From IMG/VR virus record IMGVR_UViG_3300033144_006256, positions 1 through 64,000 of that record: a stretch of 64,000 nt of DNA; one strand, 5' to 3'. Of this stretch, positions 1-64,000 are shown piece by piece. Numbering within the stretch: position 1 is the stretch's first letter; every line of letters begins with the position of its first letter. The notes beneath the pieces are model-generated. The model saw nothing but the letters and a program-made list of their open reading frames with translations. It made no database searches and had not been told where the DNA came from. The translations under genes and the position numbers were made by a program. This DNA is from a virus.

Positions 1-40
1 TTATTTTTAAAGTTACTGACATTGAATAGAGGCTTGGTGA

Positions 41-427
41 ATGATAACTGATTACACAAATAAAGGAACAGTAAAACCCCCCTTAGGATTATTGCCTCGT
101 TCCGACCATCCACATCGTAAAGGCTTAGTCGGTCAGTGGATAATGAACGAGGGATCTGGGCTGTTCCTAAATGATATGAGTGGGAATGGGAATGCTGGAA
201 CTGTTGTTGGTGCTGGTTGGGGTATTGGTGGAGTAGATTGTACTGGAGGGGGAATTGATTATAGTGCTTTACCTACTGCTTTATCATCCCCGTATTCATT
301 GGTTTTTACTTTTAAAGCACCAGGTACTGCATCTGGGCAATACATTTTTGATTGTGATAATGGACCTTTATTTATATACCCAGAAAGTAGCCTAATATAT
401 ATGGCACAGATACAATGGTATATATAG
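41..427 (+). CDS. N-terminal half of a LamG/concanavalin A-like domain; the domain continues in a different frame in the next ORF
   Basis: GLVGQWIMNEGSG..LNDMSGNGNAGT is the typical start of phage LamG-like domains. The matching end (YIDG...FYNRALTHQEIQSLY) opens ORF 415. Confidence 0.6.
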   Translation: MITDYTNKGTVKPPLGLLPRSDHPHRKGLVGQWIMNEGSGLFLNDMSGNGNAGTVVGAGWGIGGVDCTGGGIDYSALPTALSSPYSLVFTFKAPGTASGQYIFDCDNGPLFIYPESSLIYMAQIQWYI

Positions 428-3234
428 ATGGTATATTAGATATTACATATTCTGCGTATGTGTTGCCTTCTATTTCATTAGCTTTCTATTTAGCATATAG
501 AGATGATGCTGCTCATAGTTTAGATGGTATATTTATTAACTCAGCATTCTACAACCGAGCCCTAACCCACCAAGAAATACAATCACTATACATAGAACCC
601 TACGCCGCTTGGGAGAAGCCGAGAAAGTATTTTTTTGTGGGAGAAGCAACTACTTCTACAAGCACAACTATTTCAACAACAAGCACTTCCAGCAGTTCAA
701 CGTCTATATCCACATCTTCAACATCAGTTTCTACAAGCAGTTCATCAACAAGTATTTCTACTTCATCTACTAGTATATCAACATCAAGTTCATCTACATC
801 CATTTCAACATCTTCTACTTCAACTTCTATTTCTACAAGTTCAACATCTATATCTACATCAAGTAGTAGCACATCAATTTCAACGTCAACATCTTCTTCA
901 TCTACATCAATATCTACATCCTCTTCATCTACAAGCAGCAGTTCCATTTCAACCAGTACTTCTAGTAGTAGCACATCAATTTCTACTAGTTCCACAAGTA
1001 TTTCTACATCAAGTTCTAGTATATCAACTTCTTCCAGTTCAACTTCTATCAGTACATCTTCCAGTAGCATTTCAACTTCAAGCAGTTCAACTTCATCAAG
1101 TAGTACTTCCACAAGTTCCAGTTCAACATCTGTTTCAACATCATCATCAATAAGTACAAGTTCTTCTACTACATCAGTTTCAACATCATCATCTTCTACT
1201 TCTACAACTACAATACTAGTAGGTAATATAATAAGTACAGATATTCTTACAGATAAATTTTATAAACATAGTGGGTTTTCATCAACTATTTTAGATAGTT
1301 TCGCATCACAAGATGCTGGACGTGGGGTTGCAATTGATAATGATTATTTTTATGGTGCTGTAAGTGGCATAAAAATAATTTATAAGTTTTCTGGCTTTTC
1401 TTCAACAATTTTAGATAGTTTCAATTGGATCACTGGGAACGGACCCAGAGGGATGACAGTTCTTGATAAAAATATATATATTACAAATGGGGTATCAGAC
1501 GTTTATAAGTTTTCTGGATTTTCATCAACAGTTTTAGATAGTATAACAGGGCTTACTTCATTCACAACTGGGGTTACTATTGATAGAGATTTTCTTTATA
1601 CAGAGAACACTAATAAAATCTATAAACACAGTGGATTTTCAGCTACAATATTAGATAGTTTTTCTTCAAGTAATTCTGTTAGTGATATAACAAAAAATAA
1701 CAATTATTTCTATAGTTCTGATCTTACTGCAGATAAAATTTACAAATATAGTGGGTTCTCTCCAACAATTTTAGATAGTTTTTCTACGCCAGCCACTTCG
1801 CCATCTGGTATCACACAAGACGACTATGATGCTCGTGTAGGGACAACTACATCTACAAGTTCAAGTTCAACATCTTCATCTAGTACAAGTATTTCCACGA
1901 CATCAATTTCCACAAGTTCAAGCTCAACAAGCAGCAGTTCAACTAGCATTTCTACTTCATCAACCAGTATATCAACATCCATATCAACAAGTTCAACTAG
2001 TATTTCAACAAGCAGTACATCGATTAGTATATCATCTTCCAGCACCAGTATTTCCACTTCAATTTCTACATCTTCTACAAGTATTTCTACTTCATCAACC
2101 AGTATTTCAACAAGCAGTTCTTCAATATCTACATCTTCTAGCAGTTCATCAACTTCGATTTCCACTAGTTCAACTTCAATTTCCACAAGTTCCAGTTCCA
2201 CTTCCATTTCTACCAGTAGTTCTTCAACTTCAATTTCTACATCTTCAACCAGCATTTCTACATCAAGTAGTAGCACATCAATTTCAACGAGCAGTAGTAG
2301 CACAAGTATTTCAACATCCAGTACTTCTATTTCTACTAGCAGCACGAGCATTTCAACATCAAGTAGTTCCACTTCAATTTCCACTTCTTCAACAAGTACT
2401 TCAACATCAACATCTAGTAGTTCAACTTCCATTTCAACTAGTAGTTCTTCTACTTCAATAACAGGAATAACAACATCTACATCTATTTCTACTTCTAGCA
2501 CCAGTATTTCAACAAGTAGCACATCTATATCCACTTCAACATCATCGTCATCCACAAGCGTTTCTACGAGTTCTACGAGCATTTCAACGAGCAGTAGTAG
2601 CATTTCAATCAGCACTTCCAGTAGTTCCATTTCTACTAGTATTTCTACCAGTTCAACTTCTATATCTACAAGTAGTTCTTCAACTAGCACTAGTATTTCT
2701 ACATCATCATCTTCAACATCCACAAGCACTTCTAGCAGTTCTACATCTATAAGTTTAAGCACTAGTAGTTCGTCAATTTCAACTTCAATCTCAACTAGCA
2801 GTAGTTCAATTTCTACATCAAGCAGTTCTACATCTATAAGCACAAGTTCAACATCACTTTCAACATCTAGTAGTTCAATTTCAACAAGTATTTCCACATC
2901 ATCAACTTCTGTTTCAACAAGTATTTCTACAAGTTCCACAAGTATCAGTACATCTTCTAGCAGCACCAGTATTTCCACATCTTCAACATCAATTTCAACT
3001 TCCACATCCATTTCTACAAGTTCAAGCAGTATTTCCACATCTAGTTCATCCACAAGTATTTCTACGACATCAGTTTCCACTTCCAGCAGTTCCACGTCAG
3101 TTTCATTTATAACAACAACATCAACATCAAGTTCTTCAACATCGCTTTCCACATCTTCAAGCAGTACTTCGCTAACTACAAGTATAACTGTTCAATTTTT
3201 AAGAAGAACATTTCTAGGAACGGAGCATAACTAA
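415..3234 (+). CDS. Ser/Thr-rich mucin-like protein with LamG C-terminal half and a 5-repeat beta-propeller-like domain; putative virion protein
   Basis: Two long S/T/I tracts flank five ~40-aa repeats (KIYKHSGFSSTILDSF). It lies upstream of the neck/tail genes. Confidence 0.7.
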   Translation: MVYIDGILDITYSAYVLPSISLAFYLAYRDDAAHSLDGIFINSAFYNRALTHQEIQSLYIEPYAAWEKPRKYFFVGEATTSTSTTISTTSTSSSSTSISTSSTSVSTSSSSTSISTSSTSISTSSSSTSISTSSTSTSISTSSTSISTSSSSTSISTSTSSSSTSISTSSSSTSSSSISTSTSSSSTSISTSSTSISTSSSSISTSSSSTSISTSSSSISTSSSSTSSSSTSTSSSSTSVSTSSSISTSSSTTSVSTSSSSTSTTTILVGNIISTDILTDKFYKHSGFSSTILDSFASQDAGRGVAIDNDYFYGAVSGIKIIYKFSGFSSTILDSFNWITGNGPRGMTVLDKNIYITNGVSDVYKFSGFSSTVLDSITGLTSFTTGVTIDRDFLYTENTNKIYKHSGFSATILDSFSSSNSVSDITKNNNYFYSSDLTADKIYKYSGFSPTILDSFSTPATSPSGITQDDYDARVGTTTSTSSSSTSSSSTSISTTSISTSSSSTSSSSTSISTSSTSISTSISTSSTSISTSSTSISISSSSTSISTSISTSSTSISTSSTSISTSSSSISTSSSSSSTSISTSSTSISTSSSSTSISTSSSSTSISTSSTSISTSSSSTSISTSSSSTSISTSSTSISTSSTSISTSSSSTSISTSSTSTSTSTSSSSTSISTSSSSTSITGITTSTSISTSSTSISTSSTSISTSTSSSSTSVSTSSTSISTSSSSISISTSSSSISTSISTSSTSISTSSSSTSTSISTSSSSTSTSTSSSSTSISLSTSSSSISTSISTSSSSISTSSSSTSISTSSTSLSTSSSSISTSISTSSTSVSTSISTSSTSISTSSSSTSISTSSTSISTSTSISTSSSSISTSSSSTSISTTSVSTSSSSTSVSFITTTSTSSSSTSLSTSSSSTSLTTSITVQFLRRTFLGTEHN

Positions 3235-3235
3235 T

Positions 3236-4846
3236 ATGGGTAATATACTTTCATCAGATCAAGATGCTAATAAAATTTATAAACATAGTGGGTTTTCATC
3301 TTCAATAATTGATAGTTTTTCAGTAATTGATGTCCGTGGGATAACAGCGGATAATGATTATATATATTCAGCGGATGATGCAAGTAATAAAATAATAAAA
3401 TATTCAGGTTTTTCAAATACAATTTTAGATAGCTTCACATCTCCAACTGCAATTCCTTGGGGAGTTACTGTTGATAATAATTATTTTTATAGTTCTAATT
3501 ATAATAGTCAAGATATTTATAAATTTTCTGGATTTTCTTCAACAATTTTAAATAGTATAAGTCTTACATTCGCTGCTGCAGATATAACAGTTGATAATAC
3601 TTATATATATGCAGCAGACCCTGCTAATGATAACGTATTTAAAAATTCATTATTTTCATCAAATATATTAGATAGCTTTTCTGCCCCAGCTGGGGCGACA
3701 ACTGGCTTAACAAAAGATAATAATTATTTTTATACATCTAACAGTGCTGATGACAAAATTTATAAACATAGTGGATTTTCAAGTACTGTATTAGATAGTT
3801 TTTCATCTCCAAGCAGTGACCCAACTGGATTAACTGTCGCTAACTATTCAGAAAGAGTGACTACAACAACTTCCACATCAACTTCCATTTCCACAAGTTC
3901 ATCATCCACAAGTATTTCTTCATCTACAAGTTCCAGCTCAACTTCTATTTCCACAAGTAGCACGAGTATTTCCACGTCAAGCAGTTCCACAAGTATTTCT
4001 ACATCTACAAGCAGTTCAAGTACTTCGGTTTCAACTTCTAGCAGTTCAACTTCCACAAGTTCCAGTAGTATTTCAACATCTATAAGTACTAGCAGTTCCA
4101 GCACATCAATTTCAACATCTTCAACATCGGTTAGCACATCATCAAGCAGTATTTCCACTAGTTCATCATCAACGAGTATCAGTACAAGCAGTTCCAGTAT
4201 TTCCACTTCCATTTCCACAAGTTCAACTTCGGTTTCCACATCTTCAAGTTCTACATCTATTTCTACTAGCAGTTCCAGTATGTCCACAAGCATTTCCACA
4301 TCATCAACTTCTATTTCAACAAGTTCAAGTTCGGTTTCTACAAGTATTTCAACGAGTAGCACCAGTATTTCCACATCTTCAAGCTCAATTTCAACGAGCA
4401 TATCAACTAGCAGTTCATCAACATCAATCTCAACTTCAAGCAGTAGCACTAGCATTTCATCTTCAACAAGTTCATCATCAATTTCTACAAGTATTTCCAC
4501 CAGTTCTACATCGCTTTCCACATCTTCCAGCTCAATAAGTACCAGTACTTCAACCTCCAGCAGTTCAACTTCCGTTTCCACATCTTCATCATCAATTTCT
4601 ACAAGTATTTCCACTAGCAGTTCTTCAACTTCGGTTTCTACATCGTCCAGTAGCACCAGTATTTCTTCAAGCACGAGCAGTTCGTCCACAAGCATTTCCA
4701 CTTCAAGTTCTTCAACATCGGTTTCAACATCGTCCAGTAGCACTTCAATTTCTAGCTCTACTTCGTCCAGTAGCACAAGTTTAACTACAAGTATAACAAT
4801 ACCATTTGTTAAAGGACGAACATCACTTATATCAGCATTTAGCTAA
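3236..4846 (+). CDS. Beta-propeller-like repeat domain plus Ser/Thr-rich stalk; paralog of its neighbours
   Basis: Same KIYKHSGFSS.ILDSF repeats, a S/T tract of roughly 300 aa, and the shared SLTTSIT C-terminal motif. Confidence 0.7.
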   Translation: MGNILSSDQDANKIYKHSGFSSSIIDSFSVIDVRGITADNDYIYSADDASNKIIKYSGFSNTILDSFTSPTAIPWGVTVDNNYFYSSNYNSQDIYKFSGFSSTILNSISLTFAAADITVDNTYIYAADPANDNVFKNSLFSSNILDSFSAPAGATTGLTKDNNYFYTSNSADDKIYKHSGFSSTVLDSFSSPSSDPTGLTVANYSERVTTTTSTSTSISTSSSSTSISSSTSSSSTSISTSSTSISTSSSSTSISTSTSSSSTSVSTSSSSTSTSSSSISTSISTSSSSTSISTSSTSVSTSSSSISTSSSSTSISTSSSSISTSISTSSTSVSTSSSSTSISTSSSSMSTSISTSSTSISTSSSSVSTSISTSSTSISTSSSSISTSISTSSSSTSISTSSSSTSISSSTSSSSISTSISTSSTSLSTSSSSISTSTSTSSSSTSVSTSSSSISTSISTSSSSTSVSTSSSSTSISSSTSSSSTSISTSSSSTSVSTSSSSTSISSSTSSSSTSLTTSITIPFVKGRTSLISAFS

Positions 4847-4851
4847 AAAAT

Positions 4852-7800
4852 ATGATTAAAGATAAAAAGAAAATATTAGAATTAAAAAATAAACATTCTA
4901 AAAGAATGATGGAAAAACATTCTTTAACTGGTATTGGTATTGGCTATAAAACAACTAATGGAATAAAAACTGATAAACTTAGTATGGTTTTTCTTGTTGA
5001 AAAGAAACTTCCGAAAAATGAAATTCCAAAAGATAAATTATTGCCTCCTACATTAGAAGATGTTGAATGTGATGTTATAGAAACAGGCGAAATTAAAGCA
5101 TTGGCTTATACTGATAAAATACGTCCAGCAGAACCAGGCTATTCTATTGGACATCCAGATATAACAGCAGGGACATTAGGATGCGTTGTATATAAAGATA
5201 TTGGAAGATACATATTAAGTAATAATCACGTAATGGCTCACGAAAATGCAGCTGAAATTGGCGACCCTATATATCAACCAGGTGTATATGATGGCGGAGT
5301 GGCAGATGATACTGTCGCATATTTAGATAGTTTCGTAACGTTAGAAGATAATGCAACAGTTGATGGTGCATTAGCAATTATAACAAACAATGAATTAGTA
5401 ACAAATGTTGGGCAATGGGGTTCAGCTATAACAAGTTATTCTGACCCAGAAGTTGATGATACTGTTTATAAAACTGGAAGAACCACAGAAAATACAACAG
5501 GTACAGTATTATATGAGCATACAGATGTTAATATAAATTATACAGATTTGGGGGTATTACTTATAAAAGATTGTTTTATAACAGATTATATGGCAGATGG
5601 TGGGGATAGTGGTTCAGTAGGGCGATCAAGTGATACAAACGCAGTAGGGCTTTTATTCGCAGGGAGCAGTACACGAACAATATTTAACTATATGTCAAAT
5701 GTTGTTACTGAATTAGGATTTACTTTTACAGAACCATCCCCAAGATATTGGGTAGGGGGTGAAGATGATTGGGATAGTACAGCTGGGAGCAAATGGTCGC
5801 TAACTGATGGCGGAGCTGGCGGGGCTAGCGTTCCAACTTCTGATAATAATGTTTATATAAAATCAGGTGTTTGCACAATTACAGAAGCAGTATCAGCTGG
5901 AACACTAACACATACAGAAGGGACATTAGATACAAATGACCAAACATTAACAGTCACTGGTTCATTTATTACTTCTGGAGCAGAAAATAGAACATTAGAT
6001 TTTGGTTCAAGCACGATAAATTGTGGAAGTTTTACATATTCTGGCTCTGGTTTAACACTTATAGAGGGAACTTCAACAATAATAGTTGCTAATTCAGGAA
6101 ATTTTAATGGGAATGGTGAAACTTATTATGAAGTTCAACTTAATGATGAATTACATACAATAACAGGTGCAAATACTTTTACAACATTAACACGTACAGG
6201 AACAGCTACATTAGATAATAGATTAACATTATCAGCAAATCAAACTATAACTGGAACATTTACTTTAACAAGTAATTCTGTAACTAATCTTATTTTTGTA
6301 AGGTCAAATGAAAGCGGAACACAGCGAACAATAACCGCCGCCACTTTTACAATAAATTATGCTTCTTTTAAAGATATAGTTTGTGCTGGTGCTGGAACTC
6401 CCGCAGTCCCTACTTCCGCACAAAATTTAGGGAATAATAGCGGTATAACATTCCCAACTGCTATAAGATATTGGGTAGGCGGGGCTGGTAATTGGTCAGA
6501 TGGCACAAATCATTGGTCGCTAACTTCTAGCGGTTCAGCTGGGCATACTTCACCTGGTATAACAGATGATACTTATTTTGATAGTAACTCACATAACGAT
6601 GCTTATACAGTAACAGTAGATAAAACTTTTTATTCTAAAGATTTAACATTTGCACAGCCATCATCAGGTGCAGTTACATTCGCTGGGACTGAAACTTTAT
6701 ATATATATGGGGATTTAACATTAGTTGATGGAATGGTATATTCAAGCACTGGAAGTATTTATTTTAAAGCAACAGATGCTGGGCATACAATAACTTTGGC
6801 TGGCAATACTGCTGATAATCCTATTTATTTTGATGGTGTTAGCGGAGAATGGACATTGCAAGATGAATTTAATATTTCAGAAAATACTATAACACTTACT
6901 AATGGTTCTTTTGTTACTAATGACCAAACAGTTACTTGTGATGGTTTTGAGAGTAGTAATAGCAATACAAGAAGTTTAACATTAGGTTCAAGCGAAATAA
7001 CTTGTTCTGGTTTGATTGCTTGGGATATTAATACTATAACAAATTTAACTTTTGATGCTGGAACTTCAACTATTATTTTTACAAGTTATAGTATAATGTT
7101 TTATGGTGGTGGGCTAACATATTATGAAGTACAATTTACTTGTGCATATGCTAGAATTATTATTACTGGTGCAAACACTTTCACTAATTTGATAAAAACA
7201 AATACCGTAGAAGATTCAGGGGCTTCTTTTACAACTACTTTTCGTGGATATGAACGAATAGAGAAATCGTATATTGTAGAAGAATTTGATACATTGAGAT
7301 TATATGGAGACCAAACTATAACTGGTGTGCTTACATTAACTGGTTCTTCAACTGTCCCATTATTAGTTTATTCTAGTTCTAAGGGGACACAACGAACGAT
7401 AACAGCTGCTAATGTATCAGCATCTTATACCGATTTTCAAGATATTTTAGGTGCTGGTGCAGATGATTGGGATTTATCTAGTATAACTGGTGGTTCAGGT
7501 GATTGTGGTGGGAATACTGATATTACTTTTACAACACCAGCTACACAATATTGGTATAAAAATACTGGCGATTGGTCAGATAATACTAAATGGTTTTTAG
7601 CAACAAATGGAGGAGGTGGAGCAGGTAGAGTTCCATTACCACAAGATGATGTAGTTTTTGACGCTAATTCAATGGATACTGATAGCCAGGTTATAACAGT
7701 TGATAGGGGTAGAATTGGCAAAAATATAACTTTTGCGAATATAACTGATAACCCTATATTAGATATTACGTCTTGGGACAGATATGATACTTATTATTTT

Positions 7801-10800
7801 ATTTCAATTTTTGGTTCTTTAACAATGGGGACACTTACATTTGGAGAAACCACAATACATTATTATAGGATGACATTACTTTTTGAAGGTAGGGATAGTT
7901 ATACACTAACAAGTAATGGAGTATCATTTAATTGCCGTATTGGTTTGGATGCCCCTAGTGGAACATTAACATTACAAGATAATTTATTATCAACTGCAAG
8001 AGAAACAGTTGATAATAATACATTAGGCGGACTATTTATAGCGAATGGGACATTTAATGCTAATAATTATAATTTAAATATAGCTGGTATTTGGGTAGAC
8101 GTTGGGGCAGAGAGAACAATAAATATGGGAAGTGGAACTTGGATATTAGATGGGCATAGAGGTTCTTGGACAGCTAATCCATATGATTTAACAATAAATG
8201 CTGATACTTCTTTAATAAAATTAACAAATAATTCTAGTATAGATAAATATTTTTATGGAGATCACCATACTTATTATAATTTATGGAATGTAACAGAAGG
8301 AAGCGGAAAACTTATTTTTACAGATACAAATACTTTTAATGATATTAAAATAGATGCTGGTAGAGAAACACAATTTACGGGTGATACTACACAAACAGTA
8401 ACAACTTTTACAGCTAATGGTTCAGAAGGAAATTTAATCACACTTACAAGTTATGATGATATTGCCTATACACTTACAAAAGCTGGTGGTGGAACGATAG
8501 AATGTGATTATATAGATGTTAGTAAATGCACAGCAATGCCAGAAGATACTTGGTATGCTGGGGTAAATTCAGTAGATAGCGGGGATAATACTGGTTGGGA
8601 TTTTGCAACTACATCTACAAGTTCAACCTCTACAAGTTCATCAAGTACATCAGTTTCTACTTCATCATCTTCTACTTCTACAACTACAATACTAGTAGGT
8701 AATATAATAGGTTGTGATAGTAATAATGATAAATTTTATAAACATAACGGTTTTTCTGCTGGTATCTTAGATAGTTTTTCATCACCATCAACTGCCCCAA
8801 AAGGATTAACACACGATGGGTCTTATTTTTATAGTATAGATAGTGATTCAGATAAAGTTTATAAACATTCAGGTTTTTCAAACACAATATTAGATAGCTT
8901 TGCAACTGGGATAAATAATCCTGACGGGATAACTGTTGATGATAATTATTTTTATGTAAGTGATAATAATTTTGAAAATACAAAACATTATAAATTCTCA
9001 GGATTTTCTGCAACTATTTTAGATAGTTTTTCAACTGATGGGATAGAAGCAAAAGGGATTACAATTGATTTTTATTATTTTTACTATTCAGTGGCATATT
9101 CACCTTTAACTGGTATAAATTTATATAAAAGTTCTGCATTTGGTGGGACTGTACTTGATAGTTTTAATCACGGCAGTTATACAATAAATGGTATCACTGC
9201 AATAAATACAAATTTATGTATAACAGATAGTGGGAATAAGATTTATAAATTTTCTGGATTTTCTACTACAGTATTAGATAGTTTCGTAACAACTAATGAA
9301 CAATACTTAGCTTATGATGATTATGATGCAAGAATGGAAACAACAACTTCAACATCTACTAGTTCCACATCAATATCTACAACATCTATTTCCACGTCAT
9401 CTACAAGCACAACAGAAATAACAACATCTACATCAATTTCCACTTCATCTACAAGTATTTCAACAACCACTATTTTACAAGGGGATATAATTAGTAGTGA
9501 TTATAATACTGACAAAATTTATAAACATTCAGGATTTTCATCAACTATTTTAGATAGTTTTGCTTCTCCTTCAACATATCCACGTGAGATTACTATTGAT
9601 AATAATCATTTGTATAGTTTAGATGATGACACTAATAAAATTTATAAACATTCAGGATTTTCTCCAACTATTATAGATAGTATAAATATACCATCAAATA
9701 ACCCAAGAGGTATTACTGTCGATAATAAATATTTGTATAGTTCTAAATGGAATTCTCCTAAATTTTACAAACATAGTGGATTTTCAAGCACTATTTTAGA
9801 TAGTTTTGCATCGCCATCAACTCCTGTCCCAAGCGGGCTTACTATTGATAATAATTATTTATATAGTTCAGATAATAACACTGATAAATTCTATAAATAT
9901 TCTGGGTTTTCATCAACTATTTTAGATAGTTTTGCATCGCCATCAACTAGCCCACTTGGGTTAACTATTGATGATAATTATCTGTATAGTTCAGATAGTG
10001 CTTCAGATAAAATTTATAAACATTCAGGTTTCTCTTTAACAGTTTTAGATAGTTTTAATTCGCCTGATAGCAATCCAATCGGGCTTACCCAAGATAATTA
10101 TGATGCTCGGATAGAACCAACCACATCAACATCTACAAGTAGCAGTTCAACTTCTGTTTCAACTTCTTCTACCAGCATTTCAACATCCAGTAGCTCTGTT
10201 TCCATTTCAACTAGCACATCTAGCAGTTCAACATCAATTTCTACGAGTTCATCAAGCACATCAATTTCTACATCTTCCACATCGCTTTCAACTTCCAGTT
10301 CCAGTATTTCAACATCCATATCCACATCATCAACTTCGCTTTCTACATCAACTTCCAGTAGCAGTACTTCGCTTTCCACATCTTCATCATCTACAAGCAC
10401 AACAGAAATAACAACATCAACAAGTATTTCTACATCAAGCACATCCACTTCCAGCAGTTCCATTTCATTTTCTACATCTACATCTTCATCATCAATCTCA
10501 ACATCAATCAGTACTTCGTCCACAAGTATTTCAACATCTAGCAGTAGCACAAGCATTTCAACAAGTACATCATCTACAAGTATTTCTACTTCTTCCAGTA
10601 GCACAAGCGTTTCAACAAGTATTTCTACAAGTTCAAGTTCGGTTTCAACTTCAATTAGTATTTCAACATCTTCAACTTCGCTTTCATCTTCTACAAGCAG
10701 TAGTTCCACATCTATTTCAATAACATCCACATCATCATCATCAACAAGTTTAACTACAAGTATAACATTGTATTTCAGAGGGTACACTATATTAAATAGC

Positions 10801-10830
10801 GAACATAAATTACATACAACAATAAATTAA
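4852..10830 (+). CDS. 1992-aa multidomain protein: trypsin-like serine protease, beta-strand-rich adhesin-like region, two propeller-like domains, Ser/Thr stalk
   Basis: Catalytic-triad motifs LSNNHV / VDGAL / GGDSGS; repeated RYWVGG..W modules; two sets of GFSSTILDSF repeats; C-terminal S/T tract. Confidence 0.7.
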   Translation: MIKDKKKILELKNKHSKRMMEKHSLTGIGIGYKTTNGIKTDKLSMVFLVEKKLPKNEIPKDKLLPPTLEDVECDVIETGEIKALAYTDKIRPAEPGYSIGHPDITAGTLGCVVYKDIGRYILSNNHVMAHENAAEIGDPIYQPGVYDGGVADDTVAYLDSFVTLEDNATVDGALAIITNNELVTNVGQWGSAITSYSDPEVDDTVYKTGRTTENTTGTVLYEHTDVNINYTDLGVLLIKDCFITDYMADGGDSGSVGRSSDTNAVGLLFAGSSTRTIFNYMSNVVTELGFTFTEPSPRYWVGGEDDWDSTAGSKWSLTDGGAGGASVPTSDNNVYIKSGVCTITEAVSAGTLTHTEGTLDTNDQTLTVTGSFITSGAENRTLDFGSSTINCGSFTYSGSGLTLIEGTSTIIVANSGNFNGNGETYYEVQLNDELHTITGANTFTTLTRTGTATLDNRLTLSANQTITGTFTLTSNSVTNLIFVRSNESGTQRTITAATFTINYASFKDIVCAGAGTPAVPTSAQNLGNNSGITFPTAIRYWVGGAGNWSDGTNHWSLTSSGSAGHTSPGITDDTYFDSNSHNDAYTVTVDKTFYSKDLTFAQPSSGAVTFAGTETLYIYGDLTLVDGMVYSSTGSIYFKATDAGHTITLAGNTADNPIYFDGVSGEWTLQDEFNISENTITLTNGSFVTNDQTVTCDGFESSNSNTRSLTLGSSEITCSGLIAWDINTITNLTFDAGTSTIIFTSYSIMFYGGGLTYYEVQFTCAYARIIITGANTFTNLIKTNTVEDSGASFTTTFRGYERIEKSYIVEEFDTLRLYGDQTITGVLTLTGSSTVPLLVYSSSKGTQRTITAANVSASYTDFQDILGAGADDWDLSSITGGSGDCGGNTDITFTTPATQYWYKNTGDWSDNTKWFLATNGGGGAGRVPLPQDDVVFDANSMDTDSQVITVDRGRIGKNITFANITDNPILDITSWDRYDTYYFISIFGSLTMGTLTFGETTIHYYRMTLLFEGRDSYTLTSNGVSFNCRIGLDAPSGTLTLQDNLLSTARETVDNNTLGGLFIANGTFNANNYNLNIAGIWVDVGAERTINMGSGTWILDGHRGSWTANPYDLTINADTSLIKLTNNSSIDKYFYGDHHTYYNLWNVTEGSGKLIFTDTNTFNDIKIDAGRETQFTGDTTQTVTTFTANGSEGNLITLTSYDDIAYTLTKAGGGTIECDYIDVSKCTAMPEDTWYAGVNSVDSGDNTGWDFATTSTSSTSTSSSSTSVSTSSSSTSTTTILVGNIIGCDSNNDKFYKHNGFSAGILDSFSSPSTAPKGLTHDGSYFYSIDSDSDKVYKHSGFSNTILDSFATGINNPDGITVDDNYFYVSDNNFENTKHYKFSGFSATILDSFSTDGIEAKGITIDFYYFYYSVAYSPLTGINLYKSSAFGGTVLDSFNHGSYTINGITAINTNLCITDSGNKIYKFSGFSTTVLDSFVTTNEQYLAYDDYDARMETTTSTSTSSTSISTTSISTSSTSTTEITTSTSISTSSTSISTTTILQGDIISSDYNTDKIYKHSGFSSTILDSFASPSTYPREITIDNNHLYSLDDDTNKIYKHSGFSPTIIDSINIPSNNPRGITVDNKYLYSSKWNSPKFYKHSGFSSTILDSFASPSTPVPSGLTIDNNYLYSSDNNTDKFYKYSGFSSTILDSFASPSTSPLGLTIDDNYLYSSDSASDKIYKHSGFSLTVLDSFNSPDSNPIGLTQDNYDARIEPTTSTSTSSSSTSVSTSSTSISTSSSSVSISTSTSSSSTSISTSSSSTSISTSSTSLSTSSSSISTSISTSSTSLSTSTSSSSTSLSTSSSSTSTTEITTSTSISTSSTSTSSSSISFSTSTSSSSISTSISTSSTSISTSSSSTSISTSTSSTSISTSSSSTSVSTSISTSSSSVSTSISISTSSTSLSSSTSSSSTSISITSTSSSSTSLTTSITLYFRGYTILNSEHKLHTTIN

Positions 10831-10902
10831 AATTGATTGAATAATCAAATTATGCTATAATATAACTATAACCGTTATAGAAAACGAAATTAAAGTAAAC
10901 CA

Positions 10903-11874
10903 TTGAATACTTTATTTGCGATAACTGAAGACCATATTTTAACAGAACGGCTTGAATTATCAGCCGATGCAAGTTCTGGGCAAGCAGATGTAGCATTTAA
11001 AAATGTTACAACTGTTTTAGTAAATGATTATATAATATTAGGGACAATGGGTTCAGAAACTGCTGAAATATTACAAATAGATAGTATATCAGGATTAACA
11101 GTAACATTTAAAAGTAACCTTTTATATAACCATAAAGAATATGATATAGCCGTAAAAACACTTTTCAATAAAAGAAAATTCTGGCGTAAAAATACAGGGG
11201 AAAGCGTATATACACAATTAATTGATGAAGGTTCGCCAAAAACAATAGAAGTTGATAATCCAAATGGGACAATGTTAGAAGATTCTAATGGCGTTACTAC
11301 AAGCGTATATAAAGCAACATATTTTAATTCAACAACTAATGTAAATACAGCTGTTGATGATGCAATAGCACAATATGCAGGTGATTCAAGAAATTATGCA
11401 TCACTTTTTAAGATAAAAAGAGAAGCTGGAATGGCTAAAAACCCTTATATAGATGATGATTTAGTATATAATTATAGATTAGAAGCGGAAGGATTGATTA
11501 ACGGAATGTTAGCAGGTATTTATTCAGTTCCTTTTACATCAAATATACCAAAAATTATAACATATATAGCAACATTATTAAGTGCAGGTTACCTTTTACA
11601 AACAGAATATGGGGTAGAAGATGATATTGATATAAATAAAACAGGTACTTCAAAAATTGCTCGTGCTGAAAAATTACTTAATAAAATACTTAATGGCGAT
11701 TTACAATTATTAGATAGCAACAATGAGTTAATAGGCAAATCAAGCAACGCACAAGCATCATATAGTAATGATTATGATGATGATAAAGATGATAAAGGCG
11801 AACTATTTAATCTTGAAAATGAACAGTTTAAAGCGGCAAATCCAGATAATCCACTAAGTAGCACACGGAGGTAG
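10903..11874 (+). CDS. Head-tail adaptor/connector-like protein (C-terminus resembles Mu gp36/DUF1320)
   Basis: C-terminal YASL...AEGLINGMLAGIYSVPF...A.KLL.KI.NG pattern; first gene of the neck block. Confidence 0.5.
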   Translation: MNTLFAITEDHILTERLELSADASSGQADVAFKNVTTVLVNDYIILGTMGSETAEILQIDSISGLTVTFKSNLLYNHKEYDIAVKTLFNKRKFWRKNTGESVYTQLIDEGSPKTIEVDNPNGTMLEDSNGVTTSVYKATYFNSTTNVNTAVDDAIAQYAGDSRNYASLFKIKREAGMAKNPYIDDDLVYNYRLEAEGLINGMLAGIYSVPFTSNIPKIITYIATLLSAGYLLQTEYGVEDDIDINKTGTSKIARAEKLLNKILNGDLQLLDSNNELIGKSSNAQASYSNDYDDDKDDKGELFNLENEQFKAANPDNPLSSTRR

Positions 11875-11876
11875 CT

Positions 11877-12332
11877 ATGATTGAAATAGATGTTACGGGT
11901 GTAAAAAATGTAAATGAAATACTAATTTCTTTAAATAGGCGATTAAAAAATATCAATCAGCCATTAAAACAAAGTGGAAGGTTATTTTTAAAAGCAATCC
12001 AAGACAATTATAATACGCAAGGGAAAACATTCGGCAAGCCGTGGAAGCCGTTAAAACCAGCAACAATAAGGGCAAAACAGAAATTAGGATATTTAGGAGC
12101 GGGACCGCTTAACAGAACAGGCACAATGAAAAGAAGTTTTAAAATGAAAATGGGAAAAAGCGAAGTTATTATATCAAATCCTACAAGTTATTATCCATAT
12201 CATCAAAGTTCAGCACCAAGAAGAGTAATACCACGCAGGGTTACTATGCGGATGGATAGAGAAAGAAGAACCCAGATATTTAAAATCTTTCAAAGATATG
12301 TTGTAGATATATTGCAAAAACGGAGAAAATAG
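11877..12332 (+). CDS. Phage virion morphogenesis (Mu gpG-like) neck protein
   Basis: G.PW.PLKPAT...L.RTG.M.RS...YHQ....IP.R motif. Confidence 0.75.
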   Translation: MIEIDVTGVKNVNEILISLNRRLKNINQPLKQSGRLFLKAIQDNYNTQGKTFGKPWKPLKPATIRAKQKLGYLGAGPLNRTGTMKRSFKMKMGKSEVIISNPTSYYPYHQSSAPRRVIPRRVTMRMDRERRTQIFKIFQRYVVDILQKRRK

Positions 12333-12821
12333 GTGTATAATTCATTAACCAAAATTAAAGATATTTTAAGAACAAATATAGGCACAGGAAAAGTGAAAAA
12401 GATTTTTATTGGCGATCCGTATATGATACCAACATCGCAACTTCCTTGTGTAGCAGTAGTTCCCGTATTAACAGGTGTAGATGTGGCAGATAATACAAGG
12501 GATGCTAATATATTTGAAATAGATATAGTTGGAATAGAAAATATTAAAAGTTATTTTGGAGAAAAACTTGATGAAATGGTTGGGGTAAAAGCGTTAATAA
12601 ATATTATGGAAGAAAGAAACAGCAGTGGAACATTGCAATCAGATACAGTTTTATATCAATTAAGGGATAATCTACAATTAGGTAATAATTGGCAGATAAA
12701 TAATATTGCTGGTATAGAATATTCAAGAATAGGTGAAGGGCGACCACGACCAGAACAGTTGATAACGATAGAAGCATCTATAAGAATAACAATTACAAGA
12801 TTTAACAATAGACCAACATAA
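12333..12821 (+). CDS. Putative tail terminator/completion protein
   Basis: Size, LPCVAV motif and position between neck and tail tube genes. Confidence 0.45.
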   Translation: MYNSLTKIKDILRTNIGTGKVKKIFIGDPYMIPTSQLPCVAVVPVLTGVDVADNTRDANIFEIDIVGIENIKSYFGEKLDEMVGVKALINIMEERNSSGTLQSDTVLYQLRDNLQLGNNWQINNIAGIEYSRIGEGRPRPEQLITIEASIRITITRFNNRPT

Positions 12822-13012
12822 TGAAAAAAATTATAAATACTTATCCGAAAACATTATCGTTTTCTGATATAAGATTAAATATACAATCTAGCGAAATATT
12901 GAATGTGCCAGATAGCATAGCAAAGTATATGCTTGTAAATCCGTTCATCAAGCTAGTACAAGCGGATAAATTCCGTAAAACGGGTAATACCCGAATTAAA
13001 AAGAAAGGATAA
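12821..13012 (+). CDS. Small hypothetical protein
   Basis: Overlapping stop/start (TAATG) inside the structural operon. Confidence 0.5.
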   Translation: MKKIINTYPKTLSFSDIRLNIQSSEILNVPDSIAKYMLVNPFIKLVQADKFRKTGNTRIKKKG

Positions 13013-13014
13013 AT

Positions 13015-14010
13015 ATGCCAATTAACAGTGGGCGGTTAGGATGGCTTGGTATAGCACTTAACGCATCAGCAGGTGATGACAATGAACCAGAAAAATATAT
13101 ACCATTTAGAACTTGCACTTTAAAAAGTGTTATGGAACCAATAGAAGATAATGCAGCAAGGGGATTAAGGGAAGCTGTATCTGCTGGTTCATCAACATCA
13201 GATGAAGGCGGTCCTATAATAGGTAAAACAAGGGGGGAAGGGACTACCGAATGTTTTGTAGATGTAGAAAATGCACCTTATCTACTTATACCAGCATTAG
13301 GCTCAGTTTCAACAACAGCTGCATCAGGTGAAGCGGCAGTTTATGAGCATACTATTACAAGGAAAGCTGCAAACGCACCGAAAACAGCAACACTTACATC
13401 GTATAGGGTAGTTGATACTGAAAAATATCTTTATGCAACAGCAAATTCAACTACATTAGCTGTTAGCGATGGTGAATTTACAATATCAACCGATTGGATT
13501 AGTAAATTCCCAATAGCAGGCTCAGGTTCAAAATCATTAACAGAAGAAAGAATATTAAGTTTTAAAGATTATACTGTTAAATTCGGTGATGATTTAACCG
13601 CGGCAGATAGTGCAGAAGCAACACCATTAACAGGATTTACGCTAACTATAAATAATAATGCAGAAGCACATTATTTAAGCGGTTCAAACGATGTAAATGT
13701 AGTAAGTTTAGGAAACTTTGAATTGTCAGGTGATTTTAGTTTATTCTTTGAATCTGAAACACAAAAAGATATTTATGAAACACTTGATAAAAAAGCAATG
13801 GTAATATCAATCACAGGTGCATCAATTGGAAATTCAGAAACAGCAGAAATACAGATCAGAATACCACGTGTTTATTTTACAGATCATTCAGTTGAAACAG
13901 GAATTGATGGATTTTATGCTGAAACACCATCTTGGAAAGCAGGATATGATAGCGGACAATCAAGTTCTATAACCGTTATAATAACTAACGAAACAGCAAG
14001 TTATACTTAA
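13015..14010 (+). CDS. Major tail tube protein
   Basis: 331 aa, acidic and beta-rich, FTLTINNN motif, GAAAGG RBS, followed by a terminator, then chaperone and tape measure genes. Confidence 0.75.
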   Translation: MPINSGRLGWLGIALNASAGDDNEPEKYIPFRTCTLKSVMEPIEDNAARGLREAVSAGSSTSDEGGPIIGKTRGEGTTECFVDVENAPYLLIPALGSVSTTAASGEAAVYEHTITRKAANAPKTATLTSYRVVDTEKYLYATANSTTLAVSDGEFTISTDWISKFPIAGSGSKSLTEERILSFKDYTVKFGDDLTAADSAEATPLTGFTLTINNNAEAHYLSGSNDVNVVSLGNFELSGDFSLFFESETQKDIYETLDKKAMVISITGASIGNSETAEIQIRIPRVYFTDHSVETGIDGFYAETPSWKAGYDSGQSSSITVIITNETASYT

Positions 14011-14017
14011 AATTTAT

Positions 14018-14043
14018 AGCTGGGCTACGCTAGCCCAGCTTTT
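14018..14043 (+). terminator. Intrinsic terminator after the tail tube gene
   Basis: AGCTGGGCTA-CGC-TAGCCCAGCT followed by a T run. Confidence 0.75.
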
Positions 14044-14077
14044 AATCAACTAAGTTAAAAATATGCCAAAGATATAG

Positions 14078-14105
14078 TTGACAATTTACAGAGATATATT
14101 ATAAT
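14078..14105 (+). promoter_or_regulatory. Sigma70-type promoter for a probably leaderless tnpB mRNA
   Basis: TTGACA-16 nt-TATAAT, with ATG 6 nt after the -10 box and no SD. Confidence 0.75.
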
Positions 14106-14111
14106 CTATAT

Positions 14112-15260
14112 ATGGAAAAAGGAATAAAATATAGGTTATATCCTAATAATAAACAAAGAATATTATTAGAAAAACATTTTGGTGCTACAAGATGGTTATA
14201 TAATTATAGTTTGAATAAAAAAATAAAACTATATCAGAGAAGAAACAAGTCGATAAGTTGTTTTGATTTAATAAAAGAAATCCCTAAATTAAAAGATGAT
14301 AGAGAATGGTTAAAAGAAGTTAATTCGCAATCTTTACAGATGGAATTACGCCAACTAGATAATGCTTTCACAAGATTTTTTAGAGAGAAAAAAGGGTTTC
14401 CAAATTTTAAATCAAAGAAGAAAAAAAACTCGTTTAGTATACCACAAGGTAATAGAATAGAAGATAACAAAGTTTCTTTTATAAAGATTGGTAGTATTAA
14501 AGCTAAAATAGACAGAAAATTTGATGGGAGAATAATAAAAGCAACAATAAGTAAAAATAATATAAACCAATATTTTGTTTCATATATTATAGATACCAAT
14601 AATATATTAGAGCATACCAGAAATATCAATAAGAAAACAACTGTTGGGATTGATTTAGGGATAAAACACTTTGCTATTCTATCAAGTGGAGAAAAAATTG
14701 ATAATCCGAAATTTTTAAGAAAATCAGAGCAAAGATTAGCCATTCTTCAAAAAAGATTAAGCAAAAAGAAAAAAGGTAGTAACAATAGAATAAAAGCAAG
14801 ATATAAAGTAGCTAAAATACATAACAAAATATCAAATCAAAGGTCGTATTTCTTACATAATCTAACTTCAAAGCTAACCAACGATAACCAAGTTGATACA
14901 TACGCTATTGAAAATCTAAACATAAATGGAATGATAAAGAACCACTGTTTAGCAAAATCAATTAGTGATGTTAGTTGGGGCGAATTTGTAAGGCAATTAT
15001 CTTATAAATGCAAATGGTATGGCAAAAATCTATTAACAATCGGTAGATTTGAACCAAGTAGCAAAATGTGTAGTTGTGGGTATATAAATAAAGAATTAAA
15101 ACTTTCAGATAGAGAATGGGAATGCCCAGAATGTAAAGTAACCCACGATAGGGATATACTTGCATCGAATAACATTAAAAAATTTGCATTACAAAATCAA
15201 AACTTAATAAATAATTCACCGTTGTTGAAACGGGTAGAGCCTGTGGAGCTGTCGCATTAG
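14112..15260 (+). CDS. tnpB: RNA-guided endonuclease TnpB (IS200/IS605 family)
   Basis: N-terminal KYRLYP HTH; RuvC D/E/D intact (GIDLG, IENL, HDRD); CSCG..CPEC zinc finger. Confidence 0.95.
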   Translation: MEKGIKYRLYPNNKQRILLEKHFGATRWLYNYSLNKKIKLYQRRNKSISCFDLIKEIPKLKDDREWLKEVNSQSLQMELRQLDNAFTRFFREKKGFPNFKSKKKKNSFSIPQGNRIEDNKVSFIKIGSIKAKIDRKFDGRIIKATISKNNINQYFVSYIIDTNNILEHTRNINKKTTVGIDLGIKHFAILSSGEKIDNPKFLRKSEQRLAILQKRLSKKKKGSNNRIKARYKVAKIHNKISNQRSYFLHNLTSKLTNDNQVDTYAIENLNINGMIKNHCLAKSISDVSWGEFVRQLSYKCKWYGKNLLTIGRFEPSSKMCSCGYINKELKLSDREWECPECKVTHDRDILASNNIKKFALQNQNLINNSPLLKRVEPVELSH

Positions 15261-15320
15261 CGAGGTATTGAAGCAGGAATTAACGAAAGGATAAATCAAA
15301 TGCCAAAGATAGAAGATACT
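15219..15320 (+). ncRNA. Omega-RNA (reRNA) scaffold 1 plus predicted guide
   Basis: Stem CCGTT-GTTGA-AACGG whose loop can pair with TCAA (15296-15299); CCTG-TGGAG...GAAG-CAGG core typical of TnpB RNAs. Confidence 0.7.
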
Positions 15321-15614
15321 ATCAAAAAAATAGATATTATTTTGCCAAGTAATAAAGAAGTAAAATTAACAATTAGAAAAGGTATGTCCGTAGGTGATCT
15401 TGAAGAAGTTAATATAGAAGAAGATGATTTTAAGCGTTCAATAATAATGCTTGAAAAGATGATAGTTAGTTGGAATTTTACTGATAAAGATGAAAACCCA
15501 TTGCCGATAGTATATGATAATATACGGAAATTAAATATATCTGATATGAATTTTATCATTAAAAGTGCGGATATTAAAAACGGTTTTTTAGAGCAGAAGC
15601 AAGAAGAGAAATAG
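15300..15614 (+). CDS. Tail assembly chaperone (G form)
   Basis: IVSWNFTD...LP motif; sits between tail tube and tape measure genes. Confidence 0.75.
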   Translation: MPKIEDTIKKIDIILPSNKEVKLTIRKGMSVGDLEEVNIEEDDFKRSIIMLEKMIVSWNFTDKDENPLPIVYDNIRKLNISDMNFIIKSADIKNGFLEQKQEEK

Positions 15615-15787
15615 CGAAATCGATATGGCTAAACCAAAGGAGCTATCTTGCGACAAAACTATGGTTGTGCAGTGAAATGAGCTGGACGGAACAAGAGTTT
15701 TTAAACCAAAATATTGAATTTGTAGAGGCATTGATTGAATACAAAATACAAATCAGCAAAAAAGCTGAAAGTGATAGAAAAAAATAA
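15584..15787 (+). CDS. -1 frameshift extension of the tail assembly chaperone (GT form)
   Basis: In-frame slippery heptamer T TTT TTA at 15584-15590. The -1 frame is open to TAA 15785-15787 (..WLCSEMSWTEQEFLNQ..), abutting the tape measure ATG. Confidence 0.75.
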   Translation, partial: FFRAEARREIAKSIWLNQRSYLATKLWLCSEMSWTEQEFLNQNIEFVEALIEYKIQISKKAESDRKK

Positions 15788-17872
15788 ATGGCGACAGCAG
15801 ATAATAGTTTAAATATATTTATTAGGGTTAAAACTGAAGCAGAAAAAGCCATTAGAAATGTATCAAAAGAATTAGATACACTTACTAATAATATTTCTTC
15901 TTTTAGTAAAAAAAATGAAGAAGCTATAAAGGCTTCTAATAGATTTGCTATTGGGCTAACTGCTGTTGCTGGTGCTGCTAGTTATATGGGCAAACAAATG
16001 TTAGATGCAGCTGGAACATTTGAACAAAGCCAAATTGCTTTTACAACTATGCTTGGTAGTGCAACCCGTGCAGAAACAATGCTTGATAAACTTGCTGAAT
16101 TTGCTAAAAGAACACCTTTTGAATTAGCTGGGATAGAAGCAAATACAAAACAATTATTAGCAATGGGAATATCTAGCACTAAGATAATGCCAACATTAAA
16201 AGCATTAGGTGATATTTCAGCAGGGTTAAGTGTACCATTAGAAAGATTAGCTTTAAACTTTGGACAAGTAAAAACACAAGGGAAATTAACAGGTAGGGAA
16301 TTAAGAGATTTCTCAGTAGCTGGTGTTCCATTAGTTGCAGAACTTGCAAAACAATTAAACGTTTCTAAATCCGCAATAGCAGAAATGGTTTCTGCTGGTG
16401 ATATAGGGTTTGAAGAAGTTGAAAAAGCATTTATTTCTATGTCCTCTGAAGGTGGTAAATTTAATAATTTAATGGATAAACAATCGAAATCATTAAATGG
16501 TATGATTTCTAATCTTAAAGACGCTTGGGAATTATTTTTAAGAGGTGAAGGACAAAAATTATTAGAATGGGGAAAGCAATTTGTTCAAATGGCAATAGAT
16601 ATAGTTGATAATAAACTTCCAAAATGGATAAATAGAATTGAAGATATAACTAAATATTTAAAAGAACATAAAACTACATTAATTGTTGTTTCTGGGATAA
16701 TAATGGGTGCATTAGCACCAGCTGTTATTTCAGCAGCAACTGCCTTTAGTGCATTAGCATTATCATTAGCACCATTTTTAATAACTGGTGTAATCGCTGG
16801 TGCATTAGCCGCAGGGATAATAGCTATTATAAAAAATTTTGATAAATTAAAAAAAATTGTAGTAGATACTTGGGATAAAATTAAAAATGGTTGGAAGGCA
16901 GTAGCTAATTGGTTTAAAACTGGTGGAGCAGGGACTTGGGGATGGGTTAAAAATTTTTTCAAATCATTGATTGATAGTATAAAAAGTTTTTTTACATTCA
17001 AATGGATAAAAGATGGACTTTTATCACTTAGAGATATGACTAAACGGGTTACCAAAGAAATCACCGAGACTGATGAAGAAAGGATGGCGAGATATAAAAA
17101 AATACAAGAAGAAACGATAAAAAGGGCGTGGGGGATGGAATTAGAATGGCGAGCGAAACAAATAGAAATGGCGGAAGATGCGAAAGAAGCACAAGAAGCA
17201 ATGGCTAGAGCATCAAAAGAGGCATCAGAAGAAGCAGAAAAAGCAGCAAAAGAAGCATCTAAAGCGTGGAAAGAATATGTAAATAAAACGGTGGATAATC
17301 TTCAAAGGTTAAAAGATGAATTTTTTGGTGAAAGAGATGAAGAAGTATCAGCATTAGAAGATATGATTAGTAAAAGGCAAGAATTACAAGACGAGATTAA
17401 ACAAGAGCGTGGTTTGCTAATGGGAACATTTTTAGGCGAACAACTTACTAATAAAGAAATTGAAAAAAGAATGGCATTACACGGGGACGAAATAAAAGCA
17501 CTTGATAAAAGATTTGTAGCAGAACAAACACAAATAGAACAGGCAGAAGAAAGAATAAGGCAATTAAAATCAGAAGAAAAAATACTTGATACTAATACTA
17601 TTAAATTAAGAGCATTACAAAGACAAGCAGTAGTTGAAAAACAAATAACTGGTATGGGATTAGATTTACCAGCCAGAGAAACACCTGGGTTTCAAGCACC
17701 ACTTCCTATAGATTGGATAAAAGCTGGTATGCCATCACAAGGGTTAGCACAAAATATTCTTAACTTTGATTTTAGCGGAGCAAGAATAGAAGATAAAGAA
17801 ACATTTAAAAATGATATTATAGAAGTATTAAGGCAACAAAGTATACTAGGAGTTCAAGGATTAACACAATGA
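15788..17872 (+). CDS. Tail tape measure protein
   Basis: Tape-measure N-terminal domain (FAKRTPFEL..GQVKTQGKLTGRELR), Trp-periodic amphipathic helices, coiled coil. Confidence 0.92.
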   Translation: MATADNSLNIFIRVKTEAEKAIRNVSKELDTLTNNISSFSKKNEEAIKASNRFAIGLTAVAGAASYMGKQMLDAAGTFEQSQIAFTTMLGSATRAETMLDKLAEFAKRTPFELAGIEANTKQLLAMGISSTKIMPTLKALGDISAGLSVPLERLALNFGQVKTQGKLTGRELRDFSVAGVPLVAELAKQLNVSKSAIAEMVSAGDIGFEEVEKAFISMSSEGGKFNNLMDKQSKSLNGMISNLKDAWELFLRGEGQKLLEWGKQFVQMAIDIVDNKLPKWINRIEDITKYLKEHKTTLIVVSGIIMGALAPAVISAATAFSALALSLAPFLITGVIAGALAAGIIAIIKNFDKLKKIVVDTWDKIKNGWKAVANWFKTGGAGTWGWVKNFFKSLIDSIKSFFTFKWIKDGLLSLRDMTKRVTKEITETDEERMARYKKIQEETIKRAWGMELEWRAKQIEMAEDAKEAQEAMARASKEASEEAEKAAKEASKAWKEYVNKTVDNLQRLKDEFFGERDEEVSALEDMISKRQELQDEIKQERGLLMGTFLGEQLTNKEIEKRMALHGDEIKALDKRFVAEQTQIEQAEERIRQLKSEEKILDTNTIKLRALQRQAVVEKQITGMGLDLPARETPGFQAPLPIDWIKAGMPSQGLAQNILNFDFSGARIEDKETFKNDIIEVLRQQSILGVQGLTQ

Positions 17873-17882
17873 GCATTCAATT

Positions 17883-17911
17883 TTGACAAAAAATAAAATA
17901 TTTTGTATAAT
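17883..17911 (+). promoter_or_regulatory. Sigma70-type promoter for a probably leaderless tnpB mRNA
   Basis: TTGACA-17 nt-TATAAT, with ATG (17918) 6 nt after the -10 box; same geometry as cassette 1. Confidence 0.75.
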
Positions 17912-17917
17912 ATAGAT

Positions 17918-19042
17918 ATGTGTAAGAGTTATAGAATAAAGTTATATCCTAACAATATACAAAAACAAGAATTATTAAAATATGCTGGTGCTTGTAGATT
18001 TGTATATAATTATTTTCTTGATAGAAAGAAAACTGAATATTTAAAAAATAGTAAAAATATCCCATATAATAAACTTTCAAAAGAATTAGTAGTTTTAAGA
18101 CACAATACAAGTTGGCTAAAAAATATACCGTTTGTCCCACTCCAACAATCATTAAGGAATTTAGATACTGCATATAATAAATTTTTTAGGAAACAAGCAA
18201 AATTCCCAAAGTTTAAAAGAAAATATAGTAGGCAATCAATAAGAAAAATTAATGGGTGGCATATAAAAAATAATAAGATAGTTTTTTCTAAAGAATTACA
18301 TTTGAAATTTAGGGGTAGAATTACAGAAAACCCAGTAGGCACTTTAACTATATCAAGGAATGCAATTGGAGAATGGTTCGCCTCTGTAATGGAAGATATA
18401 GAAGTTAAAAAAGTAAAGTTAAAAGGCAATATAGGAATTGATTTAGGTATTAAAGATTTGGCTATAACAAGCGATGGCGATAAATACAAGAATTGCAAAC
18501 CATTAAAATCAAATTTAAAACAATTAAGAAAGAAATCAAAAATACTTTCTAAAAAGAAAAAAGGAAGTAATAGAAGAAAGAAAGCAAGATTTGAATTAGC
18601 AATATTGCACAATAAAATTAGTAATATAAGGAATAATCATCTTCATCATACTTCAAAAGCGATTGTTAGCAAAAACCACGCGATAATTGCATTAGAAGAT
18701 TTGGCGGTTATAAATATGATGAAGAATAGAAAACTATCGCAAGCAATATCAGATGTAGGTTGGGCTGAATTAGTAAGGCAAATTACATATAAACAAAGTT
18801 GGATAGGTGGAAAAGTAATCAAAATTAACAGATTTTTCCCTTCATCGAAGACTTGCTCCAAGTGTGGATTTGTTTTAGATAGTTTGCCATTAAATATTAG
18901 AGAATGGCAATGCCCAAAATGCAAAGCAAAACACGACCGCGATGTTAATGCTGGTAAGAATATCTTATCGCAAGCATTAAAAACCGCTAAAAATATTTTA
19001 AAACAAGGGGTTGCGGAACTGCCCCGCGTGGAGAGCAGATAA
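17918..19042 (+). CDS. tnpB: RNA-guided endonuclease TnpB; likely start ATG 17918 rather than TTG 17903
   Basis: SYRIKLYP HTH; RuvC D/E/D intact (GIDLG, LEDL, HDRD); CSKC..CPKC zinc finger. Confidence 0.95.
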   Translation: MCKSYRIKLYPNNIQKQELLKYAGACRFVYNYFLDRKKTEYLKNSKNIPYNKLSKELVVLRHNTSWLKNIPFVPLQQSLRNLDTAYNKFFRKQAKFPKFKRKYSRQSIRKINGWHIKNNKIVFSKELHLKFRGRITENPVGTLTISRNAIGEWFASVMEDIEVKKVKLKGNIGIDLGIKDLAITSDGDKYKNCKPLKSNLKQLRKKSKILSKKKKGSNRRKKARFELAILHNKISNIRNNHLHHTSKAIVSKNHAIIALEDLAVINMMKNRKLSQAISDVGWAELVRQITYKQSWIGGKVIKINRFFPSSKTCSKCGFVLDSLPLNIREWQCPKCKAKHDRDVNAGKNILSQALKTAKNILKQGVAELPRVESR

Positions 19043-19122
19043 GCCCTTAATTTATTAAGGCAAGCTCTATGAAACGCTGATATCTTAGAAAGGATAATTC
19101 CGTGAGCATTCAATATAATTCA
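19007..19122 (+). ncRNA. Omega-RNA scaffold 2 plus predicted guide
   Basis: Stem GGGGTTG-CGGAA-CTGCCCC; loop complementary to TTCCG (19098-19102); GCGT-GGAG...GAA-ACGC core; terminal hairpin TATCTT-AGAA-AGGATA. Confidence 0.75.
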
Positions 19123-20364
19123 ACTGAATTAGAAAACGCAACTTATAATGCAGAATTTGTTAAACACGAAAGCACACCGAATAGAGAATTAAATATAATC
19201 CCGCATATTAAACAAACAGGTGGTATATTAGTTAATGAAAGATTCCCATATAAAACAATACCATTAAGGGGATATATAGTAGGTTCATCACAATCAGATT
19301 TAGATAGTAAAATTGATACACTTAAAAATTTATTTAATACAAGCGAAAAAAATTTAGATGTTAGCTGGGCAGGCGGGACAAGAAGATATGTAGCAACGCC
19401 AAGAAATTTTATATGCGATAGAAACCATTATAATGTTTCATCAGTTAATTTTAGTGTTGATTTTGTTGTGCCAAGTGGTGTAGGTAAAGCTACAAGTTTA
19501 ACCCCAGTTATAAATGCTTTGTCAGTAACATCAACGCCATACACTAACACTACTATGAATTTAAGTAGTGGTTCATCAAGAATACGCCCTTTGATAACAA
19601 TAACAACAAACAGTGGGACGATACACGGATATAAAGTAACTAATACAATAACTGGCGATTATTTTATCTTAACAAGAGGTGGAACTGGGTTAATCTCTGG
19701 ACGAACTATAGATTGCGATGCAAAAACGATAAATGGTGTTTATGATAATTTTATAGGTGATTTTTTAGATTATTCCCCATTGGCGAATAGGCGATTGAGA
19801 ATAGATGTTGGAGAAATATTAGATGAACATTTTGATAGTTATGAGTATGGTGTTGCTATATATAATGATGGTGCTAATGACATTGAAAGAGCCGTAAGTT
19901 TTAAAACAAAACATTCTGATGATACATATAGAAAAATGGCTTGTTTTATTAAAAAAACAGGGACACCAGTTGGGAACTTAAATTGGAGAATAGAAACTGA
20001 TAATAATGGAGAGCCATCAGGGACTTTAATCCACGCACAAGCGTATGGAGCAATATCTGCTGGAGAGGTAACAACAAGTCTTGATTGGGTAGAAGATTAT
20101 ACAAATAGCACATTTACTGGGATAAAAGCTAACACTACATATTGGTTAAGATTTGCCGCATCTGCATCTGGGGGTGATAGTTCAAATTGTTTTGTGATTG
20201 GGTATGGTGCTGAATATAGTAAGGGGACTGGTGCTACGACAGATGACGGTGGGACAACTTGGACAATATCAACTAAAGCATATCCATTTAGATTATATAT
20301 AGGTGGAGCAACACCTGGATTTAATTTTACTCTTGATCTTGATTATTATCCAACATATTTATGA
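19102..20364 (+). CDS. Distal tail (Dit-like) protein with an inserted beta-sandwich domain
   Basis: I.LRGYI...DLDSKIDTLK..F, RRYVA and FSVDF motifs; first structural gene after the tape measure. Confidence 0.6.
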   Translation: MSIQYNSTELENATYNAEFVKHESTPNRELNIIPHIKQTGGILVNERFPYKTIPLRGYIVGSSQSDLDSKIDTLKNLFNTSEKNLDVSWAGGTRRYVATPRNFICDRNHYNVSSVNFSVDFVVPSGVGKATSLTPVINALSVTSTPYTNTTMNLSSGSSRIRPLITITTNSGTIHGYKVTNTITGDYFILTRGGTGLISGRTIDCDAKTINGVYDNFIGDFLDYSPLANRRLRIDVGEILDEHFDSYEYGVAIYNDGANDIERAVSFKTKHSDDTYRKMACFIKKTGTPVGNLNWRIETDNNGEPSGTLIHAQAYGAISAGEVTTSLDWVEDYTNSTFTGIKANTTYWLRFAASASGGDSSNCFVIGYGAEYSKGTGATTDDGGTTWTISTKAYPFRLYIGGATPGFNFTLDLDYYPTYL

Positions 20365-21557
20365 AAACATTATTTTATAAAGTCAAAGATAGTTCTGGTG
20401 AAATCTTAAAAGATAGTAACGGCTATCCATATTTTTGGGACGATGTTACATTTAGCGGTTTTACTAAAAGAATAAATGCTGGGAATAGTGACTGCCAACT
20501 TATTTTAGCAAGAGCATTTGATAATTATGGCGAAGATGAAGATGTATCATTAGGGAATATTGTAGAAATTTATATAAACGATGAAGATGCTAAAAATTTG
20601 CTTATTTATTCAGGATATATTTCAACAATTCGTCCAATTACAGAAGGCGGAAAAGAAAAAGTAGATATACAATTATTAGGGCAACAAACCCGATTATCAA
20701 AAGCAGTTTTGAAAAATAGCACACAAACAACACTTTATACAGATACAACAGCAGGATTAACAACTGCTGCGGCTGGTTCAGTAGCGGATTTAGGACTTGT
20801 TATGAGAGCGATAATAACAAGGTGGCAAGCAGAAGAAACTAATCCGATTATTACAACAACAGCAGGGCAATGTAAAGATACAAACACAACAGAAACTTAT
20901 ACTTTTACATCAAGAACTTATTTAGATGCAATTAATACAGTAAAAGGATTATCACCATCAGCATTATGGTATTGGTATTTAGATGAAAATAATGTTTTCA
21001 ATTTTAGAAGTGATGCAATTACAGAACACACCTTTTATTTTGGCAAGCATCTTTCAAGTTTAAAGGTAGAAAAACGCATTGACACAATCGTTAATTTCGT
21101 GTTAATATACAATCGTGATACAGGTTCACCGATATACAGAATGTATACAGATAATAATTCAGTTAATCTATATGGGACACGAACATTAAAAATACAAAAT
21201 AAAAGTATTATAAACACAGATATTGCAGATAAAATAGGAAATAGAATTATAAATGAAATGAAAAATCCAGATGTTCGTGTTGAAATGGATATAATTGATA
21301 ATAATGAAAGCAGTGATGGATATGATATTGAAAGTATCCGTCCAGGCGATACTTTCAAATTGCGTGGCGTTAATGACGCTTTGGCAAATACAATTTACGA
21401 TGATATGCAAATTACAGAAGTTCAATATAGATTAGATGGGGCAAGGGTTATAGCAGAACCAGTAAAATCAGGGATTATTCAATCAATAGTGAATGTAAAT
21501 ACAAAACTAGATGAAATAGGGAGCGAAGGTGTAGGCACAACATACACCGCAGCGTAA
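20361..21557 (+). CDS. Baseplate hub/Tal-like tail protein
   Basis: WYWYLDENNVFNF, SVNLYG and IRPGDT motifs; follows the Dit-like gene. Confidence 0.6.
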   Translation: MKTLFYKVKDSSGEILKDSNGYPYFWDDVTFSGFTKRINAGNSDCQLILARAFDNYGEDEDVSLGNIVEIYINDEDAKNLLIYSGYISTIRPITEGGKEKVDIQLLGQQTRLSKAVLKNSTQTTLYTDTTAGLTTAAAGSVADLGLVMRAIITRWQAEETNPIITTTAGQCKDTNTTETYTFTSRTYLDAINTVKGLSPSALWYWYLDENNVFNFRSDAITEHTFYFGKHLSSLKVEKRIDTIVNFVLIYNRDTGSPIYRMYTDNNSVNLYGTRTLKIQNKSIINTDIADKIGNRIINEMKNPDVRVEMDIIDNNESSDGYDIESIRPGDTFKLRGVNDALANTIYDDMQITEVQYRLDGARVIAEPVKSGIIQSIVNVNTKLDEIGSEGVGTTYTAA

Positions 21558-21558
21558 A

Positions 21559-22032
21559 ATGGAAAGTGATATTATAAAAGCAATAGATAAATTAAAAGAA
21601 AGCAACGAAAAATTAATTTCAGTTGCATATAATCAAGGGTTTAAATCATACGGAGAACATATTAAACCAGCAGAAGAAACAAAGATAGAACTTAATAAAT
21701 TAAATGTAGAAGTATCAACTATGAAAGATTATATGAAAGCCATTGATAAAAAAATGGAAAACCACGATGAAGTATTAGATAAAATACATAACGAATTGAA
21801 AGATTTTATAAATAATGCTAATATAAAATTTGAACAAAAAGATTTAAACAGAAACGAACATAAAGAATTAAGGGTTAGCTTAGAAGAATATAAAGATAAA
21901 GCAGAAAGCAAGTTTGCTTCTAAAGGTATTGAAGATATGCTAACATCAATAAATAGGAAAGTTTGGATAACAATTATTATTTTTATATTAAGCACTTGTG
22001 CATTTGTGGCAGTAAAATTTGGGTTATTATAG
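21559..22032 (+). CDS. Coiled-coil protein with C-terminal transmembrane helix (holin/lysis accessory-like)
   Basis: Heptad-rich body, hydrophobic C-terminus, upstream of the amidase. Confidence 0.45.
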   Translation: MESDIIKAIDKLKESNEKLISVAYNQGFKSYGEHIKPAEETKIELNKLNVEVSTMKDYMKAIDKKMENHDEVLDKIHNELKDFINNANIKFEQKDLNRNEHKELRVSLEEYKDKAESKFASKGIEDMLTSINRKVWITIIIFILSTCAFVAVKFGLL

Positions 22033-22203
22033 TTCAATTTTTTACAACTAAACAAAAGTATATCGTTAACGGTTATCTTTATGCGTAAATGCGTATAAAA
22101 GCGTATTATTTGAAACATAAAGGTAATTATGCTATCTCAGATTATATGTAAATTGCAATTTATATATAACTTTGCTTAGTTTTAAGTAATTAAAAAAATA
22201 TTG

Positions 22204-22423
22204 TAGTTTTTAACAACTTAGCGAATGACATTCTGAAAGAAGAATAGGGCAACCAACGCCCGAACTATTAAAACAATTCCGCATAGTTAGTTTATAGCTT
22301 TTATCAAGTATCCAAGCCATTCGTTTGGTTTGGGATTATATACTTAGATAGAACACGCAAGTGGGAAGATAATGCGAGCAACTGCTGTAAGTGTTGCATT
22401 TTTCGCTAAGTTGTTAAAAACTA
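22204..22423. repeat. 22-bp perfect inverted repeat enclosing ~176 nt of non-coding DNA
   Basis: TAGTTTTTAACAACTTAGCGAA (22204-22225) / TTCGCTAAGTTGTTAAAAACTA (22402-22423). Confidence 0.85.
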
Positions 22424-22445
22424 TAACAGGTTATAAGATAAAACA

Positions 22446-23111
22446 ATGATTACATATTTTAATTGTGCGGGACATAATAAAAAATCAGTAGGGGCGGCAT
22501 ATTTTAATACAACAGAAGAACGGCAAACAAGAGAAACAAGAGATGAAGTATCAACTAACCTTTTACCATATAATATAAATGTAGTAAAAGATAATGATGA
22601 TTTTTCATTAACTGATACTATTAAATGGATAAATAAAAATTGTAAATCTGGCGATATTGCGATTGAAATTCATTTTAACGCTTCTAAAAAACATAATGCA
22701 AGGGGTGTAGAAGGTTGGGTATATACTGGAAATGCTAAAATTGGTTTATTATGCCGTAATATAGTTAAAAGAATTAGCGATTATACAGGTATGAAAAATA
22801 GGGGAGTTAAATATAGTGATAAGTATGCTTTTATAAGAGATACTAAATGTGATGCTATAATTCTTGAATGTGGATTTTTAGATAGTGAATTTGATGCAAA
22901 GATAATTCTTGATCCGAATAACGATGATTTGATTTCTAAGGCGATTTCAGATGAAATGGTATCTTATATGGGGTTATCGCTTAAAACCCCGCAGAACGCA
23001 GATTTGAGCGAACCAGAGCAACTTGATGATGAAGATTTTGAAGAACTTGATGAAAAACTTGATGAAATTTTATATGATTTAGATGAAATTATCAAAATAT
23101 TAAGCAAATAA
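22446..23111 (+). CDS. N-acetylmuramoyl-L-alanine amidase (Amidase_3) endolysin
   Basis: Zinc/catalytic motifs AGH, E, IEIHFNA, ILECGF. Confidence 0.9.
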   Translation: MITYFNCAGHNKKSVGAAYFNTTEERQTRETRDEVSTNLLPYNINVVKDNDDFSLTDTIKWINKNCKSGDIAIEIHFNASKKHNARGVEGWVYTGNAKIGLLCRNIVKRISDYTGMKNRGVKYSDKYAFIRDTKCDAIILECGFLDSEFDAKIILDPNNDDLISKAISDEMVSYMGLSLKTPQNADLSEPEQLDDEDFEELDEKLDEILYDLDEIIKILSK

Positions 23112-23426
23112 CATAAAAACTTATTAGTATATTCAAAAGATATTTTCGCAAAGATATGAATAAGCGTATATGTTATTAAGGGAAAATTTATTTGTAAGCG
23201 TATTTTCATACCTGCAATAATTATAGCATTCGTTATACCTCCGCTTCTATCGTATTATTTAACAAAAAATAATACCTTAAAAGAAAATAAAATACTTATA
23301 GAAGAAATTGATGAAGAAATAATCGGTGGATCTGATTATACTTTATTTGAATATACAATACCACCTAAGTCTAAACCAAAAAAAATAACATCATCTAAAA
23401 AAAGAAATGTTATTGCTAGTGAAAGT

Positions 23427-23777
23427 TTGGGCTTTTTTATTTGCCCTGCTACTGGAATATCTTGGGGAAAGTATCACGGAAGAAATGCTGTTGATATAGC
23501 GAATGCTAGTGGAGGAAATATTATAGCTTCTGCTTCTGGCATCATCACCAAAGTTGGCAAAGGCTATAATGGCGGTTTGGGCAACTATGTTATAATTGCC
23601 CACTCAGAGGGCGTAGAAACTCTGTATGCACACTTATCGGCTATTTATATATTTGAGGGTCAAGAAATTCAACAGGGGGCAATTCTGGGGCTTATGGGGG
23701 CTACTGGACACTGTATACCCGCAGGAGCTGTTCATCTTCATTGGGAAGTTCACGGAGCTGATAATCCTTTAAACTAA
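23427..23777 (+). CDS. M23 family peptidase; reading frame is open upstream to 23160 and includes a TM segment
   Basis: HxxxxVD, GNYVIIAH, YAHL and HLHWEV motifs. Confidence 0.9.
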   Translation: MGFFICPATGISWGKYHGRNAVDIANASGGNIIASASGIITKVGKGYNGGLGNYVIIAHSEGVETLYAHLSAIYIFEGQEIQQGAILGLMGATGHCIPAGAVHLHWEVHGADNPLN

Positions 23778-24427
23778 GATTTCAAAAAGTTCTTTTTTAA
23801 AATCATATTTTCTATAATCTATATAACCGCATTTATCACATTCAAAGTAGTGACCCCAATTGCTGTTATCTATAAGCGGATTTCTAATTGCAAAAGGGTT
23901 TTTACCAATTTCATTATTACAATGTAAGCATTTCATATTTTTTATTTAAAATCGTTTATTATATTTTTAAAACTTTCCCAAAAAGTATGTTCGCTATAAG
24001 TATAATATCCAAAAGCCATTAAAAGGATAAAAGGTAATCCTAGTGTTATTGCAAAAATAAATATAAGTTTTCTATACAGTTTTTCCATTTTATTTTATTA
24101 AACTTATTACAAATTATATTCTAATCCTGATTTATCCCATAAACTTTTCAATTCTTTATCTTTTAATTTTGAAAATAAACATAAACTTCTAAACCCTAGT
24201 GCTTCATTTAATAAATTTTTATCCATTTCTGTTGCTGTATTATTTTTAACATTAAATAATCTAGCTGAACCATTTATATTTATTGCTTCTAATATTTTTA
24301 TTCTTGTTTTACTTAATATTTTCATATTATTTTATTATACTTATTACACAAGCAAACCATAATCCCCATATACCAACAAAAAAATAAACTTTTAAGATAG
24401 TTAGCTTAGGATTTTTCCACTTGGATT

Positions 24428-24703
24428 TCATAAATATTCTACTACTTTAATCCCCAGTTTTTTACAAAGTTTTTTAAAATCATTTTTCCCATTATAATAT
24501 TGATAAAAGATTATTGAAACATCATCTGATTTTCCTTTATAATATCTATCCACAAAATAAGCAAATCCGCATTCTTTTTTATCTATTAAACCGCAGATAT
24601 TATCCATATCACCAATATTTTTTCCTTCATAAGGGCAGAACCTTTTTACCTTTAAAGGAATTTCTATTACAAGATTATTGTTTTTTACAGATATTTTTTC
24701 CAT
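24428..24703 (-). CDS. Hypothetical protein
   Basis: ORF coupled to the upstream methyltransferase in a short minus-strand operon. Confidence 0.55.
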   Translation of the reverse strand: MEKISVKNNNLVIEIPLKVKRFCPYEGKNIGDMDNICGLIDKKECGFAYFVDRYYKGKSDDVSIIFYQYYNGKNDFKKLCKKLGIKVVEYL

Positions 24704-25368
24704 TATAATATTCTTTTATTTGCTATATTACAATAATTTTTACTTAATTCTATCCCTATAAATTTCCTATTAAATTGTTTTGCAATTTTTAATATAGTCC
24801 CACTACCACAGAAAGGATCAATTATTAAATCATTTTCTTCTGTTGTCGATAATATTATTCTTTTTGCAATTTCTTCAGGAATTGGACAGCTATGATTATT
24901 ATTCTTTTTACTAACATTTTTAATTTGATTTACTTTCCACCAATCGTAACTTCTACAAGTTTTTCCTTCTGCAATTCTTTTTTTTATTCTTTTATCATTA
25001 GGATTTTTATATTCTTGAGGTATTTTTCTAAAATCTGGTTTGCAATTCCACCAAGTTATAATCCTATGTTGTTTTGCTGTATTGCTATTATATACCCAAC
25101 TTACAGATTGTTGGCATAAACCCAAATCAAGTGTTGCTAAAATATTTATTGTTTCTTCTGGATAATGAATTATTATTGATTTTTTATTTGAAAAAACATT
25201 ATATAATAAATCCCTATATTCATCTACATCTAAATTATCAGTGTAATTATCATAATGATATTTTTGGTTATAAGGTGGATCGCTTATAAAAAATGCTTTA
25301 GATAATATTTTATTATCAATATTATCTAAAATTTCTAAACAGTCACCTTGTATAATTTTATTTTCCAT
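24703..25368 (-). CDS. N6/N4 DNA methyltransferase (beta class); likely start at MENKIIQGD
   Basis: IIQGDCLE, DPPY, H.CPIPE and DPFCGSGT motifs. Confidence 0.9.
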   Translation of the reverse strand: MENKIIQGDCLEILDNIDNKILSKAFFISDPPYNQKYHYDNYTDNLDVDEYRDLLYNVFSNKKSIIIHYPEETINILATLDLGLCQQSVSWVYNSNTAKQHRIITWWNCKPDFRKIPQEYKNPNDKRIKKRIAEGKTCRSYDWWKVNQIKNVSKKNNNHSCPIPEEIAKRIILSTTEENDLIIDPFCGSGTILKIAKQFNRKFIGIELSKNYCNIANKRIL

Positions 25369-25463
25369 TTTGTTTTCACAACAAGTTATAGTTATTTTTC
25401 CAAAGAATGCCACTAGCGATTGATGAACTAATGGCATTTTCAAGAAATACAACTTATATTTTT

Positions 25464-25557
25464 ATTATAGCAGATATTTAAAAAATGTCAAGCGACCATA
25501 TAACCATTATAACTTTAAAAACAAGGATTTGACATTTTTAGTAGTATGAATTATAAT
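25464..25557. promoter_or_regulatory. Divergent sigma70-type promoter pair
   Basis: Minus strand TTGACA(25491-25486)-16-TATAAT with extended TG; plus strand TTGACA(25529)-17-TATAAT(25552). Confidence 0.75.
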
Positions 25558-25562
25558 ATAGT

Positions 25563-25672
25563 TAATGTATAGGGAAGATAGTTATAAAATTGATAACAGT
25601 TTTATAATCCGAGAAATCGGTGAAAACTTTTCTATACATTGCATTTAACACCCGTAAGGGTGTTTTTTGCTT
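25563..25672 (+). ncRNA. Putative structured small RNA, copy 1 (multi-stem junction plus terminator)
   Basis: Follows a promoter; stems AATGTATAGGGAAG/CTTTTCTATACATT and CCGA-GAAA-TCGG; terminator ACACCC-GTAA-GGGTGT-T5; homolog on the minus strand near 49.8 kb. Confidence 0.6.
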
Positions 25673-26293
25673 GTTGAATAATGCGAATTATGTTCAACAA
25701 AAATACAATTATGTTTTTTGATATAAAAAGTTTTCGCTATATCGGAGTAGGCGTACGAAACTGACGAGTGTTTAGCCAGTTAAGTTTTCTGGTGAATTAA
25801 AAAAACGATATTTCTTAATTACCTAGTGACTGGGTTAAGAAATAATGATAAGCGATTAAAATTAAATAACAAATATTCTAATTAAAAGGATTTTATATCG
25901 CCACCAATGCTTCTGTGTGCTTGTTATGTAGCTACAGATAACCGTCACGAAAAGGGTGCTGGGGTGCGGATCCTCTAAATATCCGCCACTTCTTGAAGAA
26001 TAAATTTTTAATATTCTAACGCACAAAATCTAAACATCCCTTTTTATATCAACATTCATATAAATATCCAATTTATTAATTCCATTTCAAAAGCGGGATA
26101 ACTACAACAATTTTTGAAGAATAAATTATAAAGAAATAATATTAAACAAGTAAGAATAAAAAGAAATAAAAAAAAGAAAAAAACCGCTTGCGATAGCAAG
26201 CCACGAAGCGTAGCGAAGTGTGTATCGGAAATAAAAAATAAAAAACAAAATATTAAATAATAGTAATAATTTTAAAAAAAGATAATACAACAC

Positions 26294-26321
26294 TTGACAT
26301 TTTTCCTATATCTGTTATAAT
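26294..26321 (+). promoter_or_regulatory. Early promoter
   Basis: TTGACA-16-TATAAT with extended TG. Confidence 0.75.
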
Positions 26322-26351
26322 AAAGATATAATAAATTAAAGGAACAAAAAT

Positions 26352-26915
26352 ATGTCTAAAATAACAATATCTATAATAAAAAGTTTTATTAAAAAGAACT
26401 TTAAAAAAATATACATAAAAATAACAAGTAATTTTGATACTAATGATGATTGCTTAATTGGGTTTAAAGATAGCGAATTTAATATTATGGCAGAAAGCAT
26501 AAGATACCCTAAAAATACATTGGGGATAGAAGGTGCTTGGTTTATAGGAAACAGCAGGGATTATTTTGAAAAATATGAAGATGATGAATTTACTGGATAT
26601 ACAGTTAGTAATTGTTGCGGTTCATTTATAATAGCAATTAAAAAACCAACAGATAAAAATATATTAGATGATTATATACAATTAAAAACTAATTTTTATG
26701 GTAAAAAGTTTTCAATATACCAGTTATTCTTAAATGAATTTCGGGGGAAAGATAAAAAATTTAGTGAACTTACAGATATACCAGCAGATTTAATACCTTG
26801 CCTAGCAATATTTAATGATAATAAAATACAATTATGGTTTCATCTTAACAATGGGGCAACAGTAAAAGAATATTTAACAAATAAATTTTTAAATAAAGAA
26901 TTTGGAAGGAAATAA
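26352..26915 (+). CDS. Hypothetical early protein
   Basis: ORF directly after a promoter and AAGGA RBS. Confidence 0.6.
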   Translation: MSKITISIIKSFIKKNFKKIYIKITSNFDTNDDCLIGFKDSEFNIMAESIRYPKNTLGIEGAWFIGNSRDYFEKYEDDEFTGYTVSNCCGSFIIAIKKPTDKNILDDYIQLKTNFYGKKFSIYQLFLNEFRGKDKKFSELTDIPADLIPCLAIFNDNKIQLWFHLNNGATVKEYLTNKFLNKEFGRK

Positions 26916-27687
26916 AAATATGAAATTTAATTTAAAAGAAGAATATAAGGAAGCAGATTTAACTAATATAGAAACACTTAAACAAATAGTTATAAATAAA
27001 TTTAAAGAATATAAGTTGCCTTTAAACAAGATTATAAAGAAAGATGATGGAATGTTTATTTATGGTAAATATTGCACAGAACATTGCAGAATAGTAAGAA
27101 AATTAGTTAAAGAAATATCTAATAATGAATATTTATACGAAAGAAAAAAGAAATATTATAATTGCAATTTTATTGGTACAGAAAATTTAGAAGAATTTCA
27201 AAATATACTTGAAATGATAATTAGTGAAAATTTAAGAAGAAAGGAATTTAAATTATATGAAAAAATATAAAAAAACTATGAAAAAATTTGGTTTCATAAT
27301 AGGTGTAAATGGTTTTCCAATTGATGTACAAGAAACTACGGAGAAAAAAGCTTTATTAAAATTTATAGATAAATATTATAAAAGGTTAGAAGATGAAAAT
27401 TTTATATTTAGTTGTTTGGGGGAAATGGTTAAATAGATATAATAAATTAAGAAATTAAAAATATGATTGATACAAACATTATATTACAAAAAGAAATAAA
27501 CAATGCACTTATTGAAAGTAATAAAATTACTGCTAAACTTCAAACAAGTATATTAGAAGATATAGAAAAAATTAAAAAGCGATTAGATAAATTAGAAAAA
27601 AGGATAAAATAAAAATATGAATTATAAAGATGAATTAAAATTTCAAGAAATATTAAATAGATTATATGTTAAAGATGAAACAAAAAA

Positions 27688-28368
27688 ATGAAAAAATCTT
27701 GGAAATATTCATCACCAAATGGCAAGGAAGTTTGGAAAGAACTTGAAAAAATATCTAATGTTGGATATTCAAATTTCTTTACTGATTGGCTTGATTTAAT
27801 ATTAGCATCGCTTCTTTCTTTAACTGATAATTTAAAAAGGGATAATATTAAAGAAAAACTACTTAATAATAAACTTGATGGCATATACGAAGAAAGATAT
27901 TTGCAAATCGCCAATAAATATAAAAGCGAAAAAGAAATAGGAAATCGTCCAATAGATTTTTTTGCAAATGCTTGGAACAAACTTTTTAAAGAAACATTAG
28001 AAAAACAAAAAGATATTTTAGGTGATATTTATCAGGGCAGAATAACAATGGGAGAAGCAGGACAGTTTTTTACGCCAGAACATATCACAGAAGCGATGGC
28101 AGAAATGCAAATAACAGAAGATAATAAAAATATAATCGATCCGTGTTGCGGTAGCGGAAGATTTTTAATATCAGCTAATAAGAAGAATAAAAACTGTTAT
28201 CTTAATGGTATTGATATTGATAATAGATGTGCCAAAATGTGTGCTATAAATATGTGGATATTTGATTGCAATGCAACAGTTAGACAAGGCAATCCTTTAA
28301 CAAATGAATTTTACAATCAATGTGATATACGAAAAGGCTGGTTTATTTATGAACGAATTTTAGCTTAA
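27688..28368 (+). CDS. N6 DNA methyltransferase-like protein (HsdM-type SAM-binding half, no NPPY motif)
   Basis: DILGDIY, GQFFTP and DPCCGSGRFL motifs; ends before any catalytic motif IV. Confidence 0.75.
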   Translation: MKKSWKYSSPNGKEVWKELEKISNVGYSNFFTDWLDLILASLLSLTDNLKRDNIKEKLLNNKLDGIYEERYLQIANKYKSEKEIGNRPIDFFANAWNKLFKETLEKQKDILGDIYQGRITMGEAGQFFTPEHITEAMAEMQITEDNKNIIDPCCGSGRFLISANKKNKNCYLNGIDIDNRCAKMCAINMWIFDCNATVRQGNPLTNEFYNQCDIRKGWFIYERILA

Positions 28369-28386
28369 CAAAGCGGGAAGATAAAG

Positions 28387-28442
28387 TTATCCACTTTTAT
28401 CCACCTTTGAACGCTTGACATTTATTCTACATCTGCTATAAT
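28387..28442 (+). promoter_or_regulatory. Early promoter preceded by two DnaA-box-like sites
   Basis: TTATCCACT and TTATCCACC (8/9 match to TTATCCACA), then TTGACA(28415)-16-TATAAT. Confidence 0.65.
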
Positions 28443-29703
28443 AAAAATAACAAAGAAAAGCGAACCCTATCGGGCAAGATATAATAAACACAAGTTACTA
28501 ATTATATCTACAACGACGGGCTGGCAATTCTATAAATAATAATATAATTTAGAAGGAGAACAAAAAAATTAATTCAACAACAAAATATATAAAAGCAAAA
28601 ATTAAAATAATAAAAAAAGATGTTGAAAATTATGATACAGAATCAGCACACGAGACAGAAGATAGTTTACGGGATGAAATATTAAAAAATATAGCTTCTG
28701 GTGAATATACAAAACAAGAATGTATAGATATGGCAAAAGAAGTATTAAAAACTAATAAAATAAATTTTACTAGATGGTGTGCATAATAAAATAAAAATAT
28801 GGGAATACTAATTATAACAACAATAATAATATCACTGATAACATTAATAGCTTGGATTGCTGATATGAATGTAAAATACATCTTAAAAGTAATTTTCTGG
28901 ATAATATTAGCAATAGTATTTTTCAAGATAATATCATTAGGGATTAAACAACACGAACAGAACGAATGTACAGCTTTACTAAAACAGAAAGAAAATATAG
29001 GCGAAATATGGTTTTCGGCAGATTGGCAAAAGAAAATGTGCTCAACTTTCAACATAGAACTTTAAAACATAATAAATTTAGCTTGCTTGACTGCTACTCA
29101 TTTACATAGGTTTTTTTAGCAAGTATTTAAGACATAGGTATTTGCAATTTTTGTTCTCCTATGTATCTGGAGTAGCAATTTAGCAAGCTAACTAAAAGGA
29201 GGCAATGTGAAAACAAAACAAGAATATTGGTTAAATATCGCCAACCAATTAAAAAACAGGGGCGATAACGAACAGAAAATAAAAAGAATAATTACAACTT
29301 GCAGTGATGATAAAACCGCTAATCAAGTGATAAACTATATAAGGAAATAATTTTATGGATACAAAACAAGAATTCAAAAAATTTAAAAAGGAACATACAT
29401 TAAAAGATATGCAGGAAGAAAAAAACCAACAAGATTATATTAATAAAGATACTGCTGTTAATCTTGAAAAAGAAATCCTGCTAAAAGAAGAAAAAATTAG
29501 TGATATGCTATATCAAGGTGAAGCGAACATTAGGTTTTGTAATATGCTAAGTGAAATGTTAAAAGAAGAAGAAAAAAAGATTTTCTGGTTTGCACGACCG
29601 AAATATAAAGTGATTTTAAAGATTTACAGAAAAGCGATTAAGGATTGGAGAGAATTAAATATCAATTTAAAAATGGATATAGATAAAAAAGTAAAATAAA
29701 AAT

Positions 29704-30288
29704 ATGAAACAAAAATTAAAATGCAAGTTTTGTAAAAAAACATTCATAGATATAATCGGACAGGATAAAAATAATGCAATTTGTGATAATTGTGTAAATG
29801 GAAATGTCAGAATAATAAAAACATCTTGGTTCAGCTTAGTAGTTTTGATACTTTTAACAGCATTATTGATAAGTTGTTTTATGCTAAAAGTTGTATTGTT
29901 TGAAAGAGAATTAAAATCTATAACGGTTATAAAGATTGAAAGGCAAGAAATAATTGAAGAACCAGAAATTTTACCAGCGATTCCGCAACCAAAAAAGATA
30001 TTATCATTAAAAGCCAGCTACTATGTAAATAACTGCTGTGGTAAAGATGTTTGTATTACAGCTAATGGCGAAGTATATGACGATAGCCAGCTTACCGCAG
30101 CGTGCAATCTTGTGCCACTAGGAACGATTTTAAATGTTCAGCATAAAGAAAAAGAAATCACAGTAAGGGTAAATGATAGAATTAGCAAGAAATATGGCAA
30201 TAGCAGAATAGATTTGTCCAAAGGGGCATTTGCAAAATTAGGGAATTTAGAAGCGGGGTTGTTAAATGTAAAAGTTTTAATAAACTAA
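29704..30288 (+). CDS. Membrane-anchored RlpA-like (DPBB) lytic transglycosylase
   Basis: ASYY, TANGE, LTAA, PLGT, VRVNDR and IDLSKGAF motifs; TM helix near the N-terminus. Confidence 0.85.
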   Translation: MKQKLKCKFCKKTFIDIIGQDKNNAICDNCVNGNVRIIKTSWFSLVVLILLTALLISCFMLKVVLFERELKSITVIKIERQEIIEEPEILPAIPQPKKILSLKASYYVNNCCGKDVCITANGEVYDDSQLTAACNLVPLGTILNVQHKEKEITVRVNDRISKKYGNSRIDLSKGAFAKLGNLEAGLLNVKVLIN

Positions 30289-30693
30289 ATTAAAATTATG
30301 AAAGATTATAAAATTGAAACAAAACCTAGTTTTTGGGAAGTGATATTAAAAAGAGGTTGTTATTCTGACAAGGAAGAAAAACATTTATTTTTCAGAGCGA
30401 ATGATGAGAATGAAGTTTGGAATTTTCTTTGTAGATATTTAGAAGATACTTTTGTAGATATATATAATTATGATGGTATTAGTCATATTGGTGCGATAAA
30501 AATTTACGGAGAAGATAAAAAAATTATAAAAAAGTTTGTTACAAACAAATTAAAAAAATATTTGGTAGAAATGGAATATAGGGATGAAGATGAGATAGAA
30601 TGGGATACTGATTATGGATATGCTTGGGCTTGTAAAATATTAAGATTAAATGTAATAGAATTTAAAAAATAAATAAACTAAAAAGGAGCAATA

Positions 30694-31545
30694 ATGGATA
30701 ACTTAAATATAGAAAAATTTAATCCCACTAAGGCAGAAGTAATTAAAATAACTGATAAATACAAGAATATACAGATTAAAGGGTTAGAAGATAAACAAGG
30801 GTATTTAATTGCAAAATCAGGCAAGCAAGAATTATCAGCATTAAGAACAGCTGTTAAAAGTTATGGAAAAGAACAGCGGGTAGAAGCATTAAAATATCAG
30901 AAAGCAGTTATAAAAGCAGAGAATGAACTTTTAAAAATTATAAAACCGATTGAAGATAAAATTAAATTAAAAATAGATTTAATAGATGGTGAAAAAGAAA
31001 AAATAAGAATGCAAAAATATCTTCCAGATAGAAAAGCAAGACTAAAAGAAATTGATATTGAACTTGAAGATAGTGAATTATTAGAAATGGATAATACAGA
31101 ATTTGAAAACTTTTTTAATGAAAAGAAAACTGAAATTCTTGCAGAAAAAGAAAGAAAATTACAAGAAGCAGAAGATAAACTTGTAGAAGAAAAAAAGAAA
31201 ATTGAAATTGATAAAGGGATTGCAAAAGCAAAAGAAGAAGCAAGAAAAGAAGCTATGAAACAAGCAAAAATAAATATAGAAAATGCAAAAATACAAGCTG
31301 AAAAAGATAAAAAGAAAGCAGTTGAAGAAGCAAAGCAGAAAATACTTGATGAACAACAAGAAAAAGAAAATGCAAAAATAGTAGAAGAAGAAAAGAAAAA
31401 ACAAGAAGCAGAAGAATTACGAAAACAAGAAAAATATCAACTTTTTCTTGAAAGAAATGATTATAAAGATGATGGAAGTTTCAAAATAGAAACAGAAGAT
31501 GGTTTAGTTGTCCTTTATAAGAAGATTGATGAAATAATAATTTAA
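30694..31545 (+). CDS. Long coiled-coil protein of the recombination module
   Basis: K/E-rich heptads; directly upstream of the annealase. Confidence 0.5.
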   Translation: MDNLNIEKFNPTKAEVIKITDKYKNIQIKGLEDKQGYLIAKSGKQELSALRTAVKSYGKEQRVEALKYQKAVIKAENELLKIIKPIEDKIKLKIDLIDGEKEKIRMQKYLPDRKARLKEIDIELEDSELLEMDNTEFENFFNEKKTEILAEKERKLQEAEDKLVEEKKKIEIDKGIAKAKEEARKEAMKQAKINIENAKIQAEKDKKKAVEEAKQKILDEQQEKENAKIVEEEKKKQEAEELRKQEKYQLFLERNDYKDDGSFKIETEDGLVVLYKKIDEIII

Positions 31546-31562
31546 TAAAGAAAGGTAAAATT

Positions 31563-32180
31563 ATGGCAAATGAAATTAAAAAACTACAAATAACAGAAGA
31601 AATAAGAAAACAGTTAAATGCACCGCTTCCAGCAGAAGCAATATCAAAGCATCCAACTAAAACATTTCTAAGCACAATAAAATCTATTTTTATCATAGAA
31701 CGATTAAACAGTGTATTCAAATTAGGCGGGTGGCATTTATCAACAGAAATTATTAAAGAAACACCTGATTATGTTTTGGTAAAAGGTGAATTAAAAATAC
31801 ACGATTATGATGTGAAGATAACACCACAATTTGGAGGGCATAATACAACAGGTAAAGGAACAGAAATTGCAGATGGTTATAAAAGTGCTGTTACTGATTG
31901 CCTTAGTAAATGTGCTAGTTACCTTGAAATAGGCATAGATGTTTTTAAGGGGAAATCAACACCAGCACAAAGTTATAACAGTTATAGCAAACCAGCTTAT
32001 ACACCAAAACTAGCACAACAACAAACAACAGAACAACAGATGAATAATCAAGACAAAAAAGATTTAACCTGCACAGAATGTTTAGTTGAAATCTCAGTTG
32101 CTGAATATGAATTTTCTAAGAAAAAATTTGGAAAAGCACTTTGCAGAAACTGTCAAGGCATAGCAAGGGGTAATGAATAA
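31563..32180 (+). CDS. Rad52/Sak-family single-strand annealing protein with C-terminal zinc finger
   Basis: ERLNSVF..GW and YKSAVTDCLSKCASYLEIG.DV motifs; CxxC...LCxxC tail. Confidence 0.8.
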   Translation: MANEIKKLQITEEIRKQLNAPLPAEAISKHPTKTFLSTIKSIFIIERLNSVFKLGGWHLSTEIIKETPDYVLVKGELKIHDYDVKITPQFGGHNTTGKGTEIADGYKSAVTDCLSKCASYLEIGIDVFKGKSTPAQSYNSYSKPAYTPKLAQQQTTEQQMNNQDKKDLTCTECLVEISVAEYEFSKKKFGKALCRNCQGIARGNE

Positions 32181-32681
32181 TGAATATTTGGGTTACCACT
32201 GATACACATCTAAATCATACTAAATTGATTGAATATGGGCGACCAGAAAATTTTGAAGATAAGATTAAAAAAGGGTTGGTTAATAATATTAAAAAAGATG
32301 ATTTGTTAATCCATTTAGGTGATGTTTGTATAGGGGATGATAAGAAAAATAATAATTGGTTTAAAAAAAAGATTGAAGTGCAAAACTATTCTTGTATTAG
32401 GAACCCACGATAATAAAACGATCAATTTTTATTTATCTAATGGCTGGGATTTTGCCTGTGAAAGATTTGATTTCAAAATGTTTGGTAAACGAATTGCCTT
32501 TACACATATGCCGATTGCTTGGGATGGATATTTTGATATAAATCTACACGGGCATTTCCATAATACAGATTATAGAAGGAACGAACCAGACTTTAATAAA
32601 GTTATAAGTGGTTATAATAAACTTATATCATTAGAATTTACTAATTATCAACCATTAAATCTTCGTAAAATAATAAAATGA
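32180..32681 (+). pseudogene. Calcineurin-like metallophosphoesterase, frameshifted at an A8 run
   Basis: TDTH and HLGDV in one frame; GTHD, TH.P and HGHFH in the next; removing one A at 32363-32370 joins them. Confidence 0.75.
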
Positions 32682-33235
32682 AACCCCCAAAAAATTACAT
32701 TTCGTATAGCCAGCTTTGTCTATTCTTAGAAGATAGGGAAGAATACTTTAACAGATATTACAGGAATATAAAGCGAGAGCCAAATGAAAAAATGCAATTT
32801 GGTAAATTAGCACATAAAGTTTTAGAAGATAGAACATTTATAGTAAGTAATTTAACTGATAAACAGAATAAAATTATTGAAAAAATAAGAACAGAAATAC
32901 CAATAACTGAACAATGCGAAGTTAAAATTGAAGTTGAATATAAGCCGATAAATTTACTTGCTATTTTTGATGGGATACAAGGTGATACTATTGTTGAATA
33001 TAAAACAGGGCAATTATGGAACCAGAAACGTGTAGATGAACATTTGCAATTAACATTTTATTCATTAGTTTATTGGTCAAAATATAAGAAAATGCCACGG
33101 CTAAAGTTAATATCAATTAGTTCTGCAAGCGGAGCAATCAGAACATTCTGGACAGCAAGAACTTATGAAGATATTAAAGATTTACAGGATAAAATAAATT
33201 ACTTTTATAGTGAAATTAAAAGTTGGAAAGGGTAA
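32678..33235 (+). CDS. PD-(D/E)XK exonuclease (RecB/Cas4-like)
   Basis: SYSQL, G.LAH, E, D, EYKTG and QL.FY motifs. Confidence 0.85.
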   Translation: MKPPKNYISYSQLCLFLEDREEYFNRYYRNIKREPNEKMQFGKLAHKVLEDRTFIVSNLTDKQNKIIEKIRTEIPITEQCEVKIEVEYKPINLLAIFDGIQGDTIVEYKTGQLWNQKRVDEHLQLTFYSLVYWSKYKKMPRLKLISISSASGAIRTFWTARTYEDIKDLQDKINYFYSEIKSWKG

Positions 33236-33467
33236 TATGAGAATATCAAAAAAATTAAAACTTAATTATGAACTTTGTATAAAATATCTAAAACAGGCAG
33301 ATTTAGCAGATTTAGAAACTGCTTGTAGAAGTTTAAGTATGTTTGGTTATATTCTTAACTTTTATAACGATGCTAAAAGATTTTCAGAATATTGTGAAAG
33401 TATAGGTGAACACGAAATAGCTAAATATGCAGTTCGTAATTGGAATAAATAGAAAGGAAAAATAAAA

Positions 33468-33905
33468 ATGGATAAATTAATTTACGAAGAATATGACGAA
33501 AATGGTAATATAATCCCTTGTGAATATCATAATGAAATTAGAAAATGCAAATTATGTGAAATTTTACTTTCTAAAACGAGAGAATGCCATAAATTAAGAA
33601 TTAAAGGTGATAATGAAGAATGGATAACTATTAAATACGGTGATTATTATGATGAAACTCCGAATTATTGTAAAAATTGTTATAATAAGTTTATAAAAAA
33701 TAACGATATCAAGAAGAAAAAAAATAATGGTGGTTCAAAACCAAAGAAAGTTAAACAATTAACATATCAGAATGATGTTGTTAAAATATGGGATAGTATA
33801 TCAGATGCAGCTGATGAGCTTAATTTTACACGGCAAGGTATATCTAACTGTATAAATGGCTATATTAAATCATATAAAAACTATAAATGGGAATTAATTA
33901 AATGA
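33468..33905 (+). CDS. Protein with C-terminal NUMOD1 DNA-binding motif
   Basis: KKVKQL...WDSISDAA..L.....ISNCING...Y..YKW. Confidence 0.7.
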   Translation: MDKLIYEEYDENGNIIPCEYHNEIRKCKLCEILLSKTRECHKLRIKGDNEEWITIKYGDYYDETPNYCKNCYNKFIKNNDIKKKKNNGGSKPKKVKQLTYQNDVVKIWDSISDAADELNFTRQGISNCINGYIKSYKNYKWELIK

Positions 33906-34554
33906 ACATTAATGATAATTATTTAGAAACATTTAAAAGATTAGAAAAAGATATTATTAAATGGGACGATCTTGAACATCAAGAAGAAGCAACAGAAACA
34001 GTATTTAGTATTTCAAGACAATTATTTATGATAGCAAAAGGAACTATTGATAAAGATAGATTAAAAAAGATGATGGCGGAACTTTCAGCAATGCTTATTT
34101 ATCTGAAAACAAAAAAAGTAGTATATAAAAATACTATGGAAAAGCAAGAAAAATCACTAAAATATGTTTATGCTACAAAAATGAAAGATGAAAAAATAAG
34201 CAAAGAAAGAACTATAACAATGATAAAAAATGAAATTGAAAGTGAAACGATAGAAATTGAAAATGAAATATTGAAAAGTAGGCAATTATTTGAATTTTAT
34301 TCTGGTTGTTGTGATGTTTCGGAAACACTAATAACTGTAATACAAAGTATTTGTAAAACCGCATAATTCGCCAAAAATTGCCACGTGTTGCGTTTTTAGA
34401 AGCGAATTGGTATATATATCCATCTTTGAAAATTAAATCACTTAGCTTGCTGTAGTGTTCCGTTCGGTGCGATCATCGTTTAACCCTCCTTTTTCGGTGT
34501 TTTTATATCCGAACGGAATATTTTAGCAAGCTAACAACTAGAAAGGTAAAAATT

Positions 34555-35277
34555 ATGGAAAACATAATTAAACAAGGTAAACTAGAAAATAATATTTACT
34601 ATTTACCAGAGATACAACTAGATAGAAAAGAATATTTAGAAGTTGCAAAACACTTAAAATTCTTAGGTGGAAAATGGAAAGGCGGTAAAATAGGCGGGTT
34701 TATTTTTGATAGAAATATAAACAGTATTGATGAACTTTTAGGCAATAATACAAAAAAGAAAAAAGAATTACAGTTTTTTGAAACACCTGAAAAATTAGCG
34801 AAAGAACTTGTAGAATTAGCAGAGATAAATAATTATGTAGATATTTTAGAACCTTCTGCTGGCAGAGGAGCGATTATTAAAGAAATAAAAAAAGTATGCG
34901 ACAGGCAAATACAATTTTGTGAAATTGATAAAACAAATTTAAAATATCTTGATAAAATTGATAATTTAGAGAATGTATCAGATAATGGCGATTTTTTGGA
35001 ATTTAACCATATGACATTTGATAGAATAATTGCTAATCCCCCATTTTTTAAAAATCAAGATATTAAACACATATTGCATATGTATGATTTATTAAGGAAT
35101 AAAGGCATATTAGTTTCTATCGCTTCTAAACATTGGGAAAATTCTAAAAATAAGAAAGAAACAGAATTTAGAAAGTTTTTAGAATATACAAAAGCTGAAA
35201 TTATAGATATAAAAGAAGGAGAATTTAAAGAAAGCGGGACAACTATTGGAGGGGTAATAATTAAAATTAAAAACTAG
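34555..35277 (+). CDS. N6-adenine DNA methyltransferase (gamma-type order)
   Basis: QFFETP, LEPSAGRG, IANPPF and FKESGT motifs. Confidence 0.88.
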   Translation: MENIIKQGKLENNIYYLPEIQLDRKEYLEVAKHLKFLGGKWKGGKIGGFIFDRNINSIDELLGNNTKKKKELQFFETPEKLAKELVELAEINNYVDILEPSAGRGAIIKEIKKVCDRQIQFCEIDKTNLKYLDKIDNLENVSDNGDFLEFNHMTFDRIIANPPFFKNQDIKHILHMYDLLRNKGILVSIASKHWENSKNKKETEFRKFLEYTKAEIIDIKEGEFKESGTTIGGVIIKIKN

Positions 35278-35290
35278 AAAGGAAAAAATT

Positions 35291-35488
35291 ATGCGTAATA
35301 AAATTGTAGCAGGATTATTAGCTTTATTACTTGGCTGGACAGGGTGTCACAAATTTTATTTGGGTAAAGCATCAGGTATATTTTATATCTTATTCTGCTG
35401 GACATTTATTCCAACAATTATCGCTTTTTTTGAAGGAATATCATATCTTTTGATGTCCGATGAAGAATTTGATAAGAAGTATAATTAA
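35291..35488 (+). CDS. TM2 domain membrane protein
   Basis: K.VAGLLALLLG..G.HKFYLG signature. Confidence 0.9.
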   Translation: MRNKIVAGLLALLLGWTGCHKFYLGKASGIFYILFCWTFIPTIIAFFEGISYLLMSDEEFDKKYN

Positions 35489-36006
35489 CCCCTTGATATT
35501 TTTCAGAAATACGGTATAATAATAGTAAGCTTTGCGACATATTAAAACTATAATAGGTTATAAAAAAAATACCAAATATATATATTTTACAAGAAGCCAC
35601 TTAGTTGCAAAGCTTAATAGGTGGTTTTTTGTTTAAGCTACAAGATAAAATCTTGATTAAAAATAGAAAAGTAAAAAAACAATGAATAAAATAAAACTTG
35701 ATAAAAAAGAAAAGGCATTTAAAAAAAGATTATGTAAAATATCTGGCATTTTTAGCGATGAATATTCAATTTTTACAGAATTTAATACATTAAAAAATAT
35801 TTCTTCTAATGATATAATGCATTTGTCATCTGCTGGATTTTTTTGCTTAGCTGGCGAAGATATGATTAGTCCTTTTAACAATATAGTAGAGGATAATGTT
35901 GAAAATTTATTTATAAAATGGATTTTTAGTGGTGATTTAGTAGCAAGAGATAAAATAGTTGAAATTATAAATAATACAATAATAGAAAAAAAAGGAAAAT
36001 CATATT

Positions 36007-36303
36007 TTGCCTAAAATTAAAAAAACTATTTTAAAAGAAAGTGGCTATATCTATATTTTAAAAAACAAAGAATTTTATAAAATTGGTAGATCTAAAAATC
36101 CTAAGAATAGAATAAAAAGCTATGTCACAGAAAATCCTGATGAAATTGAAATAATATTATGTGAATATGTTGATGATTATAAAAAGGCAGAGGAAGAATT
36201 GCATATATTATTTAAAGATAAAAAACATAGGGGAGAATGGTTTAAACTTAATAATGAAGATATAGAACTTATAAAAAATTATATAAATAAAGAAAGGATA
36301 TAA
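36007..36303 (+). CDS. GIY-YIG nuclease (T5orf172-like)
   Basis: GYIY..YKIG.S..P..R, E..LH and RGEWF motifs. Confidence 0.85.
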   Translation: MPKIKKTILKESGYIYILKNKEFYKIGRSKNPKNRIKSYVTENPDEIEIILCEYVDDYKKAEEELHILFKDKKHRGEWFKLNNEDIELIKNYINKERI

Positions 36304-36305
36304 TT

Positions 36306-37061
36306 ATGCGAAGCACAAGAAAACAGCCATTTTGTTGGCAAGAGAAAAAAATAACACGGCTTATAAGAGAACAATATAAAAAATCAATGAGGTCTAAAAT
36401 GTTGTTACTATATGTTACTATAACTGAGATAGATAGTGATTTTAATGGTAAAGATATAAAATACTACACAAAAACAATATCTACATATAGCGGGCTAAGT
36501 AAAGATTTCATACCAACAGGATTAAAATATTTAGAAAAGTTAGGGATAATAATATTAGAAGAAGATAGGGAAAATGGGAAGTTTAAAGGTAAAAGGATAA
36601 ATTTTACACCTGAGAATGTTGAAGAAATGCCCCGAAAAACCATTGCCGTAAAACCCACTAACGGTAAACCCCTTAATGAAAAAAACGAACCATCAGAAGA
36701 TAGTATTATTATAGAAGATAGTAAAGATAAAGAAGATAATATTATACAAGCAGAGCTTGTGGATGATAAAAATTCTTCTTCTAAAGAACCAAACCAAATA
36801 AATACACTAATAGATAAATTTAAACCGATAAACCCTTCTTGTTATAAGTTATTCCCTAATAAAGGTCAGCGTAATGCTTTAGACAGGATGATTAAAAAAC
36901 ACGGCTTTGAAGAACTAAGCAAATTATTAGATGCTTTACCAGATATACTAAGTAAAAAGTATTCCCCAAATATAACAACCCCAGTAGCATTAGAAAATAA
37001 ATTAGGCGATTTGATGATGTTTATTAAGAAAAATAATAAGAAAGGATATATAGAAGTATGA
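36306..37061 (+). CDS. Putative replication initiator (N-terminal winged helix, linker, C-terminal helical domain)
   Basis: LLYV...ISTYSGLS...LKYLEKLGII winged-helix pattern, low-complexity linker, position in the early region. Confidence 0.55.
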   Translation: MRSTRKQPFCWQEKKITRLIREQYKKSMRSKMLLLYVTITEIDSDFNGKDIKYYTKTISTYSGLSKDFIPTGLKYLEKLGIIILEEDRENGKFKGKRINFTPENVEEMPRKTIAVKPTNGKPLNEKNEPSEDSIIIEDSKDKEDNIIQAELVDDKNSSSKEPNQINTLIDKFKPINPSCYKLFPNKGQRNALDRMIKKHGFEELSKLLDALPDILSKKYSPNITTPVALENKLGDLMMFIKKNNKKGYIEV

Positions 37062-37752
37062 AAATTTTAAAAATGATGTCTGGAATTGAATTTTTATTAG
37101 AAGATGTTGAAGCAGAAAATATAGCAAGAATATTTGGTCAACAAAAATTAGTTAAACTTAGAAGCGGTGAATATGTTAATACTGCCAGTATAGAAGTTAT
37201 TAAAGATATAGATACTGTCCCATATTGGGACGGGTATATGCTTGAACCAGACGGAAGAAGTTTTATTAGAGATGGCGTAAAAGTAAAAATGGAAACTGAT
37301 ACCTTCTCAGAAATTGAATATAAGCCACATCCAAAATATCTTGCTATGAAAAAACAATTAGATAAAAAACTATCAATGCCTAAAGCTAGGTAACTAGAAA
37401 GCGGTAGATATGGAAGTTAAAAATTTTTGGGAATATACAGATGATGAATTAAGGAAATTATGGGTTGAAAAAAATATTTGGGAATTTGAAAAAAAATATA
37501 AAGAACTTTGCAATGGTGATAGAATAATGAACCAAGTTTTAGGAAGCACATTTAAACCATTAGTAGATTATTGTTTAAAAGAAAAAATAATATCAAAAAC
37601 AATACAAAATGGAAAAAATTATTATGCTATATATTTGCCAAAATTCTTATGGTGGAAAGAAAAATATAATATTATGGCTGAATGCCAAAAAAGAAAAGAA
37701 GATAAAAGAAAATATGCAGAAAAACTTGAAAAAGAAAAAAATAAACAACTAA

Positions 37753-38250
37753 ATGAAAATAATGTTTGAACCTAAAATTGAATATTTTGAAAAATTAAAT
37801 GAAATTAAAAAAAGATACAAAGAATTATGGAAACCAAAAATTGCCCCGTATAAAATTTATTATTGGTTAAATATTTTTACTCCGATAGAAGAAAATATTT
37901 GGAGTGATATAAGATATTTAGGATTGACATTTTATCCACAATATCCAGTTGATAAATATTTTATAGATTTTGCCGACCCGATTAAAAAAATAGGCATAGA
38001 AGCAGATGGTAAAATACATTTTAATCAATTAGAAAAAGATGAATTGCGTGATAAAAAATTAGCTAAATTAGGTTGGGATATTATTAGAATACAAGGTCGC
38101 CAAACATATAAAACAATTAAAGATTATTTTCCAGAAGAATATAATAAAGAAGATTATGATGAAAAAATAATGGAAGAATATGAAAATGATTGTTCAGAGG
38201 GAATACTTAGAAAATTACTAAGAAACTATTATTCTGATAGTAGGATATAG
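37753..38250 (+). CDS. DUF559/Vsr-like endonuclease
   Basis: TPIE, QYPV.KY.IDF, IEADG..H and RD..L..LGW.IIR motifs. Confidence 0.85.
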   Translation: MKIMFEPKIEYFEKLNEIKKRYKELWKPKIAPYKIYYWLNIFTPIEENIWSDIRYLGLTFYPQYPVDKYFIDFADPIKKIGIEADGKIHFNQLEKDELRDKKLAKLGWDIIRIQGRQTYKTIKDYFPEEYNKEDYDEKIMEEYENDCSEGILRKLLRNYYSDSRI

Positions 38251-38270
38251 AAATATGCTTTTTAGATAAC

Positions 38271-38298
38271 TTGACATTTTCAGCAGTTGTAGTATAAT
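38271..38298 (+). promoter_or_regulatory. Promoter
   Basis: TTGACA-16-TATAAT. Confidence 0.65.
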
Positions 38299-38453
38299 AA
38301 GAATATGGATAAAAAAGAAAAATTAAAAAAAATTTGGAAAAGTATCGCAAGAAATTATAAGTATAAACAATGAAAAAAATAATATAGAAAACAGATTAAA
38401 AATACTAAGAAAAAGATTAAAAGAATTAGGAAAAGAAATAGAAAGGTAAAATT

Positions 38454-39008
38454 ATGAAACTACAAAAATTTCTTAAAAAAGATATACAAGAAGCATTTAA
38501 CCTTAACCAAGAACTTAAAAAATATGTAGAAGGAACAACACTTTTCTATCTGCAAACAGGAAGAATATCAAAAATAATTCGCGATAATAAATATTATCTT
38601 GCCTTAGATGAAGAATGTAAAACATTTAATCAATACATCGCTACATTAGGAATATCACAAGGGCATATTTATAACTCTATAAGAATTTATGAAAAATGGG
38701 TATTAGAATATGGATATAATGTAGACGATTTAGCAGAAGTCCCATATTCTAAACTGTTAATGATAAGCCCGATTACAACAGCAGAAAATAAAGATGAAAT
38801 GCTGGCACAAGCAAAAGTATTATCCAGATCTGATTTAAAACATAATATAAGTGGAGAACAAGGGAAAACAGAAGATTGCTATCTTGCTAAAATAAATTTT
38901 GAAATAGTATGTGATAAATATCAGAATGGAAATTGCACACTTAGAAATGAACCTTGTAAACAAGAACAGAAGATTTTAAATATTGTTAATAATAAAGAAA
39001 TAAAATGA
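38454..39008 (+). CDS. Hypothetical DNA-binding protein
   Basis: TFNQYI..LGISQ..IYNSI HTH-like segment. Confidence 0.4.
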   Translation: MKLQKFLKKDIQEAFNLNQELKKYVEGTTLFYLQTGRISKIIRDNKYYLALDEECKTFNQYIATLGISQGHIYNSIRIYEKWVLEYGYNVDDLAEVPYSKLLMISPITTAENKDEMLAQAKVLSRSDLKHNISGEQGKTEDCYLAKINFEIVCDKYQNGNCTLRNEPCKQEQKILNIVNNKEIK

Positions 39009-39391
39009 AGAAAAAATTAACAACACAGCAAAAAATAAGAAAGCTACAAAAAAAGGCAGATAGTTTATATCATCAAATAATTTGTAAAAGATTTCCAAAA
39101 TGTTTAGTATGCGAAGTTAATGATAGCCAATGTGCTCACCACTTTGTCAGGAAAAGCCAGTCAGCAGAATTACGCTATAATTTTTCTAATGGGATAAATA
39201 TCTGTGCAAAATGCCATACACTACATCATAGAACAGGCGATCCTAGAATACACGATACAATTATAAGAAAAAAAGGCACAAAATGGGCAGATGAACTTTA
39301 TAAGATTAAAAATAAAGTTAATAAACAATACAAAGGTATTGAATATTACGAAAATATAATTAGTAATTTTGAAAGAATATTAAATGAATAA
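39005..39391 (+). CDS. NinG/Rap-like HNH nuclease
   Basis: CxxC, CAHH, LRY..N...C..CH motifs. Confidence 0.75.
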   Translation: MKKKLTTQQKIRKLQKKADSLYHQIICKRFPKCLVCEVNDSQCAHHFVRKSQSAELRYNFSNGINICAKCHTLHHRTGDPRIHDTIIRKKGTKWADELYKIKNKVNKQYKGIEYYENIISNFERILNE

Positions 39392-40289
39392 AGAAAAAGA
39401 ATTTTTAACTAAAAGAATGATAGGCGAAAAAATAAGCCCTGTTTTAGAAGAAATAGAAGATGCACTTTGGGGTTTTGAATATAACAAAGCAGGTGAAAAA
39501 CCAAAATTCACAGAAGCAGGATTTAGAGCAAGTATAAAAATTTTTATGGCAAACCTTTTAGAAAGAATGTATAATAAACAAGAAAAAGAAAATATGCCAC
39601 AAAAAGAACGTCAAAAACAAGCAGAATATTTTGGTAAAGAAATAAGGGAATTAGTTATACTTGCAACTGGCATAGATACGCATAAATTATATAAATAGAA
39701 AGGTAAAAATTATGGTTCATACAGAAGAAAAATGTAGATATTGTAAATATTTCCATAACCCAGATGGAAAAGTAAAAATACTATATCACGATAATATTTG
39801 TTGTGTTGTAGAAGATAAATTTAGAAAGCGATTATTAGTAGTATATAAAAACCATTTCTTAGCTCCACCAATTCAAAAAGATGATATACATATGGTTTTA
39901 ATCGCAAGAAAATTCGGTGATATAGATCCGAAAAAAGGTAAAACAATAAAAGGACACTATATAATTCAAGTAATCCCTGAAAAAGGGAGCGAAGCGGAGG
40001 GCAATCTGAAAGGAAAAAAACGTGAAACCAAGAAAATTCAAAAAGATATGTAAAGTTTGTAAAAAAATATTTTTAGGAAATTCACCAACAGCTAAATATT
40101 GTCAAGAATGCAAATTAACAGCGGTAGAAAATATAAGGCATAAACAAAATTTAACTTATTGGGAAGAAAAAGGAAAAATAAGGAATAAGATAGGCAGAAA
40201 TATGGTTAGAATACTTAGAAATAAAGGGTATGAACACGAACAGATGTTGGAATATTGTGAACAAGCAAAAGTTATCAACAGTTGAACGC

Positions 40290-40317
40290 TTGACATTTAT
40301 CCTATATATGCTATAAT
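40290..40317 (+). promoter_or_regulatory. Promoter, near-copy of the one at 28415
   Basis: GAACGC-TTGACA-TTTAT..CTA.AT.TGC-TATAAT; 16-nt spacer. Confidence 0.75.
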
Positions 40318-41541
40318 ATAATTATATTATAGAAATATTGAAAACCAACCATCCCCCTAACTCTCTACACAACCCCGAGTTTCTACCCTCCTTGAAACTG
40401 TGGTAGGTTGTGTGGGGTATTAGGGGGGAGGAATAAAGCAATGTGCCTTAAAATAAACTTAATAATTTTATTAAATAACTAAGGATGAACTTTAAATAAT
40501 TAACTACATCATTTGCATTCTTAGTTGAGGGTGGAACTCTTTTGCTCATTCTCAACTAAGATTTCAAGTGATTTAATAAATTAAGTAAAAAATATGGAGA
40601 AAAAAGAATTATTAGAAATGAAATTACACGAAGAATGTGTCGTTAATAAATATTATTCGGTATTAAGAGTTTTTGGAGGATGGATTTATAATCAAATGTT
40701 GGAAAATCAAGATGGAATTTGGACTTCCACGTCAACATTTGTCCCTGAAGTATTAGATTGTGAAGTAATAATGAAAAGTTAAAAAACCGCCTAAGTTCTT
40801 TACAATTAAGGAGGATAAGATGAAAACTTATATTGCTACACTGTGCTTTATAACTCTTTTAAACTTTTTTATATCAAGGGGGTGTAATAATGAATATAAA
40901 AGAAGTTCCGAAAGAAAAAGCAATAAAAAGGTATGAGGGTTTTATCAGGTTTGTTTTACGAAAACCAAGTAGATATACTAAAGCTAATTTAGCCAGAGCA
41001 GACTTATTACGAAGGAATATTTGCAAGAACGGTGGGACTATCATAGATGCAGAGAAAGCATATAGAAGAGCAATAGTAAGGATAGATGAAGAAAGGAAAC
41101 TAAGGGAACAAAGGGTAGCCATAAAACAACAGCAATTAAGAGGGTGGTAATATGGCAGGCACGCCGAACCAAATTAACGAAAAGCTAAGTAAGCAGATAG
41201 AGGAACAGTTTGATACATTTGTTGATAAAGCCACAAAGTTAGGAATGATAAGCAAGGTGGTAAATATCCGCAATAAGAAACCGATTGATAAATATACTTA
41301 TCTAACAGAGCTTTTATTCAGAAATCCAGTATTCATTGATAAAGATATGCTCATCTTGATGACCTTAGTAGAACGGCAATGTATCAACTACGGATATGAT
41401 AGCAAAACACTATCAGAAGCAACGGTAAAGGCAATGAAAATATAGTTGGCAGGTTTCCTCCTCCTTAACCGCCAACCTCAAAAGAGCAGACACCTTAGGC
41501 AAGTGTCTGCTCCCACCTTAAATAAATAATAAATAGGAAGT

Positions 41542-42033
41542 ATGAAGAAATATTTTAAACATTTTTGGACAATCGCAAAACACAAATATTATGTTGGGAT
41601 AGAATGTTTTAAGGTTGGGCTATATTGGCAAGGGATAATACACGATTTTTCAAAGTATAGTTTAACTGAATTTTTTATCTCCGCTAAATATTTTCAAGGA
41701 AAAAGTAGTCCGATAGATGCAGAAAGAATTAAAAATGGATATTCTGTCGCGTGGCTTAACCATAAAGCTAAAAATAAACATCATTTTGTTTATTGGGTTG
41801 ATTTAGACAGGGGAAAAGCAATCCCTTGTGATATGCCAGATAAGTATATTTTAGAAATGGCTTGTGATTTTATAGGTGCTGGGAAAGCGTATAACAATGT
41901 TTCAAGCGATACAAGCGAACCACTAAAATATTATAACGAAAAAATAGACAAGCAATTTATGACCAAAAATACACAAGATAAATTTGAGAAGCTATTACAG
42001 AAATATTCTGATACAGGGAGATTAACACCTTAG
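41542..42033 (+). CDS. HD-like protein (DUF5662-type)
   Basis: HDFSKYS, AWLNH...NKHH..YW and MP..Y..EM.CD.IGA motifs. Confidence 0.75.
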   Translation: MKKYFKHFWTIAKHKYYVGIECFKVGLYWQGIIHDFSKYSLTEFFISAKYFQGKSSPIDAERIKNGYSVAWLNHKAKNKHHFVYWVDLDRGKAIPCDMPDKYILEMACDFIGAGKAYNNVSSDTSEPLKYYNEKIDKQFMTKNTQDKFEKLLQKYSDTGRLTP

Positions 42034-42835
42034 GCAAGCACTCTCTCCCAATAATAAATTAAATTAAATAATATGAAGACAATAGCGATTGATGAAGAGG
42101 CAATAAAAGGGCTTATAACCAAAAAAGATATAATCGGCGACCTTTATGCAATTTTACTAATGGTTAGTGGTATGGAGAAAAATCAATTTGTTGGAGGGGG
42201 TAGGCTAGAAGAATTAAAAAGTGTAGCTCCTTATCAAATAGCAAAAAAAATAATGCAATTACAAACTGAGATAGAAACAAAGGTTTTATTAGGTGATACT
42301 GAAATAAAAGCGAATAAGTAGTTTCATACGACGGTATGTCTGGTGCAAACCCAGAGTTCGCTGTCAAGAAACACCTCCACTTTTCCGCTTAAAATACCGG
42401 GAAATTAGAGAAAATATTTTGTTGTAAAGTGGACTTTACAAGGAATAAATTAAATTAAAAAATATGAAGACAATAGATATTCCCCACAAAGAAATATGTA
42501 GAATGTGGGAAGAAAAATGCAAAGAATTTTCAGATTTGCAGTTAAAAAATATTGGTTTAAATAAAGAAATTAAAAATCTTAACAGTATAATTCTAAAAAT
42601 TAGAGGTTTAATAAATTAAGGATAAAAAATATGGAATTATTTGCATATATTTTAATAGGAATTGGGATTAGTGTGATATTATATTCTATCAGAATTATAA
42701 CCAAAAAATGAATGAAGATTTAACAAATTAAGATAAAAAATATGAATATAGAAAAAAAATAAAGAGAATATAAAGTTAAATGATATTTCTAGTAGCAAAG
42801 TATTTAAAAATTACCTTAGTGAAATAATAAAAATT

Positions 42836-43666
42836 ATGAAAAATAAAATTATACAAGGTGAAGCATTAGAAGAATTAAAAAAACTTCCAGATGAAAGTGT
42901 CAATATGTGTATTACGAGTCCACCTTATTGGACTTTAAGAGATTACGGAGTTGAAAGGCAACTAGGGTTAGAGCCAAATTTTAATATTTATATTACTAAT
43001 CTCTGTAATATTTTTGATGAGGTTAAAAGAGTATTAAAAAAAGAAGGAACTTGTTGGGTTATTTTAGGAGATACATATATGACACAAAAAAGAAAATTGC
43101 CTGATAAATGCCTCTGTCAAATTCCATCCCGCTTTGCAATAGAAATGACAAATAGAGGTTGGATATTAAGAAATGAATTGATATGGCACAAATCAAACTG
43201 TATGTCCTCATCAGTAAAAGATAGATTTACAGTAGATTTTGAAAAGATATTTTTCTTTGTTAAGGGTAAAAAATATTATTTTGAAACGCAATATGAACCG
43301 ATGAATGATAAAAGTAAAGAAAGATATAAATATAACTTTACTGGGAATAAAAATAATGATGGTAAACTTACATTGCAAGAACCAAAGGGGAAATCAATAC
43401 AATCAAATAAAGGTAGAAATAAACGCTGTGTTTGGAAAATTACAACTAAATCATATAAAGAAGCACACTTTGCAACATACCCAGAAAAACTTATAGAGAC
43501 ACCTATATTAGTTGGTTGTCCAGAAAATGGGATAATTCTTGACCCATTTTTCGGTGCAGGAACAACAGGAGTAGCTTGTAAAAACCTTAATCGTAGATTT
43601 ATAGGTATAGAAAAAGATAAAGAATATTTTAAAATAGCAGAAGCGAGAATAAAATCAACACCATAA
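42836..43666 (+). CDS. N4/N6 DNA methyltransferase (beta class)
   Basis: TSPPYW, HFATYP and [10 protein letters not shown] motifs. Confidence 0.92.
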
Positions 43667-43719
43667 CCGCTGTTTTAAAAGAGTTTAACCTTAAATAAAT
43701 AACAAGAAAGGATAAAAAT

Positions 43720-44190
43720 ATGAATATGGATAAAAAAGAAATTCAAAAAAGAGTTTTACAAAATGGGGAACCATTAGACTTAGATAAATTTACTTGGGAT
43801 AAAGATACTAAAACATTTTCAAGTTTAGAAGATAATTTAGTACTTGATTTTAATGGTATAGATTACTGTGTTTTTTCTGCTGGCTCTGACTGTGTTTTCA
43901 AAACTGGCTCTGGTTGTATCTTCAAAACTGGCTCTAACTGTGTTTTTGATACTGGCTCTGGCTGTGTTTTTTCTACTAGCTCTTACTGTATTTTTTCTAC
44001 TGGTTTTAACTGTGCAGTAGTTAGAAGAGATGTTTATGGAGTTATAGAATTAAAAGAAAATCAGAAAATTAAATTAAATGGATGGAATATTAAAGGTTAT
44101 AAAATCCTAGATGAGGAAGAAAAATCTCTATCTGGCAAAAAAGTAAAAGTAGAACTAGACGGTAAAAGTTATACAGCTACTATCGATTAA
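43720..44190 (+). CDS. Protein with tandem 8-aa repeats (TGSxCVFx)
   Basis: About six 24-bp repeats at 43865-44010. Confidence 0.7.
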   Translation: MNMDKKEIQKRVLQNGEPLDLDKFTWDKDTKTFSSLEDNLVLDFNGIDYCVFSAGSDCVFKTGSGCIFKTGSNCVFDTGSGCVFSTSSYCIFSTGFNCAVVRRDVYGVIELKENQKIKLNGWNIKGYKILDEEEKSLSGKKVKVELDGKSYTATID

Positions 44191-44720
44191 TAAATTAAAT
44201 AAATATGGATAAGAAATTAATATACAATTATAAAGAATTATACGACCCATTAGATGATATTACTTTTAGTTCAGAACTGCTAATCAGAAAATTAAATAAA
44301 AGAGAATACCTCAATAATGATGAAAGAGAATTATTGATAGAAGCAATTGAAGTGTGCGTTAATCTTTTAAAATGTTAGATTATATTATTGCAATTGGGTT
44401 ATTAACTTTATTTTTTGGAAGTATTTTAGCTGTAATTTTAGGGGGGGGGTAAAATGGATAAGCAAGAAATGAATATAAAAATAATGACAGATTATCGCTT
44501 AGCATTAGAAGAAATATTTAGAAATGTTAGAAATTTAGACGAAGATAGATTAGTAGAATTAGATATTAATAGTGCCTTTTTAAAAGAAGAAGAAATACAA
44601 TTAGTTTGGAAAAGTATTTTCAAAAAAAGAAGAAGATAATAAAAGGAGGCATAAGTTGCCTCCTTGACTTTTTCATAAAAAAAGCGTATAATTACAACAT
44701 AAACTATAACGGTTATAACT

Positions 44721-45587
44721 ATGAAAATCAATCAAATAAAAGTTTGTAAAAGGTTTAGAAAAGATCTTGGTGACTTAGAAGAATTAAAAAAATCAATTAA
44801 AGAAATAGGGCTTTTACAACCAATAGTTGTTGATGAAAATAATAATTTAATAGCTGGACAAAGAAGATTACAAGCATTTAAAGAATTAAGTATCACTGAT
44901 ATAGATGTGAATATAATAAAAATAGATAGTAGTTTAAAAGGTGAATATGATGAAAATGTTATAAGGAAACAATTTACACCGACAGAGGGGGTTAAAATAT
45001 GGGAAGCAATGAAAAGTTATCAGGGGAAAAATCAATATACACAAGAGGATGTGTCCAATTTGGACACAAGCAAAAAAAGAGATAGGGCAGCTAAAGCAAC
45101 AAAGATAGGAAGAACAAATCTTTCAAAGGCAAAACAAGTTATAGAATATGGGGATAAGGATATAATAAAAGAAATGGATAAAACCGAGAATATTAGTGGA
45201 GCATACAGTAAAATTAAAACAGCAAAAACACTAGCAGATATTGAACAACAAAAAAAAGATATAGCAAGTGGCAAAATAAAACTTCCAGAAGGTGTATTTG
45301 AAAATATAGTTGTAGATCCGCCTTGGGATTACAAATCAGAATATAATGCAGAAACACGAAGATCAGCTAATAAATATCCACCAATGACGTTAGAAGAAAT
45401 AGAAAATATTAAATTACCATTAGCGGATGATTGTATATTATGGTTTTGGACAACACAAGCATTTATCTTTGAAGCTAAAAGAATACTTGATAATTGGGGT
45501 TTTGATTATAAAGGAATGTTAATTTGGGATAAAGGGCAAATGGGTCAAGGTTATTGGCTAAGAATGCAATGTGAGTTCTGTGATTAG
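44721..45587 (+). CDS. ParB-N domain fused to MT-A70-type adenine methyltransferase, C-terminally truncated
   Basis: GLLQPIVV..LIAGQRRL (ParB); VDPPW, Y..M..EEI and WGF.Y...IWDK (MT-A70); stops just after QCEF. Confidence 0.8.
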   Translation: MKINQIKVCKRFRKDLGDLEELKKSIKEIGLLQPIVVDENNNLIAGQRRLQAFKELSITDIDVNIIKIDSSLKGEYDENVIRKQFTPTEGVKIWEAMKSYQGKNQYTQEDVSNLDTSKKRDRAAKATKIGRTNLSKAKQVIEYGDKDIIKEMDKTENISGAYSKIKTAKTLADIEQQKKDIASGKIKLPEGVFENIVVDPPWDYKSEYNAETRRSANKYPPMTLEEIENIKLPLADDCILWFWTTQAFIFEAKRILDNWGFDYKGMLIWDKGQMGQGYWLRMQCEFCD

Positions 45588-45897
45588 ATTTTTTAAACAA
45601 GGGGTAAATGCATCTGATTTATTTAATGGTAATTATTTTAATACAAGAAGATTAGCTTTAAATAAACCAGCACCAACAATTACAAAAACTAAAGCATTAT
45701 TACATCCGACAGAAGACAGATGGCTTACAATAGAAGAATGTAAAGCTATATCAACTTTCCCAAAAGATTTCAAATTTATTGGCTCATATAATAACCAATG
45801 GGCAAGAATAAGGAATGCTGTTATGCCAAAATTTATGGAAGCGATTGCGTTACATATTAAAAAAGAAATATTAGAAAAATACTATGAAAACAATTAA
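45571..45897 (+). pseudogene. C-terminal fragment of a C5-cytosine DNA methyltransferase
   Basis: PAPTIT, HP..DR.LTIEEC..I.TFP..F and Q..(I)RNAV.P (motifs IX/X); no N-terminal FxGxG or PC motif. Confidence 0.8.
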
Positions 45898-46374
45898 CCT
45901 TATATGCCAACAATGTGGCACAAAACTATTAAAACAACCACAGAACATAAATAAGAGGCAACAACCTTTTTCTACTTGGTATAATGGCTTTTGTGATGTA
46001 TGTGGTAAAGAAAAAACAGTGACTGAAAACCGTGATTTTGGCTATTTAAAAGAAAAAAATGATTAACTATAAAAACAAATATCCATTATCTACCCTTAAT
46101 ACTTAATAAAATAACAGATATAGAAATAATGGGTAATAATCATTCAACAGAGCAAGGAATACAATATAAGCATATTAGAAACGCAATTAATAATATAATA
46201 GAAAGTTAAAAAATATGAAAACTAAAAAACCTTGTCCAAGTTCAAAAATCCGTTCTAAAGGTAAAGGACGTGGGTTAGGTATAGGAAAAGGTAAGGGACC
46301 GATAGGAAGAAGAAAATAACTTATAACCTGTTATAACTTTAATAAATTAAAAAAAACATATAGTAAAGGATAAA

Positions 46375-46530
46375 ATGCCTACTGTATCAGAAGAAAAGAA
46401 AAAAGAATATTTAGCACTTATAAGAAGATTATTAGTTATGAATCCAAATATAACTGTTTTAGGTATTCAATCAGCATTAGAAAATAGTAAAAATAGTTTT
46501 AATCGATTTTTTTATAAAAATATGTTATAA
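46375..46530 (+). pseudogene. Orphaned 5' part of the terminase small subunit gene (51 aa)
   Basis: MPTVSEEKKKEYLALIRRLLVMNPNITVLGIQSALENSK aligns with the N-terminus encoded at 47301; has an AAAGGA RBS. Confidence 0.8.
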
Positions 46531-46607
46531 TATATTTATAGGGACGAGAAATATTTTTTATGCCTGCCAATGGCTCGTCCCTGAGGTAGGCTTTTAAGTA
46601 TATTATT

Positions 46608-47296
46608 ATGCCATCAGGAGTTTATAAAAGAAGTGAATTAGAAAAAAATAGATTATATAATAATCTAAAATATAGTATTAGGGTTGGTATGACTGGCAAA
46701 AAGCATTCAGAGCATTCAAAAAAGAAGATGAGTAATTCTAAATTAGGTAAGCATTATTCGACAAGGACTGAGTTTAAAAAAGGTAACCCACCGTGGAATA
46801 AAGGCAAAAAATTATCAGATGAATATAGAAAAAAATTAAGTGAATCACATAAGGGGTTGCAATCTTATTGGAAAGGCAGAAAAAGAGGAGCGATGTCAGA
46901 TGAATGGAAAAGAAAAATATCAGAAGCTAATAGGGGGGGGCTAAAGGGAACGCTTGGAAAGGTGGTATAACAAAAAAACATTTTGCAGAAAGAAATAATG
47001 TTGAAATTAAAATTTGGAAGGCTAATATTTTTAAAAAATATAATTGGTCTTGTAGAAAATGTGGTAAAATAGGTGGTAGGTTGCAAGCCCACCATATATA
47101 TAATTTTTCTAGTCACATTAATTTTAGATCTAAGATTGATAATGGTATATTACTATGCAACGAATGCCATAAAGAATTTCATAAAATATATAAAAGGGTA
47201 AATAATAATATAGAGCAAATAGATATTTTTATAAATGGTTATAATACTATAAAACAGTTTTTAAGGGATAATTATAAAGAAATATTTTGTGATTAA
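46608..47296 (+). pseudogene. NUMOD3-HNH homing endonuclease, frameshifted at a G8 tract
   Basis: NUMOD3 repeats (GKKHSEHSKKKMS). After 46933-46940 another frame reads AWKGG..CRKC..QAHHI..NGILLCNECH. Confidence 0.8.
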
Positions 47297-47300
47297 AAAT

Positions 47301-47792
47301 ATGCCAGCATATAGTGAAGAGAAAAAAAATCAATTTATGGAGTATATTAGAAGGCTATTAGTTATGAGTCCTAATATTTCTATTTTATCAATACAAGAAT
47401 CTCTTGAAAAAAGTAAAGGGATAAGGCTAGATAAAGATTATATACATAAACTAAGAAACAAAATATTTGCAGAAAGAGCGAATAGGTATAATTATTATAC
47501 TATAAAAAAATTGTTGCCAGAATATAGTGACGAAATAGAAATAATTAAAAGTAGATTGTGGAGCATATTAAATAACAAAGATGCTGAAGATAGAGATAAA
47601 ATTAGGGCTCTAAGTGAAATAAGAAATTCAAGTAAAGATTTACTAAACGCTATGGCTGATGCTGGCGTATTTACAAGGGAGATAGGAAAACTTGATACTG
47701 GTATGGCTGAAATAGTAAAGATGATTAAAGAATACTACCCTAAAAAAGAAATAAAGCCAGAAGATGTGCCAGGTGAAGCACCGCAGGAATAG
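47301..47792 (+). CDS. Putative terminase small subunit
   Basis: Helical N-terminal HTH-like region, DKIRAL..I motif, position upstream of terL. Confidence 0.55.
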   Translation: MPAYSEEKKNQFMEYIRRLLVMSPNISILSIQESLEKSKGIRLDKDYIHKLRNKIFAERANRYNYYTIKKLLPEYSDEIEIIKSRLWSILNNKDAEDRDKIRALSEIRNSSKDLLNAMADAGVFTREIGKLDTGMAEIVKMIKEYYPKKEIKPEDVPGEAPQE

Positions 47793-48462
47793 TGTTAGAA
47801 GCCCCAAAATTGCGTTCTAAGGGGTTTTAAAGTAAAAAGTAATTATAATATACATTATGGAAAAAGAAACATTTGATGCAATAAGAATAATAATATCTTG
47901 TTTTGGCTTATCTGTCGCAATAATAGGATTTTTTTATGGAAGTAATCACAGGATATACAGGGTTTATGGTTTTTAATGCTTTGGCTATATTCGCTTGGAG
48001 TATTTATTTAAGAAAAATTTATATTGAAAATAAGTAGCTTATCTAAGCCAAAAGTGCTAATTCTATGGGGGGTTCATTTTACATAATAGTTAAAATATGA
48101 AACAAGAAGATTGGCAAAAAATATAAGGTTTATTAGAAAGGCAAAAAAATGAAAAAACATAATCCATATAAACTAACTATAGAAAAAATAGAAAACGGCT
48201 TTTTGCTAACCCATAATGAACAACTTGACGATGATTGGGTAAAAGAACGCAAGGAAGCAATCATAGAAGATGATGATGAAGAAAAAGAAATAGTAGCAGT
48301 GCTTCAACAAGTAGCTGAATATTTTGGTATTTATAATAGCAAACATAAAGAAAGAAATTTAGAGATAGGATTTAAAAAAAATTGATAAAGTATTTGATAT
48401 AGTATATTGTTTTAGAATGATTAAAATTATTTGGTGAATATTGGGATAGTATGTGGTATTAA

Positions 48463-48535
48463 GCAGATGTAGTTTAACTGTTAAAACTATCATTCCAACA
48501 AAATGATTTTAGCGGTACAACTCCGTTCATCTGCA
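48463..48535 (+). tRNA. Degenerate tRNA-like cloverleaf (Gly-like body, identity uncertain)
   Basis: Acceptor GCAGATG/CATCTGC, D stem GTTT/AAAC, anticodon stem ATCAT(T)/(A)ATGAT, T arm AGCGG-TACAACT-CCGTT; loops non-canonical. Confidence 0.55.
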
Positions 48536-48568
48536 CAGGTTTTTTAACATTAAATAAAGGAGGGAATA

Positions 48569-49063
48569 ATGACAATAATACCAGTAGTAATTATTGTATT
48601 AAAGAAATGTAACCATTTTGTATTAGTAGTTAATTCAACTAAACTCAATGGAAAAGCATTCCCAGGTGGTAAAATTAAATTTGGTGAAACAATAAGAGAA
48701 GCAACAATGCGTGAAGCGAAAGAAGAATTAGGTATTGATGTTAAGGTTGAAAGAATAATCGGGTATGGTGAAATGATAACAGCTGGATATGCAGGTGATA
48801 GAAAATATTTATCATATGCAGAACTAAACGCACTGCCAGAAACACAGAAAAGAAATTTTATTAATCCGTGTAGTAAAAAACATTATTTATTCTATACAGT
48901 CCTTTGTTCAAAGAAATTTAAGAATAGCAGAGTAGTATTGAATGAAGAAGCCACAGAATGTTTTTGGGTCACAATTAATGAGTTAGAAGAATGTGGGTTA
49001 AATGGAATTTGGGAACAGCCGATAGGACACATTAAACAATCAATGTTTAAAAATCCATATTAG
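48569..49063 (+). CDS. Nudix hydrolase
   Basis: Nudix box GGKIKFGETIREATMREAKEELG. Confidence 0.92.
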   Translation: MTIIPVVIIVLKKCNHFVLVVNSTKLNGKAFPGGKIKFGETIREATMREAKEELGIDVKVERIIGYGEMITAGYAGDRKYLSYAELNALPETQKRNFINPCSKKHYLFYTVLCSKKFKNSRVVLNEEATECFWVTINELEECGLNGIWEQPIGHIKQSMFKNPY

Positions 49064-49733
49064 TTCTTTATCAAATAAGAAATATGGTATAACTGTTAAA
49101 AGAATACAAAGATTTTGTTTATAATACTTCCAATATTCTTAAAAGGGGGCGGAATGCTAATGATGCAATATCCGCCCCAAAATACTAATATTTCCAAGTA
49201 TTATTTAAGGTTTTGTTATTAGTTTTATACTTCCGATACAAACTTCGCTACGCTCGTTGCTTTTGTATAAAACACCCTTCGCTACGCTACGGGGTTTTCT
49301 ATCAAAAGCGGTTTTCTTTTTTCTATAATCTTTTCTAAACTTTTTCTTTATTGTTTATATTTATCTGCTTAGTGTTGGCATAGTTATCCCATAGCGATAT
49401 TTAAAAAAATATAACCTTATAATGCCTTCTGTGGAGTTTTTCTAAAGACTAAGTTACTATCCTTAAACAAATGTTACAAAAAAAATGTAAATTTGGCGGC
49501 CTCTTTTCCTATATTACCATTGGATAGCATCCCATTTCGGAAAGGTCGTGCTTTTGCACACATAGAGTATTGATTTTGCTGATGCAACTATCACGCTTTA
49601 GAATTAAGGAGGAGTGGTTACCTTCAAGTATGCTCTCCCCACAGGATTAACAAACTATATCATATGTAGTAGGGTGATTAGATAAAAGCACATAAGCACA
49701 CTTACTTTATCTTATTCGTTCCCTACATTTTAC

Positions 49734-49844
49734 AAGCAAAAAACACCCAATAAAGGGTGTCTGATGCAATGAGATATAATATTTTACCAATTTCTTGGCA
49801 TACAAATTTGTCGATAAAATTGTAATTTATATTATATTCCATTA
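49734..49844 (-). ncRNA. Putative structured small RNA, copy 2
   Basis: Minus-strand promoter TTGACA(49878-49873)-17-TATAAT; homologous to 25563-25672 with compensatory changes. Confidence 0.6.
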
Positions 49845-49878
49845 ACCATATTATAATTTACTTTTAAAAAATTGTCAA

Positions 49879-51348
49879 ATGGATAAACAAGAATTAGAAA
49901 ATATAGCAGAGTCACAATTAAATTTTAGTGAATTTATTAAAAGAATATTCTCTAAAAGTTTTGATAAATTTATCGGTGGGCAATACCCAACAGATGTTGC
50001 TAATTTTATGCAATATTATCACGATAAAGGGAAAAATACGATTAGAATATCAGCAAGGTTGCACGGAAAATCAACTTTTATTTATGCATATATAATGTGG
50101 CTAATATTCAGAATGGATAAAGATTTATCCATTATTTATTTTTCATATAGCGGGAAAATGTCCGCATACCATATAACTAAGATAAAAAAACTAATACAGA
50201 ACAATCCATACTTTAATGAACTTATTGATTTAAAACCAACAGCAGAAACACTAATGGCATATAGGTGGAAGAACAGCAAACACGAAGTAACAGTTAACCC
50301 ACAAGGGCTATTAGGGTTTAAGCGAGGTTTACACAGCTCAGTAGTTATTATAGATGACCCATATTCTATTGACAAAGAAATTGTAAATGAAGTAGTAAAC
50401 TTTTCAAATGTTGCCAAAATAAATAATATTATTAAAGCACAGGTGTTAGATATACCATATGTTGATGGCGGTGAAATACATATAGTTGGCACGCCATTTT
50501 CAAATGATGATGTGTTTTTTGATAAAGAATTAAGAAAGATGTTTGCATTCTGGCAAGCCCCAGCGATTAAAGATGAAAAGAATAAAATAGCATTATGGCC
50601 TGAATATATGGATTGGGATGAATTAATGAAAAGGAAAGTAACCAGAAGTAATTTTTTTGCCCGTGAATATCTTTGCCAGCCGATAATTGCAAGCGAAGGG
50701 TATCTTACAAAAGAACAAGTATTAAGTGTAGTTGACGATAGCTTAACAAATAACGATATTTATGATATAATGACAACGCCTGCAAATACAATAGCAGGAT
50801 TTGATATAGGAAAGAAGCTACACCCATCAGCAATAACTGTCCTTAGATGGGATGGGACAGCTTATAAAGAGATATACAATAGATTTTTAGATAATTGGGA
50901 TTATACAAATGGCGGAGAATTTGACCCTGATAATCCAACACAATTAGAATTATTAAAACTTGTAGTAAAGAATTTAAAAGTTGATATTTTATACTTTGAT
51001 AATACTCGTGGGGAATTTGAAGCGTTTATAGAAACACAGAGCTTGCCACAACAGGCAATCCCAGTAGTATTTTCTTTAAAAGAAAAAACAGCTATGGCAA
51101 TGCATCTTAGCAATGCCATAACTGAAAAACTAATTTTAATACAAAACAAACAGAGATCTATCAACAGTTTATTATCTGTTATGAAAGATTTACAATCAAT
51201 AGAAACACCAGAAGGTCACGGGGATATGTTTTGGGCAATGGCATTGGCTGCAAAAGCCCTTTATGAAATACACCCAAGAGAAGGTGGGGCAAAAGTATCC
51301 ACAGGTTCACCATCAATAGTAGATGGCGAAATACCGAAAGGATACTAA
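49879..51348 (+). CDS. terL: Terminase large subunit
   Basis: Walker A ARLHGKST, Walker B VIIDD, VGTP coupling motif, nuclease motifs GFDIG and HGDMFWA. Confidence 0.9.
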   Translation: MDKQELENIAESQLNFSEFIKRIFSKSFDKFIGGQYPTDVANFMQYYHDKGKNTIRISARLHGKSTFIYAYIMWLIFRMDKDLSIIYFSYSGKMSAYHITKIKKLIQNNPYFNELIDLKPTAETLMAYRWKNSKHEVTVNPQGLLGFKRGLHSSVVIIDDPYSIDKEIVNEVVNFSNVAKINNIIKAQVLDIPYVDGGEIHIVGTPFSNDDVFFDKELRKMFAFWQAPAIKDEKNKIALWPEYMDWDELMKRKVTRSNFFAREYLCQPIIASEGYLTKEQVLSVVDDSLTNNDIYDIMTTPANTIAGFDIGKKLHPSAITVLRWDGTAYKEIYNRFLDNWDYTNGGEFDPDNPTQLELLKLVVKNLKVDILYFDNTRGEFEAFIETQSLPQQAIPVVFSLKEKTAMAMHLSNAITEKLILIQNKQRSINSLLSVMKDLQSIETPEGHGDMFWAMALAAKALYEIHPREGGAKVSTGSPSIVDGEIPKGY

Positions 51349-51363
51349 TATTAAGAATATACA

Positions 51364-53205
51364 ATGAAAATTTTTGGCTTTGAAATAAATAGAAAAGAAA
51401 AAAAAGAAGATGCTAATTATAATATAGCAAGAATAATGCGTGAAATTGGCGTACCTCGTGATGCTGTTATTGGTGAATATAAAACAGAAGAAAACCCTGA
51501 TGAATTGAATATTGATACATATATAAGAATGCAACAAAACGATGGCACAGTTCAAGCTATTATAAGAATGTTGTCTCTGCCTATACAATCCGCAGAACCT
51601 TTTATCATAGGTGCAGAAAATGATAATGGGGAGGCGGATTTTATTCGTACTGTTTTATTTGGCTCAGAATTTGAAGGTGGGATGTCAACACCAATGGCAT
51701 TAGTTATATCAGATATGACAAGAGCAATAGCAGAAGGGTTTAGAGCATATAATAAAGTCCCGCAAGTTATAACACAAGGGGATTATAAAGGGAAAATAGG
51801 TTGGCGTAAAATAGCCCCACGAGATGCACAAACGATTAAGATAAAGGTAGATAAACACGGAGGATTTGATGGGTTACACCAAATAGCAACATTAGGTGAT
51901 CAAACAATAGATAAAAATATTCCAAAAGATTATGCTTTACTATATACATTTCAAAAAGAAAAACACGGGTTGTATGGTGAATCAATATTAAAATCCGCTT
52001 TTTACCATTATGATAAAAAGCATAAACTTTACTACATAGCTTGTAAAAAGGCAGAAGTAGAAACGATGGGGATACGAACAGTTGAACTCCCACAAGCACC
52101 AAATCCATCAGATAGAACTGCGATAGAAAAAGCAGTTGATAATATAGGGATTAATACAAGAATATCTGTCCCACATAATTATAAATTTGATGTTAAATTT
52201 CCTTCTAATGGTGGTTCAGATTTTATAATGAAGAATATAGAACACCACGATTTAGAAATGGCAAAATCTGCTTTATGCGGTATGCTTGAACTAAATTCGG
52301 GAGGTAGTTATGCACTATCAAAAGATAAAAGTAATTGGTTAGTATTAGCAATAAATGGGATTATGAAGGGAATGGAAGCAACAATAAATTCTTATGTAAT
52401 AGCTCCATTGATAAATTATAACTATGGGACATATAATTATCCTAAATTTAAATTCCCTGCGATAACAACAGAAGCGGAAGATTTACTTACAGAAGTTTCT
52501 AAAAGTATATTTAGTAAAGCTGAAATGTTGCCAACAGAAGTATTTAATGATGTTGTTAATAGAGCAGTAGAAAAAATGGGGATTAAAAAAGAACCACAAG
52601 ATGCTACAAAAGAATTAAAGAAAATAGAAAAAGAAAGTGATGAAAAAGAAAAAATAGATAACCTTGTCGAAAAGGCGAAGACAGAAGTTAAATTAGAAGA
52701 ACCAGAGTGTCCATTCTGGCGTGAAAAAAACAAATATGAACAATCAGTATCATTTGAAGATATAGAAGAAAGAATGGATTTACAGAGTGTTGATTTAGAA
52801 GAAAAACTATTGCCTATATTTAAAAAGCAAAGAGCTCAGTTAAAAGTAGCAATTAAAAAAGCAATTAGAAATAATGATATTAAAAGTATCAAGAAATTAA
52901 AATTAATTAAACAAGATAAAATGCAAGAAATACTTTTAGAAGAAATGAATGATACATTTGAGTTTTCTAAAAGGAAAGCAGCAGATGATGATAAGAACCA
53001 ATCGCCAAAAACATCTAAAGCGACAGAAAAAATACTAAAAGCTAAAGCTAAAGAATATGCTGATATGCACGAAGATAGTGTAAAGGAAAGTACCATTAAA
53101 TATCTTGAAGAAGCATTAAAAGATAAAAATCTTAAACTTGAAGAACAAAAGGAAGAAGATTGGAATGATACATTAGAAGAAATAATAGAGAAAGTAAATG
53201 GATAA
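51364..53205 (+). CDS. Portal protein (Mu gp29/DUF935-like) with C-terminal extension
   Basis: YGESILKSAF..Y, HHD.EMAK, GSYAL and PLI.YN....YPKF motifs; follows terL. Confidence 0.85.
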   Translation: MKIFGFEINRKEKKEDANYNIARIMREIGVPRDAVIGEYKTEENPDELNIDTYIRMQQNDGTVQAIIRMLSLPIQSAEPFIIGAENDNGEADFIRTVLFGSEFEGGMSTPMALVISDMTRAIAEGFRAYNKVPQVITQGDYKGKIGWRKIAPRDAQTIKIKVDKHGGFDGLHQIATLGDQTIDKNIPKDYALLYTFQKEKHGLYGESILKSAFYHYDKKHKLYYIACKKAEVETMGIRTVELPQAPNPSDRTAIEKAVDNIGINTRISVPHNYKFDVKFPSNGGSDFIMKNIEHHDLEMAKSALCGMLELNSGGSYALSKDKSNWLVLAINGIMKGMEATINSYVIAPLINYNYGTYNYPKFKFPAITTEAEDLLTEVSKSIFSKAEMLPTEVFNDVVNRAVEKMGIKKEPQDATKELKKIEKESDEKEKIDNLVEKAKTEVKLEEPECPFWREKNKYEQSVSFEDIEERMDLQSVDLEEKLLPIFKKQRAQLKVAIKKAIRNNDIKSIKKLKLIKQDKMQEILLEEMNDTFEFSKRKAADDDKNQSPKTSKATEKILKAKAKEYADMHEDSVKESTIKYLEEALKDKNLKLEEQKEEDWNDTLEEIIEKVNG

Positions 53206-54370
53206 TGGAAAGTTTATTAAAAAAATATCTTTAATATGTGAGAAAGAAGGAATATATAACTCCGAACTTATACAATTAAAAAAAGAAAATTTAACAAAAG
53301 ATGAATTTATATCAGGCATAACAAATCTTATAGAAGAAAAAAGAAAACAACGGATAATAGAACTCAAAGAAGCAAAAAAAAATGAAACACAGGAAAATAT
53401 AATATCTATAACAGGTTATATAAAAAATATAAATGAAAAGTTATTTAAAAAATTTATAAATGAAAAACCAAACTGGTATAAAGAACCAGTAGCAAAAGTA
53501 GAAGTGACTAATCTCAATACACCAAGAGAAGAAATAAAGGTTTCTAACTTCCCTAAGCAGATAGAATTTCCAGAAGAAATAAAAGTCTCTAACTTTCCAG
53601 AACAACAAAAGCCATTAAAGAAAATTGAAATAACTAATTTCCCAGATTACCCAGAGCCATTAAAAGAAATAGAAGTAAAGAATTTTCCAAAACAGATTGA
53701 TATTAAAAAACCAGATTGGTATAAAGAACCGAAAGATAAAGTAGAAATAACTAATTTCCCAGAACAGAAAGAATTTCCAAAAGAAATAAAAGTTACAAAT
53801 CCTCAAGAAAATGTTATAATAAAGAATGATATAACAGTTAAAGAGCCAAACTGGATAGCAAAATTACTTCCAGATAATAATATTGTTAAAAAGATATCAG
53901 ATAGTGTAAGTAAGATATTAGATAAAGTTACAAGCACATCAGTTGGCAGAATAATTAAAAATAAGTTTATAGTTAAAACAGAAAAAGAAAATCCTTTAAA
54001 TGTTGTGCTAGTAGATCCAGTTACTAAACAACCAACAGAATTAAATGTTAGGGTAGCAGGAGGCGGTGGAGGTTATCAAGATACGATAGGGATAAAAAAT
54101 GCTAGTGAAGAAACTATTAACCCAGCGACAGAAGAAAAGCAAGATAATACTATAACTGCGATAGAAGATGTAGAAACATCTGCTGACGAAACTACAACGG
54201 CAGTAAGCTCATTAGAAACAGCATTAACAGAAGGTGATGGACTTAGAAGAAATATAGAACAAGGGGAAACATTAGAACTTATATTAATAGAACTTAAAAA
54301 AATAAATAAACATTTTGAAACTATCACTGATGAAGAAATAAACAGTGATGATATAAACCTAGAAAGTTAA
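53198..54370 (+). CDS. Repeat protein (EIKVSNFP/KKPDWY repeats)
   Basis: Several imperfect V.NFP repeats; INPATEEKQD motif; inside the head gene block. Confidence 0.55.
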   Translation: MDNGKFIKKISLICEKEGIYNSELIQLKKENLTKDEFISGITNLIEEKRKQRIIELKEAKKNETQENIISITGYIKNINEKLFKKFINEKPNWYKEPVAKVEVTNLNTPREEIKVSNFPKQIEFPEEIKVSNFPEQQKPLKKIEITNFPDYPEPLKEIEVKNFPKQIDIKKPDWYKEPKDKVEITNFPEQKEFPKEIKVTNPQENVIIKNDITVKEPNWIAKLLPDNNIVKKISDSVSKILDKVTSTSVGRIIKNKFIVKTEKENPLNVVLVDPVTKQPTELNVRVAGGGGGYQDTIGIKNASEETINPATEEKQDNTITAIEDVETSADETTTAVSSLETALTEGDGLRRNIEQGETLELILIELKKINKHFETITDEEINSDDINLES

Positions 54371-54375
54371 AAATT

Positions 54376-54924
54376 ATGAAAATACAAGATGGCACAGGTA
54401 GTGGTAATATGCAGAAAATTAATAATGAAAACCAAGCACATACATTATCAATAAGTATGCCTGTACAGCACCACGTAAATCACGATCACAAAAAAGTATA
54501 TTCTGTATTAATAAATAAAACACCAACTGCTGCAGGAGATTGTTTTTGTTATATTAAAAATACAGATGATGATGATTTGATAATTACAGATACGAAATTT
54601 TTTGCTGCGACAGATGAAATTATACAAATTAAACTGTCTGATATAGGGACGCCTATAGGCGGAACAGATGTAACCCCAGTTAATAAAAACGCAGGCAGTG
54701 GAGAAGAAGCATCTGGGATATTCCAAACAGGCGTTGATATAACAGGGTTATCTGGTGGAGCAACAGTAGATGAATTCCAAGTTGATGGTGGAACAGGTAC
54801 AAACTATAATAGATGGTTATCTGGGCTTATTATACCTAAGAATAAAATAGCCACATTTTATGTAGTAACAGGAGGAATAGCAATAAGGGGTTCTATCACG
54901 TTTTATATCCACGAATCATTATAA
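54376..54924 (+). CDS. Putative minor virion protein
   Basis: Gly/Thr-rich beta protein within the head block. Confidence 0.4.
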   Translation: MKIQDGTGSGNMQKINNENQAHTLSISMPVQHHVNHDHKKVYSVLINKTPTAAGDCFCYIKNTDDDDLIITDTKFFAATDEIIQIKLSDIGTPIGGTDVTPVNKNAGSGEEASGIFQTGVDITGLSGGATVDEFQVDGGTGTNYNRWLSGLIIPKNKIATFYVVTGGIAIRGSITFYIHESL

Positions 54925-54927
54925 AAT

Positions 54928-56037
54928 ATGGCTATAAGGAACACTATAATTGATCCTGAAACTGGACGTGAAGCATCAGTAGTTGATGGGGCAGAAGTAA
55001 ATGCTCTAGCTGTAGCAACACGTCCGCTTAAAACTTTTGAAAATAAAGATATATATTTTCAAAATGAAACATACGGTGCAGAAATGAACCAAAATGTAGC
55101 GACTGGCGGTACTCCTATACATATACACGATGGTACGGATAATATATATTGGACAGCATCAGCAATATCTGGGAATTGGGTATTTGATAGTACAGATCAG
55201 AATCATACTCCTGCTGGTTCAAAAAGTATTGATGCAACAGGGACAACAAATAATAGCATAGCACAAATAGCAAAAGGTAGCTCACAAGATTTAACTGGAT
55301 ATGTTTCAATAACTGGTTGGATATATATCTCTAGTTGGTCGGCAGCTGGCACGAAACACATTGAATTATATGGGTGGGACACTGGGACAGGACTAATTGT
55401 AGGTAATTCTGTTAATATAGATGATTATATAAATACAGGGCAAATAGGAAGCTGGCAGAAATTTACAATTAATCTTAAAGATTTTGGGATAAAAAATAAA
55501 ACTATAGATTCTATAAGAATACAAACTACAACAACTGCGGTAGCACCTAATTATTATTTAGATGATATACAGATAGAAGAAACAGGAGCCCCATTAGAAT
55601 ATAATATACAGCCAGAAACAGATACTTGGTTACATATACACGAAATAAGTATGGTATTAGCAGATGCTTATACAGGGACGATAACAGGGCTTGATGATGG
55701 GACAGAAAATACAACAATGCAAGCATTATCATATAACAAGATATTGGGCGTTAGCGAATTAGATAGCGGGATTATTTATAAACATACTGCTAATGGTAAT
55801 ACAAAGTTTTCTTATAATATGAAGAGTCTAGCAGATATACTTGATAACACTTGTTCAAGGATAATAACGTCTGGGTCTGATAGAATAAATACTTTTATAA
55901 AAATATGTTTTGTATATACTGAACCAATAATTCTTAAATGGGAAGAAATGGATAAATTATCATTTACTATTTCAGATGATTTAAGTGGGTTATTAAGGTT
56001 TAGAATTAAAGCAGGGTGTAAAGAGGAAAAAAGATGA
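54928..56037 (+). CDS. Putative virion protein with carbohydrate-binding-like beta-sandwich
   Basis: ITGWIYI, WQKFTI.L.DF and YYLDDIQI motifs typical of galactose-binding folds. Confidence 0.45.
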   Translation: MAIRNTIIDPETGREASVVDGAEVNALAVATRPLKTFENKDIYFQNETYGAEMNQNVATGGTPIHIHDGTDNIYWTASAISGNWVFDSTDQNHTPAGSKSIDATGTTNNSIAQIAKGSSQDLTGYVSITGWIYISSWSAAGTKHIELYGWDTGTGLIVGNSVNIDDYINTGQIGSWQKFTINLKDFGIKNKTIDSIRIQTTTTAVAPNYYLDDIQIEETGAPLEYNIQPETDTWLHIHEISMVLADAYTGTITGLDDGTENTTMQALSYNKILGVSELDSGIIYKHTANGNTKFSYNMKSLADILDNTCSRIITSGSDRINTFIKICFVYTEPIILKWEEMDKLSFTISDDLSGLLRFRIKAGCKEEKR

Positions 56038-56621
56038 ATTTAGAAGAAAAAAAGAAAAAAGAAGAAGAAATAATTGAAGAAGAATTTGATTTAGACGAAT
56101 TTACAGAAGAAGTTGTTAAAAAGAATAAACCATTGTCAGATGGTGTATTAGCTGGATTAGCGGCAACAACTATTACATATGCAGTCAATACTGGACGGAA
56201 TGAATATTTTGAAAGTGTTAAAAAAGATACTTATGCTTATGAATTTTCGGCGTTATTAGATAGCAAAACTTGTAATCGTTGTTTATCACTGGACGGCAGG
56301 GTAATAGAAGCTAATGATTCTGCATATCAAGAACAAATGCCTAGTTTGCATATTTTCTGCCGCTGCCTATGGATAAGAATAGATAAAAGCGAAGATGATT
56401 TACCAAAGATAACAGGTATCCCAGAAAACATACCAACTGAATTTAATGAAATACCAAAATACCCGACACTTAGGAAGGATCAGAAAGAAGCAAGGATTGA
56501 AGTAGAAAAAAGAATTAAACGATTAGAAAAAAAAGTTAAAAAATATGAAACATCAGAAACATATCCGAACAGGGTTAAGAGTTTAAGCAAAACTATAAGC
56601 GGATTAAAGAGGGCATTATAA
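56034..56621 (+). CDS. Head morphogenesis protein (Mu gpF/SPP1 gp7-like), C-terminal domain only
   Basis: SALLDSKTC.RC..LDG and P.LH..CRC motifs. Confidence 0.85.
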   Translation: MNLEEKKKKEEEIIEEEFDLDEFTEEVVKKNKPLSDGVLAGLAATTITYAVNTGRNEYFESVKKDTYAYEFSALLDSKTCNRCLSLDGRVIEANDSAYQEQMPSLHIFCRCLWIRIDKSEDDLPKITGIPENIPTEFNEIPKYPTLRKDQKEARIEVEKRIKRLEKKVKKYETSETYPNRVKSLSKTISGLKRAL

Positions 56622-56788
56622 TGGGAACTAAAATATACAAAGGGGAAACAATTAGTTGTCTGTATTGCGGAGAAAAGAATATAAAAGGAAGAGATTACTG
56701 TTGGAAGTGCTTCAAACCACTTCGTCCGATTAACAAACCAATAACATAATATACAAAAATTGTTATATGTGGTATAATACAAATAAAT

Positions 56789-57262
56789 ATGGAAAAAATA
56801 CAATTATTATTAAATATAAAAAAAGATATTCAGCTTGAAGAAGCTGAAAAAGGTGATTGGATAGTTGAAGGATATGCAACTACACTTGGAAGAAATTCAC
56901 ATAGAATGCGAATGACAGAAGAAGCATTAAGACAAGTAGCTGAAAACTTTAAAACATATACAACTGTTTTATTTAATCACGATAGCAATGCATTAATTGG
57001 AAAAATACTTGATGCAACAGCAGACGGGGATGGTGTTTGGGTAAAAGTAAGAATATCAAAAAGCGAACCTGATTATTGGGCAAAAATTCAAGATGGAACA
57101 TTAAACAAATTTTCTATACAATATGAAGCTAAAACAAGGAGAATATTTGTAGATGGTGAATTTATAGATGAAATAATAGAAGCATTTGCTGTTGAAGCAA
57201 GTTTGGTATCAATCCCAGCACAAAATAAGGCAGAGGCAATATTAAGCTATGTAGTAACATAG
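56789..57262 (+). CDS. HK97-type prohead protease
   Basis: VEGYA, VLFNHD...IG, FSI and EASLVSIPAQ motifs. Confidence 0.85.
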   Translation: MEKIQLLLNIKKDIQLEEAEKGDWIVEGYATTLGRNSHRMRMTEEALRQVAENFKTYTTVLFNHDSNALIGKILDATADGDGVWVKVRISKSEPDYWAKIQDGTLNKFSIQYEAKTRRIFVDGEFIDEIIEAFAVEASLVSIPAQNKAEAILSYVVT

Positions 57263-57335
57263 AATTTAAAGAATAAAATTATGGACGAAATAGTTTCAAA
57301 AACCAAGAAATTATTTCTTCGTGATAATAGTATAA

Positions 57336-57463
57336 AGAGCAGCGGTACTGCTCTACGTGGAGAGACAATAAGACCATTTATGGGTAACTGTAATAAGGCA
57401 ATCTCAGTGAAGCGTTGATATCTTATTAGAAAGGATAATACCGTGGACGAAATAAAAGCGTTA
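57336..57463 (+). ncRNA. Orphan omega-RNA scaffold 3 plus predicted guide (no tnpB)
   Basis: AGAGCAG-CGGTA-CTGCTCT stem; loop complementary to TACCG (57439-57443); ACGT-GGAG...GAA-GCGT core; TATCTT..AAGGATA hairpin; TGGACGAAATA duplicated at 57282 and 57444. Confidence 0.75.
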
Positions 57464-59233
57464 ATAACAATATTAGAAAGTGCATTAAAAAGTGAAAACA
57501 AAGAAGCGATAAAAGAAAGTATTGATAAAGTTATTGCTAAACTTAAAGGAACAACTGATAAAACAAAAGAAAATGGGTTAAAAGATAGTGTAATCCCATA
57601 TAAACAAACTCCCTTAGCAGAAGAAAAAGAAAAATGGGATGCTGGTGCAGAAGTTAAAAAGGCAACAGGCGATGCAGAAAAACTTTATACAATGCACGCT
57701 TATGTTGATAGAAGCGATGATAATTTTGATGATACAGAAAGTAAATGGTATAAATTGCCGCATCACAAAGGCGATGGCGACCAGCAGTTAGTTTGGAAAG
57801 GATTATCAGCAGCAGTAGCGGCAATGCGTGGTGCTCGTGGTGGCGTTGATGTCCCAAAAGAAGAACGAACAGGTATAATGGCACATTTAAGAAAACACTA
57901 TGCAGAATTTGATAAACCATTCCCAGAAGAAGATAGTGACATTCCTATTTTGGGGTTATCTGAAGATAAAAAAACTATTTATAGGATCGATACAGATAGT
58001 AAATCAACTGTTGACGGGAATCTTGTAAGGGCTCAAGTATTAAAAATTAAAAAGTTAATACATAGGGATGCAAAAGGCGGAGTATTAAATGTTACTAAAG
58101 AAAGCATTAAAAAAATAATCAAGAATTTTAAAGATGGCATTATAGATAATGTTTATGTCCCGCTTGGGCATACAAATGATGTTAAAAAAAATACTGGGAA
58201 AGTTGTTGATTTAATACCAACAGAAGATGGGATGGATGCAATTATAGATGTGCGTGATAAAGGAATAATAAAAAAGTTGAAAGATAAATTGATTGAAAAA
58301 GTTTCTGCTTCAATAGATGAAAATTATCTTAATAAAGAAACAGGCAAATTTGTTGGTCCCGTATTAAGGCATATAGCATTAGTATCAGAACCGTATATAA
58401 AAGGGATGAATAAAGATGGTCTTGTTTTTTTAGAAGAAGATGAAGAAAAAAATGTTGTAGTATTAGTAGAAGAAACAACAATAGAAGAAGATTTAACAAC
58501 AATTAAAGATACAATTAACTTTGCGATTGAAAGGATTGCGAAGAAACTAGTAAAGGATAAAAAAATGTATACAAATGAAACTAAAAATACATCTGATGAG
58601 GTTAAGAAAGAAGATGAAGTTATAGAAGAAAAATCAGATGAAATTAAAGATGAAAAAACTACAGAGGATGAAAAATCTGATGAAACTCCCAAGGAAAAAA
58701 CTAAGGAAGATGAAAAATCTGATAAAAAATCAGATGAAAAATCTACCGAAGATGAAACTAAGGAAGAAAAATCAGAGGATACTTCAACGGATAGCGAATC
58801 GAAAGATGAAACTACTGAAGAAGAATCAGAGTCTGTAGACAACAGCGAGAAAGATGAAGAAATCAACCTCGCAGAAGCTGAAAAAGAATATAATGAATTC
58901 TTAATAGCTGGTAAAGTACTGCCAGTTCAAAAAGATGCCGTTATAGCATTGTTAGCTTCTAAAGGAACGATTAACTTATCAGAAAGTGAAAAATCAGTTT
59001 CTGAACTAGTTAGAAGTTTACTAGAAAAGCAAAAATCTTTGGATTTTGAAGAAAAAGGTGCTGAAAATACTGATAAAGTAGAAACGAAGAGTGAAGATGC
59101 AGAAGCGATAAAAGATGAAAAAATCGGTTTTTTAAAGCAAAAAATGGGTTATTCAGAGGAAGAAGCCCAAGTTGCCTTTGAAGAATATTCAAAGATAAAT
59201 GAGGCAAAAGGCGGGATGGAAACAACAGGATAA
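57443..59233 (+). CDS. Mu-like protease/scaffold (gpI/Z-type) protein
   Basis: YKLPHH domain; PLGH, VSASI and GPVLRHIALVSEP protease motifs; acidic scaffold tail. Confidence 0.75.
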   Translation: MDEIKALITILESALKSENKEAIKESIDKVIAKLKGTTDKTKENGLKDSVIPYKQTPLAEEKEKWDAGAEVKKATGDAEKLYTMHAYVDRSDDNFDDTESKWYKLPHHKGDGDQQLVWKGLSAAVAAMRGARGGVDVPKEERTGIMAHLRKHYAEFDKPFPEEDSDIPILGLSEDKKTIYRIDTDSKSTVDGNLVRAQVLKIKKLIHRDAKGGVLNVTKESIKKIIKNFKDGIIDNVYVPLGHTNDVKKNTGKVVDLIPTEDGMDAIIDVRDKGIIKKLKDKLIEKVSASIDENYLNKETGKFVGPVLRHIALVSEPYIKGMNKDGLVFLEEDEEKNVVVLVEETTIEEDLTTIKDTINFAIERIAKKLVKDKKMYTNETKNTSDEVKKEDEVIEEKSDEIKDEKTTEDEKSDETPKEKTKEDEKSDKKSDEKSTEDETKEEKSEDTSTDSESKDETTEEESESVDNSEKDEEINLAEAEKEYNEFLIAGKVLPVQKDAVIALLASKGTINLSESEKSVSELVRSLLEKQKSLDFEEKGAENTDKVETKSEDAEAIKDEKIGFLKQKMGYSEEEAQVAFEEYSKINEAKGGMETTG

Positions 59234-59306
59234 AGCGAATTTAGTTCGTTCCAATTACTATACTGTTTGGTCGGCAGAATAGATTTAACAATACGAGACA
59301 AAAACT

Positions 59307-59717
59307 ATGACTGTATTAAGTGCTGATAATAACGCAAAAAGAAAAGATGGACAGTTCATTGAACATAAATTAGTAGCTTCTGATATTGTATATAAAGATT
59401 CGTTAGTATGTAATAATACAAGCGGGTATTTACTTCCAGGCAGTGATACTGCGGATTTGCGATTTGCAGGTGTTGCATTAGAGCAAGCTGATAACAGTTC
59501 AGGTTCTGCTGGTGCTAAATCAGTAAGAGTACAAAAAACAGGTTCATTTGTATTTGCAAAAGCTACTGCCGTTCAAGGTGATATTGGAGCTGCTGCATAT
59601 ATTCTTGATGATCAAACTGTTGGAACTACTTCTACTAATGGAATTCAATGTGGTTATATTTCCGAACTTATAAGTTCTTCAAAAGTACGTGTTCGTATTG
59701 ATGTTTCAGTGAGGTAA
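59307..59717 (+). CDS. Head decoration/cement protein
   Basis: FAGVA.E..DNS.G..G...VRV..G.F and DIG...YI.DDQTV motifs; directly upstream of the capsid gene. Confidence 0.75.
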   Translation: MTVLSADNNAKRKDGQFIEHKLVASDIVYKDSLVCNNTSGYLLPGSDTADLRFAGVALEQADNSSGSAGAKSVRVQKTGSFVFAKATAVQGDIGAAAYILDDQTVGTTSTNGIQCGYISELISSSKVRVRIDVSVR

Positions 59718-59721
59718 TCAA

Positions 59722-60663
59722 ATGATTGTTTCAAGTGATTTAATGAAACTTCTTTTAGCTGGGATGAAAACCACTTTTATGAAGAGGTTAAAAGAAACTC
59801 CAGTTATACACCCTGCAATTACTACTATAACTAACTCAACTAAAGATAAAGAAACTTATCCTTGGTTAGGGGAAGACCCAGCAGTAACAGAGTGGTTAGA
59901 TGAACGACAAGAGCAAGCAATAGCAGAACATAATTTTGAAATAACTAATAGAAGTTGGTCAAATATGATTTCTGTTGATAGAGATACGATAGAGGACGAC
60001 GCTTATTCTCAGATTAAGCTACGAGCATCTGGACTAGGCAAATCTTTTGCTCAGTTCTATGATGAATCTGTATTTACTCTATTAGCTCAAGGCAATTTAA
60101 CAACTGGGACATCTGGCGAATTCAAGGGGAAAAATATTACTTGTTGGGATGGCGGAGCATTTTTTGCTTCAACTCATACAATCCAACATACTGGTGTAGA
60201 TCAATCTAATGTTGGTTCAACTGCATTATCTTATGCTTCTTTAGCAGCTGCACGAGTATCTATGATGAAGATTAAGAATGATCACGGTAAGCCAATAACA
60301 GTAATGCCTAATTTATTGGTAGTCCCACCAGATCTTTATGACACAGCTCTAAAGATAACAGGCTCTGCAATAGATCCTTCAGAAGGAACAACTACATCTT
60401 TCACAGCGAAGAATACTCTAAGTGGTATAAAAGTAATACAATCTCCATATCTAACTGATGCTAATAACTGGTTCTTGTTTGACACAGTTAACTCTATAAC
60501 AAACCCAATTATAATTCAGATTAGACGAAAAGTTCAATTCAATTCATTAACAGATGGAACAGAATCAGCTTTCTTACGAAAGAAATTGTATTTTGGTTCA
60601 GATGCGAGAATTGGATTCGGATTTGCAGATTGGCGATATGCTTACGGAGCATTTGTGACCTAA
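59722..60663 (+). CDS. Major capsid protein (Mu gpT-like)
   Basis: ETYPWLG..P...EW, V.RD.IEDD, DG..FF...H, PNLLVVPP.L and WFL.D motifs. Confidence 0.9.
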   Translation: MIVSSDLMKLLLAGMKTTFMKRLKETPVIHPAITTITNSTKDKETYPWLGEDPAVTEWLDERQEQAIAEHNFEITNRSWSNMISVDRDTIEDDAYSQIKLRASGLGKSFAQFYDESVFTLLAQGNLTTGTSGEFKGKNITCWDGGAFFASTHTIQHTGVDQSNVGSTALSYASLAAARVSMMKIKNDHGKPITVMPNLLVVPPDLYDTALKITGSAIDPSEGTTTSFTAKNTLSGIKVIQSPYLTDANNWFLFDTVNSITNPIIIQIRRKVQFNSLTDGTESAFLRKKLYFGSDARIGFGFADWRYAYGAFVT

Positions 60664-60830
60664 ACTATAAATTAGTTTATTAACTTAGCTCTTTCGTGCT
60701 TTTCGCTCCCAATTTTGTTGCGTGCGATAATTATATGATTATTGTTGACTGCGATTATAGTTATTCTTAATAGTTTAACTTTTGAGCGGTGTCGCTTTGA
60801 AATAAACAAATTGGGAGCGGAGGTACTAGA

Positions 60831-60902
60831 AGCAGGGTAGAATAGCGGTAGCTCATTGGGCTTATATCCAAAAGGTCGTCGGTTCGAACCAGACCCCCGC
60901 CA
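60831..60902 (+). tRNA. Degenerate initiator-tRNA(fMet)-like gene with anticodon TAT
   Basis: Aligns with the tRNA-fMet body (GGTAGCTC..GGGCT-NAT-A..AAGGTCGTCGGTTC..CCCCCGC); TAT at 60863-60865; a mismatch in each stem; no CCA. Confidence 0.7.
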
Positions 60903-60962
60903 CAATTATAATATGATAGAATCATAGAAACACGTTATAGGCGTGAAATTAAGGAAAAATAA

Positions 60963-61268
60963 ATGTCAGATTATAAACCATCAATAGCACAACTTTTAAA
61001 TGATATGTTTGTGCTTGATTATAGCAATATTTCAGCAAGTACAGTGGTAAAATCAGCAACAGGAACATTTGCAGGTATTTTTGTATCTGCTGCTTCTGCA
61101 ACACCAACAATAACAGTTTATGATAATACTGCTGGTTCAGGGACAAAAATATTAGATACATTTACACCTGTTGCAGGGACATTTTATGATATACCTCCTT
61201 GTATTTTTGGAACAGGATTGTATATAACAATTAGTGGGACAGTGTCTTGCACAGTGTTCTATAAATAA
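60963..61268 (+). CDS. Small putative virion protein
   Basis: Thr/Gly-rich beta protein (ITVYDNT, FGTGLYIT) after the capsid gene. Confidence 0.45.
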   Translation: MSDYKPSIAQLLNDMFVLDYSNISASTVVKSATGTFAGIFVSAASATPTITVYDNTAGSGTKILDTFTPVAGTFYDIPPCIFGTGLYITISGTVSCTVFYK

Positions 61269-61282
61269 AGAAAGGTAAATTT

Positions 61283-61507
61283 ATGAGTAAGAGATTAAGT
61301 TTAGATAAAAAAGAATGTTCTAAAATATTAAAAGTTGCAGTTTATTCAGGAATATCTGCTCTTTTAGCTGTTTTAATAACATACTTTAAGAGCATTGACA
61401 TCTCATCACAGATGGCGTATTATTTAGTTATCGGAATACCAGTCGTTAATACAGCACTTGTAGCATTGAAACAATTTATAGATGAGAATATAACAAAAAA
61501 AAAGTAA
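61283..61507 (+). CDS. Two-TM membrane protein (holin-like)
   Basis: Two hydrophobic helices, basic C-terminus, GAAAGG RBS. Confidence 0.5.
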   Translation: MSKRLSLDKKECSKILKVAVYSGISALLAVLITYFKSIDISSQMAYYLVIGIPVVNTALVALKQFIDENITKKK

Positions 61508-61536
61508 CAAGTTAATAAACTTGAATATAAAAATAA

Positions 61537-62217
61537 ATGAATGAGCAGATCACAATTTTATTTACTACATTTAACAGGTTAGAATATACAAAACAAAGTT
61601 TGCCTGTTTTAGTAAAAAATACAGAATACGAAAATATACGGCTCATTATTATTGATAACAATTCAACAGATGGAACTCAAGAATGGCTAGAAAAAAACAA
61701 GCCAGATAATTCTTGGGTTTTTTATAATAAAAAAAATAATGGCGTTATAGGTGCTATGAACCAATGTTTGCCCCTGTGTGGCGGGCTAATGGCAAAAGTG
61801 GATAATGATACACTTGTCCCTAAAAAATGGCTTACAACGCTATATACAAAGTTGCAAGAGCATTCATTGTTCGCTATCGGAGCGAAGCATAAGATAATGA
61901 ATTCTAATTATAAAACTTGGGATGATTGGATGGAAAATTTGAAAAAATTAGATAATGATTTATATTTAACAAATTATGTTGGCGGTTCAGGTGTATTATT
62001 CAGAACAGAAGGGATAAAAAATATACCAGCTCGTGGAAGATTTTTTGGCTGGGGTGATATTCAAGAACAAATGGTTAGAAGCGATAAAAAAATAGCTTTT
62101 CATAATGGGGTGTATGTTGATTTATTAGATATGGATGCAGACAACAAGTATAATACCGATTTCATTGATTATCGTTTAGAAGTAGGAAGGGTTAAAAATG
62201 TTAAACAATTGTTATAG
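61537..62217 (+). CDS. Family 2 glycosyltransferase
   Basis: TFNR, IIIDNNSTDGT, N.G...A.N and DND (DxD) motifs. Confidence 0.9.
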   Translation: MNEQITILFTTFNRLEYTKQSLPVLVKNTEYENIRLIIIDNNSTDGTQEWLEKNKPDNSWVFYNKKNNGVIGAMNQCLPLCGGLMAKVDNDTLVPKKWLTTLYTKLQEHSLFAIGAKHKIMNSNYKTWDDWMENLKKLDNDLYLTNYVGGSGVLFRTEGIKNIPARGRFFGWGDIQEQMVRSDKKIAFHNGVYVDLLDMDADNKYNTDFIDYRLEVGRVKNVKQLL

Positions 62218-63187
62218 GATACTTTATTGTGGTGTGTTTAATCCGAAACTTATTTATCAAGCATCCCCGATTTCTAATGATGATGTTATAGCCCGTGGAT
62301 TAGAAAAAAATAATTGCAGGGTAGTTAAATTTGATTTTAGGCAAGAAACAAAAGAATTTGGTGTTGAAAATATGCGACAGGCATTATATGAAAGAGCAAT
62401 TAGTTATCAACCAGATATTATATGGTTCGCTAAAACAGATGAAATCGGTATTGAAACTTTACTTAATATTAAAAGTGCTTTGCCTAATACTAAGATTGTT
62501 AATTGGGCAGATGATATTCGTCCAGAGCCAGTAAAAGAACTTATAGAGTTTAATAAACATACAGATTTACTTTTAGCTGATTTTGGCGGTGAATGGTTGA
62601 AAAAACATAAAGAACTTGGTGTGAATAGAATAGCAAATTTTTTTACATTAGTTGATACTGAAAATTATGTGCATATTGATATACCAGAAACAGAATGGCA
62701 AGAAGATATTATATTTACAGGTAAAGACGCTCCATTTTCAGAAGATATAAGAAAGGTAGTAAAAAGTTCATTAGAAGATTATGGGGCTAAGATATATGAT
62801 GAAAATAATTGGATTGGTTATCCAGAATATAAACAAGCTATAAATGGTGCTTATATAGGTATAGGTTGCAATTCGCTTAATCACGCAGAACTTTACACAT
62901 CAGATCGTCTTGCTCATTTTATGGGATGCGGAACATTTTATATGACATATAAAATTAAAGGATTAGAAAAGATTTTTAATAGCAATGAAATAATACAATT
63001 TGATAGTATAAAAGATATGTATGAAAAAATAGAATACTATTTAATAAATGATAAAGAGCGGAAAGAAATAGCTTATAACGGTTATAAGAAGATAAGAAAA
63101 TTACTTGATTACCGCAGAGTAGTAAATGATTGGTTAAATATATTATTTAATAATAAAAGTGAATATGATTGGGTAACAATATTATGA
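62198..63187 (+). CDS. GT-B glycosyltransferase (CgeB/Glyco_trans_1_2-like)
   Basis: DIIFTG, SDRL..FMGCG.F and KIEYYL.N..ER..IA..G motifs. Confidence 0.85.
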   Translation: MLNNCYRILYCGVFNPKLIYQASPISNDDVIARGLEKNNCRVVKFDFRQETKEFGVENMRQALYERAISYQPDIIWFAKTDEIGIETLLNIKSALPNTKIVNWADDIRPEPVKELIEFNKHTDLLLADFGGEWLKKHKELGVNRIANFFTLVDTENYVHIDIPETEWQEDIIFTGKDAPFSEDIRKVVKSSLEDYGAKIYDENNWIGYPEYKQAINGAYIGIGCNSLNHAELYTSDRLAHFMGCGTFYMTYKIKGLEKIFNSNEIIQFDSIKDMYEKIEYYLINDKERKEIAYNGYKKIRKLLDYRRVVNDWLNILFNNKSEYDWVTIL

Positions 63188-63326
63188 AATTCAAAAACCA
63201 TAAAGATAAATTAAAACTTGCCAGAAAAATGATAACAAGAAACGAAATTAAAAATCACACGCCATTATTCCAAAGTAAAGCGTGGAAATTAAAAAAAATA
63301 TCAATAAATAATCGTATTAAAAAGAA

Positions 63327-63884
63327 ATGTTTGGAAAAGTAATGGAAGAAATTAAAAAAGATATTCATAACCAGCCAGATAGTGAATGGCATACAAAAGG
63401 GATAAAAGAAAGTTGCGAACATTTATTATTTGTAAGTAAAATATTCCCATTTAAAAGTGTGTTAGATTTAGGATGTGGGAGTGGCATTGCTTGCAAGATA
63501 TTAAAAGAAGCAGGGAAACAATGTATAGGGATTAGTCTATCAGATGAAGAAGCACACAAAGGGGTAGAGATATTAAAGCAAGATATACACAATTTAGATA
63601 TACCAGATAATAGTTATGATTTAATTTTTGCAAGGCATATTTTAGAACACAGCCCTATCCCATTACATATACTTTTTGAATGTAAAAGAATAGCAAAATT
63701 AAGTTATATAGTTATACCAGATTGTAATTGGATGAGCTTATCACACACTAACCATTATTCTGTTTTAACACCTGAAATGTGGGAAAAACTTTTTGAAAGG
63801 GTTGGATTAAAAATAATTGAAAAGATGCTTGGAAAATGGCACGCACACCCAAAAGGTGTAGAATATAGGTATTTATTAAAATGA
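63327..63884 (+). CDS. Class I SAM-dependent methyltransferase, likely acting on glycan or small molecule
   Basis: VLDLGCGSG and YDLIFARHILEH motifs; inside the glycosyltransferase cluster. Confidence 0.85.
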   Translation: MFGKVMEEIKKDIHNQPDSEWHTKGIKESCEHLLFVSKIFPFKSVLDLGCGSGIACKILKEAGKQCIGISLSDEEAHKGVEILKQDIHNLDIPDNSYDLIFARHILEHSPIPLHILFECKRIAKLSYIVIPDCNWMSLSHTNHYSVLTPEMWEKLFERVGLKIIEKMLGKWHAHPKGVEYRYLLK

Positions 63885-64000
63885 AAATAGGTTTTATCAC
63901 AATTTGGGCTCATCGCGGGCAAGCGTATGTTACAAAAGCAATCAAAGAAGCGTTAGATAAAGAACACGAAACATTTATATTCGCAAGAAGAGGATTTGTT
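63881..64000 (+). CDS. Probable GT4-type glycosyltransferase, 5' end only (cut by window edge)
   Basis: MKIGFITIW..RGQAYVT..I..AL...HE.FIF resembles a GT-B N-terminus. Confidence 0.5.
   Translation, partial: MKIGFITIWAHRGQAYVTKAIKEALDKEHETFIFARRGFV

Follow-up and report, generated by a model that had tools for sequence, protein, structure and literature searches.

A tnpB-less omega-RNA cassette fused to the start of a phage head gene, a plausible in-trans guide for a TnpB encoded elsewhere in the genome

Is an omega-RNA (wRNA) scaffold that stands without a tnpB gene at the start of a phage structural gene still usable as a guide by a nuclease encoded elsewhere, or is it kept only because the gene needs it for translation? 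The question is raised by a 180-bp gap (57263-57442) in the DNA of a tailed phage, between an S78 prohead protease ORF that ends at 57262 and a 596-aa ORF that opens with GTG at 57443. The window, by which we mean the whole stretch of DNA analysed, covers 64 kb from the beginning of an IMG/VR virus record of 84.6 kb, which is estimated to be about 80% complete. A sequence-only reading had placed in this gap, to which it gave the same length, a relic start, a scaffold aligning with that of an intact TnpB cassette of the same phage (cassette 2) and the working start of the downstream gene, and had proposed a non-autonomous guide cassette that could load TnpB in trans. We refer to it here as the mini cassette.

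The head genes of the phage follow the order Mu-F-like (56034), S78 prohead protease, 596-aa protease/scaffold-like protein, cement protein and gpT-type capsid protein. The gap had been described as lying between two protease genes, which is right for the upstream one, a prohead serine protease on the + strand (56789..57262; Peptidase_S78, Pfam PF04586, E=1.4e-10; PHROG 80), but loose for the downstream one. This gene (57443..59233, +) encodes a head-maturation-protease-like/scaffold protein for which a Pfam family search returned no family, and whose match to PHROG 976 ('head maturation protease', E=5e-15) covers only residues 207-581 of the 596.

The gap holds a relic start, 43 nt of uncertain origin and a 108-nt scaffold that runs into the RBS and GTG of the downstream gene. 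The relic of the ancestral translation start (57268..57292, +), recognized from its sequence and as a direct repeat, consists of an RBS-like AAAGAA (57268-73), an ATG (57281-83) and the 11 nt TGGACGAAATA (57282-92). Both starts are present as reported, the relic ATGGACGAAATA at 57281-57292 and the working GTGGACGAAATA at 57443-57454; the exact repeat that they share is TGGACGAAATA, found again at 57444-54, and it forms part of a wider direct repeat of 25 nt (80%). From the relic ATG a 45-codon ORF (57281..57418, +) continues through the scaffold. It has no PHROG match and is probably not a gene, and since this 45-aa read-through of the relic start, devoid of any family match, is the sole ORF of the gap, the claim that no tnpB is present was borne out. 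What remains of the former tnpB frame is 11 codons before the old stop, with an in-frame TAA directly 5' of stem 1 of the scaffold.

The 43 nt between relic and scaffold (57293..57335, +) were aligned locally with the left ends and the tnpB 3' regions of cassette 2 and of a second complete cassette (cassette 1), and no significant similarity was found in comparison with shuffled sequences (p=0.29-0.76). The left ends of cassettes 1 and 2 do resemble each other. That this segment derives by decay from a promoter, a left end or the 3' end of tnpB was considered and dropped as unsupported (p=0.29-0.76). A promoter scan of the + strand of the gap found no sigma-70-like promoter, so that any RNA of the mini cassette must be cut from the late polycistronic transcript. 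A promoter-like TATACA-17-TATAAT with a TG extension (10/12 matches) lies at 56750-56778, directly upstream of the protease gene, and is the nearest candidate source of a transcript for the mini cassette.

The intact relative and candidate partner of the mini cassette is cassette 2 (17869..19118, +), 38 kb away in the same genome. It consists of a relic (17869-81, aTGAGCATTCAAT), a TTGACA-17-TATAAT promoter (17883-17911), tnpB (17918-19042), a wRNA core (19007-19102) and a guide (19103-18). The tape measure gene occupies 15788-17872 and the distal tail protein starts at 19102. In both full cassettes (17869-17911 and 14063-14107) 1-3 nt lie between the relic repeat and the consensus TTGACA-17-TATAAT promoter of tnpB downstream of it, an arrangement absent from the mini cassette. 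The core of the mini scaffold (57336..57443, +), delimited by its homology to 19007-19102, by its pairs and by the layout of the ISDra2 core, had been said to align with cassette 2, and it does: in a BLASTN comparison within the genome, 101 nt align with the tnpB-linked wRNA at 70% identity (E=1.2e-8), and a covariance model built from cassette 2 alone retrieves the mini scaffold with 62.1 bits (E=5.5e-13, model positions 1-98). The same model has no further match at E<1 in the window, its best match in the remaining 20 kb having E=0.066, and it misses cassette 1 (tnpB at 14112-15260), which supports placing the mini scaffold in the wRNA family of cassette 2 and not in that of cassette 1.

The helices of the scaffold correspond to those described in the sequence-only reading. 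Stem 1 (57336-42/57348-54) reads AGAGCAG/CTGCTCT against GGGGTTG/CTGCCCC in cassette 2, and the pseudoknot between its loop and the 3' end (57343-47 with 57439-43) reads CGGTA:TACCG against CGGAA:TTCCG, a compensatory change. Stem 2 (57355-58/57412-15; 4/4 pairs) is ACGT...GCGT where cassette 2 has GCGT...ACGC. Stem 3 (57361-65/57402-06; 4/5 pairs) encloses a variable inner hairpin (57378-93), and stem 4 (57419-24/57432-37; 6/6 pairs) is terminal. The shared motifs GTGGAGAG, TGAA, TGATATCTT and GAAAGGATAAT were all found; the conserved single-stranded ones, GTGGAGAG and TGAA, are unchanged in the mini cassette.

We tabulated by script the 27 pairs of these five helices in both copies (7 in stem 1, 5 in the pseudoknot, 4 in stem 2, 5 in stem 3 and 6 in stem 4). 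Despite 14 differing stem positions, 26 of the 27 pairs form in the mini cassette and 26 of 27 in cassette 2. In five pairs both bases have been replaced: stem 1 accounts for two of them, and the pseudoknot, stem 2 and stem 3 for one apiece. Two others have turned into another valid pair by a change on one side. When 14 substitutions were placed at random, at least 26 pairs were kept in about 1 of 100,000 trials (P about 1e-5), a figure to be read knowing that the helices were partly derived from these two sequences themselves. A mere chance resemblance of AT-rich intergenic sequence to the right end of cassette 2 deserves practically no credence: a loose structural descriptor does find about one nested match per shuffled genome, but the BLASTN and covariance-model E values and the five compensated pairs refute this explanation.

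Because the helices come in part from the two sequences under comparison, support from outside is needed, and it is available from two sources, metagenomic relatives and the wRNA of ISDra2 as seen by cryo-EM. Relatives of the cassette-2 TnpB (L107, L108 and L109, 51-54% identical, and more weakly L027) have the same scaffold plan built from other pair types. The pseudoknot is CGGAA:TTCCG in L107 and GGGAA:TTCCC in L108 and L109, types of pairing between loop and 3' end that also include GGAA:TTCC, and its covariation recurs across L107, L108, L109 and L027; stem 2 occurs as CGU/GCG, AUGU/GCAU and GAGCU/AGCUC. MAFFT alignments of six scaffolds, which misplaced the 3' ends of L107-L109, did not enter the pair counts. 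The closest TnpB relatives (52-66% identity) are in Logan/ENA contigs, and a scan of GTDB genomes gave only relatives of at most 43% identity.

In the ISDra2 wRNA, a 116-nt core has a stem 1 loop that pairs with positions -5 to -3 before the guide, stems 2 and 3 are nested and stem 4 is terminal, and cleavage and editing do not require the RNA 5' of the core (PMC10097598). The mini scaffold shares the stem 1-loop pseudoknot, the nested stems 2 and 3, the variable stem 3b and the terminal stem 4, as well as a core of about 110 nt with the guide in the flanking DNA, and it thus keeps the whole equivalent of the functional core. It differs from ISDra2 in having no detectable sequence similarity to it, no overlapping tnpB, a terminal hairpin that carries a Shine-Dalgarno sequence and a pseudoknot that ends on a start codon. 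The architecture of L107-L109 and of ISDra2 (PMC10097598) agrees with the earlier proposal that covariation supports both the pseudoknot and a guide boundary at G57443. With its stems kept and no tnpB in the gap, the mini cassette is a tnpB-less derivative of a TnpB element with a structurally complete wRNA core.

Searches for further scaffolds had a limited yield. The mini cassette matches no Rfam family at gathering or E-value thresholds. The cassette-2 wRNA (18997-19113) matches Rfam poplar-1 weakly and below threshold, with 23 bits where gathering requires 110.5 (E=0.0024), and the mini cassette does not match it. Exact-motif scans of IMG/VR gave 0 matches with a first pattern and 119 stretches with a second, all of which failed the check for stems and pseudoknot, and a covariance search of the full L027 and L028 records gave no match and also missed a known weak one. 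The 84.6-kb record contains no second orphan copy, so the mini cassette is a single copy.

A guide without its own nuclease would need one supplied from elsewhere. The record has exactly two tnpB genes, both intact (14112-15260 and 17918-19042), whose products share 41% identity and each retain the RuvC D/E/D residues. The 17918 TnpB has D175, E260 and D340, in columns that are invariant, and both copies carry the GIDLG, E and HDRD motifs. TldR-type nuclease-dead repressors, in contrast, have lost the RuvC catalytic residues that the 17918 protein retains as D175, E260 and D340. The mini cassette is non-autonomous, having no protein gene of its own while two intact tnpB genes lie elsewhere and its scaffold is of the family that goes with the 17918 gene. 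A TnpA of the Y1 or serine-recombinase type was not found anywhere in the 84.6-kb record.

The 3' end of the scaffold is at the same time the translation start of the downstream gene. The RBS AAAGGA (57430-35) and the GTG start (57443-45), which together span 57430..57445 (+) ahead of the ORF 57443-59233, fall within the cassette: part of the RBS lies in the loop of stem 4 and part in its 3' strand, and G57443 is both the last base of the pseudoknot and the first base of the GTG. The final 25 nt of the mini cassette, as read from the sequence, are therefore the Shine-Dalgarno and GTG of an essential head gene, and the 3' end of the cassette has become undeletable because the scaffold supplies this start. 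The same arrangement, with the RBS in the scaffold and the start-codon G in the pseudoknot, is found in cassette 2 (G19102) and in L107 (G2618). In L107 (1464-2620; TnpB 54% identical) the Shine-Dalgarno AAGGAGGA lies in the terminal hairpin and the pseudoknot ends on the G (G2618) of the downstream GTG; its tnpB start overlaps the upstream stop (ATGA), with neither promoter nor flank repeat.

This fusion could mean that scaffold and hairpin have been domesticated as a 5' leader that acts only in cis and adjusts how strongly the 596-aa gene is translated, for instance by sequestering the RBS within stem 4 or by shutting off the relic start, with TnpB as an RNA-binding repressor at most. The position of AAAGGA in the loop and 3' strand of stem 4, the closing of the pseudoknot by the start-codon G, the recurrence of the RBS-in-scaffold design in cassette 2 and L107, and a 19-bp hairpin (described below) that occludes the relic ATG all fit such a role. 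We consider it quite unlikely nonetheless, as stems 1-3 and the pseudoknot follow the architecture that binds the nuclease and not that of any known leader, no Rfam cis-regulatory family matches, and L108, L109 and L027 have the same scaffold without RBS or start fusion, so that the fold predates any leader role.

A more serious contender is that the mini cassette is inert, the right end of a dead TnpB element that survives only through the RBS and GTG in its last ~25 nt, with the remainder of the scaffold as a passenger that has ceased to act as a guide RNA. An RBS and start codon within stem 4 and the pseudoknot would make just this end undeletable; the cassette has no promoter and no left end, exists as a single copy in a transposon-adjacent motif (TAM) context unlike that of cassette 2, and its compensatory changes could date from a time when tnpB was still present. 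Translation, however, needs only about 25 of the 108 nt. The deletion ends within ~6 nt of the 5' edge of the core, the 26 of 27 pairs retained equal those of the tnpB-linked copy, the single-stranded motifs GTGGAGAG and TGAA are unchanged, and the hairpin that buries the relic looks maintained at the RNA level. In our judgement, a still-usable guide has about an even chance, and an inert remnant kept for RBS and start somewhat less.

The reading that we prefer, which on the sequence evidence may be right or wrong with similar probability, is that a cassette-2-type element has lost its interior by deletion and that what is left could plausibly still guide the 17918 TnpB in trans. The sequence implies that the cassette is transcribed within the late protease-to-scaffold mRNA, and the scaffold would probably still be cut out of it and loaded in trans by the 17918 TnpB. 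TnpB has been reported to process its own mRNA into wRNA (PMC10278001), and ISDra2 TnpB contacts its wRNA mainly via the backbone (PMC10097598), which favours cross-use of a scaffold that is 70% identical. Such loading would give the 17918 nuclease a second guide against phage genomes in which the junction is uninterrupted. Rivals would then be cut in co-infection and either converted from the carrier, as in homing, or excluded, and the carrier itself would be protected at its working start because the scaffold replaces the TAM there.

The predicted guide, located 3' of the pseudoknot as in ISDra2, is TGGACGAAATAAAAGC (57444..57459, +), the first codons of the downstream gene; its length of 16 nt is an assumption. 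An uninterrupted target junction is predicted to read ...AAAATTA-TGGACGAAATAAAAGC, and the counterpart of TGGACGAAATAAAAGC in cassette 2 is TGAGCATTCAATATAA. The vacant sites deduced for the elements are ACACAA|TG for cassette 2, AAATTA|TG for the mini cassette and CAAGA|TG for L107, with only the A at -1 and at -4 in common. As these contexts differ, cassette 2 and the mini cassette may not share a TAM that a single TnpB would accept. The guide has a 15/16 match, GGGACGAAATAAAAGC, inside the phage's own tape-measure gene (17484-17499, +), and both sites encode D-E-I-K-A. About 1.5% of 16-mers have such a second copy in the phage genome and the match is probably due to chance; an active guide would need to spare the site, through the lack of a TAM or a mismatch at position 1.

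How the cassette may have lost its tnpB is suggested by the region 5' of the scaffold. RNA folding, the resulting pair list and a search for inverted repeats show a 19-bp hairpin (57278..57325, +) that buries the relic ATG. Its arms, 57278-57297 (with C57286 bulged) and 57307-57325, are joined by a 9-nt loop (57298-57306), and the fold has a dG of -15.7 kcal/mol (z=-5.47), with 0 of 200 shuffles as good. The 5' arm is made up of the last four bases of the flank, the relic with its ATG and another five bases. These recur in inverted form as the 3' arm, which departs from an exact copy by four transitions, all of which leave G.U pairs, and by one indel or bulge. Counting from the TAM side of the relic, the hairpin is symmetric about position 21 (~57302). 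For ISDra2 TnpB, cleavage falls at 21 nt on the target strand and at 15-21 nt on the opposite strand, and about 12 bp of pairing between guide and target are enough (PMC10097598). A hairpin centred where TnpB would cut points to loss of tnpB by break repair, and our analysis of its position suggests that the deletion arose as the repair of a break, possibly of a cut made by TnpB at its own relic.

The sequence of events could have been as follows. A full element with promoter, tnpB and wRNA would once have occupied the beginning of the 596-aa head gene, where its right end took the place of the gene's RBS and start (ATG to GTG) and an 11-nt copy of the start stayed behind upstream as the relic. 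An internal deletion would then have taken the promoter and almost all of tnpB, ending a few nucleotides 5' of stem 1, and it is because it ended there that the whole 108-nt wRNA core and the guide survive. TnpB could still have recognized the relic, which offers a TAM and an 11-nt match, and a break at this point could have been repaired with a short snap-back copy. Repair of this kind would account at once for where the fold-back lies, for the lack of a left end and for the point at which the deletion stops. The hairpin would also stop ribosomes from initiating at the old ATG and reading the 45-codon ORF through stems 1-3. The complete scenario, in which TnpB cut its own 11-12-nt relic, snap-back repair deleted tnpB and the orphan guide has since been kept by selection, is rather improbable as a whole.

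Whether selection acted after the loss of tnpB depends on how the 3' arm began. If it was an exact copy at first, the divergence since then is ~25%, over a time in which the scaffold lost only one pair, and divergence of the arm with retention of the scaffold would then imply selection on the scaffold after tnpB was lost. The compensatory changes by themselves indicate selection somewhere along the divergence between cassette 2 and the mini cassette, and may all predate the loss.

Elements of the IS200/IS605 type insert 3' of a TAM without target-site duplication, and here the phage cassettes depart from them: all three carry a direct repeat of the first bases of the downstream gene, 11 nt long in the mini cassette and 12 nt in cassettes 1 and 2. 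TnpB elements on two other phage contigs have repeats in their flanks of the sequence past their right end, each with one mismatch, of 29 nt in L099 (63-119 and 1390-1424) and of ~63 nt in L142 (1744-1806 and 3187-3250); no flank repeat was found in L107 or L027. These lengths (29 nt, ~63 nt and none) led us to reject a target-site duplication of fixed length as a rule. Flank duplication beside phage tnpB elements is thus recurrent and variable in length. The phage repeats, at 11-12 nt, are as long as the heteroduplex read by TnpB, an agreement that may or may not have a meaning.

Other states of the site were sought in three ways. The region 56700-58200 had no blastn match in INPHARED; a search of IMG/VR with the 596-aa protein returned only domain matches of 41-62% identity, with no sister or empty site among them; and a search with a pattern back-translated from the N-terminus gave 0 matches. 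No RNA run was among the sequencing runs listed for the locus. A marine-sediment DNA run contains a ~90% relative, whose contigs (corresponding to 56803-57252 and 57459-57768) flank the cassette, with none bridging it.

If the 17918 TnpB does load the orphan scaffold, the phage would possess a small multi-guide RNA-guided nuclease system without a transposase. Its targets would be the structural-gene starts of the phage itself in their uninterrupted form, and it would amount to a gene drive, or to the exclusion of competitors among co-infecting phages. A mobile element would here have made itself undeletable by becoming the RBS and start codon of an essential gene. Should the self-cutting scenario be true, a one-gene transposon would have turned by a natural route into one nuclease with several dispersed guides; each guide would be the translation start of an essential virion gene, and a single RNA would have to serve both TnpB loading and capsid-gene expression, in competition with each other. 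Taken together, relic, fold-back and deletion leave a concrete and testable record of how guides without tnpB could come about.

Among known systems, the wRNA of a TnpB element typically lies at or overlaps the 3' end of tnpB, and the absence of tnpB next to the mini scaffold is the defining difference of a stand-alone copy. Free-standing phage homing endonucleases (intronless homing, PMC13565253) are likewise selfish nuclease systems at conserved phage genes; when a relative co-infects, its uninterrupted allele should be cut and the cassette copied into it by repair, the split site making the carrier immune, and the review proposes non-restorative homing between co-infecting phages. The mini cassette differs from them in that recognition would be RNA-guided and in that it carries only a guide and no nuclease.

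Stand-alone OMEGA wRNAs that act in trans with compatible effectors were reported by Altae-Tran et al. (2021), according to the summary in PMC10691335. The mini cassette resembles them in consisting of scaffold and guide with no adjacent effector or transposase, and in having an effector locus of the same family in the genome. It differs in residing in a virus without any transposase, as a single copy with no sign of recent mobilisation; in addition, its 3' end doubles as RBS and start of an essential structural gene, and an 11-nt duplication of that gene's start flanks the cassette. Palindrome-associated transposable elements (PATEs) are protein-less IS200/IS605 derivatives whose wRNAs need TnpB in trans (Meers et al., preprint 10.1101/2023.03.14.532601). 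The mini cassette is also a gene-less TnpB derivative with a right end and wRNA that would need TnpB in trans. PATEs, however, keep both end hairpins, can be moved by TnpA and occur in many copies, whereas the mini cassette is a single copy with no recognisable left end, in a record with no TnpA, and its only 5' hairpin is made of flank and relic sequence.

Since stand-alone wRNAs acting in trans are already published (PMC10691335 and the Meers preprint), the mini cassette introduces no new principle, but it is a clean and well-preserved phage case with good internal controls. What sets it apart is that, in a phage devoid of transposases, the scaffold has merged with an essential gene's start and the relic bears the scar of a fold-back. 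We conclude that the mini cassette is best filed with the stand-alone wRNAs and the PATE-like TnpB derivatives.
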